The position numbers and the translations under genes are program-made. A stretch of 64,000 nt of DNA, taken from Nitrosopumilus sp. (GTDB lineage: Archaea > Thermoproteota > Nitrososphaeria > Nitrososphaerales > Nitrosopumilaceae). The first letter of the stretch is position 1. Each line of letters starts with the position of its first letter. Of this stretch, positions 1-64,000 are shown one piece after another. Under the pieces are notes generated by a model. That model had not been told where the DNA came from, searched no databases, and saw only the letters and a list, made by a program, of their open reading frames with translations. Location: positions 2,368,001 through 2,432,000 of the forward strand of contig OZ244651.1 of NCBI GenBank assembly GCA_965218695.1, in the 5' to 3' direction.

Positions 1-630
1 ACGCGAGGACGCGGCAGGATTAATCCTGTTGGTTTCTAAAAAACCTGCACGGCCCCCGGATGATCATTGTGGTGTCCCGTCACGCAGCTACGGCGCACAT
101 CAGGCGGCGGCTTTTGCCTGACCAGGTACCACGGAATGTTGTTTATCAGCCTGACCACCAGCACGTCGGTTTGCGTGACTGCCTGGTATACACGATCAGA
201 TTTCTGCAAATCCGAGGTCAGCCTGGCATTTGCGATTACCCACGTGTTGTACAGGATCAGGGTGTACAGGAAGCAAAGCGCCCGGACCGTCTCGTTCTTG
301 CTGCGGGTTCTCGCCCTTTGCTTTTCTGCCATCCTGTAGCCTGTCTCTATCATCCACCTCCGGGCATAATAATCGACGTTGATCCCCGGCATGTTCGTGG
401 CAAAGGCAATGTATTTCTCCTCCGGCTTTTCGGGACTGCCCGTCTTTTTCTTTCTTTTGCGTTTTGTTATGATCATGGTGTACTCGGCATGATCATGTTT
501 GGATTTTGCTATAGATCATATGAGTAATCGACCACTTTCAACATAACAAAAATACGCCGCAATAGATCCTATGATTAACCCCCCATCACATCGATAAATT
601 TAGATCAGGCACGATCGCGTTTCACATCAA

Positions 631-1899
631 ATGCCAGACTCACCTGATCAGATCATACGCAAGTTAGAACAGGAAAACAAAAAGCTAAAAAAGATTCTAA
701 ATCAGAAAGACAAAAAGCTGGAGCAGAAAGACAAAAAGCTGGAGCAGAAAGACAAAAAGCTGGAGCAGAAAGACGAGGAGCTGAGCCTTGAGCGCAGCCT
801 GTGGAAGCGCAGGGACGGCGCGTTGAGCAAGGATGCCGGCAAGAGTGAAATGCTGCACCGGATCGAGGTTTTTGACGAAATAATCGGCAGCAAGACCAAG
901 ATTTACCGGGCCACGCTAAAAGACAAGGAAAAGTTCCAGTTCATGCTGGTGTATGCCAAGGAATACATGAAGCATTCTGGCCAGATGCCGTTGTTTCGCG
1001 ACGACGATTCCAGAAAGTCCGATCCCGGAAACCGGTGCAAGCTGCACCTGAGGCACGCCCTGCTCATGGCGTTGATGCACAAAAAGGACAACATCACCCA
1101 GGGCGTACTTGGCGCAGTCTTCGGGATAGACCAGGCCGCCGTGTCGCGGTACCTCAAGGTAATCGACGAGATGCTGGAAGGAACGCTTCCCACGGCAAAC
1201 AGTGTGTCAGGGGAGATATCTGCAGCACCCACCAAAGAAGAGTTCAAGAAGATCGTGCCCGGCCCTGACGGGGGCAAGATATTTGCAGACGGCACGCACT
1301 GCCCCGTGCAGCGCCCGTCCGAAAGGACGGTCAGGCGCATGAAATACTCTGGCAAGAAAAAGAAATTCACCAATAACACCAATGTGTACGCCAACGAAAA
1401 CGGGGTGATAATCGGCATATCAAAGAGCACCGTCGGGTCAGTCGGCGACATCACGCTTCTCAAGGAACGCCCCATGCCGTTTGGAAGATGGGAGGAGGTG
1501 ATGCACGACCCGGATCTGCCCGAGGCACAACGGTGCCACGTCTTTGTCGACCGCGGCTACCAGGGGATCGAAAAACACCTGCCCGGCACAATCCCGGAGA
1601 TCCCGTACAAGAAGAGCAAGAAGGCGCCCCTGACGCCGGAGCAAAGGGAGCACAACCACAGGATCCACTCCGAGCGCGTGCTAGTCGAGCACACCATAGG
1701 CAGGCTCAAGCGCTACGCGCGTCTTTCCGACCCGTACGACGGCAACGCGGCGCAGTTCAACCGGGAGTTCAACGTGCTCACCGGGCTGGTGAACCTGGAC
1801 CTCTTGTGGGATTATGTGCAAAAGGGCCCGCCGCCACCGGGCCGGTGGAAGATGCAGGTAGACTGGGACAAAGCCTGCTCCCGGGAACCTGTCAAGTAG
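631..1899 (+). CDS. DDE_Tnp_4-type transposase with HTH and N-terminal coiled coil
   Basis: ADGTHCP, YSGKKK, VDRGYQG and RVLVEHTIGRLK motifs; FGIDQAAVSRY HTH. Confidence 0.9.
   Translation: MPDSPDQIIRKLEQENKKLKKILNQKDKKLEQKDKKLEQKDKKLEQKDEELSLERSLWKRRDGALSKDAGKSEMLHRIEVFDEIIGSKTKIYRATLKDKEKFQFMLVYAKEYMKHSGQMPLFRDDDSRKSDPGNRCKLHLRHALLMALMHKKDNITQGVLGAVFGIDQAAVSRYLKVIDEMLEGTLPTANSVSGEISAAPTKEEFKKIVPGPDGGKIFADGTHCPVQRPSERTVRRMKYSGKKKKFTNNTNVYANENGVIIGISKSTVGSVGDITLLKERPMPFGRWEEVMHDPDLPEAQRCHVFVDRGYQGIEKHLPGTIPEIPYKKSKKAPLTPEQREHNHRIHSERVLVEHTIGRLKRYARLSDPYDGNAAQFNREFNVLTGLVNLDLLWDYVQKGPPPPGRWKMQVDWDKACSREPVK
703..774 (+). repeat. 21-bp tandem repeat encoding QKDKKLE heptads
   Basis: cagaaagacaaaaagctggag x3 plus a partial unit. 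Confidence 0.9.
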
Positions 1900-3119
1900 A
1901 ATTCAGGGCACATCGAGGTGCTACAGGACTGCGCACGCCATCTTGGATTTTGTAATAAATTAATTCGCCACGCACTCGGCATAGTTGGCATTTAGTCGTA
2001 TTTTTCTGATTTTATGGCCCAAACCGGCAAGATGGGAGGGATTACTCATGAGTTCTTATGCGAAATCCCGATACTGCAAGGCGTCTCCCGCATGCAAACT
2101 CTTCGATGGCGCGCGTCACATTGGGAGTGTTGATGCAGGGCATGAGATACCTTATGCCCATTCCGTCAAGGGTCCGGATCACGTCTGTTGAAAAGAACTC
2201 GCGATCAAGCATGGCGATGCCTATTCTGACCTTCTTTTCCAGGCACGAGTCGACGGCCTTGCGCACGAAATCGGCAGTATCAGTCAGGGCAGGCATGGGA
2301 AACGCCCCCAGGGTCAGCTGGATCCTCCGGGTCACGCACTGTACCGTAATGTATCGCTCAAAGAGATGCGTTCCCCTTTTGGCCTTTGATCTTACGAGCT
2401 CTGCGCCGTGTTTGTGGTCCCAGCGCGGTATCAGGTGCATGTCAATGGCAACATTCATCCTCCTGTGGCCAAGCATGCCCAGATCCTCAAGCTGGCTTAC
2501 CTGTGAGGATACCATTTCATTAAATGACTGCATCAGGCTTTTCGAATCAATCCGGGAGCAAATGTCGCGCATCCACTCGCTGCACGGGGAGCGCCTGTGG
2601 GATCTGCCCAGTCCCCGCACGGCAGTCACCATCCTGCGCACGGCCGCAGCGTACCCCCCGATCGATATCCCGAGCACGGCTGCCATTACCATGATTCTGT
2701 GAAAATCATCTGTCCCGTACGCTGCGTTGGGCCTTTTGGAGACTGGAAGGCTTGAATCAAACACGCGGGCCGCATCAGACGTCGTATCTTGGCGAACCCG
2801 GGGGTTGTTTTGCAGGGAGCGCTGCAGGTGGCCTGCCATGTCAGTCACTACAGATACCACCCGGCAGGCACCGTGAAATGCCAATGTGCGTTCAAATGCT
2901 TAAATTCCAATTCCGCAAAGGTATGCTGATGCGTGAGTCTGTCCATGCTGGTACATTGACAGATTTTCACCATCAATTCTTTTAAGCAGCAGACTCCCCG
3001 TATGTTGACAACTGCCTAAGCCTTGTCTGGGTGAGTTTATTTTCATATTTGCTGTAACGTGCCGCAAGACACTCCCAGATCATTGTATCTTAGTCAGGTC
3101 TTACTTCTGCGTTAACTGG

Positions 3120-3341
3120 TCACAGGGATTCCTCTGCCTGCCGCCTGCCAAGCATAAACTCTGCACGCTCAAGCCTTGCCGATTCTGCGACATCCTCTGC
3201 CATGTCGTACAGGTCGTGCAGGCCCACGTCGGCAGTCAGCTCGTCTTTCTGCTCGTCTCTTAATTCCAGCTCGAGGTCTGCAAGAAAGTCCACAGTGTCA
3301 TCAAGCATGTCAAGGCATTTCTTTAGATCCTCGTCGTTCAC
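3120..3341 (-). CDS. small acidic hypothetical protein
   Basis: 73-aa acidic helical ORF, co-oriented downstream of the LLM gene. Confidence 0.6.
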   Translation of the reverse strand: MNDEDLKKCLDMLDDTVDFLADLELELRDEQKDELTADVGLHDLYDMAEDVAESARLERAEFMLGRRQAEESL

Positions 3342-3386
3342 GGTACCATTAATGCAGACAAGAGATAAAATAGGTTTTCTGTTCTG

Positions 3387-4493
3387 TCAGCATCTTGCCT
3401 TTTCACGCAGGGCAGGCATCACGTGGCTTGCAAACTTGTCGATGGAGCCAAAGTAGTTTGAGCCCCAGAACCTGATTACAAAGTGGTTCACGCCTGCATC
3501 CATGAACCTCTCAAACGTCGGGAGGATGTCGTCAGGCGTTCCAACGGCAGTCGAGGAACGTGCAATCGGGTCAGGTATCTTCGTTGCAGCCTCCCTCATC
3601 TTGACTATCCAGTCCTGGTTGGACATGGAGTATTCTGTAAAGTATTTTCTAAAGTCAAATCCTGCAATGTCCTTTATTCCGTGGACCCTCAGAATCTCGG
3701 GCTTGAAGAGGCTTACCTTTACTGCCTCCTTCATCCTTGCCCAGGACGCCTCTGCGTCGTCTGAAAAGTACACGTCGATGTCAAGTGCGTATTCAAAGTT
3801 GCCCCGGTCCTCCTGGGTCCTGTTGTTTTCATCCATGGATTTTCTGATCAGGCCTACGTGATCCTCAAAGAGTTCCGGCGTGTATCCGATGGGCAACCAG
3901 CCGTTGCCAAGCTTTCCTGTAAGGGCAAGCGTTCGTTTGCCGCCGGCTGCCATGTATGTGGGTGGGCGGGGTTTTCGGATTGGCGGTGCCTGCAGGCATG
4001 CGCCCTCTAGATTGTAGTAGGCTCCCTCATAATCGACTGTGTTGTCAGGGGTTGACTCGTACAGTATGTGGATAAGCTCGATCTGTTCTGCCCACTTTGA
4101 GACGGGCTTTTCAAACGGAATGCAAAACTCCTTGAGGTTCTGGGCCTCGCCTGCACCGATTCCGAGGATGGCCCTGCCCTTTGATATCCTGTCAAGCGTG
4201 ATTGCCGCCAGCGCTATGTTGGACGGGTGCCTCCGCAGCGCGTCAGTGACACACGTTCCCAGCTCCACGTTGTTGGTGACGGCTGCAATTGCAGACAGCA
4301 TCACCCAGGGGTCCAGAACGATTGCCCTCTTCCATTGCGGAACGTTGGTGTGGTCCATGTAAAAGATGGAGTCGTACCCGGTCTTGTCGGCAAGCATGCA
4401 TGCAGTCAGGATTTGATCCTCGGTGTAGCCTGCCCGCGCAACATTGAGCCCGTTTTGAATACCAAATTTCAGCTTGTTTCCTGCCAAGTACAA
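3387..4493 (-). CDS. LLM-class (probably F420-dependent) oxidoreductase
   Basis: DPWVMLSAIAAVT, TLDRISKGRAILGIGAG and VGTPDDI luciferase-like motifs. Confidence 0.9.
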   Translation of the reverse strand: MYLAGNKLKFGIQNGLNVARAGYTEDQILTACMLADKTGYDSIFYMDHTNVPQWKRAIVLDPWVMLSAIAAVTNNVELGTCVTDALRRHPSNIALAAITLDRISKGRAILGIGAGEAQNLKEFCIPFEKPVSKWAEQIELIHILYESTPDNTVDYEGAYYNLEGACLQAPPIRKPRPPTYMAAGGKRTLALTGKLGNGWLPIGYTPELFEDHVGLIRKSMDENNRTQEDRGNFEYALDIDVYFSDDAEASWARMKEAVKVSLFKPEILRVHGIKDIAGFDFRKYFTEYSMSNQDWIVKMREAATKIPDPIARSSTAVGTPDDILPTFERFMDAGVNHFVIRFWGSNYFGSIDKFASHVMPALREKARC

Positions 4494-4675
4494 GGGGGTT
4501 TGAGGCGTGAGGATAAATAAGTTTGCTCAGGGACATGATCCAGAATACGTCTCCAATGGCACCAAAAAGCCAGACACGCCGCCCCTGCAAACCGCCAACT
4601 GCCATGCGTTTGGGACAGATCCGTGGCAGTTTGGCAAAAGGACGGGGCAGACTCTTATTTCTAGAGGGGTGGCGC

Positions 4676-5620
4676 CTACAGGTTGCCTGCCTTGATGTCC
4701 TCAAGACAGTTTACGACGATCTCCTTGGATATCGGTATCGGGTTGGGATCCAGATGGCCCTTGTCAGTCATGACAATGTCGGCAGCCTCTGAGACGTCTG
4801 CCTTGAGATCCAGCCTGTCAAAGCCAAGCTTGTCCATGACCTCCTTGAACCGGTCATAAAAGATGGAATTGTTGTATTTGTGGGCAACGGTGGTGCATGA
4901 GGAGAGGGAGTAGCCGTGCGGTACGCCCTCGTTTGAGAATACGTAGGACAGGGCATGTCCAAGCGTAGTGGAGCAGTTGCCAAATCCCATTCCAGAGAGC
5001 ATCGAGCCGTACGGATAGTTTTGGGGTTTGTCGTTCATGATTGCATCGTAGAGTATGTCAAATGCCTGCCTGCACAGGGTTCTGGTAAGATCATTGCCAA
5101 GCTTGCTGTCGTACCCCTCTGTGGCCTGGGCGCATGCATCGCATACGGAGTTTTTGATGATCTGCTCCGGGGTGCCGTTCATAAAATACGAGTCAACCAC
5201 GGCCATATCTGCCAGAAACCTGCTGTCATGCAAAAGCTTCTTCTTGCCGTCAAACTTGAGTACGCAGTAGGTAGTCATCTCTGCCCCCGTTCCGAACGTC
5301 GTGGGAATCAGGATCTTCTGCTTCTTCATCTCGGGTGCGGCATACTTTACCACATCCATGGAGCTGCCTCCGCCAAGCCCTATCAGGACAGACGGATCTC
5401 TATCCTTGAACTGCGAGATGACGGCATTGACGTTGTCAATCGAGGGTTCGGGCGTTACCTGATCATACAGCATGTAGTCCTGGATTCCCATTCTTGCCAG
5501 CCACTTGTCGGAGAGTTCAGGGGGAGCGGTCGTGACTACGAGGGCGTTTTTTGGATATTCGGTCTCAGAAAGCGCATTATCGCCAAAGTTGATTACATTG
5601 GGAACAAGCACAGTATGCAT
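4676..5620 (-). CDS. iron-containing alcohol dehydrogenase; resembles thaumarchaeal malonic semialdehyde reductase (HP/HB cycle)
   Basis: GLGGGSSMD, IPTTFGTGAE and GHALSY...PHG motifs. The specific function is from recollected similarity, not a search. Confidence 0.85.
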   Translation of the reverse strand: MHTVLVPNVINFGDNALSETEYPKNALVVTTAPPELSDKWLARMGIQDYMLYDQVTPEPSIDNVNAVISQFKDRDPSVLIGLGGGSSMDVVKYAAPEMKKQKILIPTTFGTGAEMTTYCVLKFDGKKKLLHDSRFLADMAVVDSYFMNGTPEQIIKNSVCDACAQATEGYDSKLGNDLTRTLCRQAFDILYDAIMNDKPQNYPYGSMLSGMGFGNCSTTLGHALSYVFSNEGVPHGYSLSSCTTVAHKYNNSIFYDRFKEVMDKLGFDRLDLKADVSEAADIVMTDKGHLDPNPIPISKEIVVNCLEDIKAGNL

Positions 5621-5665
5621 GAAACATTGGGATTGCTTATTATTATTATACCTTCCACTTGTGGC

Positions 5666-7018
5666 ATGATTCAGAATAGGGATGATCTTGCAACCTCCAG
5701 GGGAAAGGAGGACTGCCTGAGGATTCTGGAGGCGGGCCTGCAGGCCGCGCAGCCTGAAGGGATCATCCCAAGGTATGCTGGTCCCGGCATAATCAGGGCA
5801 GGCGGGGAGGCAGTCATGACAGGGGACTACTCTGATGTCTACGTGGTTGCGTTTGGCAAGGCGGCTGATGCCATGACCAAGGCGTTTAATGCAATAATTC
5901 CAGTAAAGAGCGGAATCGTGGTGATTCCCAAGGGCTCCAGATCAAGGGTACGCGGCAAAAAGTTTCAAATCTTCAATGCCAGGCATCCCAGACCGGACAA
6001 GACAAGCGTCAAGGCCGCAAAGGAGATCATAAAGTTTCTCCAGAACAGGCGCAGCGACGAGCTGGTGGTCTTTCTTGTGTCAGGCGGGGGATCCTCGCTC
6101 CTTGCCATTCCCGACCGGATTACCCTTGATGACAAGATCCGCGCCACGGACCTGCTCCTCAAGTCGGGCGCGACGATCCAGGAGATCAACTGCGTCAGAA
6201 AGCACCTGTCAAGAATCAAGGGCGGCAGGATGGTGGAGAATCTGCGATGCCACGGAATCGGCCTCATAATGTCAGACGTACAGGATGACGACATCTCGTC
6301 GATCGCATCCGGCATGACGCATCCGGACGAGACCACGCCTGCAGACGCCATGGATGTCCTTGAGAGGTACAGACTCAGGGGAAGGATGCCAGACGAGGTG
6401 CTGCAGGTGCTAGGATGCGGCAGCGGTGGTAGTAGTAGCAGTAGCAGCAGCAGTAGTAGTAGCAGCAGCAGCAGTAGTAGTAGTAGTAGTAGTAGCAGTA
6501 GCAGCAGCAGGAAGCCTGCAGGAGTACCCAAGGGGACTGTGAAAAACCACGTAATTGCAAACAACATGGACTGCCTGAAGGCCATGGAGCGCGCGGCAAG
6601 GAGCATGGGATACGAGACCTCCGTGCTTCAGGCGTTTGGGGATATCAAGGAGGCAGTAAAAGAAATCCTTGAAAGGATTCCTGACAGACCAAAGACGTGC
6701 CTTGTCTTTGGAGGGGAGACGACAGTGAAGGTGCTAGGCAGGGGAACCGGCGGAAGAGCCCAGGAGATCGTCTTGAGGATACTAAAGAACACCCAGGGCA
6801 AAAAGAGGATCGTCATCTCGTCGATCGGGACAGACGGCATAGACGGAAACTCGCCTTATGCAGGAGCCATCATCGAAAACATCAGGACAGACACGGACGT
6901 TATCAAGGGGTATCTCAAAAACAGCGACTCTGGGGGGTTCTTGCAAAGGAACAACGGATGCATAATGACAGGCATCACCCACACAAACCTTATGGATGTG
7001 GGGGTTATCCTGTCCTGA
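5666..7018 (+). CDS. glycerate 2-kinase (MOFRL family) with poly-Ser insert
   Basis: FGKAA, SGGGSSL, RKHLSRIKGG, GGETTV, GTDGIDGN and TNLMD motifs; start taken at ATG 5666. Confidence 0.9.
   Translation: MIQNRDDLATSRGKEDCLRILEAGLQAAQPEGIIPRYAGPGIIRAGGEAVMTGDYSDVYVVAFGKAADAMTKAFNAIIPVKSGIVVIPKGSRSRVRGKKFQIFNARHPRPDKTSVKAAKEIIKFLQNRRSDELVVFLVSGGGSSLLAIPDRITLDDKIRATDLLLKSGATIQEINCVRKHLSRIKGGRMVENLRCHGIGLIMSDVQDDDISSIASGMTHPDETTPADAMDVLERYRLRGRMPDEVLQVLGCGSGGSSSSSSSSSSSSSSSSSSSSSSSSSSRKPAGVPKGTVKNHVIANNMDCLKAMERAARSMGYETSVLQAFGDIKEAVKEILERIPDRPKTCLVFGGETTVKVLGRGTGGRAQEIVLRILKNTQGKKRIVISSIGTDGIDGNSPYAGAIIENIRTDTDVIKGYLKNSDSGGFLQRNNGCIMTGITHTNLMDVGVILS
6431..6508 (+). repeat. (AGT/AGC)26 trinucleotide microsatellite encoding poly-Ser
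   Basis: 78 bp of uninterrupted AGY codons. Confidence 0.95.
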
Positions 7019-7105
7019 TGGTCTGCCGCCTCCGCCCCGCAGGAGCGCCACGCTGCAGCCCAAAAAAGAGAGCACTTGAAATAGCACGACTGCGCACATG
7101 TGGTG

Positions 7106-7204
7106 ATGAGTAACAGTACGACGTTGTGCAGCGGGGAGTCCTGCAGTTGCATCTGCCATGCCGAGTCCAGGTTCCGGAGGGGGAACAGGAGGAAGTGTTG
7201 CTAG
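7106..7204 (+). CDS. putative 32-aa Cys-rich microprotein
   Basis: MSNSTTLCSGESCSCICHAESRFRRGNRRKCC*; TATA-like TTGAAATA at 7076-7083; the stop overlaps the start of the next gene. Confidence 0.5.
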   Translation: MSNSTTLCSGESCSCICHAESRFRRGNRRKCC

Positions 7205-7434
7205 AGAAACCGTTCAGGCCGGACATGCTGTACAACAGGGTGGTCCACTACTACATGGACAAGAGGGGATACCCAAAGGAGAAGGCAAACGATATTGCAA
7301 GGAGGGTGGTGCAAAGGGAGGCCGCCCGCCGAATATGCAAGAACAGCAAATGCATGCATTTTTTGCACGATCACGTCAGAAACTCAGAGACATGCCTGGT
7401 TGCAGACTGCAGCTGTGGCAGGTTCACAAGGTGA
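7198..7434 (+). CDS. small Cys/His (Zn-binding?) hypothetical protein
   Basis: CKNSKCMH..HDH...CLVADCSC; TTG start after GGAGG at 7188-7192. Confidence 0.7.
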   Translation: MLEKPFRPDMLYNRVVHYYMDKRGYPKEKANDIARRVVQREAARRICKNSKCMHFLHDHVRNSETCLVADCSCGRFTR

Positions 7435-8392
7435 GATCGTCTAGCGTTCCTGCCTTCAGCGCCTTTGCGTCGATTCCCATGCCCCTCAGATGCCCTGCAA
7501 ACTCGTCTACAAACCCGTGAACGGTGTAGACCTTTTCTGCCCCGGACCTTACCACCATCTCCACGAGGTCGCCAAAGTCACAGTGGTCGCTCATGGGCAT
7601 GGAATAGTCTGTCCGCCTTCCAAAAGAGAACCTTGCAGACTTTGCCCACCCGCTGAATCCTATCGTGACTGCCCCGTATCTTGACTTCATGTCCTGGATG
7701 AACCCGTTCTTGCCGGACATCATCGGTGTCACCATCACCCAGGGCTTCTTTTCAAGCAGCCCCCGCCTTTCAGCCTCAGAGTGGCCCATTCCGTCCTTGA
7801 GCGGGATGCCGAACTTCTGGTGCAGCAGGTTCATCTCCCGGACAGAGTCATGAAGGTATAGCGGCTCCCAGTGTCCAAAGAGATCGGTGATGGTCTGGGC
7901 CTTTCCAAGCTGGTACCCCATCAGAATTACGGGTATCCCCTTGCCATACAGTTCGGATATTGTCTGGTTGACCTGCCTTTGAACCTCGTCGACCCTTGGA
8001 AACTCAAACTCCGGCAGCCCGAACGTGCATTCTGTGATTAGCGTTTTGCATCTTGGCACCTTGGCGCCACGAAGAAAGCCGCGGCTCCGGGTGCAGATGT
8101 CCCCGGTGTAAAAGACATCATCATCAAAGAGGACCCCCCTTGAGCCGAGAACGTGCCCGCTGTCGATCATCGAAAAGCCCTCAAGGGAATCCACGTTGTT
8201 CTCCATTACAAACCCCCTGAGACTGGCTATCTGGCTTGTCTCGTCTGAGGCAAGGATGGCCCCGCCGTTCCGGGACGGAAGGTGGTCAGAATGGGCATGG
8301 GAGACAAAATTGATGCCCGAGGGATCGGCAGCCTTTGGATCCAGCAGGATGCGCCTCTGGCCGATGCTGCACAGGATCCCGTTCTTGGTCAT
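7424..8392 (-). CDS. MBL-fold metallo-hydrolase / beta-CASP-type exonuclease
   Basis: SHAHSDH, SGHVLGS, YTGD, ECTFG and SDHCDF motifs. Confidence 0.88.
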   Translation of the reverse strand: MTKNGILCSIGQRRILLDPKAADPSGINFVSHAHSDHLPSRNGGAILASDETSQIASLRGFVMENNVDSLEGFSMIDSGHVLGSRGVLFDDDVFYTGDICTRSRGFLRGAKVPRCKTLITECTFGLPEFEFPRVDEVQRQVNQTISELYGKGIPVILMGYQLGKAQTITDLFGHWEPLYLHDSVREMNLLHQKFGIPLKDGMGHSEAERRGLLEKKPWVMVTPMMSGKNGFIQDMKSRYGAVTIGFSGWAKSARFSFGRRTDYSMPMSDHCDFGDLVEMVVRSGAEKVYTVHGFVDEFAGHLRGMGIDAKALKAGTLDDLTL

Positions 8393-8586
8393 GGCTATCT
8401 GTCCGGACAACGAGGAGGGTGGCAATTGGATTTGATATAAATGACAGGTTTGTGACTCTGACCTGAGGATTTCAGGCACGCAGATCCCGATTTATGGCGA
8501 TGGTTGCGGTGCAGTCTTCGTCCAGGAGTTGTTTTGGGCGTGACTGCCTTGGGCGTCTCGGTAGCAGCAGCAGCAGCAGCAATACG

Positions 8587-8907
8587 TCAGGAATCAGGGC
8601 CGCCGCCAAAAAAGTACAGGACACTGAGATCGGAGGTGTTTCCATGGAAATGGTGCGGCGTGTTCCTTGGTACAAAAAAGATCGCATCCTTTGAGACCTT
8701 GTGGTCCCGGTTCCCGATTCTCAGGAACCCGTCGCCGGAGAGCACCAGGTACACCTCGTCGCTGTCATGCGGTTCCTGTGTGTCTTGCTGTCCGGGTTCG
8801 AGAACCAGAACCCCGGCTGCCAGGCCAGGCCTGCTGATAAAGGTGTAAAAATAAGAGTCGCTGCCTGTCTTCCCGAGGCATTCTGACAGGTCGTATCTGT
8901 ACTTCAA
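8587..8907 (-). CDS. cupin domain protein
   Basis: PHDSDEVYLVLSGDG and FVPRNTPHHF motifs. Confidence 0.85.
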   Translation of the reverse strand: MKYRYDLSECLGKTGSDSYFYTFISRPGLAAGVLVLEPGQQDTQEPHDSDEVYLVLSGDGFLRIGNRDHKVSKDAIFFVPRNTPHHFHGNTSDLSVLYFFGGGPDS

Positions 8908-8908
8908 C

Positions 8909-9199
8909 TCACTTGGCTACCACTACTGAAAACATCTCCCGCACCGGGTCTGAGGTCATAAAGGATCTTCCAACGGGGTGAACCTTTTGGTGTTCTGGGC
9001 TCCCGTGCATGTGGATAAAGGATTCCCTGGTCTCATGCTCCACGATTACACGGTAGGAGTTGTTGTTGCCGGATTTCAAAAGGCGCCGCGAGATGAATCC
9101 GGGAAACTTTGAGAGGGCCTGGTTTGATTCTGAAAACCACGCCTTAAAGTCATCCTCGATGCCATTCCTGAGTTGAATGTCGGCCATCACTACAAACAT
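8909..9199 (-). CDS. antibiotic biosynthesis monooxygenase (ABM) family protein
   Basis: FPGFISRRLL...F..MHGSPEH; start taken at MFVVMAD because the longer ORF runs into the IS66 end. Confidence 0.8.
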   Translation of the reverse strand: MFVVMADIQLRNGIEDDFKAWFSESNQALSKFPGFISRRLLKSGNNNSYRVIVEHETRESFIHMHGSPEHQKVHPVGRSFMTSDPVREMFSVVVAK

Positions 9200-9237
9200 G
9201 GCATGGGTTGTATGATTCAGCTTAATGTGCTTTCGTG

Positions 9238-10836
9238 GTAACTGTGTAGTTTTTTGATCAAATGCTGAATTCCATGTCTCCAAGAAACTATGTATTTTTT
9301 TGACATAGGACCAGACCCTCGCGCAGGACCGTGCCAAGATCATCTCCCCTTGCCTTGCATGTCTGCTTGATGCTCATCAGCGTGGCAATGGCGTCTGCGC
9401 CCTTCTTTGACCTGCTCCCGTTGCTGTTCTTGCGCAGGATGACGCACGGCCTGATGGCCCGCTCTGCCCGGTTGTTGTGGTATTCGACATCGTCTGTCTC
9501 CAGAAACGCAAACAGGTGATCCCTTTCCCGCACCAGCCTCTTGCGCATCCTGTTGCAGTGCTTGCAGTCGCGGTTCTTCTCGAGCCTGCCTATCATGGAC
9601 GCGATGCGACGATCCAGCCTCTTCTTTGCGGCAAGCGCGTCTGCCCCTCCCGGAACGGCGCCGTCGACGTGCGAGTCCCGCAGTATCGCGCGCAGCGTCC
9701 TTGCGTGCCGACGGTAGTCCTGGCCGGGATTCTTGTATCTCAGGGTGGCCTTGACGTCCCGGACGTAATGCAGGTGGCACTTTTGGTGCATGGCTCCTAT
9801 GACGTTCCACGCTCCCCACGAGTCAGACGTCACGCATCCCGGGTAGTCCTTGCCGAGCATCTTTTTTGGAACCTTCGAGTTCCTGCGGCGGTGCACCTCG
9901 TAGATTACGGCGTACCTTGTTACCACCGCCCACAGCCAGTAGTTCGTGCCGTCGACGCGCCAGACGGACTCGTCCCCGTTTATCGCAGGCGAGTTTCTTA
10001 CCTCCTCCTTGATCTTCTCGTACAGCGGCCCGAGCTCCCGGGCCATCCTGCACACCATACGGTTTATCGCAGATTCCGTGATTCTTGCCGAGTACATCAT
10101 CATGACAATATTGCATATTCTGAGGTCTGACATGCCGTGCAGCCTGAGGATGACCATCATTATCATAAAGTTGATCCCGTACCTGGAGTTTGGCAGTGCC
10201 AGCGGAGTCCTGCCGGACACGGTCTTCTTGCAGTTCCTGCAACGTCTTCTCTTTACTGTCACCTTGATGTGCTTTAGTTCCGTCTTGGCAGCCTCCCTTA
10301 CCACCTTTGTGTACGTGGATACGCACTCGGAGAGGTCGGAGCTGCCGCAGTTGTCGCACGTGTGGGGATCTGCCGTCTCCTCTGCGTCTATTCTTTCAGG
10401 ACGCGCAAGGCCCGTGCGCCTGTGGACGCTTGGCTTGCCCTTGGCCTTTGTGCGGCGTCTGGCACTGCCCGTCTTTTTGTCAGGTTTTGCGCCGATGCTC
10501 CTTGCAACGGCAGCCGATATGGTGCCCCTTGCTTCCTGCAACTCTGCCGTGAGGTCCTGGATCTGCCTGAGGGCGGCAGCGTAAAGATCAGTGAGTTTGG
10601 CTATCTGCTGGTCCTTTTTGGCCAGCTGCCCTGCCATCATCTCCACTTTTTCCTCCAGTTCTGCAATCCTTGACTCGGAATTATCATCAGACATAATGCA
10701 AACCGTGGGAACTGATGATCTAAAAATTGGAATGGAGAGAAAAACTCGATCAAGTGATTAAAAATAGTTTCAAAAAAACTACACAGACGTTTGTAGGCAT
10801 GGAATTCAACATTTGATCAAAAAACTACACAGTTAC
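9238..10836 (-). mobile_element. IS66-family single-ORF element, copy a
   Basis: About 39-bp TIRs GTAACTGTGTAGTTTTTTGATCAAATG...; 8-bp TSD CTTTCGTG at 9230-9237 and 10837-10844. Confidence 0.92.
9288..10694 (-). CDS. IS66 transposase
   Basis: CxxC zinc motifs, GDESVW, QKCHLHY and HNNRAERAIRP. Confidence 0.92.
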   Translation of the reverse strand: MSDDNSESRIAELEEKVEMMAGQLAKKDQQIAKLTDLYAAALRQIQDLTAELQEARGTISAAVARSIGAKPDKKTGSARRRTKAKGKPSVHRRTGLARPERIDAEETADPHTCDNCGSSDLSECVSTYTKVVREAAKTELKHIKVTVKRRRCRNCKKTVSGRTPLALPNSRYGINFMIMMVILRLHGMSDLRICNIVMMMYSARITESAINRMVCRMARELGPLYEKIKEEVRNSPAINGDESVWRVDGTNYWLWAVVTRYAVIYEVHRRRNSKVPKKMLGKDYPGCVTSDSWGAWNVIGAMHQKCHLHYVRDVKATLRYKNPGQDYRRHARTLRAILRDSHVDGAVPGGADALAAKKRLDRRIASMIGRLEKNRDCKHCNRMRKRLVRERDHLFAFLETDDVEYHNNRAERAIRPCVILRKNSNGSRSKKGADAIATLMSIKQTCKARGDDLGTVLREGLVLCQKNT

Positions 10837-10851
10837 CTTTCGTGTTGTTTC

Positions 10852-12064
10852 GGGTGTGTCCTAGTAATAAAAAATGCCATCCCATGTACCAGAATGCCAA
10901 AGACACGATTGGTGCCAGAACCCGTCGACGCCAACAGTGCCGCACCATCGATCCTCCACAACCCATAAAATCCCCCAAATCCAAGACACTGTGCGGAGGC
11001 TCCGCTAGGAGGCGCGTGTCAAGACGCGCCGGTTACGCTGCAAGTGTCGCGATTTGATCCTGTGTGAGCCTGCCGTCTTTTGCCTGCAATCTGGCCACGA
11101 GCTCGATGTTGTAGCACATGACACGGATCGCAGTCTCCCTTGTCCGGTTCTCGTGTTTTCGGCACCTGGTGCTGTCCCCGTACATCTTCTTGAGGGCGGC
11201 AAAGACTGCCTCGATGATGCTGCGCTGGTGGTATTCCGAGTCAAACCTGTCCCGTTCATCCATGTACAGGCTTACCATCTCGCGCCACGACTGGCTTCCC
11301 CTGGCGTTGCGTATGGTGTTGGATTTTGGCTTGATGCGGGGTACCATTCCCATCGCAGATATCATGTTGCACATTAGCCTTGCCAGGTATGCAGAATCCA
11401 GGCAAAAGTCGCCGGTGCCCCGGCCTAACCTGCCGAGCATCGCGTACAGCCCGTTTATGTCTGCCACTGCGCTGTCAGTCACCATGCAGTCGATTATCAC
11501 CCTGGTGCGTATGTCCACGATTGCGTGCAGTTTGACCCATCCCTTTCTGGTACGAAAACTGTCGGTCCTGACGTCAAACCACCTGACAAACCGCAGGTAC
11601 GAGTATCCGGTACCGTCTGCTGCCAGGGAGCCTGCCTCCACCTCCCTGATGGCAATCCGGTGTGCCTCTGCCAGGTACCATTCCGGGATCAGGCCGTAGG
11701 CGCGTGCTATCGTGCTCTTGGAGGGAATTTTCTCTAGGCCCATCTTGGCTGCCATGGCGCTATTGTTTCGGAGGATGCCGACCATCTTACGGTAGGTCGT
11801 GCGCTGTGCCTCAAGCATGATGCAGACAGCTGCCATGGCGCCAGGCGGGTATGCCGTCATGCCGCCCAGACCGGGCCTGACGGCGTACGGATCCCCAAGA
11901 TTCTTGATTATTCCCAGCACGGTATTCAGCATGAGGCCCGACAGGTACTGCTGAACCAAATCGTACTGTCGTTGGTCGCGTTTCTTTGTAGTCATTAGGC
12001 GATGCCGTGATCCGCCGATCCATATCTTTTGTCATCCGGGGGTATATGCCTCTAGGACACACCC
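10852..12064 (-). mobile_element. IS5-family (IS903/ISH1-like) element
   Basis: TIRs GGGTGTGTCCTAG / CTAGGACACACCC; 9-bp TSD TGTTGTTTC at 10843-10851 and 12065-12073. Confidence 0.88.
11033..11995 (-). CDS. IS5-family DDE transposase
   Basis: ADGTG, WVKLHAIVD, LDSAY and YHQRSIIEAVF motifs. Confidence 0.9.
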   Translation of the reverse strand: MTTKKRDQRQYDLVQQYLSGLMLNTVLGIIKNLGDPYAVRPGLGGMTAYPPGAMAAVCIMLEAQRTTYRKMVGILRNNSAMAAKMGLEKIPSKSTIARAYGLIPEWYLAEAHRIAIREVEAGSLAADGTGYSYLRFVRWFDVRTDSFRTRKGWVKLHAIVDIRTRVIIDCMVTDSAVADINGLYAMLGRLGRGTGDFCLDSAYLARLMCNMISAMGMVPRIKPKSNTIRNARGSQSWREMVSLYMDERDRFDSEYHQRSIIEAVFAALKKMYGDSTRCRKHENRTRETAIRVMCYNIELVARLQAKDGRLTQDQIATLAA

Positions 12065-12149
12065 TGTTGTTTCTGTGTAGGGTTTGGATGCAGGTCAGTT
12101 GTTATGCCGGACCATATCGATGCCACAGGTCCACGCCGCGCCGCGCCAG

Positions 12150-13040
12150 TCATATCCCAAGCTGGGCATCGATGACCCTCTTGAAGTTCTCAAACGGCTG
12201 GGCTCCGGATATCGTCACGTATCCCAGATCGTCGTTTCCTATGAAGAATCCCGGGGTTCCAGAGATGCCGTAGATTCTTCCGTCCTCCAGATCCATTCTG
12301 ATCTCGTTTACGTACTTGCCGGTAGTAAGGCACGTGTCAAAGGTTTCCTGGTCCAGTTGGAGCTGTGCAGCATACTGGCTGAATATCGAGATTGCCTGGA
12401 CAGTCTCCTGCGGGCTCCATTGGGCCTGGTTCTCAAAGAGCAGGTCATGCATCGGTTTGAACTGTCCCTGCTCGTGTGCGCACTCTGCTGCCACGGCTGC
12501 AGGTACCGCGTTTGGATGACTGTTCTGGAGCGGAAAGTCCCTGTAGACCAGTTTTACATCGCCTCTGTCTATGTACTCCTCCAAAAGCAGCGGCAGCGTC
12601 TGAGAGCTGAATCTGGCGCAGAACGGGCACTGAAAGTCTGAAAACTCGATTATCGTGATTGGCGCATTCGGATCGCCCAGCACTGGATCGTCGTCTGCAG
12701 ATATCTGCACCGGCGGTTCGGGCTGCTGCTGGCCTGCAGGCATCATGTTCTGCATCATCCTAAGTTCCAGTTTGGAGAGTGCGTCGTTGAGATCATCTTG
12801 TGTGATTGTATTGGAGCCGGCATCAGAGACATAGTATCCTGCAAAGAATGCAGCTATCCCCACTGCCACTACCATCCCCATGACCAGTCCGCCGGAAAGG
12901 GGATTTTTGGCAGGCGTATGCTGTGCGGCCCTTCCGGTGCCTGCGCCCTTGCCATCAGACGATGATACATCCGGAACGGTTTCCTTGGAGTTATCATCAG
13001 GATCTGTGGCACTCACAGTCACCTGTTCAATCCACTGCAT
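12150..13040 (-). CDS. membrane-anchored DsbA-family thiol-disulfide oxidoreductase
   Basis: EFSDFQCPFC, YRDFPL, GTPGFF and GAQPFE motifs; N-terminal TM segment. Confidence 0.9.
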   Translation of the reverse strand: MQWIEQVTVSATDPDDNSKETVPDVSSSDGKGAGTGRAAQHTPAKNPLSGGLVMGMVVAVGIAAFFAGYYVSDAGSNTITQDDLNDALSKLELRMMQNMMPAGQQQPEPPVQISADDDPVLGDPNAPITIIEFSDFQCPFCARFSSQTLPLLLEEYIDRGDVKLVYRDFPLQNSHPNAVPAAVAAECAHEQGQFKPMHDLLFENQAQWSPQETVQAISIFSQYAAQLQLDQETFDTCLTTGKYVNEIRMDLEDGRIYGISGTPGFFIGNDDLGYVTISGAQPFENFKRVIDAQLGI

Positions 13041-13200
13041 AATTAATCGTATTGGACCGGGGCAGTCGGATTCAGGCGAGAGCCGATGAGCCGGCAGGCA
13101 GTGATCCCGGACACGAATACGTCACGGTTCCGGCCTTGCGTGCAGGGCATCGGGTTTCCCAAAAGCACGGCAGGCTGCAAAGCGAGTCAGAATATCTAAA

Positions 13201-13275
13201 AGCCAATGGCGGGATCCGAACCCACGACCTTTCGCTTACAAGGCGAATGCTCTAGCCAGGCTGAGCTACATTGGC
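13201..13275 (-). tRNA. tRNA-Thr(TGT)
   Basis: GCCAATG acceptor stem, D-arm TAGCTCAGCCTGGCTAGAGC, anticodon arm TTCGC-CTTGTAA-GCGAA, T-arm GGGTTCGGATCCC; no encoded CCA. Confidence 0.93.
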
Positions 13276-13455
13276 ACGATGTAAAATGAAATTTTTGACG
13301 GTTTAAAGTGTTGGGAAAGTACGGTTTTGCTCGATCCCCCCCCCTCCATGACAGGCCTAGCGCAGCTCCCGGTCACGGGCGGCACCTGCCGGCCATGTAT
13401 TTTCATCGGGCGCACCATCGCCAATTTATAATAGTAATGTGACGGGATATTTGCT

Positions 13456-13680
13456 ATGAGATACATCGAGCCAAGAAGGGTCAAGATTTTGATGCTGATG
13501 TTCTTTGGAACCGGCGCATTGGGCATGATCGTCGGGCTGATGGTGGCGCCTCCGTCCACAACCCTGATCATTACGTTTATGGGCGTCGTCAACTTTGGGC
13601 TGGGTGCATTCTTTGCATACCTCTTTTTGACGCAGGAGAAAAAGGCGCCTGACAAAAGGAAGAAGAAGAAACGCGACTAG
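13456..13680 (+). CDS. small 2-TM membrane protein
   Basis: Two hydrophobic helices and a basic tail; TTTATAAT TATA box upstream. Confidence 0.75.
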   Translation: MRYIEPRRVKILMLMFFGTGALGMIVGLMVAPPSTTLIITFMGVVNFGLGAFFAYLFLTQEKKAPDKRKKKKRD

Positions 13681-13938
13681 CCAAGTACGCCGTGTGCAGC
13701 GGGGCGGCGGCGTGTGCGGGATTATCCACAGGCATTCGGCGGTATGGTTTGGGCTCCTGACACGGCGCGTACATGCTTGCCGCCGCCGCCGTCGCTGTCG
13801 CTGTCGCTGTCGCATCCTCCGGAATCTGGCATGATGGCCGCCATCTGCACAATTCATTTCTGGACAGGATTCGCACCTGGATGCGACGGCGGTGCACTTG
13901 GTTGAAATATAAATAATGACGAGTCACACCAAACAGCA

Positions 13939-14487
13939 ATGTTGGATCTTGTTGCCAAGAATCTGTTTCTTACTAGAGGCAAGGGCGTTCACGAGGATCG
14001 GCTTACAAGCTTCGAGTATGCCCTAAGGGACGCAGGCATCGCAGGAACCAACCTGGTGCTGATCTCAAGCATATTCCCGCCAAAGGCCAAACTCATCCCG
14101 AGAAAGGACGGGCTCAAGCTCATCAAGCCGGGCCAGATACTCTTTACGATATACTCCAAGAACCAGACCAACGAGCCGCACAGAATGTGCGCGGCATCCG
14201 TGGGACTGGCACAGCCAAAAGACAGCAGCAGGTATGGCTACCTCTCCGAGTACGAATCGTTTGGGCAAAACGAGGTCCAGGCAGGCGACTATGCAGAGGA
14301 CGTCGCAGCCCAGATGCTTGCATCGTCTTTGGGAATTCCCTTTGACGTGGACAAGGACTGGGACGAAAAGAGGCAACAGTGGTCCATCTCGGGGCAGATA
14401 TACAACACGCACAACATCACCCAGTCTGCAAGGGGAGACAAGGACGGAAGGTGGACCACAGTCTTTGCAGCCGCAGTCCTTCTCTAG
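13939..14487 (+). CDS. pdaD: pyruvoyl-dependent arginine decarboxylase
   Basis: SFEYALRDAGI..NLVLISSIFP (SS cleavage site), GYLSE and WTTVFAAAV. Confidence 0.9.
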   Translation: MLDLVAKNLFLTRGKGVHEDRLTSFEYALRDAGIAGTNLVLISSIFPPKAKLIPRKDGLKLIKPGQILFTIYSKNQTNEPHRMCAASVGLAQPKDSSRYGYLSEYESFGQNEVQAGDYAEDVAAQMLASSLGIPFDVDKDWDEKRQQWSISGQIYNTHNITQSARGDKDGRWTTVFAAAVLL

Positions 14488-15711
14488 TCATTTCTTGCGC
14501 CGGCCGATGAGATAAAACACTACGATGCCAACGACGGCAGCAACAGCAACAGCGGCCATCAGGGCATAGTATGATTCGCCGGAATCGTCTTCGGGCAGCT
14601 CGGGAATCTCCGGTTCGGGAACATCCATGTCAGGAGTCATGTCCTGTCCTGTTCCGAGTGAAAACACCAGCTCGTCGGATCCTATGGAGGTCTTGTTGCC
14701 AAAGAGGTACTTTCCCTGTATCGTGTCACCCTCGGATGGATCAAAGACCCAGCCGTTCACGGTGATATCCGTAGGGATCTGCTGGCCGTCAATCAGCAGT
14801 GTCGGGGTCACGCTGCCCATGACGTCAGATACGACGGCGGCATCATCCACATCCGACAAGACCACCACCTGGACCAGTGAGTTCAGCGGGTAGAATCCGG
14901 ATGTCAGGTAGTCTGACCTTCTGATCTCCTCTGTCTGGAGATAGTCCAGCGGACTGATCCGTTCGGGGGACTCCCCGGAATACGTTGTCGAGAGCCTCAG
15001 CTGGAAGAGAAGATTCGAATCCAGGGGGATTATGGAAAATGCCACCTTGGCATTTTCGTGGGACGACATATCCCGGGCGATGCCGTAAAATCCCCGGCCG
15101 TCTCGAATCTCCTCGGAGACAAGCATCGTTGATATCCTCTCATACATCGAGTGCGTCTCCTCCATTGGCATGGTGTATACTGCAGATACCGTGCCTCTGC
15201 CGGACACTGCGCCGGAGGTATCGAGGATTCGGTTTGCCGCATCATCAGTGTGAATGTATATGGAATGGAATGCAGCCCCGGTATCGAACAGCCGGTTAAA
15301 CCCGTCAATGTACGCATCCCCTACCGCTCTTGTGGAGTCCCGGATGGTGGCGATTCCGTTGCTCTCCGGATCCCTTGCTACGTTTATCAGGATGCACGAC
15401 GTGTCGCTTACGCCCGCTATGCACGGATCATGATTCGTAAGCACCATGGCATCTATCCGGGGGTCGCCTGCTAGCTGCCGTGCCAGCTCCTCGGGAATAA
15501 TGATCTCTCCAATGTCGGTGCTCTGCAGCGTCACTGATGCAGTCACGCTCTGCGATATGCGCTTGTCGATGATTACCTGGGCAGTCTCTTGAAATGTGGC
15601 AAGGCCCGGTCCCTGGGAGTAGGCGGTTGTTCCAGACGAGGCCACTGCTACCGCCATTACCGCCAGTACTGCCATTACTGCCAGCAACATCCAAGACATG
15701 CATGTCTCCAC
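14488..15711 (-). CDS. secreted / C-terminally membrane-anchored hypothetical protein
   Basis: Signal peptide, acidic linker, C-terminal TM followed by RRKK. Confidence 0.8.
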   Translation of the reverse strand: METCMSWMLLAVMAVLAVMAVAVASSGTTAYSQGPGLATFQETAQVIIDKRISQSVTASVTLQSTDIGEIIIPEELARQLAGDPRIDAMVLTNHDPCIAGVSDTSCILINVARDPESNGIATIRDSTRAVGDAYIDGFNRLFDTGAAFHSIYIHTDDAANRILDTSGAVSGRGTVSAVYTMPMEETHSMYERISTMLVSEEIRDGRGFYGIARDMSSHENAKVAFSIIPLDSNLLFQLRLSTTYSGESPERISPLDYLQTEEIRRSDYLTSGFYPLNSLVQVVVLSDVDDAAVVSDVMGSVTPTLLIDGQQIPTDITVNGWVFDPSEGDTIQGKYLFGNKTSIGSDELVFSLGTGQDMTPDMDVPEPEIPELPEDDSGESYYALMAAVAVAAVVGIVVFYLIGRRKK

Positions 15712-15997
15712 ACTGCAATGAAATTAGAATCTTGTCCCTGCGATGCAGTGTTTAGGCGTCGGCGTGCAGTGGGAATCAACACGCGTATCCTGCAGACATG
15801 CAGCAGCAACGCATGCCGGGATTCCACTCATGCAGGCGCAGATGCCGGGATGGCGTCATTGCCCGTACTCGGACAGAACGAACCCCCTGCATAATCTCAA
15901 ACGTTTAAATCGTCGGAACCACGCGGTACCATGACATCGAATTCAAACCGTTCGGGGAACAAGCTGGCAGTCGATGCGTTAGACTGCCAGCCCCAAA

Positions 15998-17767
15998 TTA
16001 ATTCAATGAAGAGAGTTCTCTTACCTGCCTGTTCACGTAGTCAAACCCCTCCTGCCAGAATCTTGGGGAGTGGATGTCAAACCCGTATTCGGCAAGCAGC
16101 CCCTCGGGCTTTCGGGAGCCGCCTGCTGCAAGTATGCTGATGTATGCGGGGACAAAGTCCTTGCCCTCCTTTTTGTACCTCTGGAACAGCGACAGTGCAA
16201 GCAGGTTTCCAAAAGAGTATGCATAGCAGTAGAACGGCGAGTGGTAAAAGTGCGGTATGCAGAGCCACTCGTCTGAAAAGTCCTCAGAGATATTCACGGA
16301 GTCACCAAACTGCTCTTGGAGGTTCTGCAGGTACGTCTTTGAGACCTCCTCTGTCGTGGCCCCCTGTCCTATCTGCTTGTGGGCATCCACCTCAAAGACT
16401 GTAAAAAACGACTGCCGGAGTATGGTGGCATACAGATCGTCGATCTTTTCAGAGAGCATCGCCCTCTTTTCGTCATCAGCGATACTCTCAGACAGGCTGT
16501 CATAGAGCAGCAGCTCAGAGAACGTCGATGCAGTCTCTGCCAGTGGGAGCGGTGGATCCTGGACCAGTATCGATCTGTCTCCGGCAGCCTGGCTGTGCGC
16601 TGCATGGCCAAGCTCGTGGGCCAGGGTAAAGACGTCCCTTGACTTTCCGGTAAAGTTTACCATCACGTACGGGGTAATGTCAGGCGTCAGCGTGCTGCAA
16701 AACGCCCCGTCCCTTTTTCCGGGCCGTATCGCAGAGTCGATGTGGTTCTCCTCAAAGACGCGCCTTGCGTATCCTGCAAGGGTGCTGCTGAACCTCTCCA
16801 GCGAATCAAACACCATCCTGACTGATTTGTCATACGAGTATCTCTTTTCGGTGCGCGCAGTGGTAGGCGCATACAGGTCGTACCGCCTGAGTGCGTCCAT
16901 GTCAAGCATTTTCGCCTTTTGAACAAAGAACCTCTGAAAGACGGGCGCGTTTCTCCTGCATGCCAGAAGGAGCGATTCCACGGTTCTGTCGTCTATGTTG
17001 TTTACGATGTTTCTAATAGAGATGGGCGTCTTGTGCCCCCTAATCTCGATTCCCTCGTCCCTCCAGTTAAGTACGATATTCTGGTATATCTCGCCTGCCA
17101 CCCCCCTGTCCTGGGCATACCTTGAGAGGATGGTCTGGTAGGCGTTCTGGCGGAGATCGGGGTTTGAATTCTTGACGTAGCCGGTGATCTCCTCGCGCGT
17201 CATTGTTCTGGTTCTGCGCCCGACTTTCATCTTGTACTGGTACGCGCCGGTTATCTTGTCGTACAGCTTTGTCAGGGCCGATGCCCCCGTGACATCCAGC
17301 GTGTTGATTATCTTCTCCTCGGGCTCGCTGAGGGAGTATCGTGCAAGCAGCCTCTTGTGCAGCAGGTACTCGGCAAGCTCGCCTGCCCCGCCTGCCAGCC
17401 TTTTGGCGTCTGCCTCGCCGACGTCCTTCTTCCACCACAAATCAAAGAATAGGATGCGGTTGGATACCTCAGAACTCAGTTTGAGCATCCGCGTCATCAG
17501 CGATGTTGCCTCATCTGACTGGGTGTCTGCTGCGTACGACAGGGACGCGTATCCCACGACCTTGTGCGTCTCCTCTGAGATCTCCTCTATGGCCCCCAGC
17601 ATCCCCATGAACCTCGCAGGAGAGATTTGGGGGGCCAGCTCGGACTTTGCCTTTTCAAACTTTTTTGCCTTTCGTTCCAGTCTGCGTACCTGTCTCTGGA
17701 AGACCTTGCCCTTTGGATCATCTGCCAGTTCCGACAGGCTCCATTCCCCCAGGGCGTATTGGATCAT
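15998..17767 (-). CDS. pepF: oligoendopeptidase F (peptidase M3B)
   Basis: GKRDGAFC, TLAHELGHAAH, AETASTFSE and PHFYHSPFYCYAY motifs. Confidence 0.92.
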   Translation of the reverse strand: MIQYALGEWSLSELADDPKGKVFQRQVRRLERKAKKFEKAKSELAPQISPARFMGMLGAIEEISEETHKVVGYASLSYAADTQSDEATSLMTRMLKLSSEVSNRILFFDLWWKKDVGEADAKRLAGGAGELAEYLLHKRLLARYSLSEPEEKIINTLDVTGASALTKLYDKITGAYQYKMKVGRRTRTMTREEITGYVKNSNPDLRQNAYQTILSRYAQDRGVAGEIYQNIVLNWRDEGIEIRGHKTPISIRNIVNNIDDRTVESLLLACRRNAPVFQRFFVQKAKMLDMDALRRYDLYAPTTARTEKRYSYDKSVRMVFDSLERFSSTLAGYARRVFEENHIDSAIRPGKRDGAFCSTLTPDITPYVMVNFTGKSRDVFTLAHELGHAAHSQAAGDRSILVQDPPLPLAETASTFSELLLYDSLSESIADDEKRAMLSEKIDDLYATILRQSFFTVFEVDAHKQIGQGATTEEVSKTYLQNLQEQFGDSVNISEDFSDEWLCIPHFYHSPFYCYAYSFGNLLALSLFQRYKKEGKDFVPAYISILAAGGSRKPEGLLAEYGFDIHSPRFWQEGFDYVNRQVRELSSLN

Positions 17768-17838
17768 GGGTCTTGCTCTCTTGCGACCATTAAAAAATCA
17801 ATGGTATGTATCTGCACGTGCAGGATTCTGGCAGTGCC

Positions 17839-18378
17839 TCAGTATTTTTGGAGGGTGTCCTTGTAGCGCTTTATGGAGCCGATGATGACAGACTTTGCAT
17901 CATCAGACGGCTTCCACCCCATTATCTCGACTTTCTTTCCCTCCAGATCCTTGTAGACCTGGAAAAAGTGGGCAATCTCGGAGCGGTAGTGATCCTCGAT
18001 GTCTGTGATGTCTGCGGCGTGAAGGTACCGCGGGTCGTTGGTGGAGACGCAGATTATCTTGTCATCGAGCTTTCCGTCATCCATCATCTGCAGCAGCCCG
18101 ATGGGTCTTGCCTCTATGAGGATGCCAGGATACGTGGGGTTGGTGACCAGCACCAGGGCGTCAAGCGGGTCTCCGTCCTCAGAAAGTGTCTGGGGGACGA
18201 GTCCGTAGTCCCCCGGGTAGTGGAACGGCGAGAACAGGACCCTGTCAAGCTTTATCAGGTTGTGTTTTTTGTCGTACTCGTACTTGTTCATCGAGCCCTT
18301 TGGAATCTCCACGATCACGTTGATTATCTCCGGGATGTCGATTCCCGGTTCGATGTCGTGCCAGAAGTTCTTGGTCAT
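17839..18378 (-). CDS. ppa: inorganic pyrophosphatase (family I)
   Basis: EIPKGSMNKYEY, YPGDYG, DGDPLD and DDKIIC motifs. Confidence 0.95.
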   Translation of the reverse strand: MTKNFWHDIEPGIDIPEIINVIVEIPKGSMNKYEYDKKHNLIKLDRVLFSPFHYPGDYGLVPQTLSEDGDPLDALVLVTNPTYPGILIEARPIGLLQMMDDGKLDDKIICVSTNDPRYLHAADITDIEDHYRSEIAHFFQVYKDLEGKKVEIMGWKPSDDAKSVIIGSIKRYKDTLQKY

Positions 18379-18556
18379 CTGGCTACAGGCGGCACGGTTT
18401 GACATATGAATTATGGTTCTGTTAACTTATCAAGATCTGCTGGTGGCTGTTAACAGTCGTGATCTGGCTCTGGCAAATTTTTGTGATTTTCTTCCCAACG
18501 TTTACCAAAATCATTGCCAGCACATGTATTATATTTTTAATAAAAAATACAAAATT

Positions 18557-18573
18557 CGAAAGCATTTAAATAA
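18557..18573 (+). promoter_or_regulatory. putative BRE/TATA promoter of tnpB, now separated from it by a 3.2-kb insertion
   Basis: CGAAAGCATTTAAATA lies about 22-29 nt before the tnpB ATG in the reconstructed pre-insertion allele. Confidence 0.55.
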
Positions 18574-18758
18574 AAAATGTGCTTTATTGTAATAGAAGCC
18601 ATGCGTAATCCCTCCATTTCGTTGGGTTAAACCAGAAAAACCCAGAAAATATTAAAAATTCTGATTTAATTCTCGCCATGTTAGCCATGTGGGGATCCTG
18701 TCCTGCCAGAAATACAAAATAACGTGCGCAACCTTGCAGCACCACGATGTGCACGGAA

Positions 18759-20072
18759 TTAATTGTTTGAAACGGCGCTGCCGGGGACGTTTGCCTCTTC
18801 CCAGTTTATTACCGGCCCCAGCGTGCTACCTGAAGGAGGTCCTTTCTTCATCTGGTTCCACAGGAGGTCCAGGTTTACGAGTCCGGTTATTATGTTAAAT
18901 TCCCTGTTAAAGTCGCCAATCTTTCCCTTGTATGGCGCGGTAAGCCGGCCGTACCGCTTCAGCCTGCCGATGGAGTGCTCCACCTTTACCCTGGCCGAGT
19001 TGACGGCGTGGTTGTGCTCCTTTTCCTCCTTTGTAAAGCGCTTGTGGTTCTTGGTCTTCTTGTGCGGCTGCAGGGTGTTTGTGCCGGGCAGATCCTTTGC
19101 GATTCCCTTGTAGCCGCGGTCAGTAAGGGTGTGGATCCTGTCCTCTTCGGGGGTGTTCTCGTCGCACATGCGGTCCCACCATTTTCCAAACGGCAGCGGG
19201 CTCTCCCTGAGCAGCGTGATGTCGTGGACGGATCCCACGGTGCTGCCGGATATGGCGACTATCACCCCGTTTTCATTTATGCAGACTGTGGTGTTGAGCG
19301 TGAATTTCTTCTTCTTGCCCGAATACATCATGCTCCTCATCTGTTTTTCGTCCGGCCTCTGTATGGGGCAGTGCGTGCCGTCGATCATCATGATGCCCCC
19401 GTCAGGCCCGGAAATTATTTTTTTGAGATCCTCTTTTGTCTCCGTGCCTGCTATCTCCTTTGATATGTTGGCAGCAGTGGGCAGCGCCGCCTCGAGTACC
19501 GCGTCCATGACGTCGATGTACCTGGACACGGTCGCCTGGTCTATTCCAAAGAATGCCGCAAGCGCGCCCTGCGTGGGGTTGCCCTTTTTGTACATCAGTG
19601 ACATGAGTAGCGCGTGCCTTGGGTACAGCTTGCAGCGGTTCCCGGGATCCGACGCCCTCGTCTCGTCGTTCCTGAAGAGCGGGGATTTGCCGCTTTGTCT
19701 TATCCATGCCTCGGCCCTGTCAAGTATGTACTGGAATTGCCCCCTGCCCTTCAGCGTCGCGTCATGAAGCTTCTTCCCGACGCCGATGACGTCGTCAAGC
19801 ACCTCCACGCGGTGCAGCAGGGCGGGCTCCCCTGCGGCTCCGGACTCGGAGCCGTCCCGCGTGCTCCACAGGCTTTGCTCGTGCTTGGCGGCTGCCTCCA
19901 AGCGCTTGATGTCAGCGTCCTGGCGCTTGATGTCAGCGTCCTGGCGCTTGATGTCAGCGTCCTGGCGCTTGATCATGTATCTGAGAGCCTTGTTCTCTTT
20001 TTGCAGGTCACTTGTTTCCTGATTCGACAACAGTATGAACCGGCATATTCTGGTTTTAATTGGATGGATCAT
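18759..20072 (-). CDS. DDE_Tnp_4-type transposase
   Basis: IDGTHCP, TDRGYKG and RVKVEHSIGRLK motifs; near-identical to 43649-44941. Confidence 0.92.
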   Translation of the reverse strand: MIHPIKTRICRFILLSNQETSDLQKENKALRYMIKRQDADIKRQDADIKRQDADIKRLEAAAKHEQSLWSTRDGSESGAAGEPALLHRVEVLDDVIGVGKKLHDATLKGRGQFQYILDRAEAWIRQSGKSPLFRNDETRASDPGNRCKLYPRHALLMSLMYKKGNPTQGALAAFFGIDQATVSRYIDVMDAVLEAALPTAANISKEIAGTETKEDLKKIISGPDGGIMMIDGTHCPIQRPDEKQMRSMMYSGKKKKFTLNTTVCINENGVIVAISGSTVGSVHDITLLRESPLPFGKWWDRMCDENTPEEDRIHTLTDRGYKGIAKDLPGTNTLQPHKKTKNHKRFTKEEKEHNHAVNSARVKVEHSIGRLKRYGRLTAPYKGKIGDFNREFNIITGLVNLDLLWNQMKKGPPSGSTLGPVINWEEANVPGSAVSNN

Positions 20073-20140
20073 AAATTTTTGACAGCAGGGCTAACATGTC
20101 AGCGCGGAGTTTGAAAAAGTTCCGGATTACGCATATTTTC

Positions 20141-21781
20141 GTAACTGCATAGTTTTTTGATCAAATGTTGAACTCCATGCCTACGCGCGTCTATGCAGTT
20201 TTTTGACGTGGAGCCAGGCCCTCGCGCAGGATCGTGCCAAGATCATCTCCCCTTGCCTTGCATGTCTGCTTGATGCTCATCAGCGTGGCAATGGCATCTG
20301 CACCCTTCTTTGACCTGCTCCCGTTGCTGTTCTTGCGCAGGATGACGCACGGCCTGATGGCCCGCTCTGCCCGGTTGTTGTGGTATTCGACGCCGTCTGT
20401 CTCCAGAAACGCAAACAGGTGGCCTTTTTCCCGCACCAGCCTCTTGCGCATCCTGTTGCAGTGCTTGCAGTCGCGGTCCTTTTCGAGCCTGCCGATAAGT
20501 GACGCAATACGACGATCCAGCCTCTTCTTTGCGGCAAGCGCGTCTGCCCCTCCCGGAACGGCGCCGTCGATGTGCGAGTCCCACAGTATCGCGCGCAGCG
20601 TCCTTGCGTGACGCTTGTAGTCGTAGCCGGGATTCTTGTATTTCAGGGTGTCCTTGATGTCCCGGGCGTAATGAAGGTGGCACTTTTGGTGTTCGGATCC
20701 GATGACGTTCCACGCGGCCCACGAGTCAGACGTGACGCATCCCGGGTAGTCCTTGCCGAGCATCTTTTTTGGAACCTTCGAGTTCCTGTGGCGGTGCACC
20801 TCGTAGATTACGGCGTACCTGGCTACAGCCACCCACAGCCAGTAGTTCGTGCCGTCGACGCGCCAGATTGTCTCGTCCCCGTTTATCGCAGGCGAGTTTC
20901 TTACCTCCTCCTTGATCTTCTCGTACAGCGGCCCGAGCTCCCGGGCCATCCTGCACACCATGCGGTTTATCGCAGATTCCGTGATTCTTGCCGAGTACAT
21001 CATCATGACAATATTGCATATTCTGAGGTCTGACATGCCGTGCAGCCTGAGGATGACCATCATTATCATAAAGTTGATCCCGTACCTGGAGTTTGGCAGT
21101 GCCAGCGGGGTCCTGCCGGACACGGTCCTCTTGCAGTTCCTGCAACGCCTTCTCTTTACTGTCACCTTGATGTGCTTTAGTTCCGTCTTGGCAGCCTCCC
21201 TTACCACCTTTGTGTACGTGGATACGCACTCGGAGAGGTCGGAGCTGCCGCAGTTGTCGCACGTGTGGGGATCTGCCGTCTCCTCTGCGTCTATTCTTTC
21301 AGGACGCGCAAGGCCCGTGCGTTTGTGGTCACTTGGCTTGCCCTTGGCCTTGCCCTTGCCCTTTGCGCGGCGCCGGGTACTGCCGGTCTTTTTGTCCGGT
21401 TTTGCGCCGATGCTCCTTGCAACGGCAGCCGATATGATGCCCTTTGCCTCCTGCAACTCTGCCGTGAGATCCTGGATCTGTTTGAGGGCGGCAGCGTAAA
21501 GATCAGCGAGTTTGGCCATCTGCCGGTCTTTTTCGGCCATCTGCCGGTCTTTTTCGGCCATCTGCTCTGCCATCACACCCACTTTTTCCTCCAGTTCTGC
21601 AATCCTTGACTCGGAATTATCATCAGACATATGCAAACCGTGGGCAACAATGATCTAAAAATTAGGACGGAGAGAAAAACTCGATCAAGTGATCAAAAAT
21701 AGTTTTAAAAAATTAGACAGACGCGGATTTTCTGATTGTAGATATGGAGTTCAACATTTGATCAAAAAACTACACAGATAC
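20141..21781 (-). mobile_element. IS66-family single-ORF element, copy b
   Basis: Same TIR family as 9238-10836; 8-bp TSD ATATTTTC at 20133-20140 and 21782-21789. Confidence 0.92.
20191..21636 (-). CDS. IS66 transposase
   Basis: Close paralogue of 9288-10694. Confidence 0.92.
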   Translation of the reverse strand: MHMSDDNSESRIAELEEKVGVMAEQMAEKDRQMAEKDRQMAKLADLYAAALKQIQDLTAELQEAKGIISAAVARSIGAKPDKKTGSTRRRAKGKGKAKGKPSDHKRTGLARPERIDAEETADPHTCDNCGSSDLSECVSTYTKVVREAAKTELKHIKVTVKRRRCRNCKRTVSGRTPLALPNSRYGINFMIMMVILRLHGMSDLRICNIVMMMYSARITESAINRMVCRMARELGPLYEKIKEEVRNSPAINGDETIWRVDGTNYWLWVAVARYAVIYEVHRHRNSKVPKKMLGKDYPGCVTSDSWAAWNVIGSEHQKCHLHYARDIKDTLKYKNPGYDYKRHARTLRAILWDSHIDGAVPGGADALAAKKRLDRRIASLIGRLEKDRDCKHCNRMRKRLVREKGHLFAFLETDGVEYHNNRAERAIRPCVILRKNSNGSRSKKGADAIATLMSIKQTCKARGDDLGTILREGLAPRQKTA

Positions 21782-21794
21782 ATATTTTCTAATA

Positions 21795-22982
21795 ATGAAA
21801 GTAACAAAATCAGTCTGGCAGTTCCACGACAAGAATGATGAACTGGTCGGTTATTTTGAGGAATTCAGGCGCATCACAAACGAGTCTGTCCGTCTTGGAT
21901 TGGAACGCGGGCTGACTTCAAGAAAATCTTTCCACGAGTCAATATATCCAGAACTAAAAAGTGACTTGTACGCATCTGTCAAACAGTGCGCGATCTATTC
22001 GGCAAAATCCATGTTGAAAGCAATGCGCACGAACAGGAGAAAAGGCAGGAAAGCCGGAACTCCTTACGTCACTGGAAGGGTGTTGAAATTCAACAACCAG
22101 GCATGCAAGATTGCAGGCGGATGCGTGGAGCTGTCGATAAAGGTCGAGACAAGGATAAAAATCAAGCTGTCGTCATACGTGCTAGAAAAAATAGACGGAA
22201 TGAACCTGGGAGGAATCACTGTCACTCCGAATAAGATAATATTATCGTATTCTAAAAAAATCGAAGAAAAAACTCCCACAGGATACATTGGAATAGACAT
22301 GAATTTTGACAACGTGACTACGTGCAACACTGACGACAGGATAACCAAGCACGACCTGTCAAACGTTGGCAAGATAAAACATAGATGCAGGGAAACAGTC
22401 TCGCATTTCAAGCGAAATGACTACAGGATAAGAAAAAAGATAGCCGGCAAGTACGGCAGGATTGGAAAAAACAGGACGAATGACATCCTGCACAAGACCA
22501 GCAAGAGAATAATCGAAGCCGGACACGTTCCGGTTAGGGAAGATTTGGAAGGAATTTCAAAACTGTGGAACAAGAAAAACAAGAGGGGAAAGAATGTCAA
22601 CTTCCGGGGCAAGAACTGGAGATATTACGAACTTGGAAGACAGCTGGACTACAAAGCCAGATGGAACGGAATCGTTCCAATAAAGATAAATCCAAAAGGC
22701 ACAAGCTCGAAATGCGCGGGATGTGGTGGAAAGATGTCAAACGCCGAAGAGCGCAGAATGGTGCGATGCCCTGTAGGAAACATCACGGTAGACCGTGACA
22801 AGCACGCAAGTATCAACATACTTGCACGAGGCCTGAAGGTCGGGCCCGTAGGATCCGCAAGTGAAGCGATGGGGATGGATAGCCACGAGAGGATAAGTCT
22901 CATGGTGAAGAATTCAGTCGATGCGGATCAGTTGGCAAATTGCAGATCACGGCGGTTAACAGCCGTCAGCAGATCTCGATGA
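21795..22982 (+). CDS. tnpB: TnpB RNA-guided endonuclease
   Basis: RuvC-I YIGIDMN, RuvC-II REDLEGI, QLDYKARWNG, TSSKCAGCG zinc ribbon and RuvC-III DRDKHASINI. Confidence 0.92.
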   Translation: MKVTKSVWQFHDKNDELVGYFEEFRRITNESVRLGLERGLTSRKSFHESIYPELKSDLYASVKQCAIYSAKSMLKAMRTNRRKGRKAGTPYVTGRVLKFNNQACKIAGGCVELSIKVETRIKIKLSSYVLEKIDGMNLGGITVTPNKIILSYSKKIEEKTPTGYIGIDMNFDNVTTCNTDDRITKHDLSNVGKIKHRCRETVSHFKRNDYRIRKKIAGKYGRIGKNRTNDILHKTSKRIIEAGHVPVREDLEGISKLWNKKNKRGKNVNFRGKNWRYYELGRQLDYKARWNGIVPIKINPKGTSSKCAGCGGKMSNAEERRMVRCPVGNITVDRDKHASINILARGLKVGPVGSASEAMGMDSHERISLMVKNSVDADQLANCRSRRLTAVSRSR

Positions 22983-23012
22983 GTTAACAGAACCTGAATT
23001 ATCAGAAATGGG
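22820..23012 (+). ncRNA. putative omegaRNA overlapping the tnpB 3' end and the right TIR
   Basis: Long-range stem GATCCGCA (22852-22859) / TGCGGATC (22922-22929) and hairpin ACGGC..GCCGT. The position matches established TnpB omegaRNA geometry; boundaries are estimates. Confidence 0.5.
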
Positions 23013-23045
23013 TCAGGGTGTTGTGGCTGGCAAGACACGGTTCTG

Positions 23046-23480
23046 TTAGGCCAGCAGATTGGTGTTTGGCACAACCCTGAAGATGTGCACGGAGTAGTCC
23101 CCCGAGAAGAGGTTTACGTACTCCCCAGTCAGGGCGTCAAGGTTTCTGACTCGGAATATGTACTCGTACGAGCCGTCATCGAGCGGATCGACTTGCGCGG
23201 TGTGGACTAGATCCACATTTTGATAAAACTGGATTACTACCGCATAGCCGTCAACATGTTCGGACGGTTCCCCGCTGACTGCCCCCCAGGGATGCGTGTT
23301 GGTCAGGGGGATGTTCATTGGTATGACAGTCTTTTCCATGCTGATCTCCTCGTTTAGCGGAACGACTGTGACAGTCCCGACATTTGGTTCTGCAGACACG
23401 ATTGCCGGAATGCCGATCATGCCAAGTACGGCCATTGCAGAGACAGTCATGAGAAGACCCGATGTTATCATTGTTAGCAT
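23046..23480 (-). CDS. secreted hypothetical protein
   Basis: N-terminal signal peptide followed by a beta-rich domain. Confidence 0.75.
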   Translation of the reverse strand: MLTMITSGLLMTVSAMAVLGMIGIPAIVSAEPNVGTVTVVPLNEEISMEKTVIPMNIPLTNTHPWGAVSGEPSEHVDGYAVVIQFYQNVDLVHTAQVDPLDDGSYEYIFRVRNLDALTGEYVNLFSGDYSVHIFRVVPNTNLLA

Positions 23481-23524
23481 GGATTGTACCGTTGAGGCTT
23501 AAATAAATTTCTGCAAATCAATCA

Positions 23525-23656
23525 TCATGGAATCTCGTCTTCAATATCAGAGCATGCCTTGTGAACCCATTGGTTCTTGGAGTTCTTTGCTATCTCCCTG
23601 CCGGTCTTTATCGCATCCCCGCATTCTATGCATTTTCCGTTGAACCGCGCCTTCAT
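23525..23656 (-). CDS. small zinc-finger protein
   Basis: MKARFNGKCIECG...WVHKAC (CxxC..HxxC). Confidence 0.7.
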   Translation of the reverse strand: MKARFNGKCIECGDAIKTGREIAKNSKNQWVHKACSDIEDEIP

Positions 23657-23835
23657 CAGAATTCCATGAAACGTCTCTGCTTTTAAAGTTGGCTTATCCC
23701 AAATGCATGCCTGCAAAGACAGCCAATGGTGTGCAGTTGGGACACGGACGCTAATGCTGCTGCTGTTGCTGTTGCTGCTGCCACAGGCTACCCCACGTAA
23801 CGAGTCTTTTTATAGCACTCTTCAAGCAAAACACC

Positions 23836-24378
23836 GTGCAACAAACACATTACAACAAACTCAGCCTTGTAATGCTGGGCCTTGTCGTGTTTTGCTCGGT
23901 CGTCGCATCCTTGGTCGTGGTCTTCTTTTTAGCTCCGATGGTGATTTATGGCGGCGGGCCGTTCGGAATGGGCGCACCCCCGGATATTCCGGATGATGTG
24001 CTGCAGGATCTAAAGGATGAGATTTACGCACTAGAGTCCGTAACCACGTTCAAAGAGACGCATCCAAGTTACAGGGAGCACCTTGAGGAGCACTATGGTG
24101 TGGAATATGTCATACAGGCCAGAAATTCAAACACGGGCAACATATTATCGCTAATGATCAACTATCATCCCCTGGGGCCTCCCGGAAGCACCGACGAATT
24201 CCAAAGCAACTCCCACCTGGAATGCATTCCGGGAGAAGGAATTTTGGGACCCGAAAGCATGATGATGCAAAGCATGTTCAGGGGCATGGGCGGGGAGGAT
24301 CTGTTCATTCACGAGACAATCAAGGCTACAAACTGCCTTGATGACGATTGGGAGCCGGTCATGGTCACCGACAGGTAG
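23836..24378 (+). CDS. membrane-anchored hypothetical protein
   Basis: N-terminal TM segment; TTTTATA box upstream. Confidence 0.7.
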   Translation: MQQTHYNKLSLVMLGLVVFCSVVASLVVVFFLAPMVIYGGGPFGMGAPPDIPDDVLQDLKDEIYALESVTTFKETHPSYREHLEEHYGVEYVIQARNSNTGNILSLMINYHPLGPPGSTDEFQSNSHLECIPGEGILGPESMMMQSMFRGMGGEDLFIHETIKATNCLDDDWEPVMVTDR

Positions 24379-24664
24379 TCACGAGGGCGCCGATCTAATT
24401 CCCCAAATCCCGCTTACGCATTTCCAGCCGATGATCAGAACGCATACTGTTAGGACAAATTACGGGATCAACAAATGGGGAAAGACACTTTGATCAGAAC
24501 AAACCGCTCCATCTATGAACCAAAAAAGGTTACTTGGACTAGTCTGTTGCCAACCTGTTGAACATGTGATGGCCCTGCCCGCCCACCACGTGTGACGGGT
24601 TATCATGTGGTCAACAAACTAACAGGCGGCATCACTTTAAATCATATCTGCGTGTAACGGTATC

Positions 24665-25066
24665 ATGAATTACCCGGTACTGATTTATGACAATCTGTGC
24701 TCTCCCTGTACGGATTATGCCAGGTTGGTCAACAGCATTCTCAACGGCAGGATCACGATGATTGGGCACTACACCAAGCAGGGAACAGAGTTCAAGCAGG
24801 AAATATTTCCCAATGGGTATGACGGCCTGGAGATGTCGTGGTTTGTGACTGAGGCCAAGGCATACGGGGGAAGCAGGGGGCTGTGGCAGTTAATCATGTA
24901 TGTGTTTTCGGCAAAGCATGATGATGATGAAAGGTTTCCGGAGAATGTCTTTGATCTCGGCGCATGCTCTGCAGAGTGCAGCAGCATCAGGGGGATGGCA
25001 GTCAGGACACGCAGCATCATCGTTGATGGCGCAGTCATAGAGAGAAGGGATCGCCTGCAGAAATAA
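24665..25066 (+). CDS. DCC1-like thiol-disulfide oxidoreductase domain protein
   Basis: N-terminal LIYDNLCSPC (DxxCxxC). Confidence 0.65.
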   Translation: MNYPVLIYDNLCSPCTDYARLVNSILNGRITMIGHYTKQGTEFKQEIFPNGYDGLEMSWFVTEAKAYGGSRGLWQLIMYVFSAKHDDDERFPENVFDLGACSAECSSIRGMAVRTRSIIVDGAVIERRDRLQK

Positions 25067-25158
25067 TGCCGGACATTAGTCACCCTTGGCAGCAGGCGTC
25101 AAATTCGGATGGTATGGGTTCCATTGAACAAGATGTTTTGGCCGCCACGCACGCACCC

Positions 25159-26733
25159 TCAGGAGGCGCGGCGCGTCTTGCCGGCTGCCTGCCTGCGCAT
25201 CTGCATTGCCGCTGCTACCGGTGCTGCCACATAGATGCCTGCATTCAAAAGTATTACAGATACCCCCAGGGCAAGTATTTCTGCATCCGTGCCTCCGTCG
25301 GCTGCACCCATTATTGGGAGCGTTAGGATCATTGGCAGGATGAGTGCCCTTACAGCTTCGCGCACCGCCGGATGCTCCCGTACCATGTCTGCCACTGCCG
25401 GTGAGAATGAGTAATAGGCCGAGTTGAAGGCGGCCATGAACGCGGCTCCCGATTCTGTGTTCAGCAGGTGTTCGTCCCTTATCTCGCGCAGCATCTGAAT
25501 CTGCGGCGCAAGCTCAGTGCCGTACACCGCGGTAGCCACAAGGCATCCGCCTCCGTCCTTGGGTACTGCGGGTTCTGCAAAGGCTGCAGAGCCCTTGGGG
25601 CCTATCCGATATATTGTGTTCTCCACATGGCTTATCATATACAAGAGGCCGTCAGAGCCCATCTCCATGTCTGTAATGCATCCAAACCCCGTACCGATGA
25701 TTATCTCATCTTGGGAGTCCTCTAGGCCTGCCACCGTATCCTGCAGATCAGGGCTGGAGAAGACAAACCCGTCGCGTTCCGGGTTCAGTTGGAACCTGTA
25801 GAGGTGGCTGTTGTTGCAGTCCCCCACAAAGATTGAATCGTTGTACGCATCAGTATCTGCAAAATCTGCAAACTCGATGGCGGCAGGCGCCACAGTCCTT
25901 ACCCAGCTGAACTTTGGATCCTGATACCTGTAATCCTCGTACCCTATGAATTCTGCCAACTCCTCATCGGTTGCAGGACCCATTATTGCATTCCATCCAC
26001 TGTTAAATCCGTCAGGCACCATGTTTACCTCGTCAAAGTCATCATCGCCATTCTCCGTGGCCCACATCATGCCCGTGACCGGGTCTATGGCAAGGCCAAA
26101 GCTATTCCTTATGCCAACTGCGTAATACGGTCCTTCAGGCTCCACCCGCAGTATCACGCTCGTGTCCAGATAGTCGGTGATTCCGGGAGGGAAAAGATAC
26201 TCCAGAGGCTTGTTCTGCAGCGGTCCGTACCTTCCAGTGTCCCCTATGACTGCATACACCTGATCGTCGGGGCCGGTGAGCATCACCCCGCTGTTGTGAT
26301 ACAGGTTTGCGGGAAGCTCCTTTACCAGAACCGGGTCTTTGAGGCGTTCCCCGTCCCACACATAGCTGTATATCCTGTTCACCCTCTCGACTTCGCTGTC
26401 CACGGTTGCAGTATAGTAGATGTATACGGTGGAGCCGACTGATGTGATCCCAAGCAGGCCAGATTCCCGGATCGGTTGAGTTTCCACAAACAGGACCGGT
26501 TCCTTTTGTAACACCCCGTCTCGTATCAGTCTGACCTTCCCGCCCTTTTGCAGAACCAGCAGCTCGTCGTCACTGACGAATTCCATACTAGTCACCCCGC
26601 AACAGAGATCAGACACAAAGACATCAAATTCCAGCCCGGGATCGTTGATGGCCGGTTCGGCATACGCGATTCCCCCTACGCCTACTGCAAAGGCCGCCGG
26701 CAGCAACAGCAGCAGAAGAAGGAGAACATGCAT
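25159..26733 (-). CDS. PQQ-dependent sugar (glucose/sorbosone) dehydrogenase with CFI-box-CTERM domain
   Basis: ESGLLGI, GIRNSFGLAIDP and TENG..DEVN...NSGW motifs; C-terminal GGGCLVATAVYGTELAPQIQMLREIRD plus TM. Confidence 0.88.
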   Translation of the reverse strand: MHVLLLLLLLLPAAFAVGVGGIAYAEPAINDPGLEFDVFVSDLCCGVTSMEFVSDDELLVLQKGGKVRLIRDGVLQKEPVLFVETQPIRESGLLGITSVGSTVYIYYTATVDSEVERVNRIYSYVWDGERLKDPVLVKELPANLYHNSGVMLTGPDDQVYAVIGDTGRYGPLQNKPLEYLFPPGITDYLDTSVILRVEPEGPYYAVGIRNSFGLAIDPVTGMMWATENGDDDFDEVNMVPDGFNSGWNAIMGPATDEELAEFIGYEDYRYQDPKFSWVRTVAPAAIEFADFADTDAYNDSIFVGDCNNSHLYRFQLNPERDGFVFSSPDLQDTVAGLEDSQDEIIIGTGFGCITDMEMGSDGLLYMISHVENTIYRIGPKGSAAFAEPAVPKDGGGCLVATAVYGTELAPQIQMLREIRDEHLLNTESGAAFMAAFNSAYYSFSPAVADMVREHPAVREAVRALILPMILTLPIMGAADGGTDAEILALGVSVILLNAGIYVAAPVAAAMQMRRQAAGKTRRAS

Positions 26734-26882
26734 GACAATCCTTTGTGTGTGATTATAAAAAGATCCACAATCCAAGACGGGTGCCCGTGCAGGGCCCGTC
26801 ATTCAAGTGCAGGACGGTTATAGGTGAGTGGACTTGAATTCAAAGCGGACCCTAGGCCAATCACCTGAACATCCAACATACG

Positions 26883-27850
26883 CTAGTTGTTCGTGCCGAA
26901 GATGTCTTCGGTGGCAGTTACGTTGACGACGTATGATGGCTGGCTTGGCGGCATCATTATTTTCAGGACGGTGCCATCCATCTCAAAGAAACCAGAGTCC
27001 CCGCCGGAGCCTATGCCGTATGTGGGGTTCTGCCGGTCAAGGAATGTATTCTGTGCGGCAATGTTGCCGACGATTCCAGTGGGGTCATCATGATTGATAG
27101 CAGAATCATCAAGTGTGATGTACCAGCTCCCCAGGTTTTGGTTGAAGGAGAATGCATTATGGAACATTGAGGATATGTCAGATACAGACAAGGCATCCTG
27201 GGATGTTTTCCACACTCGAGACGTCCCACGATGAGACGTCGCCGTTGAAGGGAGTATTACTGAACATCGCACCCATGTTTTCCACGCTCGAGGCGTCCCA
27301 CGATGAGGCGTCGCCGTTGAAGGGAGATCCTTCGAACATGTGTTCCATGCCTCTCACGTTCGAGACGTCCCATCCAGAGACATCGCCATTAAAGGCAGAC
27401 CATTGAAACATGGCACTCATGTCAGTCACCCCGGATAGATCCGGAGCGTCTGTCGCGTGATACGTGAACGTTGTCCACCTGAACGCAGATGCCATCGACT
27501 CCCATCAGACGTCACCCCACTGGTCAATTGATATCAGTTTGCCGGCGTTGTCCTGGTCTTCGCCAAGCAGGATACTCGTAAAGTTGCCCGATATGCGGAC
27601 GGCGTATTCTCCGGCATTTTCGTACGTGTGGCTCTGGTCTCCCGTGACGTCAGCAGACACGCTGCCGTCGCCCCAATCCACCGTGTAGGCACCTGTCGCG
27701 CCCCCCACCGGGATGGCTATGGACTCGTTTGGCGAGATGGTCCTCCACGTGGTGACAAACGGCATGTCGCCGGGGTTTTCTGTGTCGGTACTGCCAACCT
27801 CCGGTTTCCCTGATGCCTCTGTCTGTTTGGCAAGGGGCGTGTCACTCAAC
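26883..27850 (-). pseudogene. DUF285/BspA-like surface repeat protein, fragmented
   Basis: PFVTTWRT, YTVDWGDG and FNGDVSxWDVSxV repeats; in-frame TGA at 27505-27507 and a frameshift near 27200. Confidence 0.8.
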
Positions 27851-29065
27851 CTCAGGCAGTAGCACGAACCCGCGCTGTTCCAGTGCCGCCGTTGATCCTG
27901 CAAAGACACACGCAGGCAACCCGGACGGCGATGCCATCAAGACGCGCCCGTCGTCGCCGCAGACGATCTCGTTTAACGGTACTCCGTCGCGCGCCTGCCG
28001 GAGGGGCGCGGGGATTGGATCTGCATTCGCTTCAAACCCTGCGGCAACGGCGCCGAACCCGGGAACCGCGTTGGCAAGCACCACATTCTCACCCACCGGG
28101 CCTCCCAGCGGCTCTTCAGACCCGTACCCGCCAAACGTGATGGAGACATCGACAGGGTCGTCAGGGTACAACGGTGTCGTCGCGTGCGTTTCCTTCCCGC
28201 CTGCGATGTGCCCGCCGTCTTCTTCCAAGACGATCCTGTCGTTTTGTGTCACCGTGATCGAATAGTTGGCAAACGGGTCGTCAAACGAGACACCGATTCC
28301 CATCCTCTTGCCCTCCTGCGGTTGGGTGGTCCATACGTCTACTGTGGTGCCGTCGCTAAGCACTCCGGTTGCAGACAGATGGTTTGTCGGCATGTCTTGG
28401 TAGAGTCTCGGGGAGCGGTCTATGGCGTTTATGCTTGCGGCGATGTAGGCAGCATCGTCTGTCTTGGTGTCTCGTAGTTCCATATCGATATCTATGGCCA
28501 GAAATATGCCCGAATCATGATCGTAATAGTAAGACTCTGACAAGTCAAGACTCATATCATCGGTAACGAAGATATCAGATCCCTCAAAATAATTCATCAT
28601 CTCGAGATCAGGGGTGACATGCACCCCGACAAACGTCATTTTTGTCACAAGCCGCCCTTCGAACTCGCTGCCCACCTCGAGGCCAGCAGGCATTACAAGG
28701 CTGCCGGGGCTAAACGCTCCAAGATCAACTGATTCGGGATTGCGGCTTATCTCACGCCCATCTGCCATTATGCTGACCTCAAGCGTGACTGCGCTGCCGG
28801 ATATGTCAGATACCGCGTATTTGATCCACTCAGTATTGGCAATGTCATATCCAATCAGGCCAAACGGAGACTGTCCAAGTATGTCTACCCCATCTCTTGC
28901 GATATCCCCTACTCTCCCGTCTCCGTCCGCATGGATCAACACTTGGTACTTTATCCAGTCTCCTACCATCAGGGGCGTTGAGGCGGATTCCGCAGCAGCC
29001 TCGAATCCTGCAATGGACAACGCAGATATCGCTACTGCCAGTGCCAACATCGCAACCGTTCTCAC
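27842..29065 (-). CDS. secreted protein with C-terminal PLxQ-C..PACV module
   Basis: Signal peptide; GTG start about 23 nt after CTTAAGTA; module PLRQARDGVPLNEIVC...PACVF. Confidence 0.75.
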   Translation of the reverse strand: MRTVAMLALAVAISALSIAGFEAAAESASTPLMVGDWIKYQVLIHADGDGRVGDIARDGVDILGQSPFGLIGYDIANTEWIKYAVSDISGSAVTLEVSIMADGREISRNPESVDLGAFSPGSLVMPAGLEVGSEFEGRLVTKMTFVGVHVTPDLEMMNYFEGSDIFVTDDMSLDLSESYYYDHDSGIFLAIDIDMELRDTKTDDAAYIAASINAIDRSPRLYQDMPTNHLSATGVLSDGTTVDVWTTQPQEGKRMGIGVSFDDPFANYSITVTQNDRIVLEEDGGHIAGGKETHATTPLYPDDPVDVSITFGGYGSEEPLGGPVGENVVLANAVPGFGAVAAGFEANADPIPAPLRQARDGVPLNEIVCGDDGRVLMASPSGLPACVFAGSTAALEQRGFVLLPEVE

Positions 29066-29129
29066 GGGGGTTGTTTGAATTGGACGATACTTAAGTTTCA
29101 GACAGAACGCATGCTGCATATCCCGCCGC

Positions 29130-30563
29130 CTACTTTGTCGGATCCGCGATCTTCCCCATGAAGAGTATCGCGCCGCTCTCGTTGTCCTGTATGAAGAACA
29201 GGAACGGGTGGTCTGCCACGAACGATGGGGGTGGGGGCGGTGCGGATGCTGTAGCTACGACTACCGTGGTGACTGCCGCAGCTTCGGTGCCCTCTTCGTT
29301 GACTTTCAGGTACCCGTCGTGCAGCACGGAGCTTACAAATGCCTTGGGGGAGATATCTGGCAGTGAGCCGACATCAAAAATCTCGGTGGCTCCAAGATCC
29401 TTCAGGGGCCCGTTGAGGGAATATTTGGTGCGTGTCTCGAACTTTGGAAACTCAACTTCGACGTTCGTGTGGCGTAACGCGCCTTCCCATTCCTCCAAAA
29501 GGCTGGCCGACAGGCGTTCCTCCAAGGCGTCGATTCCGTCGCGCTCGCGCGGCAGTGCCACCAGCATCGACAGCCGGTCGCCCTCGTACGGCATGCGGAG
29601 CACCTGTTCGCTGCCGACATTCGCATATTCGAATCCCCCGTATACGGACATCGTGTCTGCCGTTACGGTTCCGCTGCCCGTGTAAAAGTCACCAGGCCTG
29701 GTATCATCGGAGTCGAACTGCACCACCCACGTTCCCTTGAAGTATATCGCGTTTGTGAGGATCATTATGGTGTCAGGCCCCAGATCTTCCAGGATTTTTT
29801 TTATTTTTCCGTTTGTGTTGTCAGAGGCCCACTTGTTTATCTGTTCGACGTCGTTTACCGGCGACACGTCTGCACGGTAGACGTCGCGGATCGTCTCAAC
29901 GTACTCGCGGCTGGGTTCGCCGGAGACTAGCCACAGCGCGTTTGCCATGGACAGCTCCGCGTGCGGATCCTCGCGGTTCAGCGAGGACAGCGCGCGGGCG
30001 GTGTCTTCGTAGCGCGCCTGCAAGTCGGGATCGAAGCCAAACGCGTCATGCAGCTGCTCTGCTGCAGAAGGGCTGGTCGCCTCGTACAGCATGGACACTG
30101 CCATGTATATGCTGAGAGGGGAGAAGAACGCGTTGCTGCCATCGGGCAGCTGCCTGTACATGTCGATCGCAAATGCGTTGTTGGCAGAAGACACCTTGCT
30201 TGGTATTGCAGACGGCTCTCCGTCAAGTATCGTAACTGCAATTGAGGCGGCAGCGGCTCTTTCAGCCTGCGTCTCGGACGTGGGATCTTCGGGATGTCCT
30301 GCGGGTGCCGCACCAAGTGGTATAAATCCCCTGGCCTCCAAGTCCCCCACCGATGATGCAAAGACGCACGCAGGCGACCCGGACGGCGTTGCCATCAGCA
30401 CGCGACTGTCTGAGCACATGATTTCAGTGAATGGCACACCATCGCGCACCTGCTGGAGGGGCGGCTTTGCGTCGGCCTGCGCAAAAGCCACATCACCAAA
30501 CAGCAGAATCATTGCGACAATCAGGGAGCCAAACAGGACTGTCTTGAACGCTTTTGGTACCAT
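29130..30563 (-). CDS. secreted serpin with N-terminal PLQQ-C..PACV module
   Basis: NNAFAIDMY, FFSPLSI, NAIYFKGTW, EEGTEAAA, ADHPFLF and ILFMG motifs. Confidence 0.93.
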   Translation of the reverse strand: MVPKAFKTVLFGSLIVAMILLFGDVAFAQADAKPPLQQVRDGVPFTEIMCSDSRVLMATPSGSPACVFASSVGDLEARGFIPLGAAPAGHPEDPTSETQAERAAAASIAVTILDGEPSAIPSKVSSANNAFAIDMYRQLPDGSNAFFSPLSIYMAVSMLYEATSPSAAEQLHDAFGFDPDLQARYEDTARALSSLNREDPHAELSMANALWLVSGEPSREYVETIRDVYRADVSPVNDVEQINKWASDNTNGKIKKILEDLGPDTIMILTNAIYFKGTWVVQFDSDDTRPGDFYTGSGTVTADTMSVYGGFEYANVGSEQVLRMPYEGDRLSMLVALPRERDGIDALEERLSASLLEEWEGALRHTNVEVEFPKFETRTKYSLNGPLKDLGATEIFDVGSLPDISPKAFVSSVLHDGYLKVNEEGTEAAAVTTVVVATASAPPPPPSFVADHPFLFFIQDNESGAILFMGKIADPTK

Positions 30564-30708
30564 ACCAAATAGCAAGTCATTGGGGCTATAACGTTTGATG
30601 AAAGGCGTTTTTTACCAAAAATCCCATGCTCGTAAGGAATTTGTCAATGTGGCGCCCGTCACAGGACAATGGCCATGATCGCCATGTGAAACAAGCGCGA
30701 ATCAGTCA

Positions 30709-31863
30709 TCAGTCAAGTCCTCTCATGTATATGGCATACGCGTATTCGCCGGTCCACCCATCGACGATTATTCGTGGAATATTAGAATGGCCCGCAGCAT
30801 ATTCGTAGTCGCAATAACCTGGGCTCACAACATAGGCAGGGACTCCAAAGATTACTTTGATGCTTGCCCGTTTGGAGAGATCCGCGCCCCCAACATCGGC
30901 CAGCGTGTACTCGCAGTCGCCGCCTTCCTCTGCGGGACGATTCAGATCTGGATCCATGCCTGCATATTTACTGGCAGCTTCGTACGCCCCCGTCCGGCTC
31001 AGGGTAGGAACGACCAGTTCCGGATCGTTGGTCCACCCCCCAAAAATGATCATCAGCTGGACGTATCCGGAGACGTCAAAGTCAGGAATCTGGGCTGCCA
31101 GTGTTGCTGCGGATCCCGGGACATGTTTGGTCAATACCATCGGAACATTCTCTGCATGATAGTCGGCAAAAAGGAACCGTACGTAACTATGCTCTTCAAG
31201 GATAGTGTAGGAACGAGCGTCGTAGTAAGAAAGTCTAAAGTCGGATTGCTCAAAGGCCTCCCTGTCGTATTCAAAACCCATCTCATCCATGAAATGCTTG
31301 ACGAACTCCTTTTCGGCCGCGTAATCGTCGCGTCCTATGTCGGTCCTCAGCGTGTAGTCTGCCTCGTTGTCAAGATAGAGTTGGGATGTAATGGTGTGAT
31401 CCCGCAGGCGGATCTTGCCTTGCTCCGTCTCGAACACAGTCCCGAAGCCGTTGACTGTGTCCTTGTTCAGCACGGCGTCTCCGGTGGCCTCTGCCAGGCG
31501 CGACGCGAACCCGTCCGTGTCTATGATAGGCACCCAGTAGCCTGAGGGATTCTGGATCGTCTCCAGGCTCCAGTGCGGGGAGCCGGGGTCAAGCGCCATC
31601 CAAGTGGCATGCTTGTCCACCACGCGCGCAAACCCCCTGTCTTGCAGGATTTCCACGGATGCAGGAAACACGCACGCAGGCGATCCTGATGGTGATGCCA
31701 TCAGCACGCGGCCATCAGAGCACATGATCTCGTTTAACGGCACCCCGTCGCGCGCCTGCTGGAGGGGGGACGGCTTTGCGTCAGCCTGCGCAAAATCCAC
31801 GTTACCAAACAGGAAAATTACTGCGGCAGCCAGGGAACCAAACAGGACTGTCTTTGATGCCAT
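30709..31863 (-). CDS. secreted hypothetical protein with N-terminal PLQQ-C..PACV module
   Basis: Signal peptide and module closely match those of the adjacent serpin; the C-terminal domain is unrelated. Confidence 0.8.
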   Translation of the reverse strand: MASKTVLFGSLAAAVIFLFGNVDFAQADAKPSPLQQARDGVPLNEIMCSDGRVLMASPSGSPACVFPASVEILQDRGFARVVDKHATWMALDPGSPHWSLETIQNPSGYWVPIIDTDGFASRLAEATGDAVLNKDTVNGFGTVFETEQGKIRLRDHTITSQLYLDNEADYTLRTDIGRDDYAAEKEFVKHFMDEMGFEYDREAFEQSDFRLSYYDARSYTILEEHSYVRFLFADYHAENVPMVLTKHVPGSAATLAAQIPDFDVSGYVQLMIIFGGWTNDPELVVPTLSRTGAYEAASKYAGMDPDLNRPAEEGGDCEYTLADVGGADLSKRASIKVIFGVPAYVVSPGYCDYEYAAGHSNIPRIIVDGWTGEYAYAIYMRGLD

Positions 31864-32013
31864 TACCAAATAGCAGGGAATTGAGACTATAACGTTTGAT
31901 GAAAGGCGTTTTTTAGCAAAAATCCCATGTCGGTTTGCCGCAGTTCCACGTTCGGGGCTGCTGCGCGGACGCTGCAAAATTCAGTTCATGGGACCGCCCA
32001 TTCGTTGGAATGA

Positions 32014-33702
32014 TTAGCTCGCCCTGCCCTTTGATATTCTGGCATTGTCCGGATCCAGATCCTCCCAGACCACGTCATAGCCCATCTTGGACAGCAGGCC
32101 AGCATGACAAGTGTCCGGAATCTTCTGTGATGCCAGTATCTTGCAGGCATCAACAAACCTGGAAACCCCGCCAAGGCTGTCGTCTGTGGCCTTGATCCTC
32201 TCCTTTGAGATCAGGTACGAGCCGACTGCAACATAATCCCCGGGGTAATCGGCAAGAAGGATCTTCAATGCCGCAGCCTCCGGAAGGGAGTTCTCAAGGG
32301 CAACCTGTTTTATGGAGATTAAATCCGGACGGTCCTCGTCAAGTCTTATTCTGGTGTGGATCTTTTCCTCGACGATCTCGGCATCAATCTTTTTCAGGTG
32401 TTCCAAGACGGGCTTGATTGAGACATCTTTTTGAAAGGTAAAGATCCTCTCCTTGGAGATTGCCTCTATCCTAGAGCATGCAAGTTCAGAATTTATTGCC
32501 ACCAGCAGATCAATCCCCTTGTCGTTTTTGCCGCCGCCGCCGCCGTCAAGCAGTGCCTGAAGTTTGTCGGCCTTTCTCTCAAGGTACTCCCTTGTCCAAA
32601 ACCCCACAATTTCAAAGTACACCTTTCTTCCAAACCGCTCAAAAAGAAAGTCCGGAATCATGGCCTTGCCGTCTGCAACTAGCGGGTCAGGCTCCCGGGA
32701 GATTCTCCATCCGAACTTGTCGCTTTGATCAAAGTGCTGATAGAATTTTTTTGCAAATGCCGCCTCTGCAGAGCTGTCATAGGAACCGTCGCCGTCGTTT
32801 CCAGCATTGCCGCTGTCCTGGTGTATGGAATCTATTGTTGGGCGAAAAAATTCACCGGTGTCCTGATTTGACAGTTCAAACGAGTAGATCTTTTGTCCGT
32901 CGTCTGTTTTTTTGACTATGGAGCCTGTGATCTTCCAGGCCGGCGTGCGTACAATTGATGGCAGCAGTTTGGCCATGGACGTGCCATACCTGTCAGTCAT
33001 CCTGAAGAGGCTGAGCGGTCCTTCCAGAACACATCTGATGGAGTCATCCCAATCGGGGTCGTTGCCTGAATGGTACTCCAGTGTATACATCAGCCCGTAT
33101 CTTTTGACGTTGCGCAGAACCTGCTTCCAGTATACCCCGCCATTTACATGAAATTCCAGTCTGGCACACCTGAAGAGAAGCGTCTGAAACAGGGACAGGT
33201 TGTACCACAAAATCAGGTCTTTTGTGCTGATGACATCAAACCGGGTCAGTATCAGGTTCTCGTCCTTGTCGCTCCACATCATGGCCTCGATATCGTCTGA
33301 TGAGATATGCATCCGTGCTGCAGTCTGCCGTATGATGTCCTGTCTTTGCAGACCGGACAGGGCCAGTCCCCGTCTTGCAGATTCCTCAAAGAGTTTTTGT
33401 CTAATAAGCATGGGCGTTGCAACAGCAGATGATGATGACGTGTTTAATCTCCCAAAAATACAGCGCCGTTCCAACAACGCAGACAGTCCCCTCACCAGCT
33501 TGTAGTCGTGTTCGGATTCAAGCGATCCTATCTTTTGCAGTAGGTCGCCTTTGCGCTGTCTGTCTTTTTGTGAATTCGTGAAAAGTTCGACAAGCCTGCA
33601 GGCAAGATCGTAATCGGTGCTGTTGCCAGATGTTGAAGTGCAAAACAGTGGCCTTATCCTGCCCCGGCTGATCTTGGTGCGCAAAAGTTCAGACGGGAGC
33701 AT
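32014..33702 (-). CDS. DUF790 / Bax1-like nuclease
   Basis: YNLSLFQTLL, GPLSLF...RYG and IPDF...FEIVGFWTREYLERK motifs. Confidence 0.9.
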   Translation of the reverse strand: MLPSELLRTKISRGRIRPLFCTSTSGNSTDYDLACRLVELFTNSQKDRQRKGDLLQKIGSLESEHDYKLVRGLSALLERRCIFGRLNTSSSSAVATPMLIRQKLFEESARRGLALSGLQRQDIIRQTAARMHISSDDIEAMMWSDKDENLILTRFDVISTKDLILWYNLSLFQTLLFRCARLEFHVNGGVYWKQVLRNVKRYGLMYTLEYHSGNDPDWDDSIRCVLEGPLSLFRMTDRYGTSMAKLLPSIVRTPAWKITGSIVKKTDDGQKIYSFELSNQDTGEFFRPTIDSIHQDSGNAGNDGDGSYDSSAEAAFAKKFYQHFDQSDKFGWRISREPDPLVADGKAMIPDFLFERFGRKVYFEIVGFWTREYLERKADKLQALLDGGGGGKNDKGIDLLVAINSELACSRIEAISKERIFTFQKDVSIKPVLEHLKKIDAEIVEEKIHTRIRLDEDRPDLISIKQVALENSLPEAAALKILLADYPGDYVAVGSYLISKERIKATDDSLGGVSRFVDACKILASQKIPDTCHAGLLSKMGYDVVWEDLDPDNARISKGRAS

Positions 33703-35300
33703 CAGGCATGGCCTCCGCTGTTCTTGCCGTCCTGTTGGGCGTCATGCCGGTTCCCCTGTGTTGCCAAACCATAGTCTTCCCGGGACGCCGAATCTTTTTT
33801 CAGTGCGGTTATTCTTTTTGCACTGGTACTTGTCTCCCGCGTATGTCTTGATACCAGTTCAATCAGCCTTGCCTGTCTGCCATCCCGTTTTGGCCTTAGG
33901 ATCCTGCCCAGCCTCTGTATCATCTCCCTGCCGCTGCCTGTGCCGCTCATGATTATGCCCAATTCTGCATCAGGAACGTCCACTCCCTCGTCCAGAACCC
34001 TTGATGTGACCACCGCGGTATACCTGCCGGATTTGAATCCCTCCAAGACATCCCGCCTTTCGTCCCTTGCCGTCTTGTGTGTGATGTGCGGTATTAGGAA
34101 CCTGTCTGACAGACGGTAGACCATCTTGTTGTTTTGTGTAAAGATTATCGTCTTTGCGCCGCCGTACTGCTGCAGTATCTTTTGCAGCTCGTCTATCTTT
34201 GCCTGGCTGTTTAGTGCAATCTCGTTTGCCCTGTTTCTTGCAAGCATCGCCTCCCTTGCGATCCTGCTTCTGTTTGACATCATGATTAGCCGCTTGAGAT
34301 TATACATTGTGGGTGTCTTGAATCCCAACCGTCTGAGGTTTGCCAGGAACCTGTTGTGGCTGGCCTCGTACTCTTTTTGCTCGTCCGGGGTCAGGCTGAC
34401 TTGGATTCGGTCTATGGTGTACCCTGCCAGATGCTTTTGTCTTGAGAGCTCCTGGGAACCAAGGCGGAACACGACGCCTCCCGTGAGGTACGGGATCAGC
34501 TCGTGCAGTTCGTCCTCCCTTTCTATTGTCGCAGTCAGGCCCAGCCGGCATGGCGCAATGAGCTGCTCTGCAATGGAACGGTATCCCGGGGCGGGAAGAT
34601 GGTGCACCTCGTCAAATATTACCAGCTTGAATTGGTTTCCAATTGTTGATGCCCGGATGTATGCAGAGTCGTATGTCGCTATGGTGATTGCCTGAAGGTC
34701 GTCTTCTCCTCCTCCCAGCCTGCCTACGTGGATCCGTTGCGGGTTGTGGTCGTCATCACCATCATCAGTCAAGAGGTATCTGGAGACGTTCTCTGCCCAC
34801 TGTTCCATCAGGTCAATCGTCGGGACCACCACCAGTGCAGACGCGTTTACCCTCTGAATTGCCTTGATTCCCAAGGCGGTCTTTCCCGCACCCGTGGGCA
34901 GAATGACGCATCCCCTCATGGACGCATTCTCCCAGTTTTGCATGGCCTGCTGTTGGTAGTCCCGCAGCTCCAAGCCCTTGATTTGGAATACTGGTGACGG
35001 GATGAAATCAGGTACGTTGTCGACAAAATTCAAATCACTATTCTTTAGATACTCGACAATTTCTGAATAGTTCAGGCCATGGGATCTCAGGGATTTGGTG
35101 CGTTCGTCATATTTTGTATCAGGAATTCTGACCAGTCTGCTGTTCTCAATGAGAATGGTACCCTTGTCAAAGAACAGTTTTGGGTTTGGTGATGTGCTAG
35201 AGGACAAATCTGATTCCTTGTTGCCAGCGGCACTATAATCATTTTTTGTTTGCTCAGGAGATTGAAATGGATACAGAATTGAGCACCATATAACATCCAA
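33702..35300 (-). CDS. xpb: XPB/Rad25-like SF2 helicase
   Basis: LPTGAGKT, DEVHH, LGLTAT, EGVDVP and IQRLGRILR motifs; coupled to the DUF790 gene; start uncertain. Confidence 0.9.
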   Translation of the reverse strand: MDVIWCSILYPFQSPEQTKNDYSAAGNKESDLSSSTSPNPKLFFDKGTILIENSRLVRIPDTKYDERTKSLRSHGLNYSEIVEYLKNSDLNFVDNVPDFIPSPVFQIKGLELRDYQQQAMQNWENASMRGCVILPTGAGKTALGIKAIQRVNASALVVVPTIDLMEQWAENVSRYLLTDDGDDDHNPQRIHVGRLGGGEDDLQAITIATYDSAYIRASTIGNQFKLVIFDEVHHLPAPGYRSIAEQLIAPCRLGLTATIEREDELHELIPYLTGGVVFRLGSQELSRQKHLAGYTIDRIQVSLTPDEQKEYEASHNRFLANLRRLGFKTPTMYNLKRLIMMSNRSRIAREAMLARNRANEIALNSQAKIDELQKILQQYGGAKTIIFTQNNKMVYRLSDRFLIPHITHKTARDERRDVLEGFKSGRYTAVVTSRVLDEGVDVPDAELGIIMSGTGSGREMIQRLGRILRPKRDGRQARLIELVSRHTRETSTSAKRITALKKDSASREDYGLATQGNRHDAQQDGKNSGGHA

Positions 35301-35355
35301 AATTTGTATCGATATTGAATTGTCTGATTGTATGTGATGTAACCAAGATATCTGC

Positions 35356-37719
35356 TATAGTGAAAAGTGAAAGTTCGTTCCAAGTTCAGCACCTCAGACC
35401 GAAAACTATGTAGATCAGCCGGTCGCCTAACGCGGCATGATCAAAGTAACACGGGAAGAACTCGAAGTAGCATACAAAAAAGAAAAGGACCTCAGGGTGG
35501 GAGCCAGAATGCTTGCAGTACACATGGTACATTTTCGTAAAATGAGCATAGATGATGCGGCCGTCAATCTTCTGCGATGTCCCAGGTGGGTACGCAACTG
35601 GCTGGAACGCTTCGAGAATGGAGGCCTACAAGGCCTCCGGGATCTTCCCAGATCCGGCAGGCCGCCCAAGATTTCGCCGGAAGCGATGGACGGCATACTG
35701 GACAAGGTAGTGGACCGGTTCAAGACCACTCCTGCCGAACTGCAGCAGGTCATACACAGGGAAACGGGAACAAAGATGCACAGAACGAATATCAGGAAAA
35801 TCATGCAAAAATACGGCCTGTCTCCCAAGGGGTCGCAAAGGATCCACATCAACAGGGCCACCAAAACGGCCGTAAAAAGCTGGCAATATCGCCTCAAAAA
35901 GAGAATTTCACGCCTAGAAAAGGACGATTTTGTCCCAGTCGTGGAAGACGAGGCGTTCTTCATACACGACGTAAAATCGGGTCGCAAGTATTGGTCGCCT
36001 GTGGGGGTGCCAATAACCGTGCCATATACGGGAAGCCACAAAAGAATTACCGCGTACGGTTCAATTACAATGGATGGCAGGCAGTTCTTCAGGACTGCCA
36101 GCGGGTTTAACGCGCCCACATTTGTTGCTTATCTCAAGGCCATGCAGAAGCATTTTGGGAAGGTTGCCGTCCTGGTGGACAGGGCGTCCCCGCACCGCGC
36201 AAAAGCCGTCCGGACGCTGCTGCGCGAGAACAAGAACATCAGGATCATATACCTGCCAAAAGGCTCACCGTATCTCAACGCCGTGGAAGAATGCTGGCAC
36301 CAGGGAAAACGGAACCTGCTTGTTTCAGAATACTATACCAGCAATGAAAAATTCATATCAAAATCGCTCATAAATTTTTGATGCGACATCCGTCTCTGGA
36401 AATTACGAGGTGCGTTGAATTCCCAAATGACGAGAAAAGACGCCCCGAACATTAGACATTGCATGCTCTGGTGCGCCGTGCATGGCACACGCTAGGCGGC
36501 GTGGATCCGGTGCGGTTTGATGTCGTTTTAGATGGCCCTGTACAGAAAATTCTCGACTACCAGATTCGGTTTTTTGTACCTCGTGTACCGGGTGATCGCC
36601 TCGCGGAGCATGCTCAGGCTGGTGTACGGCACGTCAAGCACTGCCCGTTTGAGATCCCTCCAGTACGTCTCTATGGCGCTCAGGTCCGGGGTCGCAGTTG
36701 GCAGGAAGATTATCTCCAGGCCGTCTGTGCCATCAAGCAGTTTGCGTATGTTTGATGCCCTGTGCTGGGAGGCCTTGTCCATGATCAGGCAGATCTTCTT
36801 GAACCTGTACATCGCCTGCCTTAGAAAGTCCTCAAAGGTGTCCTTGGTAAACGCATCGTACTGCCGGAACATGCCCCTGCCGTCCGTGGTGATTAGTCCA
36901 TGGATTATCGTCTTGGAGTGTGAGCCGGTGTACGTGAAAAACGCCCGTATTCCCTTCCTGGTGTAGCCGCGTCTTCGCGGCCGCGCATCGGAGATTACTA
37001 TGGACTCGTCCTGTATCGCTACGACTGTTCCTTCACTGTTCTTTTTTTATAATCTCTGGCATCTCTTTTTGGAATTTCCTGATCTCCTCGTCAGGTGCCC
37101 TTCTTGCATGTTTTCCTACGGGAACCTTTTGGGAATAGCCCCACCCGCGCAGTATCTGGCGCACATATCCGAGTTCGTACTTTACTCCGGTCTTCTGTTG
37201 GATGTATTGCTGCATCTCCCTGCCCGTCCAGACCGGTTTACTGCATGCGGCCTTTCTGATCTTCTTCATGTCTGCCTTGCTCGCCTTGGTCGGCCTGCCG
37301 GAGCGCGGCATGTTTCCCAGCCTGTCAAATCCGACTTCCAGGTAGCGCTCATGCCACTTGTAGCCCCACGAGGCTGACTTTCCCAGGGATTTTGCAGAAT
37401 CCCTCATGGTTATTCCATCACGTTTGACTCTGATGATCAGCATCATGCGGTCCTTGGTATCGCAGTCTGTCTCAGCGGCGTATCTTTTCAACATCGTCTT
37501 GATCTTCATTGACTGTGGGACGTGAAATTGGTATAACTCTAGATGCGGTAAAATATGTGACAATCGCATCAACTTTTCACTTTTGGTATACAAAACCTTC
37601 TTGGACATGCACAGTGCCGTCTCCCAGTACTATCGAACTGCGAGATTCAATCTGGATTTGATCAAATTCTTTAACAGAAAAGCCGAATTATTTTGCAAGA
37701 ACTTTTGATCGCCACTATA
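35356..37719 (+). mobile_element. IS630 type 1, interrupted by IS630 type 2
   Basis: Ends TATAGTGAAAAG / GATCGCCACTATA; transposase 35437-36333 resumes at 37591 (EYY-KTF). Confidence 0.88.
36334..37590 (-). mobile_element. IS630 type 2 (two-ORF), copy a
   Basis: Ends TATACCAGCAATGAAAA / TTTTCACTTTTGGTATA at a TA site; HTH ORF ends at 37033, DDE frame ends at 36528. Confidence 0.88.
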
Positions 37720-37837
37720 GGCAGGAAGCATGCACCAATATCGGTAGCACTTGCAAAGAACGGGTTTAAAAATATGGACGGCGTGATTTTGTGGTTTCTG
37801 CCTCGACACATCACTGCCAGAGAGGTCTGGTAAGATC

Positions 37838-38942
37838 TATACTGACGATCAAAAGTTTGTGCACAATGCCTCATATTTTCGGCTGGTAAATTTGAGGATG
37901 TCAAGCTTGAACCTGGCGGTTCGATAATACAACGAAACTGCCCGGTGCATGTCCTGAAATGTCCGGTAATATTCCGAGACGAGCAGGACGCGCTTTCCTT
38001 GGTGCCAGCATTCCTCCATCGCGTTGAGGTACGGCGAGCCCTTTGGCAGATAGATCATCTTGACATCCCTGTTGCTGCGCAGAAATTCCTTTACCAGTTT
38101 TGAGCGGTGCTGCGGGGCCCGGTCTGCCGTCACTACCACCTTGCCAAAATGCCGGTGCAGATCCTTGAGGTATCTGACAAACGTGGGTCCGTCAAATTTC
38201 TCGTACGTCCGGAAAAACTGCCTGCCGTCTTTTGCGATCGAGCCGTACGCTGCGATCCTCTTGTGGCTGCCGGTGTACGGCACGCTTATGGGATGGCCCA
38301 CCAGGGACCAATATTTACGGCCGACTATCACGTCGTGTATGAAGATTGCCTCGTCCTCCATTACCGTGGTAAATCCCTCCTTTTCTAGGCGTGAAACGCG
38401 CTTGTTGAAGCGGTATTTCCAGTTCTGCACGGCCTTTTTGTTGGCCCTGTTAACATGGACTTTCCGTGGTGCCTTCGGGGACAGGCCGTACTGGTGCATG
38501 ATCTTCCTGACGTACGTGATGTGAAGCTTTACGCCCGTGTCATGGTGTATGTTCTGTTGCAGTTCCGAGGGCGTGATTTTATGGCATGCCGTCTTTGCAA
38601 TTATTCCGTCGATGACGTCTTGCGGGATCTTTCTGGGCCGTCCGCATCTGGGAAGATCACGGAGGCCTTGCAGGCCTCCGTCATCGAAGCGGCTCAACCA
38701 GTTGCGGACCCAGTTTGGGCTCCGTCCTTGGATGTCGGCAGTCTCCTCCACGGTCATGTTGAACACGCGAACCATGCGTACCGTGACCATCCTAGCCCGA
38801 ACCTTGTGGTCTTTTTCTTTTTTGCACGCTTTTTTTAGTTCTTCCAGTTTGGAGTCGTCCATGTCTCCATGAAAGAAAGTCTGATCTAGAAACTTTGCGG
38901 TTGGCTAGGGCATTTGCTCAAAGACTTTTGCGTGTCAGTATA
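37838..38942 (-). mobile_element. IS630 type 3, copy a
   Basis: Ends TATACTGAC / GTCAGTATA; appears identical to 59482-60586. Confidence 0.9.
37849..38862 (-). CDS. IS630 transposase (intact)
   Basis: EDEA, ADRAPQH and PYLNAMEECW motifs. Confidence 0.92.
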   Translation of the reverse strand: MDDSKLEELKKACKKEKDHKVRARMVTVRMVRVFNMTVEETADIQGRSPNWVRNWLSRFDDGGLQGLRDLPRCGRPRKIPQDVIDGIIAKTACHKITPSELQQNIHHDTGVKLHITYVRKIMHQYGLSPKAPRKVHVNRANKKAVQNWKYRFNKRVSRLEKEGFTTVMEDEAIFIHDVIVGRKYWSLVGHPISVPYTGSHKRIAAYGSIAKDGRQFFRTYEKFDGPTFVRYLKDLHRHFGKVVVTADRAPQHRSKLVKEFLRSNRDVKMIYLPKGSPYLNAMEECWHQGKRVLLVSEYYRTFQDMHRAVSLYYRTARFKLDILKFTSRKYEALCTNF

Positions 38943-39671
38943 AGCGGACATTAGCCTTACTCTGCCGGAACCATGCATCTCGAACTCAGGGCACGACCTG
39001 ACAATGGACAACAGATCTCCATAGCAATAGTGACGGGGATCAAAGTCTGGATGCGATACTCCAACTATTTGTGCAACCTGCGAGAGAAAAGCCCAGCCGT
39101 CCTCACGTGCGTAGTATGGAATGGCTTCCTTAATAGCCTCTTTTCAGTTAAACAGAGTCTCCCAAGAGGCAGCATCAAGACTAACCGATAGAGGTAGATC
39201 TTCCAAATTCTTGAAGACTGTGCATGTGTCCTTGAACGATATGTTCCTGTCTGAGCTGTCGATTCCCATCACGAAAACACTATCCGGGTGGATCCTCCTA
39301 ATCAAGCTGGCAAAATGGTTGTCGCTGGCTACGATGCAAAAACCGTTGACCTCTTCTCTGGAACAGAGCATCTCCACGGCGTCAATCGTAAGCGCAAAGT
39401 CCGCGGCATTACTACCCTCGGCATAGTTGGGAACAATCTTTATCCTATGTCGCCCAATACATTTCTCCCAGTCTGACAGTTTTTTGTAGTTGCCATAGAT
39501 ACGGCGTGTGACAACCGTACCATGCCGGCTTGCTTCAGACAGCACGCTCCCAAAGTATTCCGGATCCACAAAATCTCCGTCGATCAGTACGGCCAACCGG
39601 CGCGGGTCAGAAGCCATAACGTGACAATCACAAATCATCAATATACTGTTTTCGTCGGGAGTGGGACACAC
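38943..39671 (-). pseudogene. NYN-domain protein with OST-HTH/LOTUS domain, premature stop
   Basis: LAVLIDGD, AADFALTIDA and ASDNHF motifs; after TGA at 39144-39146 the frame continues DGWAFLSQV...PDFDPRHY. Confidence 0.8.
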
Positions 39672-39819
39672 GACGATCTCGTACCGACTCCGTCATTCCA
39701 GGCTCATGATCCTTTCTCAGTAAGGAACTGAATGGAATTTAACCGGAATTATTCGTTTTTTATGGTTTTTTATGGAATTTATGCTAATTTTGAGTATTTT
39801 TGCAGGCATGCATTACGCA

Positions 39820-41117
39820 TAGTGGACGACAGAATGTTTCGCTCATTTTGCCATGAGTGGCAAGTACCTGATATTCAAATTAAAACCCCGCCAGGACGAC
39901 ACGGCGTAAGCATGGTCCAAATGGTTTTGGTGCAAAAATTCCCGTGAAGATCCTTACGGCGTAAGGTACTTCATGAGTTTGACGGGTTTCATCTCGCCTG
40001 TTCTGATTATTCTCTTGACGGCGCCTGCAACCTCACCTGTAGTCTTGAACTGCCTTCCGGCAAGTATTCTCTTGAGCACCCTCCACTGGACCTCGATGGG
40101 GTTGAGCTGCGGGGTGTACGGCGGGAGGAATATCAGCCGCACGTCTCCTCCGGTGCCCTTCACAAAATTCTTCACCGTATCCGTCTTGTGATATGACGCG
40201 TTGTCCAAGACCATGACGAATCTTCCGTACGTCCGGCGCATGTCTTTTAGGAAATCTACGAACGTTTCGGAGTTTGTGGACTCGACTTCTTTTGCGTGGA
40301 TCCGGCCCAGGGCCAGCGCGCCAAACATCCGGACTGATCTCGTGCTGAACTTGACGCTTACCGTGCCTCTGCCTCCTATGGGCCTCCACCCGTATCCGGC
40401 GCCTGCCCCCAGCTGGACTGCAGCCTCGTCTCCTGCAAGCACGGCGTATCCGCGTGAAATTACGCCCAGGATCGTTCTTTTTGTCTTCTCCTTGAATTGC
40501 TCCTGCTCCTCGGTCGTGGCAGACTTGCGGGGCGCGGGCCGGGGTTTTGTGTATGAGAACCTGATCCGGTGCAGTGCCCGCTGTAGCGTGCGGATGCAGC
40601 CGAATGCGCAGATCCTGCTCCTGATTGCGTCGCGCACCATGCCCAAGCTCCACGACGCGGATGCGAATCCGAATTTGGACGGATCCTCGTACAGCCAGTT
40701 TCTTATCATCCTGACTGTGTGCTCGTCCAGTATCCTCTTTCTCCCGGTTGACTTTTTGTCAAACCTGCCGTTCAATCCATCTTGGACGAGCCGCACGAGC
40801 CACCCGCGGATGGTGGAGTACGGCCTCATCATGGAGCCGGATATGGCGCGCAGGCTCATTCCGTCTTTTCTCTTGCAGCACGCAACCAGTATGTCGCGCG
40901 CCTTGCCTGACGGCGTTTGGGAAATCATCCGGCGGATCTTGTCTTGGCTCACGTCTTGCAGGAATTGGTCGCCTTTGGGCAGCCTGTCATTCTTGTATGG
41001 CGTGTTTGAGAATATCACCCAGATTTTCAGCACGTTCTGGGATCAAAATCTTTCGGTGGGAAATAACACCCACTCAATTTACGCGCTTAAATGATCGAAA
41101 CATTTTGTCGTCCACTA
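39820..41117 (-). mobile_element. IS630 type 5
   Basis: About 29-bp TIRs TAGTGGACGACAGAATGTTTCGCTCATTT; TA target. Confidence 0.88.
39954..41033 (-). CDS. IS630 transposase (intact)
   Basis: GDEAA, LDNASYH and LPPYTPQLNPIE motifs. Confidence 0.9.
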   Translation of the reverse strand: MLKIWVIFSNTPYKNDRLPKGDQFLQDVSQDKIRRMISQTPSGKARDILVACCKRKDGMSLRAISGSMMRPYSTIRGWLVRLVQDGLNGRFDKKSTGRKRILDEHTVRMIRNWLYEDPSKFGFASASWSLGMVRDAIRSRICAFGCIRTLQRALHRIRFSYTKPRPAPRKSATTEEQEQFKEKTKRTILGVISRGYAVLAGDEAAVQLGAGAGYGWRPIGGRGTVSVKFSTRSVRMFGALALGRIHAKEVESTNSETFVDFLKDMRRTYGRFVMVLDNASYHKTDTVKNFVKGTGGDVRLIFLPPYTPQLNPIEVQWRVLKRILAGRQFKTTGEVAGAVKRIIRTGEMKPVKLMKYLTP

Positions 41118-41142
41118 CGCAATATAGTAGTATTTGGAGTAT

Positions 41143-41243
41143 TTTTGGGGCCTTTTCTGGGCATTTTGGGGCCTTTTCTGGGCATTTTGGGGCCTTTTCT
41201 GGGCATTTTGGGGCCTTTTCTGGGCATTTTGGGGCCTTTCTGG
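41143..41243. repeat. 21-bp tandem repeat, about 4.8 copies
   Basis: ttttggggccttttctgggca repeated head to tail with no spacers. Confidence 0.92.
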
Positions 41244-41817
41244 TACTTTTCCACATACACATTACACATGTCACCGCACCGTCTGCCCTTCCACCCTCCT
41301 TCCGCGCCTTCGCTCCGCTCGGCGCGGGTATCGCCTCCAAGACCACCACCCACAGGCCCGCGTCGCCTCTTCATCCGCGCCTGCGGCTTCGGCTCCGCTA
41401 AATCCCGGCCTGCGCCCCGGCGCGGCGAGCACCCCGTGACCATGGAGTCGGTAGCTACCATACCATGGCACCACGATACTGCCAAACGACCCGAGGGTGC
41501 GGCAGTGTCGAAGTTCGGCGACGCGACCGTCCAACCCGGCGGCGGTTCAAACCGGATGGGACATATCGCGATAAAGCATTTTAGGTTCCACCATATCTAC
41601 AAACCATATTGCATCATTCCAACAACAACTCTTGGAGGAATTACGCCCCGTGTCTACTGCCACGAGAATCTATCATCTCTTGTTGAGTCGTATCCGGAGT
41701 TTCAGGCACAAGAACTCGATCAGATGAGACTGCGTGCTGTAGAATTTTAGTGTGATAGACAAAGCAGTAATGTCCTGTGCCAAGAAATACATTTGCATTC
41801 TTACCATCTGACTCTGC

Positions 41818-42923
41818 TATAGTGAAAAGCAAAAATTCGTTCCAAGTTCAGCACCTCAGACCGAAAACTATGTAGATCATCTGGTCGCCTAACGCGGCAT
41901 GAGCAAAGTAACACGGGAAGAACTCGAAGCAGCATACAAAAAAGAAAAAGACCTCAGGGTGGGAGTCAGAATGCTTGCAGTGCACATGGTATATTTTCGC
42001 AAAGTGAGCATAGAGGATGCAGCCGTCAATCTTTTGCGATGCCCTCGATGGGTGCGCAACTGGCTGGAACGCTTCGAGAAGGGAGGCCTTGAAGGCCTCC
42101 TGGATCTTCCCAGATCCGGCAGGCCGCCCAAGATTTCGCCGGAAACAATGGACGGCATACTGGACAAGGTAGACAGGTTCAAGACCACTCCTGCCGAACT
42201 GCAACAGGTCATACACAAGGAAACGGGAACAAGGATGCACAGGACGAATGTCAGGAAAATCATGCAAAAATACGGCCTGTCTCCCAAGGGGTCGCAAAGG
42301 ATCCACATTAACAGGGCCACCAAAACGGCCGTAAAAAGTTGGCAATATCGCCTCAAAAAGAGAATTTCACGCCTAGAAAAGGACGGTTTTGTCCTGGCCG
42401 TGCAAGACGAGGCGTTCTTCATACACGACGTAAAATCGGGTCGCAAGTATTGGTCGCCTGTGGGGGTGCCAATAACCGTACCATATACTGGAAGCCACAA
42501 AAGAATTGCCGTGTACGGTTCAATCACGACGGACGGCAGGCAGTTCTTCAGGACTGCCAGCGGGTTTAATGCGCCCACATTTGTTGCCTATCTCAAGGCC
42601 ATGCAGAGGCATTTTGGGAAGGTGGCCGTCATGGTGGACAGGGCGTCCCCGCACCGCGCAAAAGCCGTCCGGACGCTGCTGCGCAAGAACAAGAACATCA
42701 GGATCATATACCTGCCAAAAGGCTCACCGCATCTCAACGCCGTGGAAGAATGCTGGCACCAGGGAAAACGGAACCTGCTTGTCTCAGAATACTACAAAAC
42801 CTTCTTGGACATGCACAGGGCCATCTCCCAGTATTATCGAACTGCGAGATTCAATCTGGATTTGATCAAATTCTTTAACAGAAAAGCCGAATTATTTTGC
42901 AAGAACTTTTGATCGCCACTATA
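41818..42923 (+). mobile_element. IS630 type 1, intact copy
   Basis: Same ends as the copy at 35356. Confidence 0.9.
41899..42912 (+). CDS. IS630 transposase (intact)
   Basis: QDEA, VDRASPH and LNAVEECW motifs. Confidence 0.92.
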   Translation: MSKVTREELEAAYKKEKDLRVGVRMLAVHMVYFRKVSIEDAAVNLLRCPRWVRNWLERFEKGGLEGLLDLPRSGRPPKISPETMDGILDKVDRFKTTPAELQQVIHKETGTRMHRTNVRKIMQKYGLSPKGSQRIHINRATKTAVKSWQYRLKKRISRLEKDGFVLAVQDEAFFIHDVKSGRKYWSPVGVPITVPYTGSHKRIAVYGSITTDGRQFFRTASGFNAPTFVAYLKAMQRHFGKVAVMVDRASPHRAKAVRTLLRKNKNIRIIYLPKGSPHLNAVEECWHQGKRNLLVSEYYKTFLDMHRAISQYYRTARFNLDLIKFFNRKAELFCKNF

Positions 42924-43579
42924 GTCACTCATTTCTGCATGAGATCCACGTTTTTTCTGTGCAGTCAACACAGGTTCCATGCCTGATGGTCACGAGTCTA
43001 AACGTCTTTGTACGTGTCTGCAAATGAGTTCATGTAATGGTCTTAGTAAAACTGATGACCGAACGGTTACCTGACACATTTGCAAAGTATCTGTATCTTC
43101 TGGATCACAAACATGTCACCAAAAGGCATTGTGCATAGAAACCACATAACCTGCCAAATTTTGGCAATTTGGACAGGGTTTGAAAAAAATGAACATTAAT
43201 TAGATCCTACATCATAGTATCACAAATGGATAAGCTGTTTTCAGAAAGAAATGGACTGGTAACACACAAGATGCAAATAGAATCGATGAACGAGGAGTTA
43301 CGAACCCGGTTGTGGAATGCCTTTTACGTATTCCTTATGAATCCCCATAAACGTATTATAGCTATATTTCTATGGACAAAATTTTTCAAATGGAAAATTG
43401 ATGAATATTCTCACAAAACGTCCGGAAATCTTATTAAAAAAGAATTTTTTGACATGCCGTGGTATCGAGTTTATGACCTCATAGAAGTTATTTACAAGTT
43501 TGATGCTGCCGGATCTGTTTATGGGACTCAAGAGAGACAAGTTCTGAATGAGATGAATAAGAATATTGAGCAATTCACT

Positions 43580-45105
43580 AGAAAATATGCGTAATCCAGA
43601 ATTTTTTCAAACTCCGCGTTGACATGTTAGCCCTGCTGTCAAAAATTTATGATCCATTCAATTAAAACCAAAATATGCCGGTTCATACTGTTGTCGAATC
43701 AGAAAACAAGCGACCTGCAAAAAGAGAATAAGGCTCTCAGAGACATGATCAAGCGCCAGGACGCTGACATCAAGCGCCAGGACGCTGACATCAAGCGCCA
43801 GGACGCAGCTGCCAGGCACGAGCAAAGCCTGTGGCGCACACGGGACGGTTCCGAATCCGGAGCCGCAGGAGAGCCCGCCCTGTTGCACCGCGTGGAGGTG
43901 CTTGACGACATCATCAGAGTCGGGAAGAAGCTTCATGACGCGACGCTGAAGTGCAGGGAACAGTTCCAATACATACTTGACAGGGCCGAGGCGTGGATAA
44001 GGCAAAGCGGCAAATCCCCACTCTTCAGGAATGACGAGACGAGGGCATCGGATCCCGGGAACCGCTGCAAGCTGTACCCAAGGCACGCGCTGCTCATGTC
44101 ACTGATGTACAAAAAGGGCAACCCCACGCAGGGCGTGCTTGCGGCATTCTTTGGAATAGACCAGGCAACCGTGTCCCGGTATATCGATGTACTAGACGAG
44201 GTGCTTGACGTGGCGCTGCCCACTGCTGCCAACATCTCAAAGGAGATGGCAGACACGGAGACAAAAGAGGATCTCAAAAAAATAATTTCCGGACCTGACG
44301 GGGGCATCATGATGATCGACGGCACGCACTGCCCCATACAGAGGCCGGACGAAAAACAGATGAGAAGCATGATGTATTCTGGCAAGAAGAAAAAGTTCAC
44401 CCTCAATACCACCGTGTGCATAAACGAAAACGGGGTGATAGTCGCCATATCCGACAGCACCGTGGGATCCGTCCACGACATCACGCTTCTCAGGGAGAGC
44501 CCGCTGCCATTTGGAAAGTGGTGGGACCGCATGTGCGACGAGAACACCCCCGAAGAGGACAGGGTCCACACCCTTACTGACCGCGGTTACAAGGGAATCG
44601 CAAAGGATATGCCCGGTACAAACACCCTGCAGCCGCACAAGAAGACCAAGAACCACAAGCGCTTTACAAAGGAGGAAGAAGAACACAACCACAAAATCAA
44701 TTCCGCCCGGGTAAAGGTAGAGCACTCCATTGGCAGGCTGAAGCGGTACGGCCGGCTTACCGCGCCATACAAGGGAAAGATTGGCGACTTTAACAGGGAA
44801 TTTAACATAATAACAGGGCTTGTAAACCTGGACCTCGTGTGGAACTACCTGGAGAAGGGACCCCCTTCAGGCGGCAATCTGGGGCCGGTAATAAACTGGG
44901 AACAGGCAAACGTCCCCGGCAGCGCCGTTTCAAACAATTAATTCCGTGCACATCGCGGTGCTGCAAGGCTGCGCACGTTATTTTGTATTTCTGGCAGGAC
45001 AGGATCCCCACATGGCTAACATGGCGATAATTAAATTAGAATTTTTAATATTTTCTGGTTTTTCTGGTTTAACCCAACGAAATGGAGGGATTACGCATGG
45101 CTTCT
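43580..45105 (+). mobile_element. IS5-family (ISL2-like) element, copy c
   Basis: TIRs AGAAAATATGCGTAATCC / GGATTACGCATGGCTTCT; flanks ACT and ATT do not match. Confidence 0.9.
43649..44941 (+). CDS. DDE_Tnp_4-type transposase
   Basis: Paralogue of 18759-20072. Confidence 0.92.
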   Translation: MIHSIKTKICRFILLSNQKTSDLQKENKALRDMIKRQDADIKRQDADIKRQDAAARHEQSLWRTRDGSESGAAGEPALLHRVEVLDDIIRVGKKLHDATLKCREQFQYILDRAEAWIRQSGKSPLFRNDETRASDPGNRCKLYPRHALLMSLMYKKGNPTQGVLAAFFGIDQATVSRYIDVLDEVLDVALPTAANISKEMADTETKEDLKKIISGPDGGIMMIDGTHCPIQRPDEKQMRSMMYSGKKKKFTLNTTVCINENGVIVAISDSTVGSVHDITLLRESPLPFGKWWDRMCDENTPEEDRVHTLTDRGYKGIAKDMPGTNTLQPHKKTKNHKRFTKEEEEHNHKINSARVKVEHSIGRLKRYGRLTAPYKGKIGDFNREFNIITGLVNLDLVWNYLEKGPPSGGNLGPVINWEQANVPGSAVSNN

Positions 45106-45601
45106 ATTGTAAAAGACGACAACATTACATTAGGCAAAGCATTAGATCGAATAAAAAAAATGGAAAAGTTAGCCGTTCCTCGTGCTTGGATTGATGTGTT
45201 CGATAGATTATATGGTCACACAAGCACAAATAGTTCTAGACATGCAGCCAGTCAAAACAGTGCTCAAATTCAGCAAGAAGAGGCTATACTTTTTTTGGTG
45301 ACATGTTCTGCTTTTGTAAACTATTTGAATAAAATCGTATTATTACAGTCATAGTCCAAACGCATGTGAATTGAGAGCATGTTCTGCAGCATAACACGGT
45401 AAAATCTATGCAGAATCACCACATATCAGAAAATTGCTTGTCACAAAATAAAAATAATAAAAACATGCCACAAATGACATATTTACAAACACAAAGACTT
45501 GCATGTTAAGTATTTTTAGCAGTGTTGGTTTGTGGGAGTTTGCTTTGTTTTTTCAACTATTTGTGTTGCGGTTATGACGTACTTCTATAACCGTGCGGAC
45601 A

Positions 45602-45857
45602 TATACTGAGGATCAAAAGTTCGTGCACAGGATCTCATATTTTCTGCTGGTAAGTTTGAGGAGGTCAAGATTGAACCGGATGGTTCGATAATACAACAAG
45701 ACTGCCCAGTGTATGTCTTGAAATGTTCGGTGGTATTCTGAGACTAGCAGAATGCACTTTCCCTGGTGCCAACATTCCTCCATCACGTTGAGGTACGAGG
45801 AGTCCTTTGGCAGATAGATCATCTTGACGTCCTTGTCGTTGTGCAGAAATTCTCTTA
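45602..45857 (-). pseudogene. IS630 3'-end remnant
   Basis: TATACTGAGGATCAAAAG end plus KMIYLPKDSSYLNVMEECWHQGK. Confidence 0.8.
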
Positions 45858-46239
45858 CCCCTTTGAGCGATGTTGCAGAACCAGGCATCCCAGATTTGGC
45901 AAATGAACTAAAACCAGACTGCAAGACGCGTCTGCACGGTTCCCCCGCGTCTGCACGACTCCCCACGGTTGGTGCATTAGAAGCCACAAGACAGCCAAGC
46001 GACCCCAGAGGGTTCGGGCGTTGGGTGGAACGCCGCTTTGAATCGGTGTTACTTTGAATCGATACCTCTTCGAGCCTTCAAATCTCGACCGTCGCCGGCC
46101 GGCCGGAACCTCTTGATTCCCAAGCGTGGAGGTCCTTGCCGGCCCTTGTTGAGCCTTATGGTCCGACCGTGATTCAGATTCAGGCAAAAGATCAACTGAC
46201 ATCGCGCGACGGGGCGCAAAAGAACAACTGATGGAGATT

Positions 46240-46824
46240 TTAGATCACCGGGATGCCAATTTCCTTGAGATAACAGTACGTGCCATCGTAAAACTTGCTA
46301 TCTCTAGTGTCGTCTGCGGGATCTCCTTCGGGCACGAAGATGATCATGCCTTCCCTAGCCCGTGTAAGCAAGACTCGGTACGCATTCTTTAGAAATCTCT
46401 GCTTGTATTCTTTGTTTATTTTGGTCCACTTGTCACCCCGAAACTCCCTGTACTGCCATGTATCTCCCACATACCGCAGATCCGCGTCCCACCCAATGCA
46501 CACCCAGTCAAGTTCCAGGCCCTGCACCTTAAACTCCGTGGCAGCGTACTCCAAGCTGCACGAGGAACGTGGATCCCTGCACGGGTTGAGGAACCAATGG
46601 GCGGCATCTATTGCCAGCTCTACGTATATCCCATGGGGCTTGAGGCGGTATGACTTTGCGGCCGCAACTATTCCAAACCTCCTGCTTCCCCGAGCCCGCG
46701 CCCGTAGCCATTTTTTTGTGGCTCCAAAATCTCGTGTGAGCACGATCGGATACTGGTCCATCCCATTCAGCATCCTCTTGGCCCCAGCATGGTCAAGATC
46801 CAGCAGGGATTTGACAAACGCAGA
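46240..46824 (-). pseudogene. DUF2075 (Schlafen group-3-like helicase) C-terminal fragment
   Basis: TEFKVQGLELDW and NAYRVLLTRAREG motifs; the 5' part is cut off at the IS630 end. Confidence 0.82.
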
Positions 46825-47916
46825 TATAGTGTCGATCAAAAGTTTTTTACATTTAGGGACTTTCTACAGATAAACTCCATTACATCAATCCTTGGACGCG
46901 CGGTCCTGAAATACTCCGACATCGCGTTGCGCATCTGCACTATCGTGGCATAGTACTCGGACACCAGCACGTTACGTTTTGCCTGGTGCCAGTACTCCTC
47001 CACGCCGCTAAGCTCGGGCGTTGCAGCTGGAAGCCACATGACCTTGATGTCGGGATTTTCCTTTAGAAATTTCATCACGATCCTTGACTTGTGTTGTGGC
47101 GCATTATCCATGATTACGACCACCTTTCCAAAATGCCTGACCAGATCCTTGAGATACTGCAGGACCGTCTCCTTGTCAAATTTTTCATGCGTCCTGAAGA
47201 ACTGCCTGCCGTCTGTTACAATGGAACCGTATGCCACCACCTTTCCGTGCCGTCCCTTGTATGTCGTGACAATCGGCTCGCCTTCTGGCGACCAATACTT
47301 TACGCCCGATGCCGGATCGTCTACAAATATGGCCTCGTCAAAGACGACTGGGAGAAAACCCTTCTCTTGCAGGCGTGAAATCCGCCTTTTGGCGTTGCGC
47401 TGCCACTGCCTGATCTTTTTGATCTCTGGCCTGTTGACGTGGATGCGCCGGGCCGTCTTGGCAGACAGGCCAAGCCTGTGCATTATCTTTGTGACGTTTG
47501 AAATGTGGTATGTCACCTTGAATTCTTTGCGTATGTTTTCTTTGAGCTGTTTTGGAGTTGTGATGCTGCCAGTCCTTGCTGCAAGTCCCGCAATCTTCTC
47601 AAGCCCGACCTTGGGCGGCCTGCCCGGGCGGGGCCTGTCTTCCAGGCCTGCAAGACCCTCGCTTTCAAAGTGCCGGACCCAGCTTGTGACAGTGTGCGGG
47701 TCGCAAAAGCACAGTGATGCCACCTCGGATACGCCCAGCCCCCTGATCTTGACCATGCAGACGGCGTGGATCCTACCCTTTATGGTTCCCCTCTTCTCTC
47801 TCTTGTAGGCCTGGATTAACAGCTTTTTGCTTTTTTCATCCATGTGGGCGGTAGTGCGGAGTGATCAAAAAATGTTACGCTCAGACTGACGTAGAAGACT
47901 TTTGATTGACACTATA
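46825..47916 (-). mobile_element. IS630 type 4
   Basis: TIRs TATAGTGTCGATCAAAAG / CTTTTGATTGACACTATA. Confidence 0.9.
46836..47843 (-). CDS. IS630 transposase (intact)
   Basis: FDEA, MDNAPQH and PELSGVEEYW motifs. Confidence 0.9.
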   Translation of the reverse strand: MDEKSKKLLIQAYKREKRGTIKGRIHAVCMVKIRGLGVSEVASLCFCDPHTVTSWVRHFESEGLAGLEDRPRPGRPPKVGLEKIAGLAARTGSITTPKQLKENIRKEFKVTYHISNVTKIMHRLGLSAKTARRIHVNRPEIKKIRQWQRNAKRRISRLQEKGFLPVVFDEAIFVDDPASGVKYWSPEGEPIVTTYKGRHGKVVAYGSIVTDGRQFFRTHEKFDKETVLQYLKDLVRHFGKVVVIMDNAPQHKSRIVMKFLKENPDIKVMWLPAATPELSGVEEYWHQAKRNVLVSEYYATIVQMRNAMSEYFRTARPRIDVMEFICRKSLNVKNF

Positions 47917-48985
47917 TCTCCTGCAACCTTTCAGGACTGGAAGGGCAAGTTCCTGCAGGGAGGCAAACATGCTCTCATAAACAGGGGAGATGCGGCCAAA
48001 AACCATTTGGCAGAGGTGGAAAACCTCAAGCGCATAATCGACAAGATCACCGTAGCCAACGACATTTTAAAAAAAACTTTGGAGGGAACAAAGTGATGAG
48101 AATGCAGGCCATCAGTGATGTAAGCAGGCACATGAGCCTGAACAAGGCCCTGCAGTACTGCGGCATGTCCAAGCATGCCTGGTACTACACCAAGAAGCCA
48201 AGAGACGTGGCCATGGACCCGGACGTGGTTGACGTGGTAAGAACCATAGCCTCCAAGCGTCCCACGTACGGAACCAGGCGCATGGCAGCGCAGGTCACCA
48301 GGGAGACAAACATTCCAACAAATCGCAAGAGAATACAGCGAATATATCACAAAATAGGCTGGATCGAGCCCAAAAAGACTAAAAACGACATCATTCGTGC
48401 CTCAAGGCGCAGGAGGTTCAAGCCCACCGCACCCAACCAGCTATGGGAGACTGACATAACGTACATCCACTGCGGGATTGATGGATGGTGCTACTGTTTC
48501 AACGTCCTTGACGTGTTCACCAGAAAGTGGGTGGCGTACATGTTTGACACCACGGCTCCTGCCCACACGGCAGTGCAATCGGTGCTAAAGGCGGTGTCGT
48601 CTGCAGGAGAGATCTCAAACCTGAGGCTCAGGACCGACAACGGTTCCCAGTACAGCAGCCGCGAATTCAAAAAGGCCATGCAGGCACTGGGGATAAGACA
48701 CGAGTTCATCTGGAAGCAGACGCCGGAGCAGAACGGACACGTGGAGTCATTCCACGGGACGCTCAAGAGGGAGTACATCTGGCCGCATGAATTTGCACGC
48801 TTTCAGGATGCCGAGGTCGTGCTTGCAAAGGCCTTTGAGGACTACAACAAGGACAGGATCCATTCGGCGCTGGGATATCTTACACCTGATGAGTTTGTAG
48901 GCAAGATGGAGGTTGGGAATAAATGAGAGGCAGGATTATTCGGAAAAGATGCAAAAAGTGGTACCAAAAACAGGGGTCCAGATCA
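47917..48985 (+). mobile_element. IS3-family element, 5'-truncated
   Basis: orfA tail to 48096, A8C slippery site near 48069-48077, right end ...GGGGTCCAGATCA. Confidence 0.82.
48093..48926 (+). CDS. IS3-family OrfB (rve integrase core)
   Basis: WETDITY, TDNGSQY, ESFHGTLKRE and RIHSALGYLTP motifs. Confidence 0.92.
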   Translation: MMRMQAISDVSRHMSLNKALQYCGMSKHAWYYTKKPRDVAMDPDVVDVVRTIASKRPTYGTRRMAAQVTRETNIPTNRKRIQRIYHKIGWIEPKKTKNDIIRASRRRRFKPTAPNQLWETDITYIHCGIDGWCYCFNVLDVFTRKWVAYMFDTTAPAHTAVQSVLKAVSSAGEISNLRLRTDNGSQYSSREFKKAMQALGIRHEFIWKQTPEQNGHVESFHGTLKREYIWPHEFARFQDAEVVLAKAFEDYNKDRIHSALGYLTPDEFVGKMEVGNK

Positions 48986-49144
48986 AAGACGTTCTATGAA
49001 GATATCTAAAATGGTTATCCAAATGAATTTTTCCGTTTAGATATCTATCAAAGAACTTGAGTTGTAATACTGTCTAGCACTTTGAATTGAATTTGTCAAT
49101 GGCTTGCATGATCCTTTAAATGTTCAAATTACCTTAATGGCATC

Positions 49145-49453
49145 ATGGGGTTTCTGTCAAATTTTAAAAAAAAATCTAATGAGGCTAAAAAAGCCAAAGC
49201 AGCACAAATCAACGGCAAAGAACTAAAAAAGTTACTAAAGAAATTCAAAGAGGAACGAGACAGAATTGAGAAAGAGACAGGCGTCAGACCTCAAATCGAT
49301 TCTCATACACAGATGTTCATGCAGAAAATTCTAAACGTTTGGATTGATCAGGGAAGAAATATTGATGAAGAGAAATTTTGGAGGGAAGTTGATTATAACC
49401 GACAGTTTACTCACCCTGTAGAATATTATGAGAGAAACCATCATGGTGTATAA
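49145..49453 (+). CDS. hypothetical protein (AT-rich)
   Basis: 102-aa ORF with a TTTAAA box about 25-30 nt upstream. Confidence 0.7.
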   Translation: MGFLSNFKKKSNEAKKAKAAQINGKELKKLLKKFKEERDRIEKETGVRPQIDSHTQMFMQKILNVWIDQGRNIDEEKFWREVDYNRQFTHPVEYYERNHHGV

Positions 49454-49708
49454 TAATAAGGAGCATGTAGTAGAGATATCATCACTTGATGCTATAGTGA
49501 AACGTGAAAGTTTGTTCCAAGTTCAACACATCAAACCGGAAACCATGTAGATCACATAGTCTTCTGACGCTGCATGGTCAAAGTAACACGGGAAAAACTC
49601 GAAGAGGCATACCGGAAGGAGGAGGATCACAGGGTGGGAGCCGGAATGCTTGCAGTACACATGAGATCTCATGCAGAATGCGCCTGACTTAAAAAACTGA
49701 ATTAAATT

Positions 49709-51967
49709 GTAAGAGGTCGCCTTTGCGAAGCGATTTCGTGCCTGATCTGCCCCGATTAATTACCAACTGAGCTACGTTTTCGGCCGTAAATGCCCATTTA
49801 ATTGGCATTATTCTGAGTTTTTCCGGGGGAGTCCGACTGAGCTACGTTTTGGCAGATCCGGTGATCGGGCTTGCGAAGTGGCCTTTTTTGGCGCTGTCCG
49901 GGGCGGTGCGTTGTGCCCGAATCGGGTGGCGGGCCGGCACGGCGGCCTGACATGTCAGGCAACCGGTGCGACGGGAGTCGCGCAGGACATGCAGGGCAGC
50001 CATGGATGGATTTTGCAGGATTTATGCAGCTGTTGCTGCTACTGCCGGTATTTTTTCGACCATGCCTCGCATGTAGTCGACCAAAAAGTCGTGCGGGTTG
50101 ACGCCGCGCATCCTGCACGTCTCGCGGATGGTGGCCAGGACGGCGTGGTTGTATGCGCCGGCAAGGCTCTTGCTGCCGCCTGAGACCTTCCGGGATGCGA
50201 CGCTGGGCCGCAGGGGACGCTCGGCATCGTTGTTATGGCACTTTGTGTTGAGGCGGATGAATGGGAACAGATGGGTGATCTCGCGCCGCAGCCGCTTGAC
50301 AAACCGCTTGCAGTGGGGTTCGGTGTAGCTGCCAGACATCAGGCGCCTCACCCGGGCCAGGAGGTTGCGCACCTTGAGGTTTCGCGCGGCCTTGTCGTCA
50401 TGCGGGTTGAGTCCCTTCTCTGCGTGCCAGGAATCGATGATTATCCCCTTTAGGGCCTTGGCAAACTTTTTGAATTCTGGCCCCGGGTTTTTCATGGCCA
50501 GGGTGCGGATGATCTCGCGGAGATAGTGGTAGTGGCACTTTTGGTGGGTTCTGCCGATGCGGTTCCACGCGGAGTGTGAATCAGAGGTGACGTGGCCTGC
50601 GTACCCTCCAAGCAGGGTCTCCAGCACGTCTCCTCCCCGGCGCTTGTCCACGTAAAAGACAGTCGAGTTGTCACCGACTAGTATCCACAGCCAGTACAGC
50701 ACACCGGCTACCCTCCAGCTGGTCTCGTCCCCGAAGACATGCTCTGAGAAGAATATCTCCTCGAGCATCTCCTCGTAGAGCGGGTGGAGGGATCCTGTCA
50801 CGGCATCCACGTGGCCGATGACAGTCGACTTTGCAAGGCCCGTGTGGTAGATTATGTTGATCAGCTTGCGGATGGGTTCGTATGGAATGTTGTACATCCT
50901 CATCGTCGTCTCAAGGCACGTCAGGCTGGCGCCGAACCGTCCACCGGGGACGACCCCTGGGATCTCGGGGGCAAACTGCCTGCCGCATTCCCTGCAGTAC
51001 CTGCGGACGACGGTATACTGGATGCCGGTCAGCTTCCCGTCGATAATCTCCTCGACTACCCGGATGGTCACCTCGGTGGGCTCCTTCGAGAGGGCATGGC
51101 CGTGCGGGCAGGCGGGCATGTCGACTAGCTTTTTTTCGGATATCGGGGGAGGATCACGGCCGGTGCGCAGGCAGACGACCTTCCTGAACGGATTCGGCGC
51201 AGGCCCGGGCGATTCCCGGAGCCGCTTCTGGGAGCGGCGGCTTTTGATGCCCAGATTCTCGGCTGCCAGCGCCGAGTTGGCCGCGCGCGCCTCCCTCAAC
51301 TGAGAGGCATGCTCTGATGCCTGCTGCTCCAGGCGGGCTATCCTGTCCATGACTGCCTGCGAGACGTCGCATCCCTGCAGGAGGGCGGCATTCTCTGCCC
51401 GCAGCTTCTCTACCTCTACCTTCAAATTCTCCATATCTCCTCCCAGATTCTCTATCTCTGCATCTTTCAGCTCTATCTCGGAGTCCTTTTGTTCTATCTC
51501 GGAGTCCTTTTGCACATTCTCTTCTTCCAGCAGTTTGATCCTGGCATCCATCTCCGTCAGCATCGCGTGTTCCCCTGAGAAGGCCTCTGCCTCCTCCTTC
51601 AGCTGCTCGATGTCTTTTCTCAGCGCCATGCTCTCCTCGTCCTTGGATTTGAGCATGTCAAGGACGGATTCGAAGAGGGACCTGGTGTCTGTTACGGAGT
51701 TCCAGTCAATCTTTTCCAAGTCGATTACAGGCACCACGCCATAACACGGGAAGGCATGATCCATAAAGCTTTTGGGCACGCAGCGCCTGCCGGAAAATGC
51801 GGCGCAAAAGATCCAACCGGAAGAGCCTTGATCCGAAAACCGCCCTGTCTGAGGACCGTGTTGATAACGTGCAATTAATCGGGTATTTATGGTCAAAAAC
51901 GTAGCTCAGTTGGTAATTAATCGGGACAGATCAGGCACGGAATCGCTTCGCAAAGGCGACCTCTTAC
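49709..51967 (-). mobile_element. IS66-family element with very long TIRs
   Basis: TIRs of 70 bp or more starting GTAAGAGGTCGCC; 8-bp TSD ATTAAATT at 49701-49708 and 51968-51975. Confidence 0.9.
50022..51764 (-). CDS. IS66 transposase with long N-terminal coiled coil
   Basis: GDETSW, QKCHYHY and HNNDAERPLRP motifs; start uncertain. Confidence 0.88.
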   Translation of the reverse strand: MDHAFPCYGVVPVIDLEKIDWNSVTDTRSLFESVLDMLKSKDEESMALRKDIEQLKEEAEAFSGEHAMLTEMDARIKLLEEENVQKDSEIEQKDSEIELKDAEIENLGGDMENLKVEVEKLRAENAALLQGCDVSQAVMDRIARLEQQASEHASQLREARAANSALAAENLGIKSRRSQKRLRESPGPAPNPFRKVVCLRTGRDPPPISEKKLVDMPACPHGHALSKEPTEVTIRVVEEIIDGKLTGIQYTVVRRYCRECGRQFAPEIPGVVPGGRFGASLTCLETTMRMYNIPYEPIRKLINIIYHTGLAKSTVIGHVDAVTGSLHPLYEEMLEEIFFSEHVFGDETSWRVAGVLYWLWILVGDNSTVFYVDKRRGGDVLETLLGGYAGHVTSDSHSAWNRIGRTHQKCHYHYLREIIRTLAMKNPGPEFKKFAKALKGIIIDSWHAEKGLNPHDDKAARNLKVRNLLARVRRLMSGSYTEPHCKRFVKRLRREITHLFPFIRLNTKCHNNDAERPLRPSVASRKVSGGSKSLAGAYNHAVLATIRETCRMRGVNPHDFLVDYMRGMVEKIPAVAATAA

Positions 51968-52088
51968 ATTAAATTGGGTTATTCCCACGTGCGGCACCAC
52001 ATGCGGCCGAATATCCACAGAATCGTAAAGCATGCCAATCCAAGAAGGATAACCGAAACGTTAAGATCGGTGATTTTTACGCCACACC

Positions 52089-54549
52089 GTGATGGCAATG
52101 CTAGTCGATCCAACGGTGCAGAGATTACAGCAGGAAAACGAGGCGCTCAGGGAGTCGGATGAATTCCGCCGGCAGAGGATCAGGGCCCTCAGGGAGGCGC
52201 GCAGGACAGACCGACAGAAGTGCGAGGCCCTCGAGGAACACCTGACTGATCACTGGACTGTCACGTCTAGGTATCTTGACGACATCATAAAATATCCTGA
52301 ATTCCTGCACGCCATGACGCTGCGCACCCCGGAAAGGTTTGACCACACGCTGCACCGCCTCGAGGATCTTTTGGAGCGGAACGGGGAGACTGCGCTCTTT
52401 TCTGAAATCAAGAGCAGATCGAAAAACTCCGGGAGCAGGCGCATCCTGCCCCTGAGGCACGCGTATACCAGCAATGAAAAATTCATATCAAAATCGCTCA
52501 TAAATTTTTGATGCAACAGCCGTCTCTGGAAATTACGAGGTGCGTTGAATTCCCAAATGACGAGAAAAGACGCCCCGAACATTAGACATTGCATGCTCTG
52601 GTGCGCCGTGCATGGCACACGCTAGGCGGCGTGGATCCGGTGCGGTTTGATGTCGTTCTAGATGGCCCTGTACAGAAAATTCTCGACTACCAGATTCGGT
52701 TTTTTGTACCTCGTGTACCGGGTGATCGCCTCGCGGAGCATGCTCAGGCTGGTGTACGGCACGTCAAGCACTGCCCGTTTGAGATCCCTCCAGTACGTCT
52801 CTATGGCGCTCAGGTCCGGGGTCGCAGTTGGCAGGAAGATTATCTCCAGGCCGTCTGTGCCATCAAGCAGTTTGCGTATGTTTGATGCCCTGTGCTGGGA
52901 GGCCTTGTCCATGATCAGGCAGATCTTCTTGAACCTGTACATCGCCTGCCTTAGAAAGTCCTCAAAGGTGTCCTTGGTAAACGCATCGTACTGCCGGAAC
53001 ATGCCCCTGCCGTCCGTGGTGATTAGTCCATGGATTATCGTCTTGGAGTGTGAGCCGGTGTACGTGAAAAACGCCCGTATTCCCTTCCTGGTGTAGCCGC
53101 GTCTTCGCGGCCGCGCATCGGAGATTACTATGGACTCGTCCTGTATCGCTACGACTGTTCCTTCACTGTTCTTTTTTTATAATCTCTGGCATCTCTTTTT
53201 GGAATTTCCTGATCTCCTCGTCAGGTGCCCTTCTTGCATGTTTTCCTACGGGAACCTTTTGGGAATAGCCCCACCCGCGCAGTATCTGGCGCACATATCC
53301 GAGTTCGTACTTTACTCCGGTCTTCTGTTGGATGTATTGCTGCATCTCCCTGCCCGTCCAGACCGGTTTACTGCATGCGGCCTTTCTGATCTTCTTCATG
53401 TCTGCCTTGCTCGCCTTGGTCGGCCTGCCGGAGCGCGGCATGTTTCCCAGCCTGTCAAATCCGACTTCCAGGTAGCGCTCATGCCACTTGTAGCCCCACG
53501 AGGCTGACTTTCCCAGGGATTTTGCAGAATCCCTCATGGTTATTCCATCACGTTTGACTCTGATGATCAGCATCATGCGGTCCTTGGTATCGCAGTCTGT
53601 CTCAGCGGTGTATCTTTTCAACATCGTCTTGATCTTCATTGACTGTGGGACGTGAAATTGGTATAACTCTAGATGCGGTAAAATATGTGACAATCGCATC
53701 AACTTTTCACTTTTGGTATACCTGCTGTGGCTGTTTCGGGCAAGGCTGAGCATACCGCAGGAAGCCCTTGCCGCGATGTTTGGCGTCGACCAGGCCACAG
53801 TCTCCAGGTACCTTCCGCTGATGACCAGGCTGCTAGGCGAGACAGGCACGGCGCCGCGCAAAATCAGCGAGGCTGCACAAAAGGCCAGGACGCTTGAGGA
53901 GAGCAAGAAGATAATACCCGGCAGGAGGGGAGGAGAACTGATGGTGGACGGCACGCACAACCGGGTCAGAAGGTCCGCGGACAAGGAGAGGCGCAAAAAG
54001 ACGTACTCTGGCAAGAAGAAGGCACACACGTACAACACCAACATCGTGATCAACAAGCGCCGCGTGATAGTGGCGATAAGCAAGACCGTTCCGGGCAGCG
54101 TCCACGACAAGACCCTGCTCAACGAGGATCCGCCAAACCTTGGAATCATTACGGCAAGGATGGGTCAGAAGGACGTGCCCGAAAAGGAAAAGCCTGACGT
54201 CCTGATGGACAAGGGCTACCAAGGGGCAAGAGAGGAATATCCCGGATGGCACATCAGGCACCCGCACAAGAAAAAGCGTGGAGCCGACAAAAAGACCGGC
54301 GGCCTGACAAAGAAGCAACGCGCCTACAACAAGAGGGTAAACAGCTCCCGTGTGGCCATAGAGCACGTTATCGGAAGCCTGAAACAGTACAAGAGGCTGA
54401 CTGACCCGTACGACGGCACCGAGGAGGAGTACAACGACGAGCTCAACGCGATTGCGGGAATGGTAAACCAGGATCTGATGTGGGACGAAATAAAACTCAG
54501 GGACGCGGACCTTCTCAAAAGGCTGGCCGAGAAAAGGGCGCGCCTCTGA
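52089..54549 (+). pseudogene. DDE_Tnp_4-type transposase split by IS630 type 2
   Basis: Rejoins in frame as LRHAY-LLWLF; VDGTH, MDKGYQG and RVAIEH motifs. Confidence 0.85.
52464..53720 (-). mobile_element. IS630 type 2, copy b
   Basis: Near-identical to 36334-37590. Confidence 0.9.
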
Positions 54550-55568
54550 GGCAGGGCGGCACGAGCCGCCTGACGGAGTGAAAGACAGGTGGCATCAGGC
54601 AGTGCAGGAATGTCGCGCACGGCATCCAATATTTGTGCAAATTCCCCCACCATTCCCCATGAAACAACCTGCCGCCCCGGGGACGGATGCCGCACATCCA
54701 CAGGACGTGCCTTATTTTCCAATACTGGAAACTGGATTTTTCACATGGACGTGCAAGACAAATTTGTAAAATATACGGCAGACGAGATTTTCAAATATGG
54801 CCACGTCTAGCGCAGTTCTGACATGATTTTATGATTTGCCACGTCAGGCACATTCTGCATAGGATCTATGGTACATTTTCGTAAAATGAGCATAGATGAT
54901 GCAGCCGTCAATCTTCTGCGATGTCCCAAGTGGGTACGCAACTGATTGGGACGCTTCGAAGCCGGAGGCCTTGAAGGCCTCCGGGATCTTCCCAGGTCCG
55001 GCAGGCCGCCCAAGATTTCACAGGAAGCGATGAATGGCGTACTGGGCAAGGCAGACCGGTTCAAGACCACTCCTGCTGAAGTGCGACAGGTCATACACAA
55101 GGAGACCGGAACAAAGATGCACAGAACGAACGTTAGAAAAATCATGCAAAAATACGGCCTGTCTCCCAAGGGGTCACAAAAAATTCACATCAACAGGGCC
55201 ACCAAGGCAGCTGTAAAAAGTTGGCAATATCACCTCAAAAAGAGAATTTCACGCCTAGAAAAAGACGGTTTTGTCATAGCCATGGAAGACGAGGCGTTCT
55301 TCATACACGATGTAAAATCCGGTCGCAAGTACTGGTCCCCCGTGGGGGTGCCAATAATCGTGCCATACACGGGAAGCCACAAAAGAATTACCGCGTACGG
55401 TTCAATTACAATGGATGGCAGGCAGTTCTTCAGGACAGAAAGATGGTTTAACGCGCCCACTTTTGTTGCATATCTCAAGGCCATGCAGAGACATTTTGGG
55501 AAGGTAACTGTCATGGTGGACCGGGCGTCCCCGCACCGCGCAAAGCTTGTCAAGAAATTATTGCGGGA

Positions 55569-55703
55569 GATTCTGCGGCCGGCCCGGTGCCAGAATGGGT
55601 CAGGACGGTTGTCGGAGACTGGTCAGGCGGCACTGCAGAAGATTATGCCTTCGTCAACGCCATACAGTTTCTCATCCGGAGCGGCATGATGGGCCTGGGC
55701 TGA
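55569..55703 (+). pseudogene. 3' remnant of a secreted protein gene (IPxW-type thaumarchaeal domain)
   Basis: Unlisted frame reads VPEWVRTVVGDWSGGTAEDYAFVNAIQFLIRSGMM. Confidence 0.7.
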
Positions 55704-55803
55704 CTGGAATATCCTGATTGCCTGCCCGTGTTTGGGCAGCCTTGGCTCAAGCAACCGGATAATGCCTGCCGCACATCCAAAATCAAGCGGCGGTCCGTGC
55801 CGC

Positions 55804-58446
55804 TTACGCTGTCGGGTCTGCGACTCTGCCCATGAAGAGTATGGTGCCGCTCTCGTCGTCGATTATGAAGAACAAGAACGGGCGGTCTGCCACAAACGAC
55901 GGGGGTGACGACAGCGTCGTGACCAAGGATGTCACAGCCGCAGCCTCCGTTCCTTCCTCGTTAACGTTCACGTACGCGTCTTGGGTCGCCTTGCCAATGA
56001 ACAGCGGTCCGTCTCCCATTCCGGAGAGATCGGAAAGCGATTCGTCAAAGACGTCCGTTATTCCGAGGTGCGGCAGCAACTTTGTCAGGTCGTACCTGGT
56101 CTTTGCCTCGAATTTTGGGATCGAGACGACCATGTCCGCGTTTGACACAAGGTTCCTCCACTCGCCCACGGCAGTATGCGTGATGTTTCCTTCCAGTGCT
56201 GCCAGCCCGCCCCTTTCGTTCGGCAGCACGACCAGCATGGAAAGCCTGTCACCCTTGTATGGCATGCGAAGCACCTGCACGCCGTCGGCTTTGGCATATT
56301 CAAACTCGGCCATGATGTTCATAAAGTCGGCCTTTACGGTGCCGGTGCCGGTCCAAAAGTCCGCCCCGCGTGTGTCTTTCACTGGAAACTGGTTCGCCCA
56401 CGTCCCCTTGAAGTATATGGCATTGAGTATTGCAGCCATGCTGAATTCATTCATGTCGTCGGGAGACAGGACCTCAGGTATCTTGCCCCGCGTCTTCTTG
56501 TCCGCCCATCCGTTTATGCGATCTACTGTGCCCTTGTCCGTAAAATCAACAGTCTCAATATCTGCGCGATAGACGCCACGCACAATATCCACGTACTCGC
56601 TGCGCGGCACGAGCCGGTCTGCAAGCCACAGCGAGTTTGCCATCTCCAGCGTGGCGTGCGGGTCATAGCGGTTCAGCGACGACATCGTGTCATGTACGGA
56701 CTGGTGTCTTGCCGCATCGTCTAGGATCAGTCCAAACGCCTCGCGGATTTGCTCTGCCGTCTCGCCGCGGGCACCCTCATGCAACACGGAGAATGCAGCG
56801 TGCATGCTAGACGGGGAGAAGAAATGGTTGCCGGCCGTTTCTGCGACTTTCTTGTAAAAGTCCACGGCAAAGGCGTTGTTTGCCGAGGCTACCCCTGGCG
56901 GAATTGGATCCGGCTCCTCGAACGTGAACGACGTGAATCCCCTGCCAAGCAGCATCTCTGCAGATCCCGTAAAGACGCACGCAGGCGCGCCGGATGGCGA
57001 TTGCATGAGAACGCGGTCGCCAGTGCAGACTATCCGGTCTGACGAAACCCCTCCTAGCACTTGCTGACGGGGCGTGGGGGGAAGGTCCGCCTGCGCGGTC
57101 AGCTGAAGTATCTGGACGCCCCCGTCGTCGTACGAGGCAACGGCCGCGTAGGTGCGGCCACCTGACTCGAACGTGTCTATGGCAGATGCGCCGCCAAGTG
57201 TAACTGTGCGCAAATTACCAATGCCGCCGGCAGCGACTATGTCCCCGGGGTCGGTGATGTCGAATACCTGAACGTTATTTTTAAAATTCGAGGCAACGGC
57301 TGCGTAGGCGCGGCCGTCCACAGTAAACACGCCGGTGTCGCCTGAGTCGAAATATTCGAAACCGCTGTATGTGATGTTGCCTGCCGTAGCGATCCTGTGG
57401 GGGTCGGTGACATCAAGAGTCCAGATGCCGCTGTTTGTGGTGACGGCCGCGTAGGTGCGCCCACCCAATTCGTATACGTCAATGTCCTCAGTCGAGGGAC
57501 GGAAGAAGTAGTCGGTGTGGGTGATGCTGTCTGTTGCGGCGATCTCGTAGGGGTTGGACACGTCGAGGATCTGTATGCCGTAATCATACAACGATGCAAC
57601 TGCCGCGTAGGTGCGATCTTTCAGCTTGAAGGTATCTATGTTGGTTGGCCGGCTAAGCACGAGGTCGCCGACGTCTATGATTGTGTCAGCCTCGATTATA
57701 TTGTAGGGATCGGTGATGTCAAGTATCTGGATGCCATCATGGGACGATGCAACTGCCGCGTAGGTGCGCCCTTCGGATCCGAATACATCCATGTCCTGCA
57801 CAAATGCAAGCATGAGTCTGTATGTGTGGGTGATGCTGTCTGCGGCAACAATCTCGTAAGGATCGGTGATGTCAAGTATCTGGATGCCCTCGTCGCCTTG
57901 CGAGATTACTGCCGCGTAGGTGCGCCCTTCGGATCCGAATGTATCTATGTCCAGTGCGCCTTTGAGCACTAGGTCGTCCGTGTCTGTGATGCTGTCTGCG
58001 GCAACAATCTCGTAAGGATCGGTGATGTCAAGTATCTGGATGCCCTCGTCGCCTTGCGAGATTACTGCCGCGTAGGTGCGCCCTTCGGATCCGAATGTAT
58101 CTATGTCCAGTGCGCCTTTGAGCACTAGGTCGCCCGTGTCTGTGATGCTGCCGGCCGCATCAAGGCTCAGCACAGTTGAGTGCGTGGCCCGTACATGGGT
58201 GTCATCTGCGGGAACAAATCCCCTGTATGACAGTACTCCTGTCGATGATTCAAACACGCATGCCTGTATGCCAGACGGCGATTGCACCAGCACGCGCTCG
58301 CCGGCGCATTCCACCTCTTTTACAGGAATTCCCGATTGCGCTTGCTGGAGGGGAGTGGGGATGGATTCGGCGTGGGTTGCTGGAATGGCCACGCACAGAA
58401 CCGCCAGCGCGACTGCCAGCATCGCGGTCTTTATCACGGGGAACAT
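55804..58446 (-). CDS. secreted LVIVD-like repeat (7x) plus serpin fusion, with two PLQQ-C..PACV modules
   Basis: Seven RxYAAV..IQILDxxDP repeats; serpin motifs NAIYFKGTW, EEGTEAAA and ADRPFLF; start may be GTG at 58437. Confidence 0.9.
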   Translation of the reverse strand: MFPVIKTAMLAVALAVLCVAIPATHAESIPTPLQQAQSGIPVKEVECAGERVLVQSPSGIQACVFESSTGVLSYRGFVPADDTHVRATHSTVLSLDAAGSITDTGDLVLKGALDIDTFGSEGRTYAAVISQGDEGIQILDITDPYEIVAADSITDTDDLVLKGALDIDTFGSEGRTYAAVISQGDEGIQILDITDPYEIVAADSITHTYRLMLAFVQDMDVFGSEGRTYAAVASSHDGIQILDITDPYNIIEADTIIDVGDLVLSRPTNIDTFKLKDRTYAAVASLYDYGIQILDVSNPYEIAATDSITHTDYFFRPSTEDIDVYELGGRTYAAVTTNSGIWTLDVTDPHRIATAGNITYSGFEYFDSGDTGVFTVDGRAYAAVASNFKNNVQVFDITDPGDIVAAGGIGNLRTVTLGGASAIDTFESGGRTYAAVASYDDGGVQILQLTAQADLPPTPRQQVLGGVSSDRIVCTGDRVLMQSPSGAPACVFTGSAEMLLGRGFTSFTFEEPDPIPPGVASANNAFAVDFYKKVAETAGNHFFSPSSMHAAFSVLHEGARGETAEQIREAFGLILDDAARHQSVHDTMSSLNRYDPHATLEMANSLWLADRLVPRSEYVDIVRGVYRADIETVDFTDKGTVDRINGWADKKTRGKIPEVLSPDDMNEFSMAAILNAIYFKGTWANQFPVKDTRGADFWTGTGTVKADFMNIMAEFEYAKADGVQVLRMPYKGDRLSMLVVLPNERGGLAALEGNITHTAVGEWRNLVSNADMVVSIPKFEAKTRYDLTKLLPHLGITDVFDESLSDLSGMGDGPLFIGKATQDAYVNVNEEGTEAAAVTSLVTTLSSPPSFVADRPFLFFIIDDESGTILFMGRVADPTA
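57830..58150 (-). repeat. near-perfect 156-bp intragenic tandem duplication
   Basis: gtgatgctg recurs at 57830, 57986 and 58142, with two almost identical 52-aa units. Confidence 0.9.
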
Positions 58447-58467
58447 TGGGAGGCTCGGTACTTAAAT

Positions 58468-58912
58468 TGGGCCGTTCGCATCGGGGAAGATCCCGGTGAC
58501 CTTGCAGGTCTCCTTCGTTGTAGCGGCGCAGCCGGTTGTGGATCCAGGCGGGACACCGTACTCGGACGTCGGGAATCTTTTTCATGGACATGTTGCACAT
58601 GCGCACCATGCCCGTGGACGAGACTGCCAAAATTCAGGTACGATGCCCCACATGTGTCCGCAACCGGCTGCGCTGTTACGACGAAAGAGGATCATGCATT
58701 TTCTCAAAGGCTTGCCGTACCTGAACGCCGTGGAAGAATGCCGGCGCTAGGGAAAGTGCAGGCCGCTGGTTTCCGAATATTGTAGGATATTTTCTGATAT
58801 GTGCAGGGCCGTCTCTACGTATTATCGAACGGCGTGGTTCAATCTGGAATTGATCAGATATGTACACAAAAAAACTGACTTAATCCACACGAACTTTTGA
58901 TCTTAGCTATAG
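58468..58912. pseudogene. degenerate IS630 remnants, head-to-head and internally deleted
   Basis: Minus strand VRCPAWIHNRL..RDLPRCERP; plus strand VRCPTCVRNRL then KGLPYLNAVEEC; right end AACTTTTGATC..CTATA. Confidence 0.7.
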
Positions 58913-59481
58913 GCTTGATTACCATAAATGAACGGAGCCTGGTTAAAGAATAGATTTATTATACATATGAAAAGGGGATGGGTGGAACAATGACTACTGA
59001 CGAATCATTTGTCAGAGGAAAGGTATCCAAGGTATTCATCAAATTTGCATTTCCTTCTGTCCTGACTAGTCTCTTAATGATTAGCACGTACTTGGTGGAT
59101 GGAATATTGATTGGCCAGTTTATTGGGCCAGGCGGACTAGCTGCATTCAACCTAGTCTTTCCAATGTTTAGCTTTTTAGCAGCAACTGGCATTGTAATTT
59201 CAACTGGAGGTTCTGCACTTATTGGAAAATATCTTGGCGAAAACAGGCTAAAAGACGCAAATCAAGTGTTCAATCTTTCATTAATTATGGCTGTTGCTTT
59301 TTCAGTTGCTATTTCTGTAACCACATTGTTCTTTGCTGATGATATTACACGGTTTCTTGGCGCAACTGAGTTACTTTTTGATGCGACAAAAGAATACTTT
59401 ACGGTTCTTTCTGTATTCTTTATACTGTTCATTGTAGGAATTTGCCTGCAATATTTTATCAGAAATGAAGGCAATTCAATC

Positions 59482-60586
59482 TATACTGACGATCAAAAGT
59501 TTGTGCACAATGCCTCATATTTTCGGCTGGTAAATTTGAGGATGTCAAGCTTGAACCTGGCGGTTCGATAATACAACGAAACTGCCCGGTGCATGTCCTG
59601 AAATGTCCGGTAATATTCCGAGACGAGCAGGACGCGCTTTCCTTGGTGCCAGCATTCCTCCATCGCGTTGAGGTACGGCGAGCCCTTTGGCAGATAGATC
59701 ATCTTGACATCCCTGTTGCTGCGCAGAAATTCCTTTACCAGTTTTGAGCGGTGCTGCGGGGCCCGGTCTGCCGTCACTACCACCTTGCCAAAATGCCGGT
59801 GCAGATCCTTGAGGTATCTGACAAACGTGGGTCCGTCAAATTTCTCGTACGTCCGGAAAAACTGCCTGCCGTCTTTTGCGATCGAGCCGTACGCTGCGAT
59901 CCTCTTGTGGCTGCCGGTGTACGGCACGCTTATGGGATGGCCCACCAGGGACCAATATTTACGGCCGACTATCACGTCGTGTATGAAGATTGCCTCGTCC
60001 TCCATTACCGTGGTAAATCCCTCCTTTTCTAGGCGTGAAACGCGCTTGTTGAAGCGGTATTTCCAGTTCTGCACGGCCTTTTTGTTGGCCCTGTTAACAT
60101 GGACTTTCCGTGGTGCCTTCGGGGACAGGCCGTACTGGTGCATGATCTTCCTGACGTACGTGATGTGAAGCTTTACGCCCGTGTCATGGTGTATGTTCTG
60201 TTGCAGTTCCGAGGGCGTGATTTTATGGCATGCCGTCTTTGCAATTATTCCGTCGATGACGTCTTGCGGGATCTTTCTGGGCCGTCCGCATCTGGGAAGA
60301 TCACGGAGGCCTTGCAGGCCTCCGTCATCGAAGCGGCTCAACCAGTTGCGGACCCAGTTTGGGCTCCGTCCTTGGATGTCGGCAGTCTCCTCCACGGTCA
60401 TGTTGAACACGCGAACCATGCGTACCGTGACCATCCTAGCCCGAACCTTGTGGTCTTTTTCTTTTTTGCACGCTTTTTTTAGTTCTTCCAGTTTGGAGTC
60501 GTCCATGTCTCCATGAAAGAAAGTCTGATCTAGAAACTTTGCGGTTGGCTAGGGCATTTGCTCAAAGACTTTTGCGTGTCAGTATA
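59482..60586 (-). mobile_element. IS630 type 3, copy b
   Basis: TA target; appears identical to 37838-38942. Confidence 0.92.
59493..60506 (-). CDS. IS630 transposase (intact)
   Basis: Same protein as 37849-38862. Confidence 0.92.
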   Translation of the reverse strand: MDDSKLEELKKACKKEKDHKVRARMVTVRMVRVFNMTVEETADIQGRSPNWVRNWLSRFDDGGLQGLRDLPRCGRPRKIPQDVIDGIIAKTACHKITPSELQQNIHHDTGVKLHITYVRKIMHQYGLSPKAPRKVHVNRANKKAVQNWKYRFNKRVSRLEKEGFTTVMEDEAIFIHDVIVGRKYWSLVGHPISVPYTGSHKRIAAYGSIAKDGRQFFRTYEKFDGPTFVRYLKDLHRHFGKVVVTADRAPQHRSKLVKEFLRSNRDVKMIYLPKGSPYLNAMEECWHQGKRVLLVSEYYRTFQDMHRAVSLYYRTARFKLDILKFTSRKYEALCTNF

Positions 60587-61421
60587 TCCAATCAAGGCAA
60601 CCATGGTATCAGTAGCAATCAACGTTCCAATGACGTATGTTTTCTTGGGGGTTTTAGATATGAGTTTGGGGGCCGCTGCGTTAGGAAGCGGCATTTCATT
60701 GATTGCGAGTACTGCCTTGCTACTTGTATATTTCCTTAGAAAAAAATCCATCATGTCTTATGGCATGCCTTCTTTTGGCTTTTTTACAATTAAAAAAATT
60801 CTTTACAATGGTTCTTCTGAAGGACTGTCTGAATTTTCTGTCGGCCTAGTCGTACTTTTCTTCAATTTGACCCTGATTCAATATCTGGGCGAGATAGGAA
60901 TTGCGGCATTTGCAATCGTATCTCTCACATCTCTTGTTCTCATCATGATCAATGTAGGACTCTCCATGGCTCTTCAGCCCATGGTCAGCTATAATTTTGG
61001 CTCAAAAGAGATACAACGGGTAAAAGACACACTCAAAATATCCATCAAGCTTGCAGTCATAATTGGAGCCGTATTTTATGGCGCAGTTTTTGTATTTGGA
61101 GACTATTTCATAGGGCTATTTAGTGCAGGAGACGAAGAATTGACATCTATCGCGTTTGATGCGATTCGCATATATGGATTGGCATACCTCTTCATGGGAA
61201 TCAGTTATCTCGCTTCCGGATATCTGACTGCGCTTCAGAAACCACAAATCTCACTGGTTATCTCATTATCGTCCAATTTGATTTTTGTAGTCATCGGTTT
61301 GTTAGCATTGCCACGAATCTTTGGAGCGTCTGGAATCTGGTGGGCCGTCCCATTTGCCAGCATTGCAGCGGTTTTTGTCTCGTTCTATTTCATAAAAAGA
61401 ATCAACAGGAGCATGCTTTGA

Positions 61422-61606
61422 ATGGAAAATCAGGATGTCGCAAAAATATCGTAAACAAGCTTTTTGATGCCTGGAACAGCAGGGATGTTGATTCCATGTT
61501 TGAGCTAATCGGCGATGATGTGAAACTTGTATGTCCGTTAGAACAGTTACACGGAAAGCAGGAATATCTTGAAGGTGCAAAAAAGCATTTCCCAGATTCA
61601 GTTTAA
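61422..61606 (+). pseudogene. SnoaL/NTF2-like fragment, frameshifted and truncated
   Basis: MENQDVAK, then after a frameshift NIVNKLFDAWNSRDVD..HGKQ..FPD. Confidence 0.65.
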
Positions 61607-61833
61607 TGAAAACATTGGATCAGTATTCTGATGACGAGGACATGCTCTATCTCCCTCCCCTTGCTGAGAGCGTCGCCGGGGGATCCGGAGTACCTGCCAA
61701 GCATTTTTTGACGGCGGCCACGGCTCAACTTCTTGATGGCATCCGGGGACATGTGGACGTGGCGCGGGAAGATATATCTGGCCAGCGTGGACTTGCCGCT
61801 TCCGGCGATGCCGACCATGAGGATTATCTCCAT
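61603..61833 (-). pseudogene. P-loop kinase (AAA_33-like) N-terminal fragment
   Basis: MEIILMVGIAGSGKSTLA; only about 76 aa. Confidence 0.6.
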
Positions 61834-61967
61834 TGGCGGACAGTCAGGCTGGATGCTAATCATTGTTTTGCGCAATCCCCACAAAAGCCGTCGCGACCCG
61901 GCCGGAAACCGTCCCCGACCAAATCGCGCGGCCGCGTTTATTAGGCCGAGTGCCGGGTAGGGGCTCC

Positions 61968-62651
61968 ATGAAGGACGTTGACGAGTGCGCCGACATGATC
62001 CGGCGGGACGAATACGAGAATGCAGTCCGGCACCTGTCAAGGATCGCGATGAACAAGCCAAACGATCCGGAGACAAACATCCTGAAAGGACTGGCGCTGT
62101 ACTCTCTGGGCCGGTATCCGGAAGCGCTGGAGGCCTGTGGCGTGGCACTGAATTATGGCGGCGATCTTTCCGAGGAATACGAAGAGTTGTGGCACAGGTA
62201 CTACGAAGAGAAAATGCACGACGAGGCACTGGAGTGCAGCCTCGTGGTGTCCCTCATGGACGAGATCATCGTGGGGGCAAAATACGTGGGGGCAAAGGCG
62301 CTGTTTCGGATGGGGGTGCGGAACAAGGCGATTCATGAGATCAATTTCGAGATGAAACTGGATCCGGACGACCCGGCCGAGCACCACATCCTGACCATGA
62401 TCCTGAGCGAGATGTATCACATGGAAGACGCGGGATCGAAAGACGCATCGTCAATCGCGCACATGCACGGTCCGATGTTCCAAGACTTTTGGAGCCACCA
62501 CGAAGAATACAGGGAAAAACTTGAGGAAAGACTCGAGGCGGCCGACTTGGCAGTCGGCATCCACGGGGATGAGGCCGGCAACCAGACTCTTCAAAATCGT
62601 GGATCTCAGTCAAACCCAATCAGTCTGTACGTGTCAGATCACCTTATCTGA
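61968..62651 (+). CDS. TPR-containing protein
   Basis: KGLALYSLGRYPEALE and LDPDDP TPR-like motifs. Confidence 0.7.
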   Translation: MKDVDECADMIRRDEYENAVRHLSRIAMNKPNDPETNILKGLALYSLGRYPEALEACGVALNYGGDLSEEYEELWHRYYEEKMHDEALECSLVVSLMDEIIVGAKYVGAKALFRMGVRNKAIHEINFEMKLDPDDPAEHHILTMILSEMYHMEDAGSKDASSIAHMHGPMFQDFWSHHEEYREKLEERLEAADLAVGIHGDEAGNQTLQNRGSQSNPISLYVSDHLI

Positions 62652-62706
62652 ACAGAGTCAGCTGCTAACTCACAAACTACTTTAGATAAAAAACCCAGCA
62701 GTCAGT

Positions 62707-63393
62707 ATGGCCGAGGAGAGTCCAAGGGGCATGGTTCCAAAATTCTTTAACAGTAACGCCGGCTCGTATGACAGAATAGTCAGCTGGGCCACTTTTGGCA
62801 GGGACGGTCTCTGGAAACGCAAAATTTTGGAGCATCTGTCCGACGAAAAGAACGTGTTGGATCTTGCCTGCGGCACGGGCATCCTTACAAGACGGATTGC
62901 AGAGACGCTGCCGGATGCAGAGATAGTGGGCGTCGACGTCACCTGGCGGTACCTTGAAAAGGCCATGGAGAGGTCGGCCCCGCACCGAAACATCTCCTTT
63001 GTAAACCAGGATGCCGAGAAGCTCAGTCTTGGGGGGAAATTCTCCTGCATCACTGCGTCATACCTGCCAAAATACTGCACGCCGGACATCCTGATCAGGA
63101 ACTGCCTCGACCATCTCGACGTCGGCGGAAAGATAGTTTTGCATGACTTTACGTATCCAAGGGCCGGCCCGGTGCGCAGAATGTGGGATTTTTATTTCAA
63201 GCTGCTGAATTTGGTGGGTCTCTTCACCCCGGGATGGAGACAGGTTTTCGTCGACCTGCCACGCCTGATAAGGGCCTCAAACTGGGTGCAGGAATACGGG
63301 GATGCCATGGAAAGCCACGGACTGGAAATCAGCAGGCAGGATTTGACGTGGGGCTCCTCAGCCGTACTTGTAGGAACCAAGGTAAAAGGTTAG
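62707..63393 (+). CDS. class I SAM-dependent methyltransferase (UbiE/MenG-like)
   Basis: SYDRIVSWATFG.D..WK, VLDLACGTG and QDAE motifs. Confidence 0.88.
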   Translation: MAEESPRGMVPKFFNSNAGSYDRIVSWATFGRDGLWKRKILEHLSDEKNVLDLACGTGILTRRIAETLPDAEIVGVDVTWRYLEKAMERSAPHRNISFVNQDAEKLSLGGKFSCITASYLPKYCTPDILIRNCLDHLDVGGKIVLHDFTYPRAGPVRRMWDFYFKLLNLVGLFTPGWRQVFVDLPRLIRASNWVQEYGDAMESHGLEISRQDLTWGSSAVLVGTKVKG

Positions 63394-63412
63394 GTTCGCC
63401 TCCAACGGATCT

Positions 63413-63859
63413 CTAAATCAACACGTGAGCATAACCGCTTACGGAACCAAGACTGTTTAGGTTTATCTCCTCGAATATGGTAAACCATACGGCCCCGTCA
63501 TGGATGAGCTCGTACTCTCTCGAGGTTATGCCATGACTCGGATGCAGGTTCAGGATTCTCCTGGTTGCGGCGATGCCGTTGACGTTGAGAATGGTTCCGA
63601 CGCCGCGCTTCTTCCTCAGGAGCTCGCCCATTACGGATTCGGGCAGCACGGTGGAATCAAACTTTACGCTTGCCTTTATGACAGGCAGTCCCCGCGCCGT
63701 AATCTCGACCTTCCTTACGAACTGGTTGGGCGCAACGGCGTTCTGCTCCACCACATGCAGCTGAACGGCGCAGTCAAGGACCTCCCCCAGGACCGTGACC
63801 ACCTGGCCTACGGGGGCGTCCAGTATCCTAGCTAGAAGCATCTCAGAATCCGGCCTCAT
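63413..63859 (-). CDS. chorismate-lyase / DUF98-like protein
   Basis: FVRKVEI, GVGTIL and SREYEL...IFEEI pattern. Confidence 0.6.
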   Translation of the reverse strand: MRPDSEMLLARILDAPVGQVVTVLGEVLDCAVQLHVVEQNAVAPNQFVRKVEITARGLPVIKASVKFDSTVLPESVMGELLRKKRGVGTILNVNGIAATRRILNLHPSHGITSREYELIHDGAVWFTIFEEINLNSLGSVSGYAHVLI

Positions 63860-64000
63860 ACAGTGGTATCCCTTTCACACGAATTAAAGATACCGTAAGA
63901 TTACACTGGTACATCTTGGGGTTTTCATGGTTTAAACCGGTAAAATGAGAATATTGTGCATGGATTTTACTGGAATGAAAACTGCTACCGCTGAAGGGCA

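Follow-up and report, generated by a model that had tools for sequence, protein, structure and literature searches.

A tnpB gene between IS6-type inverted repeats in a Nitrosopumilus genome: a member of a transposase-less element family that is probably mobilised in trans

Introduction

TnpB genes are usually found in insertion sequences whose ends and integration products differ from those of classical transposons. IS607 elements encode a serine-recombinase TnpA and have neither inverted repeats nor a target duplication. IS200/IS605 elements also have no inverted terminal repeats and make no target duplication, and they move as single-stranded DNA through the action of Y1 TnpA (PMC13565253). 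In the window analysed here, a stretch of 64,000 nucleotides from a Nitrosopumilus genome, a tnpB gene close to ppa lies in an element that has both of these features, which raises the question of how such an element is mobilised and what its TnpB does. The original prediction was that a TnpB clade had been captured on IS6-type ends and was mobilised in trans; the checks reported below support that view for a transposition process that is itself deduced.

The finding is less surprising than was assumed in that prediction because the occurrence of TnpB in DDE transposons with terminal inverted repeats (TIRs), and of solo TnpBs moved in trans, has already been published (Altae-Tran et al. 2023 PNAS, PMC10691335). 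In the cited parts of two main texts, the DDE families named together with TnpB are IS630 (PMC10691335) and, in a review, ISL2, IS630 and IS1031 (PMC13565253). An IS6 partner for TnpB is not named in these parts, and the lists of the six branches in the supplements of PMC10691335 may overlap with the elements described here. Classical IS6/IS26 elements are ~800 bp in length, with 15-20-bp ends and one transposase gene (PMC7986276); in its cited parts, that review lists only one passenger-gene member and two MITEs and makes no mention of TnpB.

Results

Structure of the element beside ppa

The features of the locus are listed in Table 1. The inverted repeats and the perfect flanking duplication of the original prediction were recovered, with identity at 46/52 positions and TGAATTAT on both sides, and a repeat search extended the arms to 58 nt at 86% identity. 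Both ends opened with GGTTCTGTTAAC, and each contained two CTGTTAAC-N6/7-GATCTG sub-repeats. The IS6 tip features GG and CTGTT were present and the caaa motif was absent from the window copy; the ends were bipartite and 52 nt long, compared to 15-20 nt in the IS6 feature list (PMC7986276). When the nested insertions were removed the element measured ~1.38 kb, in agreement with the predicted unit of about 1380 bp, and its sole long ORF was tnpB.

Table 1. Coordinates of the features of the tnpB element and its nested insertions in the window.
Feature	Position	Strand	Remarks
Left 8-bp target-site duplication copy, TGAATTAT	18407-18414	.	Perfect match to right copy
Left terminal inverted repeat	18415-18466	+	Bipartite; starts GGTTCTGT as in IS6-family ends
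Left-end interior, former tnpB upstream region	18467-18592	+	Now separated from tnpB by the nested insertions
Nested IS5-like element	18593-20140	-	Transposase ORF 18759-20072, DDE_Tnp_4 1.2e-27; outside the TnpB element proper
Nested IS66-family element	20141-21781	-	Transposase ORF 20191-21636
tnpB, 395 aa	21795-22982	+	NF040570 121 bits versus cut-off 100; stops within right inverted repeat
Predicted omega-RNA scaffold	22830-22994	+	Fold z = -5.74 plus covariation
Right terminal inverted repeat	22943-22994	-	46/52 identity to left end
Right 8-bp duplication copy, TGAATTAT	22995-23002	.	Putative start of guide region

The empty allele that had been predicted upstream of ppa was present in two other species of the genus (genomes G002 and G018); each carried a single TGAATTAT in the ppa upstream region, in the context ...GACA(C/T)A-TGAATTAT-CAGAAA.... 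A chance scan was also carried out, in which all GGNNCTG...CAGNNCC pairs lying 80-9000 bp apart in the genome were collected and their flanking 8-mers compared. At most one mismatch was found in the flanking 8-mers of 33 pairs, only seven of which also had an end identity of at least 13/24; those seven rows comprised six real elements, including that of the window, with one right end common to two rows. Positions 18415-22994 of the window are one element. Since tnpB is its only gene and IS6-like transposases were found only in separate elements, it can be at most a non-autonomous IS6 derivative.

The two insertions that split tnpB from its upstream region had been placed at 18594-21793, which was correct to within a few bases. 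Alignment revealed that the exact boundaries of the IS5-like element recur in many genome copies. The IS66-family element, which has 44-nt inverted repeats (20141-20184 and 21738-21781) and its own duplication, ATATTTTC (20133-20140 and 21782-21789), sits in the end of the IS5-like element. No joint spanning the whole element was found in contigs from four sequencing runs; a contig joining 18466 to 21798 was not used, as the match on one side, 29 letters at 90% likeness, was too weak. The window copy is old: its ends differ at 6/52 positions, the nested insertions part tnpB from its upstream region, and its TnpB has lost one zinc ligand.

TnpB protein and predicted omega-RNA

The RuvC residues D168, E249 and D335 were present in the TnpB protein of the window and were invariant in 12/12 family sequences; alignment to ISDra2 TnpB (8EXA family) took in the E and the second D of DRD. 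The fourth zinc-finger cysteine was missing solely in the window copy. Judged from these residues and the profile match, the protein has the predicted TnpB fold with a RuvC D-E-D triad, and the nuclease appears to be intact across the TnpB family.

The predicted omega-RNA comprised a hairpin at approximately 22830-22846, a closing stem formed by 22853-22859 with 22922-22928, and a terminal stem formed by 22931-22936 with 22983-22988, inside the right inverted repeat. When these three helices were compared across the family alignment, 95.7% of cells were paired versus 69.7% in shuffles, with 0/500 shuffles as high, and slid controls gave 27-39%; both sides had changed in 13 of the 17 pairs, which is covariation. 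These values point to a covarying RNA structure that spans the region from the tnpB 3' end to the right inverted repeat. An Rfam scan of 18300-23200 (E≤10) yielded two chance-level matches and no family match. A simple comparison of the two ends did not discriminate the terminal stem: in 17/21 cases the last 70 nt gave lower folding energies on the right than on the left, but at the right end folding energy did not separate the sense from the antisense strand.

The flanks of 25 independent insertions were also compared. In 21 of them the base at -3 relative to the duplication was T, and in only 10 was the mirror position downstream A; the flank of the window element itself carries A, not T, at -3. 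There was no common fixed 4-5-mer in the flanks across these insertions. The enrichment of T at -3 is reminiscent of a target-adjacent motif and may reflect one.

Related elements in this genome and in other archaea

Further copies with different 8-bp duplications had been expected, and 20 perfect examples were found. These TnpB-only elements, of 1.1-1.45 kb, came from Nitrososphaerota and Bathyarchaeia and had GGTTCTG-type ends with perfect, mutually different 8-bp duplications. The genome of the window (G000) contains such elements at C1:765674-767011, with the duplication CTTGCATG, and at C1:825049-826376, with TTTTGATA; two copies in this genome were 97.3% identical over 1339 bp, and the match coincided with the TIR-bounded element to within one base. 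A degraded right end, consisting of the tnpB 3' end and the inverted repeat, was located at C1:966762-966853. The copy of the window's subfamily in G002 had a different duplication, TGAACAGC, and a distance of ~113 nt from its left end to the aligned tnpB start.

A perfect inverted-repeat pair with a duplication was present in 10/43 locus records from relatives, and two more had a 7/8 duplication. In 21 of 80 named public loci there was an end pair matching at 14/20 or more positions, with duplications that had no mismatches in nine cases and one mismatch in four; when 8-mers displaced outward were used as the control, two or fewer mismatches were seen in 0/21. That set includes Bathyarchaeia elements that share the first 17 end bases with the window element. 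A consistent terminal motif had been proposed as a test of the clade, and its right ends finished consistently with CAGAACC or CAGAGCC wherever an end was definable. Automated scans recognised no end pair in 23/43 of the records and 59/80 of the named loci, some of which are at contig ends; in eight further elements the ends were clear and the flanks did not match.

When 151 genomes of the genus were searched with 64 nt of DNA, full copies were obtained from G000 and G002 only. The partial matches were two 270-bp miniature elements (G017), one end in G427, and a solitary end with no surrounding element in G018. The window element is one of a family that occurs across ammonia-oxidising archaea and their relatives through many independent insertions, and this family is large and phylogenetically wide.

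IS6-like transposases as candidate partners

The expectation of a cognate IS6-type transposase was borne out in part: IS6-type transposases were found in elements of their own, which have ends of this kind and make 8-bp duplications, but none had ends of the GATCTG subclass to which the window element belongs. The transposases, of ~370 aa, were encoded in 2.1-4 kb elements with similar bipartite ends and extra ORFs. They matched PF13610 (2e-13, 51 bits versus a cut-off of 27) and, over the full 202-position profile, NF033587 (NCBIfam IS6) with 116, 115.9, 124.7 and 125.9 bits versus a cut-off of 125, so that three of the four proteins did not exceed the curated threshold. Of 26 transposase loci examined, 14 had bipartite GGYTCTGT ends flanked by a perfect 8-bp duplication. 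One intact transposase-bearing copy was found in this genome; its ends were identical at 24/24 positions over the 24 nt compared and it was flanked by the duplication CTGTGGCA.

Over end positions 9-30, the match to a transposase-element end exceeded that of 98.4% or more of the shuffles for 11 of 28 TnpB-element ends, with matches of, for example, 19/22 and 17/22. By this comparison, the ends of several TnpB subfamilies fit those of transposase elements far better than shuffled controls do. For the GATCTG-box subclass of the window, the 64-nt search revealed no transposase-bearing partner in the 151 genomes of the genus, and the best match to 28 transposase-element ends was 11-12/22, which is the control level.

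A transposase was present beside tnpB in 0/51 and 0/80 TnpB loci (131 records, some duplicated), and a tnpB gene in 0/32 transposase loci. The TnpB clade and the transposase family co-occurred only modestly (37/58 versus 139/343 genomes), as determined by a hand count that includes related and hence non-independent genomes. On contig C3 there is an unclassified repeat that was rejected as a partner; its ends resemble window positions 18466-18489, and its 377-aa ORF is unlike the IS6-like transposases. This genome also contains a further, PF13610-weak family of 404-aa proteins with GGTTCTC ends.

Discussion

The explanation that probably accounts for the locus as a whole is that of a non-autonomous element which carries tnpB and its omega-RNA between IS6-type TIRs, is mobilised in trans by IS6-like transposases, and may spread further by homing. 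IS6-like DDE transposases encoded elsewhere would recognise the ends and insert the element by an 8-bp staggered cut, and this cut would yield the TGAATTAT duplication next to ppa. Across the family, the right inverted repeat would double as the last omega-RNA stem, so that the duplication and the DNA beyond it would supply the guide. TnpB may then cut element-less alleles next to a T-rich motif that immediately precedes the duplication, after which recombinational repair would copy the element in.

It is conceivable that another DDE family which makes 8-bp duplications, for example of the IS1595/ISH4, ISH6 or IS66 type, moves these elements, and that their likeness to IS6 ends is convergent. 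The 151-genome search and the end comparison, neither of which yielded a partner for the window's end subclass, are consistent with this proposal, as is the presence in the genome of many other IS families (IS5-like, IS66, the 404-aa family and the C3 repeat). However, the GG-TT-CTGT of the ends is common to IS6-family ends (PMC7986276), and every transposase-bearing element that was found to share both the bipartite architecture and the internal boxes encodes an IS6-like protein; convergence is accordingly considered unlikely. That the element is autonomous, with TnpB or an unrecognised activity within the 1.3 kb performing transposition, would fit the observations that no transposase adjoins any TnpB locus examined and that 21 of the 58 TnpB-positive genomes lacked an IS6-like transposase at E≤1e-30. 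Many of these negative genomes are, however, drafts in many pieces, where insertion sequences often fail to assemble. Furthermore, inverted ends together with an 8-bp duplication are characteristic of staggered cutting of the DDE type, and TnpB is an RNA-guided RuvC nuclease that is dispensable for transposition (PMC13565253), which makes autonomy very improbable.

The remaining alternative is that an IS200/IS605-type (IS1341 group) tnpB inserted once, at this site, into a pre-existing MITE, to which the TIRs and the duplication would belong. Miniature elements that have these ends and no transposase were indeed found (401 bp at C1:1558402-1558802; 270 bp in G017), and the 9 nt of TGGCAAATT, which recur in direct orientation at 18471-18479 and 22934-22942, have at first glance the appearance of an internal boundary. 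An inner IS605-like unit bounded by TGGCAAATT was nevertheless rejected, since the G002 copy does not have this repeat on the left. The tnpB ORF and the predicted covarying RNA structure enter the right inverted repeat in every subfamily, and because the elements are only 1.1-1.45 kb in length there is no space in them for separate IS605 ends. The original prediction had named internal IS605-type ends as a finding that would speak against it; none were found, and there were 0 matches to Y1 TnpA (PF01797) and 0 to serine recombinase (PF00239) in the 99.99% complete genome. An insertion of this kind is scarcely credible as a description of the window locus; as a single ancient capture, it is a possible origin of the family.

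Trans mobilisation of a non-autonomous element by IS6-like transposases would place the family among several known systems. As in the DDE-1 to DDE-6 branches described by Altae-Tran et al. (PMC10691335), the transposons that contain TnpB have inverted terminal repeats; some solo TnpBs of that study have the same ends around them and were proposed to move in trans, and the transposon end falls within its omega-RNA 'guide adapter hairpin'. Unlike those branches as described, no locus examined here has a transposase beside tnpB. The 8-bp duplication and the GG tip followed by CTGT are shared with IS6/IS26 (Varani et al. 2021, PMC7986276), and the candidate partner proteins hit IS6 models, with NF033587 scores around its cut-off. 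The bipartite ends of up to 52 nt are not shared; the partner elements, at 2.1-4 kb, encode additional ORFs besides a zinc-finger transposase of 370 aa, and the TnpB element, unlike IS6/IS26, encodes no transposase. With the IS1341 group of IS200/IS605 it has in common tnpB as sole gene, an omega-RNA over the 3' end of that gene and a size of 1.2-1.5 kb; it differs from IS200/IS605, in which the hairpins are subterminal and insertion takes place 3' of a fixed tetra- or pentanucleotide, in its inverted ends (46/52), its 8-bp duplication, flanks that have no fixed 4-5-mer in common and the absence of PF01797 matches from the genome, and from IS607 in having inverted repeats and a duplication in a genome with no PF00239 matches. 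Fanzor1 provides a further parallel, as a TnpB homologue that is a passenger of duplication-making DDE transposons (Bao and Jurka 2013, PMC3627910; PMC13565253), and its duplication is believed to supply part of the target-adjacent motif or the guide (PMC13565253). As described in these sources, Fanzor1 differs in being eukaryotic or viral, in belonging to other transposon superfamilies and in usually being encoded with or near the transposase.

A broader reading is put forward tentatively, as one that may well not hold: the OMEGA module may for a long time have been a pure hitch-hiker on IS6-type transposons in Nitrososphaerota and Bathyarchaeia, never encoded together with their transposase, with a right repeat that serves a dual role and with the T as the TnpB motif. 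If so, the right inverted repeat would be transposase binding site and guide-adapter stem at once, and the two would therefore co-evolve. IS6-type elements copy in through cointegrates, without excision, and TnpB could therefore not act on such transposons by restoring an excised donor site; it would have to home into empty alleles or stimulate the recombination that resolves cointegrates, and its benefit would be uncoupled from excisive transposition. In the current account, known as 'restorative homing', the nuclease cuts the scar of a scarless excision, which suits IS605 and IS607. A 2026 review invokes restorative homing for the rarity of TnpB with DDE transposases (PMC13565253).

The family, in which TnpB always lies in trans to the transposase, lends itself to examining what else TnpB may do, including empty-allele homing, gene drive in polyploid archaea and help with cointegrate resolution. 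It also offers compact archaeal TnpBs (~370-400 aa) for which the scaffold end can be defined and a short T-rich sequence is the candidate motif. In ammonia-oxidising archaea, 'solo TnpB' genes that carry an IS200/IS605 annotation belong, judged by their ends, to another kind of transposon. The transposase-bearing relatives stand in arrays with one common 8-bp spacer, an arrangement that recalls the insertion of IS26 beside a resident copy (PMC7986276) and is at most suggestive of replicative cointegrate formation.

Structure and insertion site of the tnpB element

An archaeal AmoA match (3.4e-116) marks the source organism as an ammonia-oxidising archaeon. Reading of positions 18300-23100 and a repeat search bore out the inverted ends, sub-repeats and flanking duplication of the original prediction. 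Both ends begin GGTTCTGTTAAC and consist of two sub-repeats, CTGTTAAC-N6/7-GATCTG, and the duplication TGAATTAT lies immediately outside both. Three genes were found inside the element, encoding an IS5-like transposase, an IS66 transposase and TnpB. The duplication of the nested IS66 element, ATATTTTC, falls in the final bases of the nested IS5-like element. Subtraction of these two insertions, at bounds fixed by BLAST, left about 1.38 kb with tnpB as the sole gene, as predicted; the tnpB ORF terminates within the right inverted repeat.

Coordinates of the tnpB element, its surroundings and related features (C1, source-genome contig; L009 and L054, loci extracted for comparison; otherwise window positions)
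Feature	Location	Details
ppa	17839-18405	minus strand; start two bases from duplication
Left inverted repeat	18415-18466	46/52 identical to right end; sequence reading and repeat search
Nested IS5-like element	18593-20140	bounds from many other genome copies (BLAST)
Nested IS66 element	20141-21781	bounds from many other genome copies (BLAST)
IS5-like transposase	inside the element	DDE_Tnp_4, 1.2e-27
IS66 transposase	inside the element	2.2e-35
tnpB	21795-22982	395 aa; Cas12f1-like TNB domain, 5.5e-16
Right inverted repeat	22943-22994	46/52 identical to left end; sequence reading and repeat search
TnpB element copy	C1:765674-767011	clear ends; perfect 8-bp duplication CTTGCATG
TnpB element copy	C1:825049-826376	clear ends; perfect 8-bp duplication TTTTGATA
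Degraded right end	C1:966762-966853	tnpB 3' end and inverted repeat; 82% identical
121-aa ORF	L009:2523-2888	
121-aa ORF	L054:6787-7152	
121-aa ORF	L054:10707-11072	

The empty allele predicted upstream of ppa was found in two congeneric species (G002 and G018), which read ...GACA(C/T)A-TGAATTAT-CAGAAA..., with a single TGAATTAT and no element. Judged from these sequences, the insertion beside ppa is a real transposition event. With the element 2 bp from the ppa start codon, on its upstream side (18403-18414), ppa transcription must now start inside the left inverted repeat or deeper in the element; hybrid promoters created by IS6-family ends are described in the IS6 family review (PMC7986276).

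A genome-wide scan for every GGNNCTG...CAGNNCC pair spaced by 80-9000 bp yielded 33 pairs whose flanking 8-mers differed at no more than one position, just 7 of which also reached at least 13/24 end identity. These 7 rows held six true elements, including the one in the window, with one right end common to two rows.

Distribution of related TnpB elements

Several TnpB paralogues were detected in the source genome by tblastn. Another copy matched that at C1:765674-767011 with 97.3% identity over 1339 bp; this alignment has the same limits as the TIR-bounded element, give or take one base, and so delimits the mobile unit without reliance on a motif. A distant second TnpB lineage (449 aa) in this genome terminates in a related inverted repeat. 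The G002 copy of the window subfamily (82% nucleotide identity) occupies a different locus, where it is flanked by the duplication TGAACAGC and carries a separate IS5-like insertion.

Of 401 genomes surveyed in the class, 58 carried the TnpB clade (E≤1e-25; four unpublished genomes included); named relatives of the TnpB came from Nitrosopumilus, Nitrosotenuis, Nitrosotalea and similar. Ends were scanned in 43 locus records, representing 42 distinct places and leaving out the loci of the four unpublished genomes. A recognisable inverted-repeat pair with a perfect duplication was found in 10 records, a 7/8 duplication in 2 and ends with unmatched flanks in 8, while the scans yielded no end pair in 23. 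In a second set, 80 named public TnpB loci, a strict scan recognised paired ends of 14/20 or better at 21; the duplications had no mismatch in 9 of these and one mismatch in 4. When the 8-mers were shifted 10 nt outward as a control, two or fewer mismatches occurred in 0/21. Two of these 21 loci were places already counted in the first set. Perfect duplications, all different from one another, flanked 20 distinct elements (1091-1451 bp), confirming the predicted existence of further copies with different 8-bp duplications; the 20 included two Bathyarchaeia elements with their first 17 end bases identical to those of the window element.

Candidate IS6-type partner

Neither Y1 TnpA nor a serine recombinase was found in the source genome (99.99% complete), in which IS6-like transposases were present. 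One of these lies in an intact 2699-bp element whose ends are 24/24 identical, start with GGTTCTGT and are flanked by the duplication CTGTGGCA. The 370-aa transposase family has an N-terminal zinc-binding part, matches PF13610 at 2e-13 and scores 116-126 bits over the full profile of the NCBIfam IS6 model, for which the cut-off is 125. Such transposases occurred in 176/401 genomes of the class (E≤1e-30; including five unpublished), and 14 of the 26 transposase loci examined had GGYTCTGT ends and a perfect 8-bp duplication (elements of 2.1-4.0 kb).

The ends of the transposase elements are bipartite, like those of the window element, with CTGTnAA-N4-6-box present twice. Boxes differ among subfamilies (GGCTCA, GGGACA, CGGTTGA and more), and TnpB-only elements carry these boxes too. 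When positions 9-30 of 28 TnpB-element ends were compared with those of 28 transposase-element ends, 11 of the former had a match exceeding at least 98.4% of shuffles (19/22 and 17/22, for instance). The GATCTG-box subclass of the window element reached just 11-12/22 against the transposase-element ends, which is the control level, and when 151 genomes in the genus were searched at the DNA level, full copies appeared in the source genome and G002 only; no partner of the window copy was thus recognised, and it may be lost.

No tnpB was found at 32 transposase loci, and no IS6-like transposase at 51 and 80 TnpB loci. Co-occurrence at genome level was modest: the transposase was present in 37/58 TnpB-positive and 139/343 TnpB-negative genomes, related genomes not being independent (33/54 and 138/342 minus the unpublished genomes). 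This tally was a hand count from two genome surveys, apparently of the same draw. The original observation was right and its reading as IS6 capture holds. Mobilisation in trans is supported by separate IS6-like elements with like ends and 8-bp duplications, but none of these matches the GATCTG box of the window.

Several elements contain, upstream of the IS6-like transposase gene and in divergent orientation to it, a 121-aa ORF without a family match. Transposase elements also occurred in head-to-tail arrays, with neighbours spaced by one identical 8 bp (L054, at G021:C1:1776000-1792000, and loci L091-L120); in the G021 array the spacer is TGTTTCGA. Seven of the 14 transposase elements with perfect duplications adjoin the end of another element at exactly 8 bp, and the flank ATAAGAGTAT-TGTT(T/C)TAG-AAA is common to three genomes. 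The arrays recall either IS26 insertion next to a copy already in place or a conserved hot spot.

Nuclease and predicted omega-RNA

The RuvC triad (D168, E249, D335) was invariant in 12/12 aligned family members, and the E and D335 of the window TnpB align with catalytic residues of ISDra2 TnpB. The fourth zinc-finger cysteine is missing from the window protein alone.

Folding of the last 195 nt of the element was far above that of shuffles (z = -5.74), and alignment of 14 right ends gave three helices. The middle helix is a 7-bp stem closing a conserved GAAGCGATG...GTCGATG region; in the last helix, the six bases after this stem pair with bases 7-12 from the element tip, within the inverted repeat. 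Pairing was observed in 95.7% of cells compared to 69.7% in shuffles (0/500 as high) and 27-39% with partners slid, values somewhat favoured by derivation of the structure from the sequences tested. Both sides had changed in 13 of 17 pairs, and the inverted-repeat variants GTTAAC, CTTTAC, GTTATC and GCAAC were each matched by the internal strand of the last helix. By folding energy, the right end was more structured than the left in 17/21; the same test did not separate the strands. There were no RNA data among the sequencing runs listed for the source organism. The predicted omega-RNA scaffold would end about six bases before the tip, and the guide would comprise the duplication and flank.

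With 25 independent insertions oriented by tnpB, T occupied the position 3 nt upstream of the duplication in 21, and T or A the next position in 22; at the mirror positions on the downstream side the bias was much weaker (A in 10 and 13). The window site has A where T prevails 3 nt upstream. This T bias is in keeping with a guide formed by the duplication and flank.

Comparison with known systems

The principle of TnpB within a DDE transposon is already published. The available text of Altae-Tran et al. (2023, PMC10691335) describes six TnpB branches associated with DDE transposases, each of which has inverted terminal repeats, solo TnpBs enclosed by the same ends and proposed to move in trans, and omega-RNA guide-adapter hairpins that encompass transposon ends; IS630 is the sole DDE family that it names. 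ISL2, IS630 and IS1031 are listed in the accessible part of a 2026 review (PMC13565253). The word TnpB is absent from the available text of PMC7986276, which gives two MITEs and a single IS6 family member carrying a passenger gene. Judged by title and abstract, literature pairing TnpB with 'IS6 family' concerned resistance plasmids or Deinococcus. Literature on TnpB and non-autonomous DDE inverted-repeat elements in archaea contained nothing on an IS6 pairing, although supplements may list an IS6-type branch, and a 2026 survey of insertion sequences in archaea (PMC13343696) makes no mention of TnpB. Inverted ends and an RNA hairpin reaching the transposon end, predicted for the present elements, are common to these and the DDE-associated TnpBs in the available text of PMC10691335, which does not name IS6. 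As far as searched, the IS6-type partner, the strictly trans arrangement, the breadth across Nitrososphaerota and Bathyarchaeia, and the co-variation of inverted repeat and RNA stem are apparently new.

Additional insertions and end-like sequences

The same IS5-like element (94.7% identical) was inserted independently in both known copies of the window TnpB subfamily: just upstream of the tnpB ATG in the source genome and, in the opposite orientation, inside tnpB codons ~50-64 in the G002 copy (L055). Immediately internal to the left inverted repeat, the bases at 18466-18489 are about 20/24 like the end of another, highly repeated element on contigs C3, C4, C9 and C1 (C3 7000-11046, L011), with ends GGCTCTGGTAAATT...; its 377-aa ORF had no Pfam match and no likeness to the IS6-like transposases. 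The end-like word GGTTCTGTTAG at 23039-23049, 45 bp past the right end, is located inside a 144-aa ORF with no Pfam match and may have arisen by chance or be left over from another end. Elsewhere in the window, two copies of an 8-copy element with the end GGCCCTGTTAACATGG lie at 38443 and 60087, and a 338-aa ORF has a weak PF13610 match (48444-48827).

The source genome also contains a 401-bp miniature element without a transposase (C1:1558402-1558802) and two solitary left ends (C1:452491 and C1:747074) with the same bipartite architecture and other boxes (GTCGCCTG, GGCACCTG). At L123 (G017:C1:1184159-1187186), a 283-aa ORF lies between two miniature elements of 270 bp whose ends are of the GGTTCTGCTAAC type. 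An identical 8 bp, TCATTTTT, flanks the pair on both outer sides, as though the two had moved together as a composite.
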